Virus record (IMG/VR): IMGVR_UViG_3300020045_003878 | Span: 1 to 28,500 of that record | DNA: 28,500 nucleotides | Strand: one strand, 5' to 3' | Origin: a virus | Taxonomy: Duplodnaviria; Caudoviricetes | Shown here: in pieces, positions 1 through 28,500 of the stretch | Position numbering within the stretch: the first letter of the stretch is position 1 | Layout of the letters: each line of letters starts with the position of its first letter | Program-made: the position numbers and the translations under genes | Notes under the pieces: generated by a model | Told to the model about the DNA's origin: nothing | The model's database searches: none | What the model saw: only the letters and a program-made list of their open reading frames with translations

Positions 1-36
1 TTATGTTAAACTCTTAATTTTATGCAAATAATTAGT

Positions 37-44
37 TATATTTG
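37..44 (+). promoter_or_regulatory. Bacteroidota-type -7 promoter element upstream of the tape measure gene
   Basis: TATATTTG matches TAnnTTTG, 25 nt before ATG at 70; no clear -33 TTTG. Confidence 0.55.
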
Positions 45-69
45 CCCCGAATCAAAAAAGCGCTTTTAG

Positions 70-2043
70 ATGTCTGTATTCTCAGCGGTCGCCCGCTTCT
101 CAGCAGTAGACAAGTTCTCCTCCGTTTTAGCGAAAATGGAGGATAGAAACAAGCGCTTTGCTGCCAGCTCTAGCAACTCTTTTAAAAAAGTAGAAGAGAG
201 CGCTAACAGGCTTAAAGGCACAGTTGGGGGATTAGCGGGACAGCTTAAGAGCCTTGTTGCCGTTGTCTCGATAGCCTCTCTAATGACGATGGGTTATCAA
301 GCCATCACGGAGTACGATTCGGCTATAGCCTCGCTAAGTGCGGTTACGGGGGTAAGTGGTAAGGCTCTTGAAAATATGGAGACCCAAGTCCAAGCCATCG
401 CCAAGACAACAAAAAAATCAAGTACAGACGTAGCCAAAGGATTTGAGATAGTAGGCTCTGCCATGTCTCAATATTTGAGCGACCCAAAGGCACTAGGCCA
501 GATAACAGATGCAGGTATCTTGCTATCGAAGGCCTCTAAGATGCAGTTAGAACCTGCCTTGCAGAGCCTCACGGGGGCGATGAATCAGTTTAACCTAGGG
601 GCGGAGGCAGCGGCAAAAACCGTCAACATTTTAACAGCGGGCGAAATCGTTGGTCAAGTATCTACAGAGAAGTCAGTAGAGGCGCTCTCTAAGTTTGGCG
701 CAGTTGCTAACTCGATGAACACCACTCTGCCCGAGTCTATCGCACTTATACAGGTACTCGGTAAGAAGTTACCAACCGAAGAGATTGGAACGGCATCCCG
801 TAATTTGTTGCTTTTTATGGACACCTCAAAAGGTGCTAGTGCAGAGGCACAAGCTGCCTTTGCTAGAAACGGCGTGAGTTTAGAGGTATTAAGCAATAAG
901 ACATTAAGTACAGCGGATAGGCTTCGGGAGCTCTCTAAGGTGCAGAATGATAGCGTGGCTATGTCGAAGATTTTCGGCAAAGAGAACATAACGGCAGGTA
1001 AAGTTATCTTCGATCAGTTAGATACCTATGAAAAATGGGTTGCCGAAATCGGTGCAACTGAGAAAGCACAAGAACAAGCAGCAAAGAATAGCGCCACCAT
1101 CACCAATAAGGTGCAAGAACTTAAGAATGCCTTCGATAATGCAGTTGTCAGCGCCTTGAGTGGATCAGTTGGCATGCAGATGTTCTCGGGCGTTCTTACG
1201 TTTTTGGCAGATAACCTAGATATGGTTATAAGTTTAGTTGCGGGCTTAGCGGCTATAATTATACCCGCTTATACAGCATATAAGGCTATAACCTTAGCTA
1301 CTTTGGCTTATAACTTCGCCCTTGCAGCACAGGCGATAATAGCAGGTAAAGGGGCACTAGCCTTGAAGGGTAATGTAGTTGCTTTAAAGGCATATGGTGC
1401 GATAACAAAAACAATGGTTGCTATTCAATGGGCTTTAAATGCGGCTATGACAGCCAATCCAATAGGGTTAATTCTAGCGGGCGTAGTGGCGGCGATAGCG
1501 GTTATAGCTGTTTTGGTTAAGTATTGGGATGATATTAAGGCTAAGTTTGTCGCAGCCCCAGCATGGATAAAAGGCTTAATGGTGCCATTTATATTACTAT
1601 TATCCCCTATACTTATTATAGTTAACGCCATCAAAAAATTGATTAACTCGTGGGACACGATTAAGGCGGCGTTTTCGGATGGTGGATTCATAGCGGGGAT
1701 TAAAGCGATTGGAAATGTACTGCTTTCAGCACTGATTGATCCTTTAGTTTTCTTTATGAAGCTATTAGCGAAGATACCAGGCATCGGAGGACTAATGGAT
1801 CCACTCGTGGCGAAACTTGAAAACTTTCAAGTGGGTCTGGAAGCGGGGGCGACTCCTGCAACGGAGGCGGGCAAAGAGCCTGTTAATGTGCAGGCTACGC
1901 AAAACAAAACGCAAACAGAGCTAATCAAAGAAAGTAGACAGTCAGTCGACATCAACATAAAGGATCCTAATAATAGGACAGGAGTATCAGGCAGTAAAGG
2001 GGCTGTACCCGTAACAGTTAACGGTACGACAGCACAATTCTAA
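70..2043 (+). CDS. Phage tail tape measure protein (TP901-like core)
   Basis: 657 aa, Ala-rich and helical; 'LSAVTGVSG..LE.M...Q.IAK.T..S..DVAKGF' core; 'AAMTANPIGLI' motif and W-spaced hydrophobic repeats; followed by baseplate genes. Confidence 0.93.
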   Translation: MSVFSAVARFSAVDKFSSVLAKMEDRNKRFAASSSNSFKKVEESANRLKGTVGGLAGQLKSLVAVVSIASLMTMGYQAITEYDSAIASLSAVTGVSGKALENMETQVQAIAKTTKKSSTDVAKGFEIVGSAMSQYLSDPKALGQITDAGILLSKASKMQLEPALQSLTGAMNQFNLGAEAAAKTVNILTAGEIVGQVSTEKSVEALSKFGAVANSMNTTLPESIALIQVLGKKLPTEEIGTASRNLLLFMDTSKGASAEAQAAFARNGVSLEVLSNKTLSTADRLRELSKVQNDSVAMSKIFGKENITAGKVIFDQLDTYEKWVAEIGATEKAQEQAAKNSATITNKVQELKNAFDNAVVSALSGSVGMQMFSGVLTFLADNLDMVISLVAGLAAIIIPAYTAYKAITLATLAYNFALAAQAIIAGKGALALKGNVVALKAYGAITKTMVAIQWALNAAMTANPIGLILAGVVAAIAVIAVLVKYWDDIKAKFVAAPAWIKGLMVPFILLLSPILIIVNAIKKLINSWDTIKAAFSDGGFIAGIKAIGNVLLSALIDPLVFFMKLLAKIPGIGGLMDPLVAKLENFQVGLEAGATPATEAGKEPVNVQATQNKTQTELIKESRQSVDINIKDPNNRTGVSGSKGAVPVTVNGTTAQF

Positions 2044-2049
2044 AAGGGT

Positions 2050-2619
2050 ATGGATATAGGGTTATATGAGACACTAAACGGAGGCGATATGTCGATACAG
2101 AATAACGACATCTGGTCGACTATGTCGCTATGGAATCAAATATATATCGCTCTTTTTGGAGGTAACCCTGATGAGTCAACAACTGATAATACAGGAGTCG
2201 GAGAGCAAAGACGGGATTTTTGGGGTAATCAATTTTTAGCCTCAGAGCCTGATGAGTATGTTAACTCACTAACTGAAAAGGTGCTAGATACAACGGCGCT
2301 CAATAGTGCAGGTAGGATAAAGATAGAGCAAGCAGTTAAAAGTGATCTTTCTTTTTTATCTAAACTTGGGACTGTCTCCGTTGAGGTATCTATCGTAGGA
2401 ATTGACAAAGTACTCATCGAGATAGGCCTACAAGAACAGGACGAGATAGTAGATAAAAGATACCGCCTCCTTTGGGACGGCACACGATCAACAGACATAC
2501 AAGGCGCAGAAAGCGACAAAACGGGAGGGGTTATTTCACAAATGTGGATACTACGCAACGGTATTTGGGACGATCTAGGCGCTTGGTTTGATAACGAATA
2601 CTGGAAAGACTCAATATGA
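2050..2619 (+). CDS. Baseplate wedge protein, Mu gp46-like, with Trp-rich C-terminal extension
   Basis: 'SL.NQIYIALFGG', 'RRDFWGN', 'IEQAVKSDLSFL' resemble gp46; directly upstream of baseplate J. Confidence 0.7.
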   Translation: MDIGLYETLNGGDMSIQNNDIWSTMSLWNQIYIALFGGNPDESTTDNTGVGEQRRDFWGNQFLASEPDEYVNSLTEKVLDTTALNSAGRIKIEQAVKSDLSFLSKLGTVSVEVSIVGIDKVLIEIGLQEQDEIVDKRYRLLWDGTRSTDIQGAESDKTGGVISQMWILRNGIWDDLGAWFDNEYWKDSI

Positions 2620-3767
2620 TAACACCTAAGTTAAAGGAGTTACAGGACTCCATTTTAAGCGCTTTCGAAACCCGCTTTGGTACGATAAATAGAGGTTTAA
2701 AATCTACCTATATGGTTATATCGCAGGTTCTAGCTGGGGAGCTCCGCCTTGTATACCTCTTTGGTGCTTCGGTGCAAAAGAATGTTTTTGTAGATTTGGC
2801 TGATCCAGAAGTGGACGGAGGAACACTCGAACGTTTTGGGAGGGCGAAACTAGGCAGAGACCCGTTTCCAGCTTCCCAAGGACTCTATCTTGCGGATGTT
2901 ACAGGGGCAGCGGGCGGTGTTGTACGTGCGGGGGTAGTATTTAAGGCTGCAAACGGTTACAACTATTCAAATGAAACAGCGCTCACTCTTACAGGCACTA
3001 CAGGACAGATAACCTTAAGAGCGTTAACACCTGGTCTAGTTGCCAAGTTAAACCCTTTGGACACGCTCAACGCTACAGAGCCTATCCTTAACGTGGATGG
3101 ACAAGGAGTTGTTAACCAAGAAATCGAAACACCACTAAATGCAGAAGGCATAGAGGATTATAGGCAGAAGATTCTTTTAGCTTTTAGGACGGAGTCACAA
3201 GGTGGCGCCTCTGGTGATTATAGGCTCTGGTCAGCGGATGCACAAGGGGTAGAAAAGGTTTATCCTTTCGTTGGTATGCCTGGCACAATTAACTTATATG
3301 TTGAGGCAACGGAAATAGATAGTACCGATGGATTCGGTACGCCTACAATCACTATCCTATCTAATGTAGAAGCGGTATGTATATTAGATCCTGACACCTC
3401 TAAAGATTATAACGATAGGGGTAGATTACCCCTTGGAGTTTTTGAGTTTAATGTGTTGGCTATCACACCTATTGCGGTTGACCTTGCGGTAGGGGGGTAT
3501 AATGGCAATATATCGGAGGCGCAGACCCTAGTAACAGCGGCGCTCAAAGATTATTTAAAAACAATACGGCCTTACGTGGCGGGGGCTGATGAACTAGATG
3601 CCTCTACACTTTCTGAGCAACGCCTAATAGGGGTAGTGTCCGATGCTTTACCTATTGAGTATAATTTTACGACTCTTTCGATGGCAGTAGGGGGAGCGCC
3701 TGTAGGCGTTTACCAATTCGTATATGGGGAGATACCAAGAGTAGGAACGATAGCAGTGACTGTATGA
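2616..3767 (+). CDS. Baseplate J-like protein (Mu gp47 family)
   Basis: 'LERFG', 'ALTPG', 'E.IEDYRQKIL...R...QGGA.GDY..W...A.GVE.V' are J-family motifs; 383 aa. Confidence 0.9.
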   Translation: MITPKLKELQDSILSAFETRFGTINRGLKSTYMVISQVLAGELRLVYLFGASVQKNVFVDLADPEVDGGTLERFGRAKLGRDPFPASQGLYLADVTGAAGGVVRAGVVFKAANGYNYSNETALTLTGTTGQITLRALTPGLVAKLNPLDTLNATEPILNVDGQGVVNQEIETPLNAEGIEDYRQKILLAFRTESQGGASGDYRLWSADAQGVEKVYPFVGMPGTINLYVEATEIDSTDGFGTPTITILSNVEAVCILDPDTSKDYNDRGRLPLGVFEFNVLAITPIAVDLAVGGYNGNISEAQTLVTAALKDYLKTIRPYVAGADELDASTLSEQRLIGVVSDALPIEYNFTTLSMAVGGAPVGVYQFVYGEIPRVGTIAVTV

Positions 3768-4453
3768 TACTAGGAGATTTAGCAAGGCAATTAAAGCCTA
3801 AAGGTAGAGCGTTTAGATTCCCGAAAGGAGGTAACGCTGATGGGGTTCTGTCTGTTACAAGCGGAGCTATCCAAACGTGTGTAACTTCTATCTACTCCAT
3901 CCTCGATACGATACTACCAGATAACCCTAACTTCTCAGAAGCGGATGCGGCGATATGGGAGAAACGCCTAGGACTACTACAAGGTACCGACTTAGAGACA
4001 CGTAAAAAAGCCATTATGCGTAAGCTTAATAGCCCAGGGCAATGTAAAGGCCGACAGTCCCTAATCTACATTCAATCCCAACTACAAGCGGCGGGGTTCG
4101 AAGTTTGGCTACACGAGAATAAGTTTTCCGATGGCTCAGGTGGTTATGTTGTCACTAATCCAGGAGACGGTACGGGTGGATATACACAGCATGGTTTAGG
4201 TATACATGGCGTTTCAACTCATGGAGCTAGTGGGTTCCCATACAATTCGATAGTTGCTAATTACGATAGAAAGGAGTTGGAGACTTCGCCCGTTTATTCT
4301 GATATCGAGCTTAGATTTACTTTTTTTATCGGGGGTCAAACATTCCCTAATTTTGCGAGTGTGCCAAAAAACAGAGAAAGAGAATTTAGAAAATTGATAT
4401 TAACCCTTAAGCCGCAACACATGGTAGCTTATCTTTTAATAAATTATGTATGA
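3764..4453 (+). CDS. Baseplate wedge protein, YmfQ/Mu gp48-like
   Basis: 'QLKPKGRAF', 'WEKRLGL', 'R..AI..KL...G', C-terminal 'LKPQHM'; follows J. Confidence 0.82.
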   Translation: MILGDLARQLKPKGRAFRFPKGGNADGVLSVTSGAIQTCVTSIYSILDTILPDNPNFSEADAAIWEKRLGLLQGTDLETRKKAIMRKLNSPGQCKGRQSLIYIQSQLQAAGFEVWLHENKFSDGSGGYVVTNPGDGTGGYTQHGLGIHGVSTHGASGFPYNSIVANYDRKELETSPVYSDIELRFTFFIGGQTFPNFASVPKNREREFRKLILTLKPQHMVAYLLINYV

Positions 4454-5370
4454 GAAAATTAATTGATACCCCAAATATGGGGGCTGCGAGTCCAGCATTC
4501 CCAGACGGGGCGATAGTTGATAATGCTGGGGCGGTAATAGGTACGGCCTTAACTGAGATTCTCTATGGCGACACCATTCAGGCGGTGCATAAATTGAAAC
4601 GGTTAGCGGGGATAACAGAGAATAATTTACCCGATAATGAGACTAATGGGTTTCAAATACTAACAGCCTTATTCGCTCAGGGGCTACCAACGTGGCAACC
4701 TACGACAGCAAAAGTTGATTTTAGTAAAGCTAAATGGGTAAGCTACGCAAATGGTATCTATTACCACAAAACAACAGCAAGTACAGATACAGTCCCAAGC
4801 TTAGACTCAGATAATTGGTTTAGAGTGTTTTATTGGGATGGCTCTAAAATTGTGTTTTCCGACGAGACGAGAACAGCGGGGATAGAGTCTGATATCTCGG
4901 CTTTAGAGACAGCCGTTGCCGCCTTAGTAGCCGCGGCACCTGCTATAGCCGCACATTTAGCCGATACTACTAACTATAATAACGCGTATATCGATAAGTA
5001 TAGGCCTTTTGCGGTAGGTACGGTTAGCCTTCCAGATATAGCAGGGGGAGCCCCAACTGTTGGGCAGGTGTTATCTGTGACAGGAGATTTCGAGTTTGCG
5101 CAGGTTTCCGCCTCCGTTGCTGACTCGCATACTGTCATAGCGATAAGACGAAAGGCTGCAATCAACCCTCTAGTTGTCAACAAATATAGGGCTAACATAT
5201 CGTTTGAGGATATGGGGACAGATGACACCTCATGCCTGACGGCTAAATTTATTCGCATGCCTGCGGCGCCCATAGACCTATCAAGATATGTAAGTGTTCT
5301 TATACGCGAAACAAACGGGGTGGTACAATCAAGTCAGACTATGCACCTAGAGTTAATAAACACCTATTGA
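4450..5370 (+). CDS. Short tail fibre / baseplate-attached fibre protein
   Basis: Occupies the Mu gp49 position; 'AGI....PD.....QILTAL' baseplate-docking-type N-terminus, W-containing beta module, short coiled coil, beta-rich tip. Confidence 0.6.
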   Translation: MRKLIDTPNMGAASPAFPDGAIVDNAGAVIGTALTEILYGDTIQAVHKLKRLAGITENNLPDNETNGFQILTALFAQGLPTWQPTTAKVDFSKAKWVSYANGIYYHKTTASTDTVPSLDSDNWFRVFYWDGSKIVFSDETRTAGIESDISALETAVAALVAAAPAIAAHLADTTNYNNAYIDKYRPFAVGTVSLPDIAGGAPTVGQVLSVTGDFEFAQVSASVADSHTVIAIRRKAAINPLVVNKYRANISFEDMGTDDTSCLTAKFIRMPAAPIDLSRYVSVLIRETNGVVQSSQTMHLELINTY

Positions 5371-6080
5371 TGTATCAGCTTAACGTCGACACTAAAGAGA
5401 TAACACGCCTTACAGGGGTACTTAGAGACCTTCACAGGGCGGCATATCCCAATGCGGTAAGGCAAACCCTTAACGATTTGGCGTTTGATGTTAAGCAAAG
5501 GCAGATGCCCATTACGGCTAAGCAGCTCTTCACCGTCCGTAACCCCAATATGTTCAAGGTCTTTTCTAAAGTAGATAAGGCAACGGGGTGGGACGTTGGT
5601 GCAATGAGAGCAGAAGCGGGGATGCTCGATAAGGGAGCGGGTAGAACTTTCGATGAGCAAGAAGAGGGGGGAACCTATAAGCATGAAGATGTACCCCTAA
5701 CAACTGCACGAGTGGGAGGTAATCAAAAGGGCAAGATTCAACGCTCTAATTATGTTAACCTAGGCAAGATAGATAGAAGTAAAAAGACAAGAAGCAGAAG
5801 CGCTAAGAGTCAGTTTATAGCGGATGCCTATATGTCCAAAAAACTAGGGTTACTTTTCAAGCATAATAAAACTCTTTTCAAAACCTCAGCTTTCAATAGG
5901 TTGAAAAAAGGAGACTTAAAGGTAAAGTTAAGAGCTTTATACACAAGTAAAACAGATCAAAACGTGAAGGTTAAGGCGACAAAGTTTATTGAAAAAACGG
6001 CTTTACAAACGATTAACATAAAAGCGGAGAAGTTTTATAAACGTGCTGCGAATCAACAATTTAAAAAGTTTTTCAAATGA
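5367..6080 (+). CDS. Basic virion morphogenesis protein (minor tail Z / tail-completion-like)
   Basis: N-terminal helices 'AYPNAVRQTLNDLAFDVK', C-terminal 'KATKFIEK.A'; very Lys/Arg-rich; family call tentative. Confidence 0.45.
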   Translation: MMYQLNVDTKEITRLTGVLRDLHRAAYPNAVRQTLNDLAFDVKQRQMPITAKQLFTVRNPNMFKVFSKVDKATGWDVGAMRAEAGMLDKGAGRTFDEQEEGGTYKHEDVPLTTARVGGNQKGKIQRSNYVNLGKIDRSKKTRSRSAKSQFIADAYMSKKLGLLFKHNKTLFKTSAFNRLKKGDLKVKLRALYTSKTDQNVKVKATKFIEKTALQTINIKAEKFYKRAANQQFKKFFK

Positions 6081-7309
6081 GCTGGATAGACCAATTAAAT
6101 AACGTCGAATTAGAGATTCAGACGGGGGATGGTAAAAAGTGGTCACCCCTCTGGAAAGAGGCTAAACGCTCAAAGGTTTATAATACAGCGGCCTACGACT
6201 TTATTCGCGTGTCGGGTACTTTCGTTTATAGGGGTTTACCACAAGGTAATCAATACGACATAACGCTTATATTTCAAGGGGAAACGCATCTCACAACGGC
6301 GGAGCAGTTCAACAGATCGGCGGATGACCCTAGATTTTGGACTATTATTCACCCTTTTTGGGGTTCGATAATAGTACAACCTATGACGCTTGAAGAGGAT
6401 AAGAGCGTTCTAAACTCGACTATCTTTAAGGTTAAGATTTGGGAGACCATCTCAACTAAGTATCCTTTACAGAAGCAGCTCGCAAACGATAAGGTTGCAG
6501 AGATGCAGATGCTTACCAATGAGATGGTAGCTAAATCCTTTGCCAACCAAGTGCCTACTATAGACACTTCACTAAGAACCACACTAACAGATACGGTTAA
6601 AGCGGTTGACAATATAGGCAGCAAGGCCATCAAGACAGATAACGATTTTGCCGCTTTTAAAACTAAGGTAGCCAAGGCGCAAAGACTTGTAACAGATACA
6701 ATTCAAAAACCTATAGACGTGATGCGGTCGGTAATCGACCTCATTAATTACCCTGTTTATGTTGTTGGCTCGGTTACGGATAGACTGAACATAGCCAAAG
6801 AATTAGCTGTCAAATTAGAGGCCATTCTCTTAAAGAAGCGTACCAAAACAACGCTCTTGGTATATGAGTGTGCAGGCTCTTCGCTTGTTTCTGCGATGGC
6901 TAATGCAGCCATGACACCAAACGATGGGGATTACTCCATGCGGCTTAAAGTGCTGTACGCTATGGACACGGTGCAAGAACAGTATGTTAATTATCTAACG
7001 ATATTAGATGAGACCCAAGCAGATAGGTCAGATGAAACCGATGGGTTCACCCCTGATGATGACACATCTAGACATCTAAACGAGGCTGTGGTAGAGGCAC
7101 TAGCTAATGTATATGATTACTCTTTTGGGGCAAAGCAAGAGAGAGCGATTTACCTAGAGGAGGATAGCAACCCAATACTTTTAACCCATAGATTTTACGG
7201 GCTCGATAATGAAGATTCAAATTTGGACTTTTTTATTAACACAAATTCGCTATCTTTGGGGGAACTTTTTCAGATAAGGAAAGGTAGACGACTTCTTTAT
7301 TATGTTTAA
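6077..7309 (+). CDS. DNA circularisation-like / tube initiator protein (Mu gp43-like)
   Basis: 'MSW.DQL', 'IIHPFWGSI.V', helical middle, C-terminal LysM-like 'NPILLTHRFYG...FINTN'; precedes the hub gene. Confidence 0.75.
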   Translation: MSWIDQLNNVELEIQTGDGKKWSPLWKEAKRSKVYNTAAYDFIRVSGTFVYRGLPQGNQYDITLIFQGETHLTTAEQFNRSADDPRFWTIIHPFWGSIIVQPMTLEEDKSVLNSTIFKVKIWETISTKYPLQKQLANDKVAEMQMLTNEMVAKSFANQVPTIDTSLRTTLTDTVKAVDNIGSKAIKTDNDFAAFKTKVAKAQRLVTDTIQKPIDVMRSVIDLINYPVYVVGSVTDRLNIAKELAVKLEAILLKKRTKTTLLVYECAGSSLVSAMANAAMTPNDGDYSMRLKVLYAMDTVQEQYVNYLTILDETQADRSDETDGFTPDDDTSRHLNEAVVEALANVYDYSFGAKQERAIYLEEDSNPILLTHRFYGLDNEDSNLDFFINTNSLSLGELFQIRKGRRLLYYV

Positions 7310-7320
7310 AAGGAATACTT

Positions 7321-8361
7321 ATGTTAAGCATAAAGATAAATGGTAAGAATTATGAGCACTTTAGCAATGTATCGCTAGAGTTAACTTACGACGCCTTAGC
7401 TTCTACCTTCTCATTCGATGGCTTTTTTGATGACAAAGACCCCTACCACAGAGAACTATTCAGGCCTTTACAATACCACTCCGTGCAGATATTCGAAGAG
7501 TCGGAACTGCTTTTAACTGGTTGGCTTCTGTCCCATAGGTTCAGTGCTTCTGCGGGTGATAACCTCGTGCCCCTATCGGGGTATTCTAAGACAGGTATAC
7601 TTAGCGATGCTTCAATTCCAACAGACCTTTACCCCTTAGAGACCACACAAAAGAGTTTAAAAGATATCACTTTACGCCTAGTCGAACCTTTTGGTATTGG
7701 TCTAGTAATAGATACAGAGGTAGAAGAGGATGCAGCCAAGCTATACGATAAAAGCCAAGCGGACGGTAAAGGTTCTATAGGCTCATACATAGCTGAACTC
7801 GCAAGCCAAAGAAACATAATCGTAACACATAACCAGTATGGTGATTTGAGGTTCACTAGACCCCGAAAGAGCACCGCTTCAATTGCAACCTATACTGAGG
7901 GGATGCCTTCTGTTCAAATTGATGTAGAGGTGAATGGTCAAGGTATGCATTCAGAAGTCTCGGTGCTAAGACAGGCCACAGTAGGCAGTGATATAGATGG
8001 CGAGGGTACAAAGAAGAACCCACTAATCGGTCAGTATAGACCACTTGTTAAGGAACAGACTAAAGGCGGTGCAGGTGATGCAGAGAGCGCCTCTAATAAC
8101 GCCCTATCGGCGGAGCTTAAGAATATAAATGTAACGGTGCAGTCAGATAGGTGGACATGGTTCAGTGGCAAAAAAGTGTCCCTCATTAAGCCTAATAACT
8201 ATGTAACCATCAAAGCCCCTAAGTGCTTTTTAAGTACCCCATCTAATTGGTTCGTGCAAAAAGTTGTACTCGCAGAAGGGGCAAGCGGCCGCTCTGCTGT
8301 TTTAACGTGCGTGATGCCTGAGACGTTTAACGACGACGACCCTAAAAACATATTCTCGTGA
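7321..8361 (+). CDS. Baseplate hub protein (Mu gpP/gp44-like)
   Basis: 'IKING..Y..F..VS....YDALAS.FSF', 'LLLTG', 'SKTG.L.D.S', 'LV.PFGI', 'YRPL'. Confidence 0.85.
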   Translation: MLSIKINGKNYEHFSNVSLELTYDALASTFSFDGFFDDKDPYHRELFRPLQYHSVQIFEESELLLTGWLLSHRFSASAGDNLVPLSGYSKTGILSDASIPTDLYPLETTQKSLKDITLRLVEPFGIGLVIDTEVEEDAAKLYDKSQADGKGSIGSYIAELASQRNIIVTHNQYGDLRFTRPRKSTASIATYTEGMPSVQIDVEVNGQGMHSEVSVLRQATVGSDIDGEGTKKNPLIGQYRPLVKEQTKGGAGDAESASNNALSAELKNINVTVQSDRWTWFSGKKVSLIKPNNYVTIKAPKCFLSTPSNWFVQKVVLAEGASGRSAVLTCVMPETFNDDDPKNIFS

Positions 8362-8852
8362 TAAGACTTGCTAAACATAATCAATCAATTATAGAGAGAG
8401 GGTACCGCATATTAAAAACATTTGGTAGGTCAAAACGTGATGTAAGTACTTCGTATCAGATTAGTTCGTGGGGGGACGATTCGTGCCCTTTGCCTAATTC
8501 AGATGTAGCACACGCTCAAACAGCTACCGACGACACAGTAGTGCTCGGCGTAATTAACAAAAATCCTATTGCAAAAGCAGGTGAAAAACGTATCTTTGCA
8601 ACAGACTTAGGCGGTGATGTTGTTGTGGCTATCTACTTGAAAACGGATGGTACAATAGAGATAGCAGGTAGCACGGATAACGTTGTTAAATTCAGTCCTT
8701 TGGACACAGCTATGCAAGGGTTAATTTTTGATATAAATGCTGAACTCGTAAAGATTCAAACAGGCATAACGGGCGTGGGGGGTGCATACGTACCCGCTAC
8801 TTTATCTCTTGATTTATCAGAGGCTAAAAACGATACGATAAAGACTAACTAG
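8358..8852 (+). CDS. Baseplate central spike (Mu gp45-like)
   Basis: 'WG.DS.P', 'GEKRIFA', 'IYLK.DGTIEI' beta repeats; follows the hub gene; GTG start. Confidence 0.7.
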   Translation: MIRLAKHNQSIIERGYRILKTFGRSKRDVSTSYQISSWGDDSCPLPNSDVAHAQTATDDTVVLGVINKNPIAKAGEKRIFATDLGGDVVVAIYLKTDGTIEIAGSTDNVVKFSPLDTAMQGLIFDINAELVKIQTGITGVGGAYVPATLSLDLSEAKNDTIKTN

Positions 8853-8854
8853 AT

Positions 8855-11800
8855 ATGATACAACACATAAGTAATAACGAAGGCGGCGGAGCAGTTAGAG
8901 AGAAGCTAAACGAGGTTATCGATTTAACCAACGAGGTACCTAACAAAGTGGAGCGTCTACCAACGGCGCAAAACGGCAATGTGGCTATTTGGCAGGATGG
9001 TAACTTAATCGATAGCGGAGTGACACCAGGCGGTGGAACAGATGTGAATATACCTGATTGGATCGATGTTCAAAACACACCTTTGCCTTTAGGCTTCGTC
9101 GTACGATCTGGTGGCCGTCTGTGGGTGTCTAAGGTTGCGGACAACCAATCCAATATGCCACCAATAGACGCCGAGATAGACGAGAATGATTTCTGGATTG
9201 TTACCTCTGAGAGTGTAGCGAGTAGTACTCCTATATGGGAGGCAGGAACCTTTAAAACAGAGAGAGCAGAAGTACTTGTACTTAACATAGGTGAGAATAG
9301 ATACTATGAGTATCTACTCCGAGCAGCGGTGCCGTTCGTGTCTTTGGACTTTGCCACTGAACTAGCAGCAGGGGACTGGCAACTTAAAGGAGATGCCAGT
9401 AATGTAGATTTATCAAACTACATCCAAAAAACCAACGAAACGACCATTCCCGAAATGGCTAGTGACGATGCAATTTGCAAAACACCACTTTATAACTACT
9501 ATGCAGCATCAGACCCTCGCGGAGTTTGTCCTATTGGTTGGCATATTCCAACACAAGCGGAATGGGATAATTTAGCTACATCTCAGGGCGGTGCATCCGT
9601 GGCAGGTGGGAGACTTAAGGAAGGCGGTCTAGTTAATTGGAATAACCCAAACAGCGGATATTCTCAAAACTCGTTAAACTTTGTCGGCTCTGGATATCGT
9701 AATTTTAACGGCATATTTTTAGACGCTAAAAACATCTATTTGGGCGCAATAGGAGGCGATGCGGATGATACGTCGGCATGCTACTATAATAGTGAACTGC
9801 TCTATACGTCATTAGGTGTTAGCGCAAAAGATGGCCGCCGCATCAGATGTATTAAAGACGATAACGTTATTCCAACAGGCGCTGTATTAGATGCAGACGG
9901 GAATAGCTATGATTTTGTGCAACTTGGCTCTAATATTTGGCTAAAAGAGGATTTAAAAACAACACGTTACAATAATGGTGATTTAATCCAAAACATCATA
10001 AACGATACCACTTGGTCACTATTAACCGCTGGCGCACGTTGCTACTACCCACCGATTAATAAGTATAAATCATTAGTCTATACCCCAGAGGGAGACGCAA
10101 AATTATTAGCACCATCAACTCCATCAAGCGAAACGATAACGGTTGATAATGGTGCGGCTTATGACGATTCAGTAATCTATGACACTGTTACAGTTGTTGT
10201 GTTTTCTAATCCATTAAGTCCGATTGTTCAATTTCAAACACCGCAATTATACCAATCAACTGTACCTTTATCGGTTGCAGGCATTGACCCAGAGGAGTCC
10301 CCATACGATCCAGAGTTAGCGACTGGTAACTGGTGGTACGTTGGTGATAAGTATGATATTTCAGAAAGCAACACGGCCATCACTTATATCAAAGGCCGCC
10401 CTGCATCGGTTGAGATTTCTGCTATTACGAAATGCGTTCATAATCAAACAATATCACTACCTAGTTATAACTCTGTAATTCGCTTCGATAAAAATGCGAT
10501 GTCAGGGATTAGACCAATAGATATCCAAGCAACCGAGGCTGGTCGTTGGGTCGCTTATGTTCAAATGGTTCGCAAGCAACTATATTTTAATAATGCCACC
10601 GAAATAGCCAATATACCAAGCCCTTCAAATGGAGACAACGCTATAGATAACTCAACAGGGTTCGTTTATGCGTTCGTTGTTGGTAATCTTACAGGCATTG
10701 TGGCGCTTGATTATTTTGAAGGCGAACAAGGTTCATTCGTAAAGATCGGCGAAGTTGGCGAACAAGGTTTTATTAATTGGGTTCAAAATACAGTGATTTC
10801 GGCCTTAAGCACTATTTCAAAAACAATAGCAGGGGCTATAAATGAGCTTTTTAAACTAAAGCAACGTGCCAATCCGTCATGGGATAAATCAACGGTACCG
10901 ACGGCTGCTGATATTATTATAGATGAACCAAACAAGACAATCACATTTGGAACAATTAATGGTGCGCCAATATCGGTTAATAACCCAGCAATCTATAAAA
11001 TTGACCAAGCAAACGGAACCGTTAAATGGTATCAAATAACCTCACCGCAGATATTTACTTATACAGCTACTTACGGCATTTGGTGGGTTTACTTTGATGA
11101 TATTGGGGGCAAAATATTAAATAATGTTTCGATAACTTTTGGAGCCGTTGCACCATTATTGCGCTTCGTTTATTCAACAGATGAGAACCGAATTAATACA
11201 AGAGTAGGAGAATTTCACCCCGATACTCTTTCGGCTGTAGCTCACAAAAGAGCTCATGCAGAAGGTACTATTTGGATAAATGGAGGAGATTTAACAGCTA
11301 ATCCTTTGACTTCTGGCGCGCCAAATGCAGATGGTCGTAATACTTGTATATCCTTATCATCTGTCACGAATATGGATGATAACTTTGAGTATACTATTGC
11401 TAATAACACGAGCGGGGCACTATGGAGTCAAGATTTGGGAAATATATCTTCAGCAGCTTTAACGAGTGCTAATAGCGCTATATTTAACATAACATATAAC
11501 CAAGCCGACGGACATTTAAGGGTATTACAAGGTACAAGATTCCCTTTTCCTTGGAATGTAGCTACCAATAAGCCTCAAACAATAAGCCAAACTGGTGTAT
11601 TTACGGATGTGCCTAACACCTACTTTTTTGTCTCATTCATATACTTTTTGCAGGACTTCAAATCTGGAGAGGCTGGCAGATTAAGAACTTCAACGATCGC
11701 CTTTGCCACCATTGAAGAGGCTCGTAATTATAGTTGGGATACCTTAAAGGGGTTTTCGCCTACCCTTACCGACAATGAGATTAGGCAGCATTTGAAGTGC

Positions 11801-12382
11801 ATTTGGGAAACAAAGAGCAGTTATGATGCTGGCTGTAAGTATGCTGTTTTGCGTGAGACTCAATATTTAAGACAGAACCCCCTTACGACTACTCAAGCGC
11901 AAAGTGGCGGTACCATATCGGCACTAAACGTTACCCGAGATGCAACCCCAACGCTCTTAAGCACAAATCAAGAGGCGACCAATATAGAGTTAGATGTAAA
12001 GGCCACGACTGAAATATTAGAATTTGCGAGTAGTGATGAATTATCGGAAATAACCGCATCGGGCTCAGTAGCTAAGTTTGAAAAGCAAATGTTATTGGCT
12101 GGCACGCTTGATGTTAACAGCATAATAGCAACATTAAACACGGCGGCTACAGGTGGTAATTTCATTATAGATATCAAAAAGAATGGGGTATCAATTTTTA
12201 GTACATTGCTTTCAATCGATGCCACTGAAAAAACAAGCCGTACAGCTGTAACGCCTTACGTGTTATCTGGCGGTGCTTTAAGTTGGGCTGTTGGTGATTC
12301 TTTAGCCGTTTTCGTCACTCAGGTTGGCGTAACAATTAAAGGTGCTGGATTGAAGATTGGATTAACTTATAAAAGAGCTTAA
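8855..12382 (+). CDS. Large mosaic tail fibre / receptor-binding protein with Fib_succ_major-like domain
   Basis: N-terminal 'ISNNEGGGAVREKLNE'; 'CPIGWHIPTQAEW', 'RCIKD', 'DADGNSY..VQLG..IWLKEDL' motifs; 'LSTISKTIAGAINEL' fibre motif; C-terminal beta-sandwich 'IDIKKNGVSIFST...GD.L.V.VTQVG...GAGLKI'. Confidence 0.8.
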   Translation: MIQHISNNEGGGAVREKLNEVIDLTNEVPNKVERLPTAQNGNVAIWQDGNLIDSGVTPGGGTDVNIPDWIDVQNTPLPLGFVVRSGGRLWVSKVADNQSNMPPIDAEIDENDFWIVTSESVASSTPIWEAGTFKTERAEVLVLNIGENRYYEYLLRAAVPFVSLDFATELAAGDWQLKGDASNVDLSNYIQKTNETTIPEMASDDAICKTPLYNYYAASDPRGVCPIGWHIPTQAEWDNLATSQGGASVAGGRLKEGGLVNWNNPNSGYSQNSLNFVGSGYRNFNGIFLDAKNIYLGAIGGDADDTSACYYNSELLYTSLGVSAKDGRRIRCIKDDNVIPTGAVLDADGNSYDFVQLGSNIWLKEDLKTTRYNNGDLIQNIINDTTWSLLTAGARCYYPPINKYKSLVYTPEGDAKLLAPSTPSSETITVDNGAAYDDSVIYDTVTVVVFSNPLSPIVQFQTPQLYQSTVPLSVAGIDPEESPYDPELATGNWWYVGDKYDISESNTAITYIKGRPASVEISAITKCVHNQTISLPSYNSVIRFDKNAMSGIRPIDIQATEAGRWVAYVQMVRKQLYFNNATEIANIPSPSNGDNAIDNSTGFVYAFVVGNLTGIVALDYFEGEQGSFVKIGEVGEQGFINWVQNTVISALSTISKTIAGAINELFKLKQRANPSWDKSTVPTAADIIIDEPNKTITFGTINGAPISVNNPAIYKIDQANGTVKWYQITSPQIFTYTATYGIWWVYFDDIGGKILNNVSITFGAVAPLLRFVYSTDENRINTRVGEFHPDTLSAVAHKRAHAEGTIWINGGDLTANPLTSGAPNADGRNTCISLSSVTNMDDNFEYTIANNTSGALWSQDLGNISSAALTSANSAIFNITYNQADGHLRVLQGTRFPFPWNVATNKPQTISQTGVFTDVPNTYFFVSFIYFLQDFKSGEAGRLRTSTIAFATIEEARNYSWDTLKGFSPTLTDNEIRQHLKCIWETKSSYDAGCKYAVLRETQYLRQNPLTTTQAQSGGTISALNVTRDATPTLLSTNQEATNIELDVKATTEILEFASSDELSEITASGSVAKFEKQMLLAGTLDVNSIIATLNTAATGGNFIIDIKKNGVSIFSTLLSIDATEKTSRTAVTPYVLSGGALSWAVGDSLAVFVTQVGVTIKGAGLKIGLTYKRA

Positions 12383-12383
12383 T

Positions 12384-12878
12384 ATGATAGTAGTTAAAAA
12401 AGAAGGCGCAAATATTGAAGAGTGTGAATATCCCAATTGCGATATAAGCAGCCCTATAGATGGGCTGGTTGATTCTATTAAATTCTACTTTATAGAACAA
12501 ATTGCAACACCGAATTACGATGCAAGAACCCACGAACTTCAACCAGTTCAAAGATTGATCGAAAAGCCAAACGCAACATATCCGCATTTGGGTACCGCAA
12601 AACATTCATGGGCGAAAGTCAGGCTATCAAATGAGGTTGTAATATCGAATCTCGACAATGAGGTTGGAAACTATTTGGACACTAAATATCCACCTTGGAA
12701 GCGCCAAAAGCATAGCGATGAAGTGCAATTCGGGAATCCAACAGCCGAACGGATAGCTAAAATAAAAGAACTCAAAGCATGGGAGGGAAGAGTTAGGGAG
12801 CAAAGAGATTTGCAAGAATCTCAACTGATAAATAACGGCATTTTGCCGACATTTGAATTTGAACAAAAACCAATTTAA
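12384..12878 (+). CDS. Putative tail fibre assembly/chaperone-like protein
   Basis: Directly follows the fibre; 'PI.GL', 'PNYDARTH' and a helical C-terminus ('W..RVR') as in Tfa-like proteins. Confidence 0.45.
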   Translation: MIVVKKEGANIEECEYPNCDISSPIDGLVDSIKFYFIEQIATPNYDARTHELQPVQRLIEKPNATYPHLGTAKHSWAKVRLSNEVVISNLDNEVGNYLDTKYPPWKRQKHSDEVQFGNPTAERIAKIKELKAWEGRVREQRDLQESQLINNGILPTFEFEQKPI

Positions 12879-12889
12879 AAACAACCAAT

Positions 12890-13438
12890 ATGACTGAGTG
12901 CTATGTAATTGAGTGGATGGATGAAAATAAAACCATCTGGGAAAAAAGAAATGATAGTTTTGTGTGCGATTTACCATACATAGGTCTGGCCGAAAACTAC
13001 GAGATACTCGTAAAGCGAACCCCGTTCATAAAACCACCAATTGACGAAAGGCTTGCAAGAATTATTACCAATAACGATATTTCAGTGGGTTACGATTCTG
13101 AATTTCCTGCTTATAGACAATGGGTGGAGACTTACGATACAGTCTCAAGAGATACCGCCGATTTAATTGTGGCTGTGAATGAGGTTGAGTCTTTATGTTC
13201 AGCATCGCTGCTTAAAAACAAAGATGCTTTCAAATATCTTTTAATAGGGGTGTGCTTAACTTATAAACGCATAATTACAGGAGCTGAATTGCCAACTAAA
13301 CAAAAGAACTTTATGGAGAACGTTTTAGCTCCATTGGGCGTTAAATTTTGGCAAAACCACGATTTATCAGAGGCTAAAAAGGCAAGCATAACTGCGAACC
13401 AGCCAGTTAATTTGGACGATGGATTCCTAAATTCCTAA
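12890..13438 (+). CDS. Putative fibre assembly-like protein, distant paralogue of the previous ORF
   Basis: 'PYIGL', 'PPIDERL', 'FPAY' occur in the same order as the motifs of 12384..12878. Confidence 0.4.
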   Translation: MTECYVIEWMDENKTIWEKRNDSFVCDLPYIGLAENYEILVKRTPFIKPPIDERLARIITNNDISVGYDSEFPAYRQWVETYDTVSRDTADLIVAVNEVESLCSASLLKNKDAFKYLLIGVCLTYKRIITGAELPTKQKNFMENVLAPLGVKFWQNHDLSEAKKASITANQPVNLDDGFLNS

Positions 13439-13440
13439 AA

Positions 13441-14871
13441 ATGGAAGTAAATAACTTTCTCAAATTTAAAGACGACAATAATATGTTTGTGATAAATTCA
13501 AGTAGATTTGCCAGCTCGGTGCCACTTGTGCCACTCATTGCGCCTTCGGGTTTTGACCCATCGGCTCAGGCGGTTAATATTTATTCGATATACAATTCGA
13601 TTCAAGATATTAACAAGGCGTATATCTATCAGTTTTCAGATACCGTGAACACGCTAACCTTAGCATCTGGTGGTGGGCTTTCTTACAAATATGGATACAC
13701 TAGGAGCGGGGTGGATTATGTTTTTGACGTAACTAGCGCAACCAATCCCTTTACGGCTGGCGACACTAAGCGTTGGGTTATGGGCTTTGGAACGAGTATT
13801 GTTTCAAATCCATTCCAAGCTGTAAGCAATGGGATATTGTGGGTTTATATGGATAGAGTCAACGAATTTAGATTAGGCTCTAAAAACGTGCTTAAATATG
13901 TGCATACTAGTGATAAAACTTCAATACTGCCAACTATCAATCAAGCGCCTTACGCATTTGCAGGTAGCAGCGGCCTTTTGGGTGTTATCTCCATTCCTAA
14001 TTATTGGACGTTCATACCACTTCAGTGCTTCAATGGCTGTAATCAAATAACTGGCTCTATATCTCTGCATAGTGCCATAACTTATGTAGACTTTGCAGCC
14101 TTTGCAAACATGAGCGGCTTAAATGGAACTATTACTTTAAATGAAGGTTTATTAACAATAGGTGCCAGCGCATTTGTTAGTTGCATTAATGTTGTGGGAG
14201 GCTTGACGCTTCCAAGTACAGTGACAAGCATAGGGGTACAAGGTTTTGCAAATTGCGCTAAATTAACGGGCAATTTAATTATTTTACCCACGACTATAAC
14301 TTTTGATAGCAACTGTTTTTACGGCACAAATTTAGTATTAAATAACGCCATTGGAGGCAATTGGGAAATATTTGATAAGGTACTTTATCGGGATATAATA
14401 CGATCAAATATAGTCGGAGCTACTAAGAATAAAACAGGAGCTTTAAGCATCCCAAGTTCGGTAACTAATATAGGTATTGGCGCCTTTCTGGGTTGCACTG
14501 GACTAAATGGGACTTTAACGATACCAAACTCAGTTACAAATATAGATATAAGCGCATTTCAGTCATGTAGTGGATTCACTTCTATTATCATAGGGTCTAG
14601 TGTAATTAACATCTCTTCCAGCGTCTTTACAGGGTGCACTGCAGTTACATCGGTAACTTTGCCATCTGGATATCTATTAGCGCAAACAGGGGATAATTAC
14701 AAGTTTGATTTTAGCACTATTTTAACGGCTGTTTCATTAAATGATATGATTATTGCTTTAGCCACAGCAACCCGAACTATTACGATAGGAGCGACTAATA
14801 AAGCTCGTTTATTGGCAGCTTTCCCAAGTGCTGAAACTAATGCAAATGCTAGGGGCATAACTATTGTTTAA
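13441..14871 (+). CDS. BspA-type leucine-rich-repeat (LRR_5) protein, probable adhesin/receptor-binding protein
   Basis: Repeats such as 'LTLPSTVTSIGVQGFANC', 'LSIPSSVTNIGIGAFLGC', 'LTIPNSVTNIDISAFQSC'; true start may be ATG 13483 (MFVINSSRF). Confidence 0.85.
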   Translation: MEVNNFLKFKDDNNMFVINSSRFASSVPLVPLIAPSGFDPSAQAVNIYSIYNSIQDINKAYIYQFSDTVNTLTLASGGGLSYKYGYTRSGVDYVFDVTSATNPFTAGDTKRWVMGFGTSIVSNPFQAVSNGILWVYMDRVNEFRLGSKNVLKYVHTSDKTSILPTINQAPYAFAGSSGLLGVISIPNYWTFIPLQCFNGCNQITGSISLHSAITYVDFAAFANMSGLNGTITLNEGLLTIGASAFVSCINVVGGLTLPSTVTSIGVQGFANCAKLTGNLIILPTTITFDSNCFYGTNLVLNNAIGGNWEIFDKVLYRDIIRSNIVGATKNKTGALSIPSSVTNIGIGAFLGCTGLNGTLTIPNSVTNIDISAFQSCSGFTSIIIGSSVINISSSVFTGCTAVTSVTLPSGYLLAQTGDNYKFDFSTILTAVSLNDMIIALATATRTITIGATNKARLLAAFPSAETNANARGITIV

Positions 14872-14915
14872 AATGATTATATTTAGGTCAATTTTAATCA
14901 CTAAAAAGTATCAAA

Positions 14916-14966
14916 ATGGCACACCCAAAAACACCGCCAAAAACAACAGGCGGCAAAAAGAAGTAA
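14916..14966 (+). CDS. Putative 16-aa basic Pro-rich peptide MAHPKTPPKTTGGKKK
   Basis: Read manually; A-rich leader, and its TAA overlaps the next ATG (TAATG). Confidence 0.5.
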   Translation: MAHPKTPPKTTGGKKK

Positions 14967-15394
14967 TGAAATTTATTAGATTATTTTTAATAGCGATTTT
15001 ACTAGGTCAAATCTTGGTAGAATCGCTATTATTGTTATTTGATGAGGGTACAAATATTTACAATCAAACATTTTACGCTTCAATGCGGTTGCTTCATATC
15101 GGTGTTATTCCAAGTTTTTTTATATTTTTGTACGTGAAGGATGAAGTGTTAAAAATAATCGCTTTAACCTTAATACTTCAATCAACTTTTAGGTTTGTTT
15201 TGGAGTGTTTTGCGTTTAATGAGGAGTTAGATTGGTTGGTGTTGGGAATTACAAATTTTGATTATTACAATTTTACATTAATTATAACCTCAACCGCTCT
15301 TAGTTTTATGTTAAATGGGTTACTTAATAGCAATGGCAAGCTCACTATTTATATTTTGCTTTTATTGCAAAAAATTAAGTATCTTAAAAGATAG
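14966..15394 (+). CDS. Multi-pass membrane protein (142 aa, about 4-5 hydrophobic segments)
   Basis: MKFIRLFLIAILLGQ...; start at 14966 preferred over the track start at 14864. Confidence 0.7.
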   Translation: MKFIRLFLIAILLGQILVESLLLLFDEGTNIYNQTFYASMRLLHIGVIPSFFIFLYVKDEVLKIIALTLILQSTFRFVLECFAFNEELDWLVLGITNFDYYNFTLIITSTALSFMLNGLLNSNGKLTIYILLLLQKIKYLKR

Positions 15395-15602
15395 AGTTGA
15401 AGAGCTTAAAAAAGAGATAGAAATGGCGGAAAAAGATTTAGCAGATGTTTGTCAAGATTTAAACGATCACAAACTACATGTAGCAGTTGAATTGGGTAAG
15501 ATATACACGAAGCTGGCAAAGATAGAAACACTCATGTATTTATCGGCTGGAACAACAACGGCGGGCGTAATAGGTCAAATAATTTCAGCTATTAAACATT
15601 AA
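15315..15602 (+). CDS. Small membrane-anchored coiled-coil protein, holin/antiholin-like
   Basis: N-terminal hydrophobic segment, coiled coil, weakly hydrophobic C-terminus; directly upstream of the endolysin candidate. Confidence 0.5.
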   Translation: MGYLIAMASSLFIFCFYCKKLSILKDRVEELKKEIEMAEKDLADVCQDLNDHKLHVAVELGKIYTKLAKIETLMYLSAGTTTAGVIGQIISAIKH

Positions 15603-15604
15603 CT

Positions 15605-16009
15605 ATGAACAATTTAGAGCTAGTTTTAGTACGAGAAACCCGAACGCAAAAGAGCGTAATTGGCAAACTATTTATCAATGGCAAACTACAGTGTTTTACT
15701 CTTGAAGATGTTGAGCGTCCTGTTAAGATAATGCACGAAACTTGTATTCCAAAAGGAATCTACAAGGTAATTCTAAACGTCTCAAATCGTTTCAAAAAAC
15801 TCATGCCTTTGTTGTTAGGTGTCGATGGATTTGAAGGTATTCGCATCCATTGCGGAAATACGAACAAACATACGAGCGGCTGCATATTAGTAGGTCAAAC
15901 TTTCGGTATTGATTTTATAGGTAAAAGCCGTGAAGCATTTGAGGATTTAATGGAAATATTAGAGGCTCAAATTGAAGCAAAAGGAACCATTTCAATTAAA
16001 ATAATTTAG
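15605..16009 (+). CDS. DUF5675-like putative endolysin (L,D-transpeptidase-like His/Cys motif)
   Basis: 'CFTLED', 'ETCIPKG.Y', 'GIRIH.GN....T.GCILVG'; lysis context. Confidence 0.82.
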   Translation: MNNLELVLVRETRTQKSVIGKLFINGKLQCFTLEDVERPVKIMHETCIPKGIYKVILNVSNRFKKLMPLLLGVDGFEGIRIHCGNTNKHTSGCILVGQTFGIDFIGKSREAFEDLMEILEAQIEAKGTISIKII

Positions 16010-16011
16010 CT

Positions 16012-16191
16012 ATGAAAAACATACATCAAAGCCCTATAACATCTATTATAGGCATAGTTATCGCTTTATTCACATTGGCGGCCATATGGTTTCAAAAAAT
16101 TGATTACACCATGACGGCACTTTTGACCATTGCTGCAACTGGGTTTATTTTCGGCAAAGACTCAATAATTACACGCTTTATAAAAAAATGA
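16012..16191 (+). CDS. Putative holin (59 aa, 2 TM)
   Basis: Not in the ORF track; MKNIHQSPITSIIGIVIALFTLAAIWFQKIDYTMTALLTIAATGFIFGKDSIITRFIKK, two hydrophobic helices and a basic tail. Confidence 0.7.
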   Translation: MKNIHQSPITSIIGIVIALFTLAAIWFQKIDYTMTALLTIAATGFIFGKDSIITRFIKK

Positions 16192-16197
16192 TACAAA

Positions 16198-16779
16198 ATG
16201 AAAATTCCGTTTACTTGGATTGTGATAGCTATACTTACGGTCGCACTATTGGCCTTATGGTTAAGATATGATTATGTCTCGAACGAAAAAGAGAGACTAG
16301 GCAAAAACCAAGCATCGTTACTTGATGAGATGCTTAACTTTAAGTTTAGAGACTCATTGCAAGTAGCGCAAATTGGCTCTTTAGAATTGACTAAAAACGA
16401 ATTTAAACGGCACTTTGAAGAGGCCGCAAAAGAGGCGAAGGATTTAGGTCTAAAGATTAAAAGAATTGAATCATACACATCAATTACAACCCAAGTAAAA
16501 GACTCATTTAAGACCGTTTTTAAAGACTCAATCACAATTAAGCGCGATACTATAAAATGCTTTAAATACTCTGACAAATGGCTTTATTTTGCGGGCTGTT
16601 CGGCAAATGATAGCTTGGCTGTTAATTACTCAGTAATTGATAGTATTGAATCGTTTGCAAATCGAGTGCCAAGAAGATTTTTATTTATAAAATACGGCAC
16701 TAAAGGAATAAATTTGACAACATTTAGCAAAAACCCTAATTGTAAAATAGTTAATCAGACGTACATTAAATTAAAATAA
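16198..16779 (+). CDS. Spanin-like lysis protein (DUF6549-like)
   Basis: N-terminal TM, coiled coil, 'DSITIKRDTI', 'RRFLFIKYGTK'; follows endolysin and holin. Confidence 0.6.
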   Translation: MKIPFTWIVIAILTVALLALWLRYDYVSNEKERLGKNQASLLDEMLNFKFRDSLQVAQIGSLELTKNEFKRHFEEAAKEAKDLGLKIKRIESYTSITTQVKDSFKTVFKDSITIKRDTIKCFKYSDKWLYFAGCSANDSLAVNYSVIDSIESFANRVPRRFLFIKYGTKGINLTTFSKNPNCKIVNQTYIKLK

Positions 16780-16809
16780 CCACATTTTTTAAATTTTAAA
16801 TAATATTTT

Positions 16810-16986
16810 ATGGAAGCAATGCCAAGAAGAAATCAATTAGACAAATTAACGGATGCAGAAATTGCTATTCAGAAAGCAATTAACGAGGTCGAGATGCTCG
16901 GTTGTGACACCAGATTAACGGATGCTGTTATCAAACTACAAGAGGTAAAAAATATTGTTGCTGATTTTATTGATGGCAATTTATAA
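16810..16986 (+). CDS. Small helical hypothetical protein (58 aa)
   Basis: Not in the ORF track; MEAMPRRNQLDKLTDAEIAIQKAINEVEMLGCDTRLTDAVIKLQEVKNIVADFIDGNL. Confidence 0.7.
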   Translation: MEAMPRRNQLDKLTDAEIAIQKAINEVEMLGCDTRLTDAVIKLQEVKNIVADFIDGNL

Positions 16987-16994
16987 ATTTTAAC

Positions 16995-17002
16995 TATATT
17001 TG
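16995..17002 (+). promoter_or_regulatory. -7 promoter element for the tRNA
   Basis: TATATTTG 5 nt upstream of the tRNA 5' end. Confidence 0.65.
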
Positions 17003-17007
17003 CACAT

Positions 17008-17080
17008 GCTATTTTAGCTCAGATGGTAGAGCGCTTTGTTTGTAACTAAGATGTCGAACGTTCGAGTCGTTCAAGTAGCT
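17008..17080 (+). tRNA. tRNA-Thr(UGU)
   Basis: Acceptor GCTATTT/AAGTAGC; D arm GCTC/GAGC; anticodon arm CTTTG-TTTGTAA-CTAAG (one U-U mismatch); T arm GAACG-TTCGAGT-CGTTC; CCA not encoded. Confidence 0.92.
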
Positions 17081-17128
17081 CAATTCGAGTAGTAAGGGTA
17101 ATTAATTACTTAGGGCTACGTTTAGATT

Positions 17129-17163
17129 AAAAACCCTCTTTCAAACGTGATTGAGGGTTTTTT
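17129..17163 (+). terminator. Intrinsic terminator after the tRNA/late operon
   Basis: AAAAACCCTC...GAGGGTTTTTT. Confidence 0.8.
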
Positions 17164-17307
17164 GTGTATATAACTTATGAAATAAATAACCATAATGTAG
17201 TTATACATAAAAATAGTTAACTATTATTTTAAAAATAAATTACAAAATTGTATTATATATTAATATATTTATTATCTTTACATAAATTATTAACTAAATA
17301 ATACTAA

Positions 17308-17916
17308 ATGAAAACATCAGTTATTCAAACTCCAGACATTTATCGGATGCAAAGAACGAGCGACCGATATGTTAATGCTACTCATTTTTTAAGTGAGTAC
17401 AACAAAAGTAATAACCAGCTTAAAATTTTAGGGAATTACATGAAACTCACAACCACAAGTGAGCTTATTGATGGATTAATTGAAGAGGGTATTGAAAAGC
17501 CTTTTATTTCTGCTCGCGGTAGTGGTGAGAAAGCTGGTACATGGATGCACCCTTTTTTATTACTAGACTTCGCAATGTGGCTATCAGTTGAGTTTAAAAT
17601 AATGGCTCTAAAATGGATTAATGACGGTCTTATTCAGGTAAGGCACGAGGCAGGCGACTACTACAACGAAATGACTGCTAAAATACTTGAAAAGCATATT
17701 GAGATTTATGGTTATAAACCTTCTGCAAAGCTGTTTTTAGAAGAGGCTAGGTTAATAAAAGAAGTTGCCAATATCAACAAGCCACGCAATGAAATGACTG
17801 AGTCTGAACTTGCAAAGATTACCACTCTTCAGAAGGTAAACACCACTTTAATTTCTGATAATGTTGGCAGGGAGAGCCGAAAAAAGCATTTAACTATTAT
17901 TTCACGTTCAATTTAA
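17308..17916 (+). CDS. KilA-N domain DNA-binding protein
   Basis: 'QRTSD.YVNAT', 'GTWMHP.L.LDFAMWLS.EFK'. Confidence 0.9.
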   Translation: MKTSVIQTPDIYRMQRTSDRYVNATHFLSEYNKSNNQLKILGNYMKLTTTSELIDGLIEEGIEKPFISARGSGEKAGTWMHPFLLLDFAMWLSVEFKIMALKWINDGLIQVRHEAGDYYNEMTAKILEKHIEIYGYKPSAKLFLEEARLIKEVANINKPRNEMTESELAKITTLQKVNTTLISDNVGRESRKKHLTIISRSI

Positions 17917-17921
17917 AAGCT

Positions 17922-18341
17922 ATGAAAAACTTACAATTACAACTTAAAAAACAATGGTTTGAAATGACTAAATCTGGTGAAAAAACAGAGGATTATAGAG
18001 AAATAACAGAATATTGGGCAAAAAGATTATTGGATATAAATCTAAGTCAAGAACATATAGAGGGCGGGGTTATCTGTGAGTTAATAGAAGATTTAAACTC
18101 GCTTAATAGCGATAAAAAAACACACATTTCGGCTGAAGAGTGTTTGTATAATTTTGATTGTAAGTTTAAAGTTTTCGACAGCAACACGATGACTTTAGGT
18201 TATCCAAAATCAACTGATTCAAGTCGCATTTTAAAACTTGAGCACAAAGGAATCGAAATAAGAGAAGGAAATCCAGAGTGGGGAGCAGAGAAAGGCAAAT
18301 TATATTTCGTAATTAAACACGGTAACTTTTTAAATAATTAG
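17922..18341 (+). CDS. ASCH (PUA-like) domain protein
   Basis: 'LQLKKQWFEM.KSGEKTEDYRE...YW..RL', 'G.PEWGAE.G..YFVI'. Confidence 0.8.
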   Translation: MKNLQLQLKKQWFEMTKSGEKTEDYREITEYWAKRLLDINLSQEHIEGGVICELIEDLNSLNSDKKTHISAEECLYNFDCKFKVFDSNTMTLGYPKSTDSSRILKLEHKGIEIREGNPEWGAEKGKLYFVIKHGNFLNN

Positions 18342-18344
18342 ACT

Positions 18345-18620
18345 ATGGCTAAAAAAGATTTATCACTCAATAAAGTGGGTGAATTGTGCGAAAAAATAAA
18401 GGGTGAAAATGGCGTTACATTTGAGGAGTTGAAAATAAATAATCCATCACTTAGCGATAATCCAATAATTCCAGTTAGACGTTATATCGAAAAATGCCCA
18501 TCACACGAACGCCCAGACCCAACATGGTCGGATAAGTTAGGCGAATATCCTGAGCTAAAAGAAAGCGATGTGATAGATATTTATGTTTTTATTAATGGTA
18601 TGCCGTGGCAAAGAAAATAG
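18345..18620 (+). CDS. Hypothetical protein
   Basis: 91-aa ORF tightly packed in the operon. Confidence 0.65.
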   Translation: MAKKDLSLNKVGELCEKIKGENGVTFEELKINNPSLSDNPIIPVRRYIEKCPSHERPDPTWSDKLGEYPELKESDVIDIYVFINGMPWQRK

Positions 18621-18808
18621 AGGCTAAAACATCCATTAAAATCGTTGTAGTTGATTGCTTAAAATGTAGTAGGGGCGAAATAGGAGCGTATGATTTAATT
18701 AATTGCGCCAAATCAATTACTCCGCAGCCGAATAGGTCGAAAAGTGGCGGTGGTTGTGTATTTTATTCGCCAAAAATGCAACCTTTTAAAGATAGCAACG
18801 TACAATAA
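18605..18808 (+). CDS. Small Cys-containing hypothetical protein
   Basis: 67 aa, GTG start, CxxC plus two further Cys. Confidence 0.5.
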   Translation: MAKKIEAKTSIKIVVVDCLKCSRGEIGAYDLINCAKSITPQPNRSKSGGGCVFYSPKMQPFKDSNVQ

Positions 18809-18884
18809 AAGCTCACCAAGGCGGGAGCATGGCGATTTTATCAGTAGTGTGACTAGGTTCGCCACCGTATTTTTCGATTTTGTT

Positions 18885-18928
18885 AATAAAAAAAAGACCC
18901 ATGAAACGTCATGGGTCTTTTTTTTATT
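18885..18928. terminator. Bidirectional intrinsic terminator between convergent operons
   Basis: Perfect 20-bp inverted repeat AATAAAAAAAAGACCCATGA-aacg-TCATGGGTCTTTTTTTTATT. Confidence 0.92.
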
Positions 18929-18966
18929 GCGTCTACTGATTGAATTGGAACGATTAACGAAATAAG

Positions 18967-18992
18967 TTGCGTCAATAAGGTTGTTAGCGGTA
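18967..18992 (-). repeat. attC-like half site (R''/L'' side) closing the cassette region
   Basis: Minus strand TACCGCTAAC-aacct-TATTGACGCAA just after the stop of 18994..19356. Confidence 0.6.
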
Positions 18993-18993
18993 A

Positions 18994-19356
18994 TTAAGGA
19001 CGCGAACCTCGGTTGACCCTAAAAAATTCTGTAGCCATTGGCGTAGCATCTATTTTTATATTGTTAATACGCTCAAATCTTCTAAGGAATTGACTAATTT
19101 GATTGATATCACAATCATTTAATTTTATAAATTTTAGGTAGTCAGATTTTTGACCTTGAAGTGAAATTACCGCCCACGATGGAGAATATTTATCGTACTC
19201 GTGAACATCAACGCTGACATCAATATTGCCTAAAACAGAATCGAAAGCTCGCTTTGTTTCTGTCAGTTCAATAGCAATTGATTGCGCCTTAGATATTTCA
19301 GACCTCAATTTGTCTAATTCGGATTTAAAAATCCAGTCAAATAGTTTTTTTATCAT
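18994..19356 (-). CDS. Hypothetical protein (putative gene cassette)
   Basis: 120 aa; bounded by GTTAGCGGTA upstream and TACCGCTAAC downstream. Confidence 0.75.
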   Translation of the reverse strand: MIKKLFDWIFKSELDKLRSEISKAQSIAIELTETKRAFDSVLGNIDVSVDVHEYDKYSPSWAVISLQGQKSDYLKFIKLNDCDINQISQFLRRFERINNIKIDATPMATEFFRVNRGSRP

Positions 19357-19401
19357 TTTTACAGTTATTAATTATGAATATTTAGATTAAAAAATAAAAC
19401 C

Positions 19402-19464
19402 TACCGCTAACACTATATTGCTGTACCCTATCGGGATGCCAGCAACATACGTCCGTTAGGCGTA
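19402..19464 (-). repeat. Complete attC-like imperfect palindrome
   Basis: Minus strand GCCTAAC-ggacg-TATGTTGCTG-gcatcccgatagggta-CAGCAATATA-gt-GTTAGCG; 57 bp core to core. Confidence 0.7.
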
Positions 19465-19467
19465 ACT

Positions 19468-19707
19468 TTAGGACACCGACAGCGCAACTGATTTAACTTC
19501 AAAATCATCATAAATACTACCACACTCACAAAATCCTTGTATTTTACATCCAGATTCTTGACACTCGGGTTCTGGGAGTAGTTCAAAAGCGTCATTGTAT
19601 AGTCGCTCTATAACTTCTTTTATAGGCATAGATGATATTACAACACTTCCATCTTTTTCGGTGAAGGAAAAATTAAGATTATCTGTACTGTTTAAAATTA
19701 TTTTCAT
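19468..19707 (-). CDS. Small acidic Cys-cluster protein (CxxxxC...CxC)
   Basis: 79 aa; 'ECQESGCKIQGFCECG'. Confidence 0.65.
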   Translation of the reverse strand: MKIILNSTDNLNFSFTEKDGSVVISSMPIKEVIERLYNDAFELLPEPECQESGCKIQGFCECGSIYDDFEVKSVALSVS

Positions 19708-19722
19708 TTAGATTGGTTTTAA

Positions 19723-19947
19723 TTAAGATTTCATATAATTAGAAAGTTCGTTTCTGTTTTCGATTGAGTTAATCAGCTCTACCACGGCATCTATATTGAC
19801 TATATTTTTATACCAAATCAATTTGCCTTCATCATTCAAACAATAAACCTTCTTTTCTTCCCATTTCTCTGCCCTGATAATTAGTGATGCCCTAATAAAG
19901 GTTGCATTTCCGCTCTCGTGCTTTAGCTTTACTAATGGATTATACAT
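19723..19947 (-). CDS. Hypothetical protein
   Basis: 74 aa; A-rich leader. Confidence 0.65.
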   Translation of the reverse strand: MYNPLVKLKHESGNATFIRASLIIRAEKWEEKKVYCLNDEGKLIWYKNIVNIDAVVELINSIENRNELSNYMKS

Positions 19948-19970
19948 AGTTTTAAAATTAGACTTTGATT

Positions 19971-20005
19971 AAATAAAACCTACCGCTAACATCATATTGT
20001 TGCAA
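19971..20005 (-). repeat. attC-like half site (L'/R' side) opening the cassette region
   Basis: AAATAAAACCTACCGCTAACA is identical (21 bp) at 19392-19412 and 19971-19991; similarity continues through ATATTG.TG.A. Confidence 0.65.
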
Positions 20006-20234
20006 TAAAACTAAACTCAATCCTCTCATTCGCCTCTGCTATGTGATTTGAAATGCACTCTACTATCTTATCTTCAAGGCATCTATTGCCTCTAATGGAT
20101 TGCAAATGTATCCCTAATTGATTAATCAAATGAGGCGAAAACACGAATGGATTGACGGAACTATGTTGGCACAGTTGGTTAGTTAAACTCATGCCATACT
20201 TGCTTAAATCGAGCCTTATTAGTACTTTTTTCAT
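19992..20234 (-). CDS. Hypothetical protein
   Basis: 80 aa; ATGA overlap with the upstream gene; stop lies within the half site. Confidence 0.6.
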   Translation of the reverse strand: MKKVLIRLDLSKYGMSLTNQLCQHSSVNPFVFSPHLINQLGIHLQSIRGNRCLEDKIVECISNHIAEANERIEFSFIATI

Positions 20235-20644
20235 ATAAACACCTCCATCTCTCTATCCTTTAAAATAAGTTTTGAGCCATTTTTAAAAACAACCTCGCAA
20301 AATAATGTAGTACTTTCTGTAGGATGGTAGTCGATTGATAAGATATCGCACAACTTAAACCTTACATAGCTCTCAGTATTTCGCCCGCAAACAGAGTAAT
20401 TGATGCCATTTTCGCAATTAGTAAGAAAATCTCTCGATACCAACCGCGCAAACGTCTCCAACTCCAATCTACTAAACCCAATCTCACTCAACTTAGCCTC
20501 TAATTTAAGCAATACGGAATCCTTAACAACATCATTTGTATTAATCAATTTTCCCAAAGTGGCCTTATGAACCCCCGTTAAATTGTGCAAAAATGAAATT
20601 TTCAAATCTCTTTTTACGATAAACTCTTTTAATTTGTTTCGCAT
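20231..20644 (-). CDS. Putative Cro/XRE-like HTH regulator
   Basis: N-terminal 'KLKEFIVKRDLKISFLHNLTGVHKATLGKLIN' fits an XRE HTH pattern. Confidence 0.55.
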   Translation of the reverse strand: MRNKLKEFIVKRDLKISFLHNLTGVHKATLGKLINTNDVVKDSVLLKLEAKLSEIGFSRLELETFARLVSRDFLTNCENGINYSVCGRNTESYVRFKLCDILSIDYHPTESTTLFCEVVFKNGSKLILKDREMEVFI

Positions 20645-20648
20645 AATG

Positions 20649-20849
20649 TTATTTATTAAAAAATATTACTGTTTCATTAGCGATAATAAAATATGACCAG
20701 CCAAGAACCGCAAGCCTAAAACAAATTAGGCTATACTCTTCAATTTCTTGAATATCCATCTCCATTTTCATAGAGTAACTTTTAATTTCGGTGGCCTCTT
20801 CGATTTGAGGCGAAATACTTTTGATGTAATTCGATACTAACTTTCTCAT
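20649..20849 (-). CDS. Hypothetical protein
   Basis: 66 aa in a tightly packed operon. Confidence 0.6.
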   Translation of the reverse strand: MRKLVSNYIKSISPQIEEATEIKSYSMKMEMDIQEIEEYSLICFRLAVLGWSYFIIANETVIFFNK

Positions 20850-20853
20850 GGCC

Positions 20854-21252
20854 TTAGTTTTTATGTGTTATTTTACCGTTTTCAAAAAAATACAATCCCT
20901 TACTAGTATTTAAGCAATACTTAAACCCATTTTCAGTGCCTTTAATTGCCATATCGTAGATGGTTACATAAGATATCAACCAATTAACTCGATTAGCCGT
21001 AAAAGCGATTGTATTGTTACTTACAACTGGATGGTATTCTTTAATAAACTCATCAAAAAATAGTGCATCGTTAATTGTTGCTGCAAATTCACTTAATCCA
21101 TATCGTTGTGCGAACACTGCCAACGGGATTAATTTTTGTTCGTCGATTATCTCTCCTTTGCTCAATGCGAGTGCATCGTTGTAATAAGGAGTAGCGATTA
21201 GGTTATTTAAATTCAACCTACTAAATGCGATTAATTGTTCTCTAAGTGTCAT
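20854..21252 (-). CDS. Hypothetical protein, first gene of the leftward operon
   Basis: Start MTLREQ at 21252, downstream of the promoter. Confidence 0.7.
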   Translation of the reverse strand: MTLREQLIAFSRLNLNNLIATPYYNDALALSKGEIIDEQKLIPLAVFAQRYGLSEFAATINDALFFDEFIKEYHPVVSNNTIAFTANRVNWLISYVTIYDMAIKGTENGFKYCLNTSKGLYFFENGKITHKN

Positions 21253-21277
21253 GTTGTTTCGTTTAATTGTTATGATA

Positions 21278-21309
21278 CAAATATAGTGCATAAAAGTACA
21301 TCTACCAAA
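21278..21309 (-). promoter_or_regulatory. Leftward Bacteroidota sigma70-type promoter
   Basis: Minus strand TTTG-N20-TATATTTG matches the -33/-7 consensus. Confidence 0.75.
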
Positions 21310-21338
21310 TTTAAATGTATTATTTTGATATATTTGCG

Positions 21339-21361
21339 TTATTTATATTGAGTATAAATAA
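21339..21361. promoter_or_regulatory. Palindromic operator-like site between divergent promoters
   Basis: TTATTTATA-ttgag-TATAAATAA. Confidence 0.5.
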
Positions 21362-21415
21362 GCGTTTTTAGGTTAAATAATCGTTGTTTTATTAGTTGGG
21401 TAATTTTGGTAGTTG

Positions 21416-21423
21416 TATATTTG
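21416..21423 (+). promoter_or_regulatory. Rightward -7 promoter element
   Basis: TATATTTG 28 nt before ATG 21452; further TAnnTTTG copies at 21329 and 21401. Confidence 0.65.
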
Positions 21424-21451
21424 TAAAACAATTAAACTAAATCATTTACTT

Positions 21452-22045
21452 ATGAAAACACCAAAAAACGATTACTTATTAAGGTTATTTATCGGCACCG
21501 ATGAGTTGAGGCCTCAATTTATGCACGCAAATAATTGCGATGGAATTATTTATGCAACAAACACCTATTTACTTGCAAAGATTAGCGCTAATATGTGCTG
21601 TAAGTCTTACGAGCAAATTAAGGCTTGGCCTAATGGTAATATTTTATTTGAGCAGTTTAATCTTAAAGAATCATTTTCAATTAGTACTGAATCTATTTTT
21701 AACGACTTAATAAAAATAGAGCTTTTATTTAAAAACAAAATGGTTGATTGTAATGAGTGCAATGGGGATGGTACATTAATTTGCGAACATTGCGACTCCG
21801 AGCATGACTGCAAGGAGTGTTGTGGGTCTGGTGAAATTAAATCCCATGAAATGATTTTATCTGGAGATGCTGATTGCATTTTATTTGGCAGGAAATATTC
21901 ACTGAGCGCTATTGACAAAATAATAAGAGTCGCTACAACCCTCTCGGTAATTGATATCACAATAGACCACAACGAAAGTGGCAGTTCTTCTATTTTCAAA
22001 ATTGGAGACTTTACAATTTTAGCCATGTGTAAATTCGACTTATGA
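21452..22045 (+). CDS. Protein with DnaJ-type Cys-rich zinc finger inside a possible beta-clamp-like domain
   Basis: CNECNGDG, CEHC, CKECCGSG; flanking 'DELRPQF...IYATNTYLL'. Confidence 0.6.
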   Translation: MKTPKNDYLLRLFIGTDELRPQFMHANNCDGIIYATNTYLLAKISANMCCKSYEQIKAWPNGNILFEQFNLKESFSISTESIFNDLIKIELLFKNKMVDCNECNGDGTLICEHCDSEHDCKECCGSGEIKSHEMILSGDADCILFGRKYSLSAIDKIIRVATTLSVIDITIDHNESGSSSIFKIGDFTILAMCKFDL

Positions 22046-22299
22046 AAATAGAAATTACAAAAGACGTATTTGAAGATAGCGATAACGAAACAGTATTAGA
22101 GGTTTCATTGCGCTGCATTTTTGAAACAAGCAAAAGAGGCTTTGATGATAATGACCACTTTATCGAAACCGACCAAAGCGATATTTACTACTCTAAAAAA
22201 GGCTATACAAGTGATGAGATAAAAGAGATAGATAAATACATCTCAGAACATGAAGAAGAGCTAAAAAATGAATTAAACGATAAATATTTAAACAATTAA
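22042..22299 (+). CDS. Highly acidic small protein
   Basis: 85 aa, D/E-rich; ATGA overlap. Confidence 0.65.
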   Translation: MKIEITKDVFEDSDNETVLEVSLRCIFETSKRGFDDNDHFIETDQSDIYYSKKGYTSDEIKEIDKYISEHEEELKNELNDKYLNN

Positions 22300-22302
22300 A
22301 TC

Positions 22303-23121
22303 ATGGAACTAAGAGTAGCAAAAAAAGAAAGTGTATTTCTTAAAATTGGAATAAGTGGCCCGAGTGGATTTGGGAAAACGTATTCTGCTTTATTATTGGC
22401 TTATGGTATCACGGGCGATTGGTCAAAAATTGCGGTAATAGATACCGAAAATAATAGCGCATCGCTTTATAGTGATTTAGGTGAATATTTAACCTTAAAT
22501 TTAACGCCTCCGTATTCGCCTGAGCGATATAATGAGGCTATAGGTATTTGCGAGCGTTCTGGAATCGAGTGTTGTGTGATTGATTCTATTTCGCATGAAT
22601 GGGAGGGTAAGGGCGGCTGTTTAGAGGCTCACGAACAACTAGGTGGACAATTTGCTCATTGGGCAAAAATAACGCCACGTCATCGCTCGTTTATCGATAC
22701 TATACTACAATGTAAAATGCACACAATTACAACAGTGCGAAAAAAACAGGATTATGATTTAGTTAAAAACGATAAAGGCAAAATGGAGCCCGTAAAAGTT
22801 GGACTAAAAGAGATAACTAGAGAAGGGTTTGAATATGAATTGACTTTAAATTTAGAGATAATCAACGCTAATCACTTAGTAAAAGCCTCAAAAGATAGAA
22901 CAAACTTATTCGACGGTGCTCCAGAGTTCATAATTACAAGCGAAACTGGTAAAGATTTGATTAAATGGGCAAAAGATGGCGAAGATTATGAGTTGAATTT
23001 AAGCCAAATAACCGATATCGAAGAGCTTAAAAATTACTACAAGTCATTAAGCGTAGCTAATCAACATAAATACAGTTCTTTAGTGACTGAATTAAAAGAT
23101 AAATTAACACCTAAAACATAA
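22303..23121 (+). CDS. Sak4-like (AAA_24) ssDNA-annealing ATPase
   Basis: Walker A GPSGFGKT, 'IAVIDTE', Walker B 'VIDSISHEW', 'REGFEYE', 'SKDRT'. Confidence 0.85.
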   Translation: MELRVAKKESVFLKIGISGPSGFGKTYSALLLAYGITGDWSKIAVIDTENNSASLYSDLGEYLTLNLTPPYSPERYNEAIGICERSGIECCVIDSISHEWEGKGGCLEAHEQLGGQFAHWAKITPRHRSFIDTILQCKMHTITTVRKKQDYDLVKNDKGKMEPVKVGLKEITREGFEYELTLNLEIINANHLVKASKDRTNLFDGAPEFIITSETGKDLIKWAKDGEDYELNLSQITDIEELKNYYKSLSVANQHKYSSLVTELKDKLTPKT

Positions 23122-23124
23122 GCC

Positions 23125-23589
23125 ATGTATGAACTATCAGCAACAAGCATCTTGACGGCTCTACCAGAAACAGTTGAGCAACAAAAAAAATACATAGCAT
23201 TGGTAAAAGAATCTATTTTGAGTGGGGATACAAACCCCCTCATTATATCACGCCAATTAAAATCTTTTGAAGATGTAATTAAATCGCTACGCACAGACGA
23301 AGAGATTAAAAAATACACCATCGAAGAGGCGCAAAAACATGGTAAATCATTTGATTTTGGCGCTAAATTCTCCCTCCAAGACCGCAAAACATGGGATTAC
23401 TCAGAGTGTGGGGATAGTGTCCTAAACGAGGCTTATGGTACTATTGAAAAATGCAAAGAGATAATCAAGACAAGGGAGGCGTTTTTAAAAACAATTACTG
23501 AGCCTATTGCGTTGTCGGGTACAGGCGAAGTAGTTATTCCGCCTACATTTAAATCAAACGAAGTTTTATCAATCACTTTAAATAAATAA
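23125..23589 (+). CDS. Hypothetical recombination-module protein
   Basis: 154 aa; 'WDYSECGD', C-terminal 'TGEVV.PP'; lies between Sak4 and SSB-like genes. Confidence 0.7.
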   Translation: MYELSATSILTALPETVEQQKKYIALVKESILSGDTNPLIISRQLKSFEDVIKSLRTDEEIKKYTIEEAQKHGKSFDFGAKFSLQDRKTWDYSECGDSVLNEAYGTIEKCKEIIKTREAFLKTITEPIALSGTGEVVIPPTFKSNEVLSITLNK

Positions 23590-23592
23590 TTT

Positions 23593-23958
23593 ATGGCACA
23601 ATCATTTGAATTTACTGGAAAAGTAAAAGCTATTTCACAAATTGAAACAGGAGTAAAAAACGATAAGACGTGGGAAAAACAAACCATCGTAATCGAAGAG
23701 AATAATGAAGAACAACACAAAGCAGGTATCGTAATTGAGGCGTTCAATAAGCCCGACGAATGTAAAAAGTGTGTAGTTGGGGCAGTAGTTAAGGCGTTTT
23801 ATAATCCACAAGCGAATGAATGGCAGGGGCGCTACTTTCAAAAAAATGGATTGTGGAAAATTGAAGTGCTACAATCCTTTTCTTTATCTCCTCAATTTGA
23901 CGTGACAAAAGATTATGGTTCTGGCGATACAGGCGGTGATGGAGATTTACCGTTTTAG
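23593..23958 (+). CDS. DUF3127-like single-stranded DNA-binding protein
   Basis: OB-fold-like 'FTGKV...W.KQ..VIE', 'EWQGRYF....WKIE'; acidic tail GDGDLPF. Confidence 0.8.
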   Translation: MAQSFEFTGKVKAISQIETGVKNDKTWEKQTIVIEENNEEQHKAGIVIEAFNKPDECKKCVVGAVVKAFYNPQANEWQGRYFQKNGLWKIEVLQSFSLSPQFDVTKDYGSGDTGGDGDLPF

Positions 23959-23960
23959 TC

Positions 23961-24122
23961 ATGGTAAAAATAATAGCTTTCGAGTGTGAAAAATGCGGAC
24001 ACTTACTAAAAACGGCACAGGGTTATGAACGACATATTAATCACTGCAATTCAGTGTACCATAAACCGTTTGTTAAAAACAAAATAAAACTAAAAAGAGA
24101 TGAGCGTAAAAACATTGATTGA
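23961..24122 (+). CDS. Small zinc-finger protein (C-x2-C-x12-H-x3-C), 53 aa
   Basis: Not in the ORF track; MVKIIAFECEKCGHLLKTAQGYERHINHCNSVYHKPFVKNKIKLKRDERKNID. Confidence 0.6.
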   Translation: MVKIIAFECEKCGHLLKTAQGYERHINHCNSVYHKPFVKNKIKLKRDERKNID

Positions 24123-24285
24123 CAAATGGGAGTCAGAACAACGCGAATTGAAACCCTACATTAAGGCACTTGGTGTAAGTATGCCAAAAAGCAGTATGAT
24201 AGCTTATTCGGTGCGCCAAAAGTGCATTGATGAGCTTAAAGAGTATCAAAAAGAGATGAGCAGTAACGGTAGTATTAACCATTAA
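24100..24285 (+). CDS. Hypothetical protein
   Basis: 61-aa helical ORF. Confidence 0.55.
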   Translation: MSVKTLIDKWESEQRELKPYIKALGVSMPKSSMIAYSVRQKCIDELKEYQKEMSSNGSINH

Positions 24286-24295
24286 AAACAATTTT

Positions 24296-24706
24296 ATGAA
24301 AAATTACGAAGTAAAATCAATCCTAACAACTGAAGACGAAAGCGGTAAGCAAATCAAAAAGAATGAGACTATTTTAGTTATAGATGCTGAGTCTTGTTCG
24401 GATGCTGAATTTCGCACTATTGAACATAAGTTGCAATTTAAAAGTTGTGAATGCGAAATAGTTTCGAGCAAAGAAAGCAAATTGCAAATTATTAATCAAG
24501 ATTACGATTTGTTTGATTCTCTTTATAAGGTGGTATCACAGGGTGTTATCAGCGGCGAAGGGGATAAATTGAAGTTTGTGAATACTCCTTATTTGGTGGG
24601 GGCTGAATCGGTTAAAGAGGCGTGTGATTTAATTCTAACCAACTCCGAAGAAGTTGTTCACGTTTCAAAATCTCGAATTGTTGAAATACTTAAAAAGAGT
24701 GAGTAA
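24296..24706 (+). CDS. DUF4494-like protein
   Basis: 'YEVK....DE.GK..K.NE..LV.DAESCSDAE.R' with an internal duplication ('YLVGAESVKEA'). Confidence 0.6.
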   Translation: MKNYEVKSILTTEDESGKQIKKNETILVIDAESCSDAEFRTIEHKLQFKSCECEIVSSKESKLQIINQDYDLFDSLYKVVSQGVISGEGDKLKFVNTPYLVGAESVKEACDLILTNSEEVVHVSKSRIVEILKKSE

Positions 24707-25010
24707 TGCGTTTATCTTAATCGCAAAGAAGGCTTTAGGGGTGGAATTTATAGAAGAACATAAGTTTCACCCTACTAGAAAATGGCGCTTTGATTATGCT
24801 TTAATTGAGGCCAAAATAGCCATTGAGGTTGAAGGTGGGGTTTGGACCAAAGGACGTCACACTAGAGGCAAAGGTTTTTTGGGCGACATGGAGAAATACA
24901 ACGAAGCGACATCGATGGGGTGGCGAATAATACGTGTTACTCCAGACTCTTTAATTAGTAATAATACATTAAGATTAATTGATAATACTTTGAAATTATG
25001 GGACAATTAG
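24699..25010 (+). CDS. PD-(D/E)xK endonuclease (DUF559/VRR-NUC-like)
   Basis: 'EHKFHPTRKWRFDYA...IAIEVEGG.W..GRH.RG.GF..D.EKYN.A...GW'; probable GTG start at 24699. Confidence 0.8.
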   Translation: MSNAFILIAKKALGVEFIEEHKFHPTRKWRFDYALIEAKIAIEVEGGVWTKGRHTRGKGFLGDMEKYNEATSMGWRIIRVTPDSLISNNTLRLIDNTLKLWDN

Positions 25011-25285
25011 AAGAATTAATTTTTAGAAACATCGAAGCTACAAAAAAACGTGGTCAGATACACGGTGGTACAAACATTCGTAATCACATAGCTAAATTAA
25101 AAGAGGAAATACAGGAGCTTGAGGATTCGATCAAAGAAGATGGAAGCTACGACCCACTAGAGGCTATTGATGTTGTTTTAGTTTCAACTACCATGTTGGT
25201 TTGTGAGCATTTATACCCTCATTTAATTCAAAAAGTAGAGATTAATGAGCAACGAGCTATCAATTGTAAAAAAGATGTGAAATGA
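24998..25285 (+). CDS. MazG-like nucleotide pyrophosphohydrolase
   Basis: 'KLKEEIQEL....EAIDV' gives the EExxE...ExxD motif. Confidence 0.6.
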   Translation: MGQLEELIFRNIEATKKRGQIHGGTNIRNHIAKLKEEIQELEDSIKEDGSYDPLEAIDVVLVSTTMLVCEHLYPHLIQKVEINEQRAINCKKDVK

Positions 25286-25497
25286 TTAAGGAACGTAGAA
25301 AGATAGTGAGAGTAGTAACCAAGCCATATAACACGAAAAACAACCGTTTGAATGCAATTGACGGCTTCGGGTTATCGGATGATATACCAGAAACTCAACA
25401 GGCTAAAATAGACGCTTTGAAAAATAAGCATTGGTGTTTATTCGAGAAAAAATCTACTCAATTTGAAAAAGAATTACGATATTATGCGCCAAAATAG
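25282..25497 (+). CDS. Hypothetical basic protein
   Basis: 71 aa; ATGA overlap. Confidence 0.55.
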   Translation: MIKERRKIVRVVTKPYNTKNNRLNAIDGFGLSDDIPETQQAKIDALKNKHWCLFEKKSTQFEKELRYYAPK

Positions 25498-25528
25498 TTT
25501 GTTTTTATGCAATTTATTTGTATTTTTG
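25498..25528 (+). promoter_or_regulatory. Promoter for the replication operon
   Basis: TTTG-N19-TATTTTTG. Confidence 0.65.
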
Positions 25529-25539
25529 TATGGTAAAAA

Positions 25540-25625
25540 TCGGAGTGGAAGCCGACAAAGAAATTTTTAACAAAGCATTCATTTACGGCGGGAACTTCCA
25601 CCCCAAAGTAAATGGGTGCTTTTTT
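25540..25625 (+). ncRNA. Structured leader RNA: two hairpins with complementary loops, the second terminator-like
   Basis: TCGG-aGTGGAAG-CCGA; AAAGCATTCATTTAC..GGG-aaCTTCCAC-CCC..GTAAATGGGTGCTTT followed by a T run. Confidence 0.6.
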
Positions 25626-25635
25626 ATTTACAATA

Positions 25636-26004
25636 ATGAGTAGTTCGAGTATTTCAAAATCAACAAGGATAGATATATTCAATAAATACAATGGCAAATG
25701 TGCTTATTGTGGCTGTGAATTATCAGCAGATTCATTCCAGATTGACCACATAATCCCAAAAAGAAGAGGAGATAGGAATTTTATAGGAAGAGGTTCAGAT
25801 AAAGTTAATAATTTAAACCCTTCATGCGCTTCATGTAATTCATCTAAATCGACATGGTCAATTGACGAATGGAGAGAAGAAATAAATTTAAAATTCAGTA
25901 GACTTGAAAAGTATGACTCTACATTTAGGCTTTTATTGAGATTTGGTATTGTTGAGAAATTGAATTACAGTACCGTTTTTTATTTTGAAAAAATAAATCA
26001 ATAA
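25636..26004 (+). CDS. HNH endonuclease
   Basis: 'GKCAYCG', 'IDHIIPK', 'NLNPSCASCNSSK'. Confidence 0.9.
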   Translation: MSSSSISKSTRIDIFNKYNGKCAYCGCELSADSFQIDHIIPKRRGDRNFIGRGSDKVNNLNPSCASCNSSKSTWSIDEWREEINLKFSRLEKYDSTFRLLLRFGIVEKLNYSTVFYFEKINQ

Positions 26005-26006
26005 CC

Positions 26007-26717
26007 ATGGCAAATTTTACAGGTTATGAGCTTTCAAAAGATTGGTTCGATTGGTGCTTTGAAAACCCAGAGAAAATAACACCAACTCATACCGCTTTAT
26101 ATTTCTTTATTATTGAACACTGGAATAGGTTAGGTCAAAAACCTAAATTTGGACTACCCATGGAGATGGCTAAAGATGCTATTGGTATAAAAAACTATAG
26201 AACATATTCAAATTCATTCAACGATTTAGTGGAATGGGGATTTATTGACGTGCTTCAAAAAAGTAAAAATCAATACAGCGCTAATGTAATTGCTATTGTA
26301 AAAAATACAAAGGCAAATACAAAAGCACTTACAAAAGCAATACAAAAGCACAGTCAAAAGCAAGTCCACGGCATTGTATGTATAGATAACTATATTAATA
26401 ATGAAATAATAGAACCTATTAATAATGAAATGCAATACAAATTTCAAACTGAAATTGACGAACTAAAAACAGTTGTTTTGAATGACACTATACAGTTTGA
26501 TAATCTTTTATTTAGACATAAAGTGTCAAGTCAAAAATTGTCAACTATGATAGACCAATTTTGCATCATGCTAAAGTCTAAGGGTGAAAAAAAATATAAC
26601 CCCAAAGAATTTAACGACTATCTAGGCAATTGGATCGGCACCGAACTAAAAAAAGAATCTAGCGCCAATAAAAACCACCAACACAACGACTACAACCCCG
26701 CATCCAAACTATTTTAA
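26007..26717 (+). CDS. Phage replication initiator
   Basis: N-terminal winged-helix-like domain ('ALYFFIIE.WNRLG...L.EWGFI'), repeat-encoded linker, directly upstream of DnaB. Confidence 0.75.
   Translation: MANFTGYELSKDWFDWCFENPEKITPTHTALYFFIIEHWNRLGQKPKFGLPMEMAKDAIGIKNYRTYSNSFNDLVEWGFIDVLQKSKNQYSANVIAIVKNTKANTKALTKAIQKHSQKQVHGIVCIDNYINNEIIEPINNEMQYKFQTEIDELKTVVLNDTIQFDNLLFRHKVSSQKLSTMIDQFCIMLKSKGEKKYNPKEFNDYLGNWIGTELKKESSANKNHQHNDYNPASKLF
26306..26431 (+). repeat. Iterons plus AT-rich repeats: putative replication origin
   Basis: TACAAAAGCA-type 10-mers at 26306, 26318, 26330, 26341, 26353; TATTAATAATGAAAT at 26393 and 26417. Confidence 0.7.
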
Positions 26718-26720
26718 CCC

Positions 26721-28100
26721 ATGAAAAACGAAAATATAACAGAGGCCGAAGAGTTAGTTTTATCTAGGCTACTTTGTGAAAGAGCCGCATTAAGTCAAGT
26801 TATAGAGCTATTACATCCAAAAATGTTTTTAGATGAACGTAACCGCATTATCTACGAACACATCCTAAAGCACAACGATAACAACATATTTTGTGACACT
26901 TCGATTCTTTGCCAATCTCTAATGGCCTCAGGTGAGATTCAAAAAGTAACTTTCGTTTATCCAACTGAATTAATGGGTAAGGTTGCAAGCTCAATAAACT
27001 TAGAGCACCACGCCAGAATGGTTGTCCAAAACTATTTTACTCGTAAGGTTTTTGGAATATTAAATGAAGCGACGACGAAGATAGCCACACGCCAATTCGA
27101 TGACATTAACGACATTTACAATAATGTGCTTAATGAGCTAAACGGCATGAATGAGGAGCTTACCACGGGCGAAATGGTGCCAATCAAGGAGGTTTTACCA
27201 ACCTGTATAAGTGATATTTACAAGCGTGTTGAAAATTTTGGAACCCAAACCCTAAGCGGAATAAACACAGGAACAACAAAATTAAACAAGGCCACAGGCG
27301 GTTGGAAAGGTGGTCAATTGATAATTTTAGCAGCTAGACCAGCGGTGGGTAAAACGGCTTTCATGCTACACTTTGCAAAGGCGGCCGCATTATCGAGTGA
27401 TGCAAGCGTGTGTATTTATTCGCTAGAAATGGATAGAGAGAGTTTAACAGATAGGCTTATTCATAGCAACACAAATATAAATCCAGACGATTTTAAGAGT
27501 GGCAAACTTACTGAGAGTGATTTAAGAGAGATAGAACGCTCTGTGAGCCAATTAGAGGCGCTAAAAATAAACTTTGATGATAAAAGTGGGTGTTCGTTAA
27601 GGTATATAGCAAATAATGCAAAATTGCTACATAAAAAAGGCAAATGCGATTTTGTGATAGTTGACTATTTGCAAATAATGGAGTTGCAAGGCGACAATGA
27701 AAATGTTGAAATAGGCAAAATAACTAAGGCCATGAAAATATTGGCTAGGGATTTGAATATCCCAGTTATGGTCTTGAGCCAATTGAACCGAAAATTAGAA
27801 GATAGACCCGACAAATGTCCACGAATGGCAGATTTAAGAAGCTCTGGGAGTATTGAACAGGATGCCGACGTTATTTGCTTCTTAAATCGCCCGTCGCTTT
27901 ACGGCATTAAAACAGTTGACGGAGAGAATGGAGAGCAAATAGATACTACAGGAATGGTTGAGTTGATTATTGGAAAGCAAAGAGCTGGTTCTGTTGGGAC
28001 TATTAGATTAAAGCACAATCCATCTATTACCCAAATAACCGATTTCGAACCAAGCGCACCTATTAGTAATTTTTCAATTGATAACATTCAAAAATTTTAA
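26721..28100 (+). CDS. dnaB: Replicative DNA helicase
   Basis: 'AARPAVGKT', 'SLEM', 'IVDYLQ', 'LSQLNR', 'DLRSSGSIEQDAD', 'KQRAG'. Confidence 0.97.
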   Translation: MKNENITEAEELVLSRLLCERAALSQVIELLHPKMFLDERNRIIYEHILKHNDNNIFCDTSILCQSLMASGEIQKVTFVYPTELMGKVASSINLEHHARMVVQNYFTRKVFGILNEATTKIATRQFDDINDIYNNVLNELNGMNEELTTGEMVPIKEVLPTCISDIYKRVENFGTQTLSGINTGTTKLNKATGGWKGGQLIILAARPAVGKTAFMLHFAKAAALSSDASVCIYSLEMDRESLTDRLIHSNTNINPDDFKSGKLTESDLREIERSVSQLEALKINFDDKSGCSLRYIANNAKLLHKKGKCDFVIVDYLQIMELQGDNENVEIGKITKAMKILARDLNIPVMVLSQLNRKLEDRPDKCPRMADLRSSGSIEQDADVICFLNRPSLYGIKTVDGENGEQIDTTGMVELIIGKQRAGSVGTIRLKHNPSITQITDFEPSAPISNFSIDNIQKF

Positions 28101-28103
28101 ACC

Positions 28104-28343
28104 ATGAAAGAGATTACAAGAGATAATAAAGCTCCTTTGTTTTTGCAAATAGCGCAAGAATATGGATTATTAAAATTAGCAGGGCATAAGCCAAATAGGC
28201 TAATTATAAATAAAGAACTTAAAGAGAAATTGGACCCGATTAGATTTGAGGCTATGTTTCCAGAGTTGGAGGTATTAGTGAGTGATGAAAAATTTGATTT
28301 TAGTTTTGAGCAGGTAATTGAACAATTTAAATTTATAAAATGA
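28104..28343 (+). CDS. Hypothetical protein
   Basis: 79 aa following dnaB. Confidence 0.6.
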   Translation: MKEITRDNKAPLFLQIAQEYGLLKLAGHKPNRLIINKELKEKLDPIRFEAMFPELEVLVSDEKFDFSFEQVIEQFKFIK

Positions 28344-28500
28344 GCTACAAACACAAACAATTAGAGGGGCACGAACTCCTAATCGGCAAGCATTTTAAAG
28401 GTGCTGATGATGAGAATAGAGTAACATTGCGAATAGAGCACGCAATAGCCGCAATACTAAAAGATTTATGCATCTATGTTGGCGAGCGAATAGAAGCGGT
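28340..28500 (+). CDS. Hypothetical protein, truncated by the window edge
   Basis: ATGA overlap; MSYKHKQLEGHELLIGKHF... stays open to the end. Confidence 0.55.
   Translation, partial: MSYKHKQLEGHELLIGKHFKGADDENRVTLRIEHAIAAILKDLCIYVGERIEA

Follow-up and report, generated by a model that had tools for sequence, protein, structure and literature searches.

The described systems closest to the locus reported here are integrons, the integrase-less clusters of attC sites (CALINs) found in phages, and Xer-dif. Xer resolves dimers at one double-stranded dif site. Integrons comprise an integrase (IntI), a docking site (attI) and cassettes with attC sites, and the origin of cassettes is an open question. 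The I2 insertion is a recombinase feature specific to IntI, and the relation between hairpin recombination and I2 has been stated as a 'chicken-egg' problem (PMC4792948 and, for the insertion, also PMC8138268, each as far as its accessible text goes); the accessible text of PMC9024848 reports complete integrons to be rare in Bacteroidetes. A phage CALIN is defined by the lack of an integrase and by two or more attC sites, no further than 3 kb apart, that IntegronFinder or HattCI plus Infernal calls. The accessible part of PMC9892861 gives 17 CALINs among 10,705 phages, including that of Polaribacter phage P12002L with its 'divergent' sites, of which attC1 failed with IntI1 and attC2 recombined. 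Both sites are treated there as attC, their divergent directions being ascribed to mosaicism, and that part of the paper mentions neither a docking site nor a family of host recombinases nor genes in mirror orientation. In the open-access literature we found no description of the Bacteroidota system, phage docking site or mirror orientation set out below; subscription papers and bioRxiv supplements, which lay outside the scope of this search, may bear on the point.

The window, 28,500 nucleotides that make up an entire record, is a linear viral contig with an estimated completeness of 56%, whose gene content includes tape measure, baseplate J and DnaB. With a probability of roughly 0.7, we read one of its loci as a phage-borne, recombinase-less platform consisting of an attI-like docking site, one intact cassette and one damaged unit, which a XerA-like enzyme of the host probably serves in trans. 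A first-pass annotation had proposed a Bacteroidota-type integron-like cassette system in a phage, and this part of it is supported. The locus has the following features:

18885..18928, no strand assigned: perfect 20-bp inverted repeat, 100% complementary, with a 4-nt loop and A/T tails
18927..18933, plus strand: second copy of TTGCGTC, a direct repeat 40 bp from the docking-site copy, also present in the L009 platform
18967..18989, plus strand: site C, the putative attI-like docking site, TTGCGTCAATA-N5-G|TTAGCG
18984..19455, plus strand: cassette 2, 472 bp, G|TTAGCGGTA ... TACCGCTAAC plus hairpin, its gene antisense to the canonical top strand
18994..19356, minus strand: 120-aa cargo gene, with 89 homologues, of a family common in Bacteroidota phages
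19392..19412, minus strand: shared 21-bp cassette start TGTTAGCGGTAGGTTTTATTT, copy 1, repeat family D6
19405..19461, minus strand: site B, a complete attC-like hairpin, its coding strand corresponding to the canonical bottom strand
19456..20003, plus strand: unit 1, 548 bp, two genes, with the ends of two cassette types
19468..19707, minus strand: 79-aa ORF, Cys-rich, with one homologue at 75% and no Pfam match
19723..19947, minus strand: 74-aa ORF, with no PHROG or Pfam match
19971..19991, minus strand: shared 21-bp cassette start, copy 2, repeat family D6
19987..20003, plus strand: site A, a single hairpin arm TAACATCATATTGTTGC, overlapping the last codons of the 80-aa ORF
19992..20234, minus strand: 80-aa ORF, its stop codon inside the site A arm, with three homologues
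21278..21309, minus strand: predicted Bacteroidota-type promoter of the leftward operon, TTTG, 20 nt, TATATTTG, 2.3 kb from the docking site

The array forms the terminal part of the leftward operon, which a rightward operon faces across the inverted repeat at 18885-18928, a predicted bidirectional terminator between the two that a simple terminator scan did not call. The leftward promoter placed at 21278-21309 at first pass stands: it is the only one of 12 TAnnTTTG matches in 16700-21500 with TTTG at -33, judged by what we take to be the Bacteroidota promoter consensus, and a sigma-70 promoter scan of the window was at chance level (18 vs 22.5). The divergent promoter region (21247-21357) is 72% identical to positions 2427-2537 of L005/L181, a phage with several cassette arrays. 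The host of the phage is probably a member of the Bacteroidota, because 20 of the 21 genome loci with the 19-bp cassette start are titled as Bacteroidota, as are all six genome loci of the 120-aa gene family; the one other cassette-start locus is titled Asaia. A blastn search of the region against 50,697 annotated phages gave chance-level matches only, an AAA-protein search gave 69 distant phages (up to 60% identity), none of them a relative carrying the same locus, and no close relative with an empty or other cassette at exactly this locus was found; the variability described below is that of other phages that share the motif. In the sequencing runs (three small-share DNA runs, contig-type, with no RNA run listed), two 151-nt contigs cover the 79-aa and 74-aa ORFs, and no joints.

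The intergenic stretch at 18625-18935 (+), terminator hairpin included, has a strong predicted RNA fold (z -3.97, 0 of 100 shuffles), and a non-coding RNA could account for its GC-rich stems at about 18670-18870, which match no Rfam family at gathering score. The Rfam scan put the tRNA alone above gathering score, the remaining matches being terminator-level. This tRNA-Thr(TGT), at 17008-17081 (+), lies between the lysis region and a KilA-N gene and is followed by 30-nt direct repeats 112 bp apart.

The three sites that punctuate the array share sequence, as first noticed, but they are not equivalent: site B is the only full hairpin, and sites A and C fold no better than shuffled sequence. Site B begins 6 nt past the stop codon of the 79-aa ORF, and the attC architecture seen in it at first pass is present in full on the minus strand from 19461 to 19405, with GCCTAAC, a 5-nt spacer, TATGTTGCTG...CAGCAATATA, GT and GTTAGCG, 57 bp core to core. 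Its supposed deviation from GTTRRRY vanishes on the plus strand, which reads GTTAGGC at 19455-19461, and its crossover would lie at 19455|19456. The site folds end to end on both strands, slightly better on the coding strand; taken alone the fold is modest (z about -1.8, with 11-14 of 200 shuffles as good). Among 12 hand-picked short members of the site B family, 10 of 18 pairs have changed on both sides, a number reached by none of 500 shuffles in a control that kinship can inflate. Near twins of site B (82-85% identity) are found in L009 and L114. Its unpaired bases are on the crossover-side arm, which is 2-4 nt longer in 74 of 77 sites. No Rfam family matches the hairpins. Our own hairpin finder made 94 calls in 1.57 Mb and 22 in shuffled DNA, so its false-positive rate is a real one.

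The 9-mer ACCGCTAAC has three copies in the 28.5 kb, every one of them inside the array kilobase. Both units do begin with the same 21 bp (19392-19412 and 19971-19991), and the D6 repeat pair extends over 32 nt at 91%. A cassette start of 18-21 bp recurs at 11 viral loci (9 distinct contexts), 18 metagenome loci and 21 genome loci, where it is preceded by varied hairpins and followed by varied genes. The non-canonical site family that had been suspected is supported. In phage cassettes the 21-bp start is a 5' leader, and in chromosomal cassettes it is a 3' gene tail.

Cassette 2 is intact and self-complementary, its ends being exact complements over 10 bp, GTTAGCGGTA (19411-19402) and TACCGCTAAC (18992-18983). 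The first-pass annotation had recognized this complementarity and assigned it to a unit at 18994..19356; those are the bounds of the ORF, and the unit runs from 18984 to 19455. The modelled circle junction of cassette 2 folds at -15 to -17 kcal/mol, and in the array at -8 to -9. In 40 of 54 distinct units between consecutive hairpins, from loci picked by patterns from the window and not independent of one another, the three bases beyond GTTR complement those before YAAC; 2000 shuffled pairings gave a mean of 8.2 and a maximum of 16.

Unit 1 lacks such complementarity, ending in GTTAGCG and GCCTAAC, and the proposed cassette array comes down to one intact cassette and one damaged unit. The end types GCGGTA/TACCGC and GGCGTA/TACGCC are each found elsewhere, in L003 and L105, as matched pairs. 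The simplest account of unit 1 is therefore a fusion; it is likely two cassettes fused, or otherwise damaged. Of the resemblance once drawn between the 3' ends of the two units, the TTAC..TAAC tail is a real cassette-end motif, and GTCCT, which is coding in different frames, is probably there by chance. All 17 nt of site A are matched by an arm of the complete hairpins of L119 and L005/L181, and no partner arm occurs in the window with up to 3 mismatches allowed. An intact gene-in-loop cassette at site A was considered and is ruled out, the window holding no partner arm. The three homologues of the 80-aa ORF are conserved up to FSFxAT, including the residues encoded by the site A arm, so simple truncation of the site fits poorly, and site A may be a decayed loop-cargo arrangement instead. 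The 80-aa ORF itself, which has no tblastn match in the 50,697 annotated phages or in genome contigs, is either a resident gene of the operon or former loop cargo.

Site C, on the terminator side of the operon, appears to be an attI-like docking site and not a broken attC, because a motif derived from hosts ranks it first and because its platform is kept in related phages while the cassette changes at TAAC. We built this motif, positioned before GTT, solely from Bacteroidota DNA, using the 300 bp downstream of the gene at 33 tyrosine-recombinase loci (the 30 best loci of a genome search and three others). It was found at 19 of the 33 (0-2 in 10 shuffles), with the consensus TGCGCnTATAnGCGA|GTT, and the other 14 have no clear docking motif. 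Among the 583 GTT[AG] positions of the window site C ranks 1 at a score of 12.0, with the runner-up at 6.3, and it is still first (8.3 vs 7.3) when the six most similar host sites are removed; site B ranks 90 and 468, and site A 352. The host site of L344 reads TTGCGTCAATA-N5-GTTAGCGGTAAT and has the core of site C. At 10 of 12 other viral or metagenome loci, all picked for likeness to site C, the terminal site ranks first in its own locus. Of 20 host docking sites checked, 12 have a complementary cassette end of 9-10 nt in the 0.1-1.45 kb of sequence available after them, with a sense gene in 11 of the 12. The crossover of site C would lie at 18983|18984, which places an attI-type docking site with a G|TT core at one end of the array.

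The platform of about 69 bp (18920-18987) is 80% identical by blastn to the end of a four-unit array in L009, where the last cassette is a different one. Identity begins at TAAC, and the bases before it differ, each set being complementary to the start of its own unit. L109 and L115 likewise have the platform and the next gene in common, and their last cassettes differ. A change of gene content at the GTT/AAC core, which had been anticipated, is therefore seen in these other phages with the same motif. A scan for the docking motif gave 119 viral stretches and, together with the earlier loci, 126 matches in 45 distinct contexts. An automatic test found a hairpin within 1 kb and 9-10 complementary bases in 7 of the 45, the window included, and 5 further contexts passed by eye; L247 has no visible partner, and the remaining matches in viral contigs, the majority, look like chance. 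The 20 viral loci with the pattern CGCTAACANNNNTATTGACG are all apparently chance, and two specific docking patterns matched no genome locus. The docking motifs of L109, L115, L185 and L248 run on into a perfect palindrome of short length, AGACGCA-A-TGCGTCT or a close variant, which site C lacks.

The genes of the array run against the canonical direction. On the coding strand of the window the site reads TAACG...TGTTA, the bottom-strand reading of a canonical attC and of the aadA7 oligos (Table S3 of PMC9892861, within its accessible part), so site B is inverted relative to its genes. We compared the flanks of 23 hairpin pairs (at least 78% alike, from 240 loosely called sites) and found the TGTTA-side flank alone kept in 13, the other flank alone in 0, both in 4 and neither in 6, where 'both' includes repeats counted on two strands; without the pairs of which both members were picked by leader pattern, the corresponding numbers are 4, 0, 4 and 6 of 14. 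This one-sided linkage points to a hairpin that belongs with the gene downstream of it and to a crossover at TAA|C, as in canonical integrons but on the opposite strand. The cassette geometry first proposed, with the coding strand as top strand, is thus reversed. Counting self-complementary units preceded by a hairpin, again not independent of one another and at loci picked by patterns from the window, we found the gene to follow the TAACG strand in 33 of the 36 viral units (from 17 loci, with two units that span more than one cassette and three that are host-oriented) and in 0 of 27 chromosomal units (18 loci, with 26 opposite to that strand and one without an ORF). The GCGGTAGG/CTTACCGC shell occurs with both gene orientations. 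The attI-like site is promoter-distal, 2.3 kb from the promoter, so the phage promoter would not be the Pc beside attI for which it had been taken, and the operon would gain new cassettes at its far end.

Several loci show unusual combinations of site and gene. In L184/L200, L008/L104 and L108/L109 a near-identical hairpin and leader surround different genes, as if shells were reloaded, and L184/L200 also share the 3' tail. In the last cassettes of L248, L185 and L204 the ORF starts in the hairpin loop and continues through the TGTTA arm, so that the site encodes the N-terminus. In L121 a host-oriented unit (3993-4581) lies within a phage array that is otherwise phage-oriented.

The cargo of cassette 2 appears to be an ordinary phage gene packaged into a cassette, as L121 holds a full cassette and L128 a copy in a hairpin loop and other representatives of the family are bare. 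The family set of 59 loci comprises 50 distinct genes, from which 31 representatives besides the window were taken, and 29 of these 31 have no complementary ends or such sites. The L121 copy (60% identical, likely a sister) has a different end type, and the L128 homologue (about 2900-3400) lies entirely between the two arms of one hairpin, as judged by eye in a partial view. A tree of the 32 representatives groups the window with L121 (support 94/84, not a starred branch). Independent capture of three cassette-borne copies was considered and set aside, since a single origin still fits, with 33 of 500 shuffles as low. The 120-aa protein has no Pfam family, its predicted fold (pLDDT 74, pTM 0.41) has no PDB match at E<=0.001, and a single-protein search with the ORF gave one marginal locus.

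The contig, at 56% completeness, encodes no PF00589 tyrosine recombinase, in agreement with the first impression that no integrase is in view, and PF00589 is likewise absent from 10 phage records picked for hairpins or motif, two of which are 98-100% complete. A sample of 201 genomes from the phylum to which G012 belongs has a candidate family of host tyrosine recombinases, XerA-like, in 58 of them (E<=1e-60). Four members were scored; all four fall short of the cut-off of the TIGR02249 integron-integrase model (194-210 bits, cut-off 265), one passes the NF040815 cut-off, and two adjoin the docking motif. The closest solved relatives of the host enzyme are the XerA proteins 5HXY and 4A8E. The L324 recombinase and IntI4 (2A3V) align in two blocks with 23 and 66 residues, respectively, between them, so that in its catalytic domain the host enzyme falls short of IntI4 by about 43 residues, at an interval that we take to be the place of the IntI I2 insertion; this is consistent with a candidate host enzyme devoid of that insertion. 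Adjacency and motif together suggest that the phage sites may be substrates of the XerA-like host enzyme.

The sequence itself shows the anatomy, the shared motif, the polarity and the one-sided linkage; for the identity of the enzyme, the strand it uses, the circles, the order in which cassettes arrive and the filter on their expression, integron biochemistry served as our guide (PMC4792948 and wider background). In the mechanism that we propose, site B would fold on its coding (minus) strand and be cleaved at TAA|C. Its recombination with site C or another hairpin would release a 472-bp circle, whose ends would rebuild a fully paired site. Incoming circles would insert at G|TT (18983|18984), and the newest gene would then be the last in the operon, transcribed from the phage promoter (21278-21309). 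Older cassettes would shift toward that promoter and decay, as unit 1 and site A may have done. Should a cassette in host orientation insert at this site, it would be antisense and the terminator would shield it; the mirror orientation would in this way filter expression between the phage and host pools.

Other explanations deserve to be weighed against this platform reading. The sites could be relics or linkers whose genes are swapped by homologous recombination between common leaders and hairpins, and not site-specifically in the phage. We consider this unlikely, though it has points in its favor: the common repeats of 21-32 bp, two non-folding sites among the three in the window, a weak match of ORF 22303-23121 to a Sak4-like annealing protein (phrog_124, E 4.5e-5), and the same hairpin and leader around different genes in L184/L200, L008/L104 and L108/L109, which implies exchanges inside cassettes. 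Homologous exchange, however, does not predict complementary unit ends with many different outer triplets (40/54), the one-sided link of hairpin and gene, or a host-matching docking motif at the ends of arrays. It is improbable, too, that the same system runs on a recombinase encoded by the phage itself in the unsequenced part of its genome; a contig 56% complete leaves space for such a gene, but PF00589 is found in 0 of 10 comparable records, two at 98-100% completeness, and site C matches host chromosomal sites.

Still less probable is the earlier geometry, which takes the coding strand for the top strand, places insertion at site A next to the promoter, gives the phage promoter the role of Pc and treats site C as a truncated attC. 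The end complementarity of cassette 2 is symmetric and compatible with either reading, and the end nearer the promoter does have a half site, site A; yet the host docking motif puts site A at rank 352 and site C at rank 1 of 583, the arm of site A is the same as arms of complete hairpins, the upstream flank alone is kept in 0 of 23 hairpin pairs, and what is conserved between phages is the sequence downstream of site C, not upstream. That the hairpins are RNA elements (processing, pausing or translation signals) and the gene turnover ordinary phage mosaicism strikes us as barely credible. Hairpins between co-oriented genes, a coding strand that folds slightly better and the 29 of 31 other representatives of the 120-aa family without such sites would suit it, but the hairpins match nothing in Rfam, their invariant TAAC/GTTA cores and the complementarity of ends across hundreds of bases have no RNA rationale, and in chromosomes the same sites are antisense to the genes. 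We accordingly prefer a docking platform that a host recombinase would serve in trans.

A broader reading, tentative and with the odds somewhat against it, is that Bacteroidota and their phages share one integron-like system, with a XerA-like host recombinase devoid of I2, docking sites of the phages' own and a mirror-image pool, the cassettes being mutually silent and their shells reloaded with ordinary phage genes. If true, it would reveal how cassettes come about and how recombination at hairpins could be older than the I2 domain, and if the enzyme works on these hairpins it would be a natural case of hairpin-site recombination without I2. Set against the reported rarity of complete integrons in the phylum, cassette arrays and the candidate recombinase (58/201 genomes) appear common, and phages carry the matching docking site. 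That one shell carries different genes, oriented one way in phages and the other way in hosts, is relevant to the origin of cassettes, and the system would offer a concrete route for the turnover of small genes in phages. The present locus is a small, partly decayed example; the cultured phage P12002L has the same layout and makes the system testable.

In P12002L, the published attC1 is a hairpin of the site B family, co-oriented with its gene, and the published 'attC2' stands at the operon end after a self-complementary unit of 775 bp, in the position that site C has here. The leftward gene region of its genome holds five hairpins co-oriented with genes, from eight calls overall, some of them probably false. 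At 29243 and about 37300 of P12002L (L368, NC_028924) the same 16-mer precedes two different unit ends of the self-complementary type. We take this to suggest that P12002L has two copies of a phage-specific docking site and that 'attC2' is one of them; the terminal site scores poorly on the host motif (-13.8).

The present locus resembles the phage CALINs (PMC9892861, accessible part) in having integrase-less attC-like sites in a Bacteroidota phage; our own finder calls one complete hairpin here. With archaeal XerA and Xer-dif it shares the affinities of the candidate host enzyme, whose best solved relatives are XerA proteins and of whose scored members 1 of 4 passes NF040815; unlike in Xer-dif, the gene of this enzyme adjoins cassette arrays with hairpin sites. 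The likeness to integrons (IntI, attI, attC; class 1 and sedentary chromosomal) comprises the GTT crossover core, cassette ends that are self-complementary, cargo genes with no promoter of their own, a docking site that has direct repeats and does not fold, and hairpins that travel with their own cassette; the host arrays have the canonical gene orientation. Site B has the imperfect hairpin and AAC/GTT cores of an attC, but not the canonical spacing or the extrahelical base on the R''-L'' arm: its crossover-side arm is the longer one, by 2-4 nt in 74 of 77 such sites, whereas the arms of the aadA7 attC are, by our own reading, equal, with an extra base on the other arm. The phage locus has no integrase in cis on a contig 56% complete, and the candidate host enzyme scores below the TIGR02249 cut-off (194-210 vs 265 bits) and is some 43 residues shorter than IntI4. 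In hosts the docking site is downstream of the recombinase gene, whereas the phage one is promoter-distal, with mirrored cargo, no Pc beside attI and genes antisense to the top strand. Although it departs from integrons at three defining points, namely integrase, attC geometry and promoter position, the locus would appear, from its sequence, to work like one.
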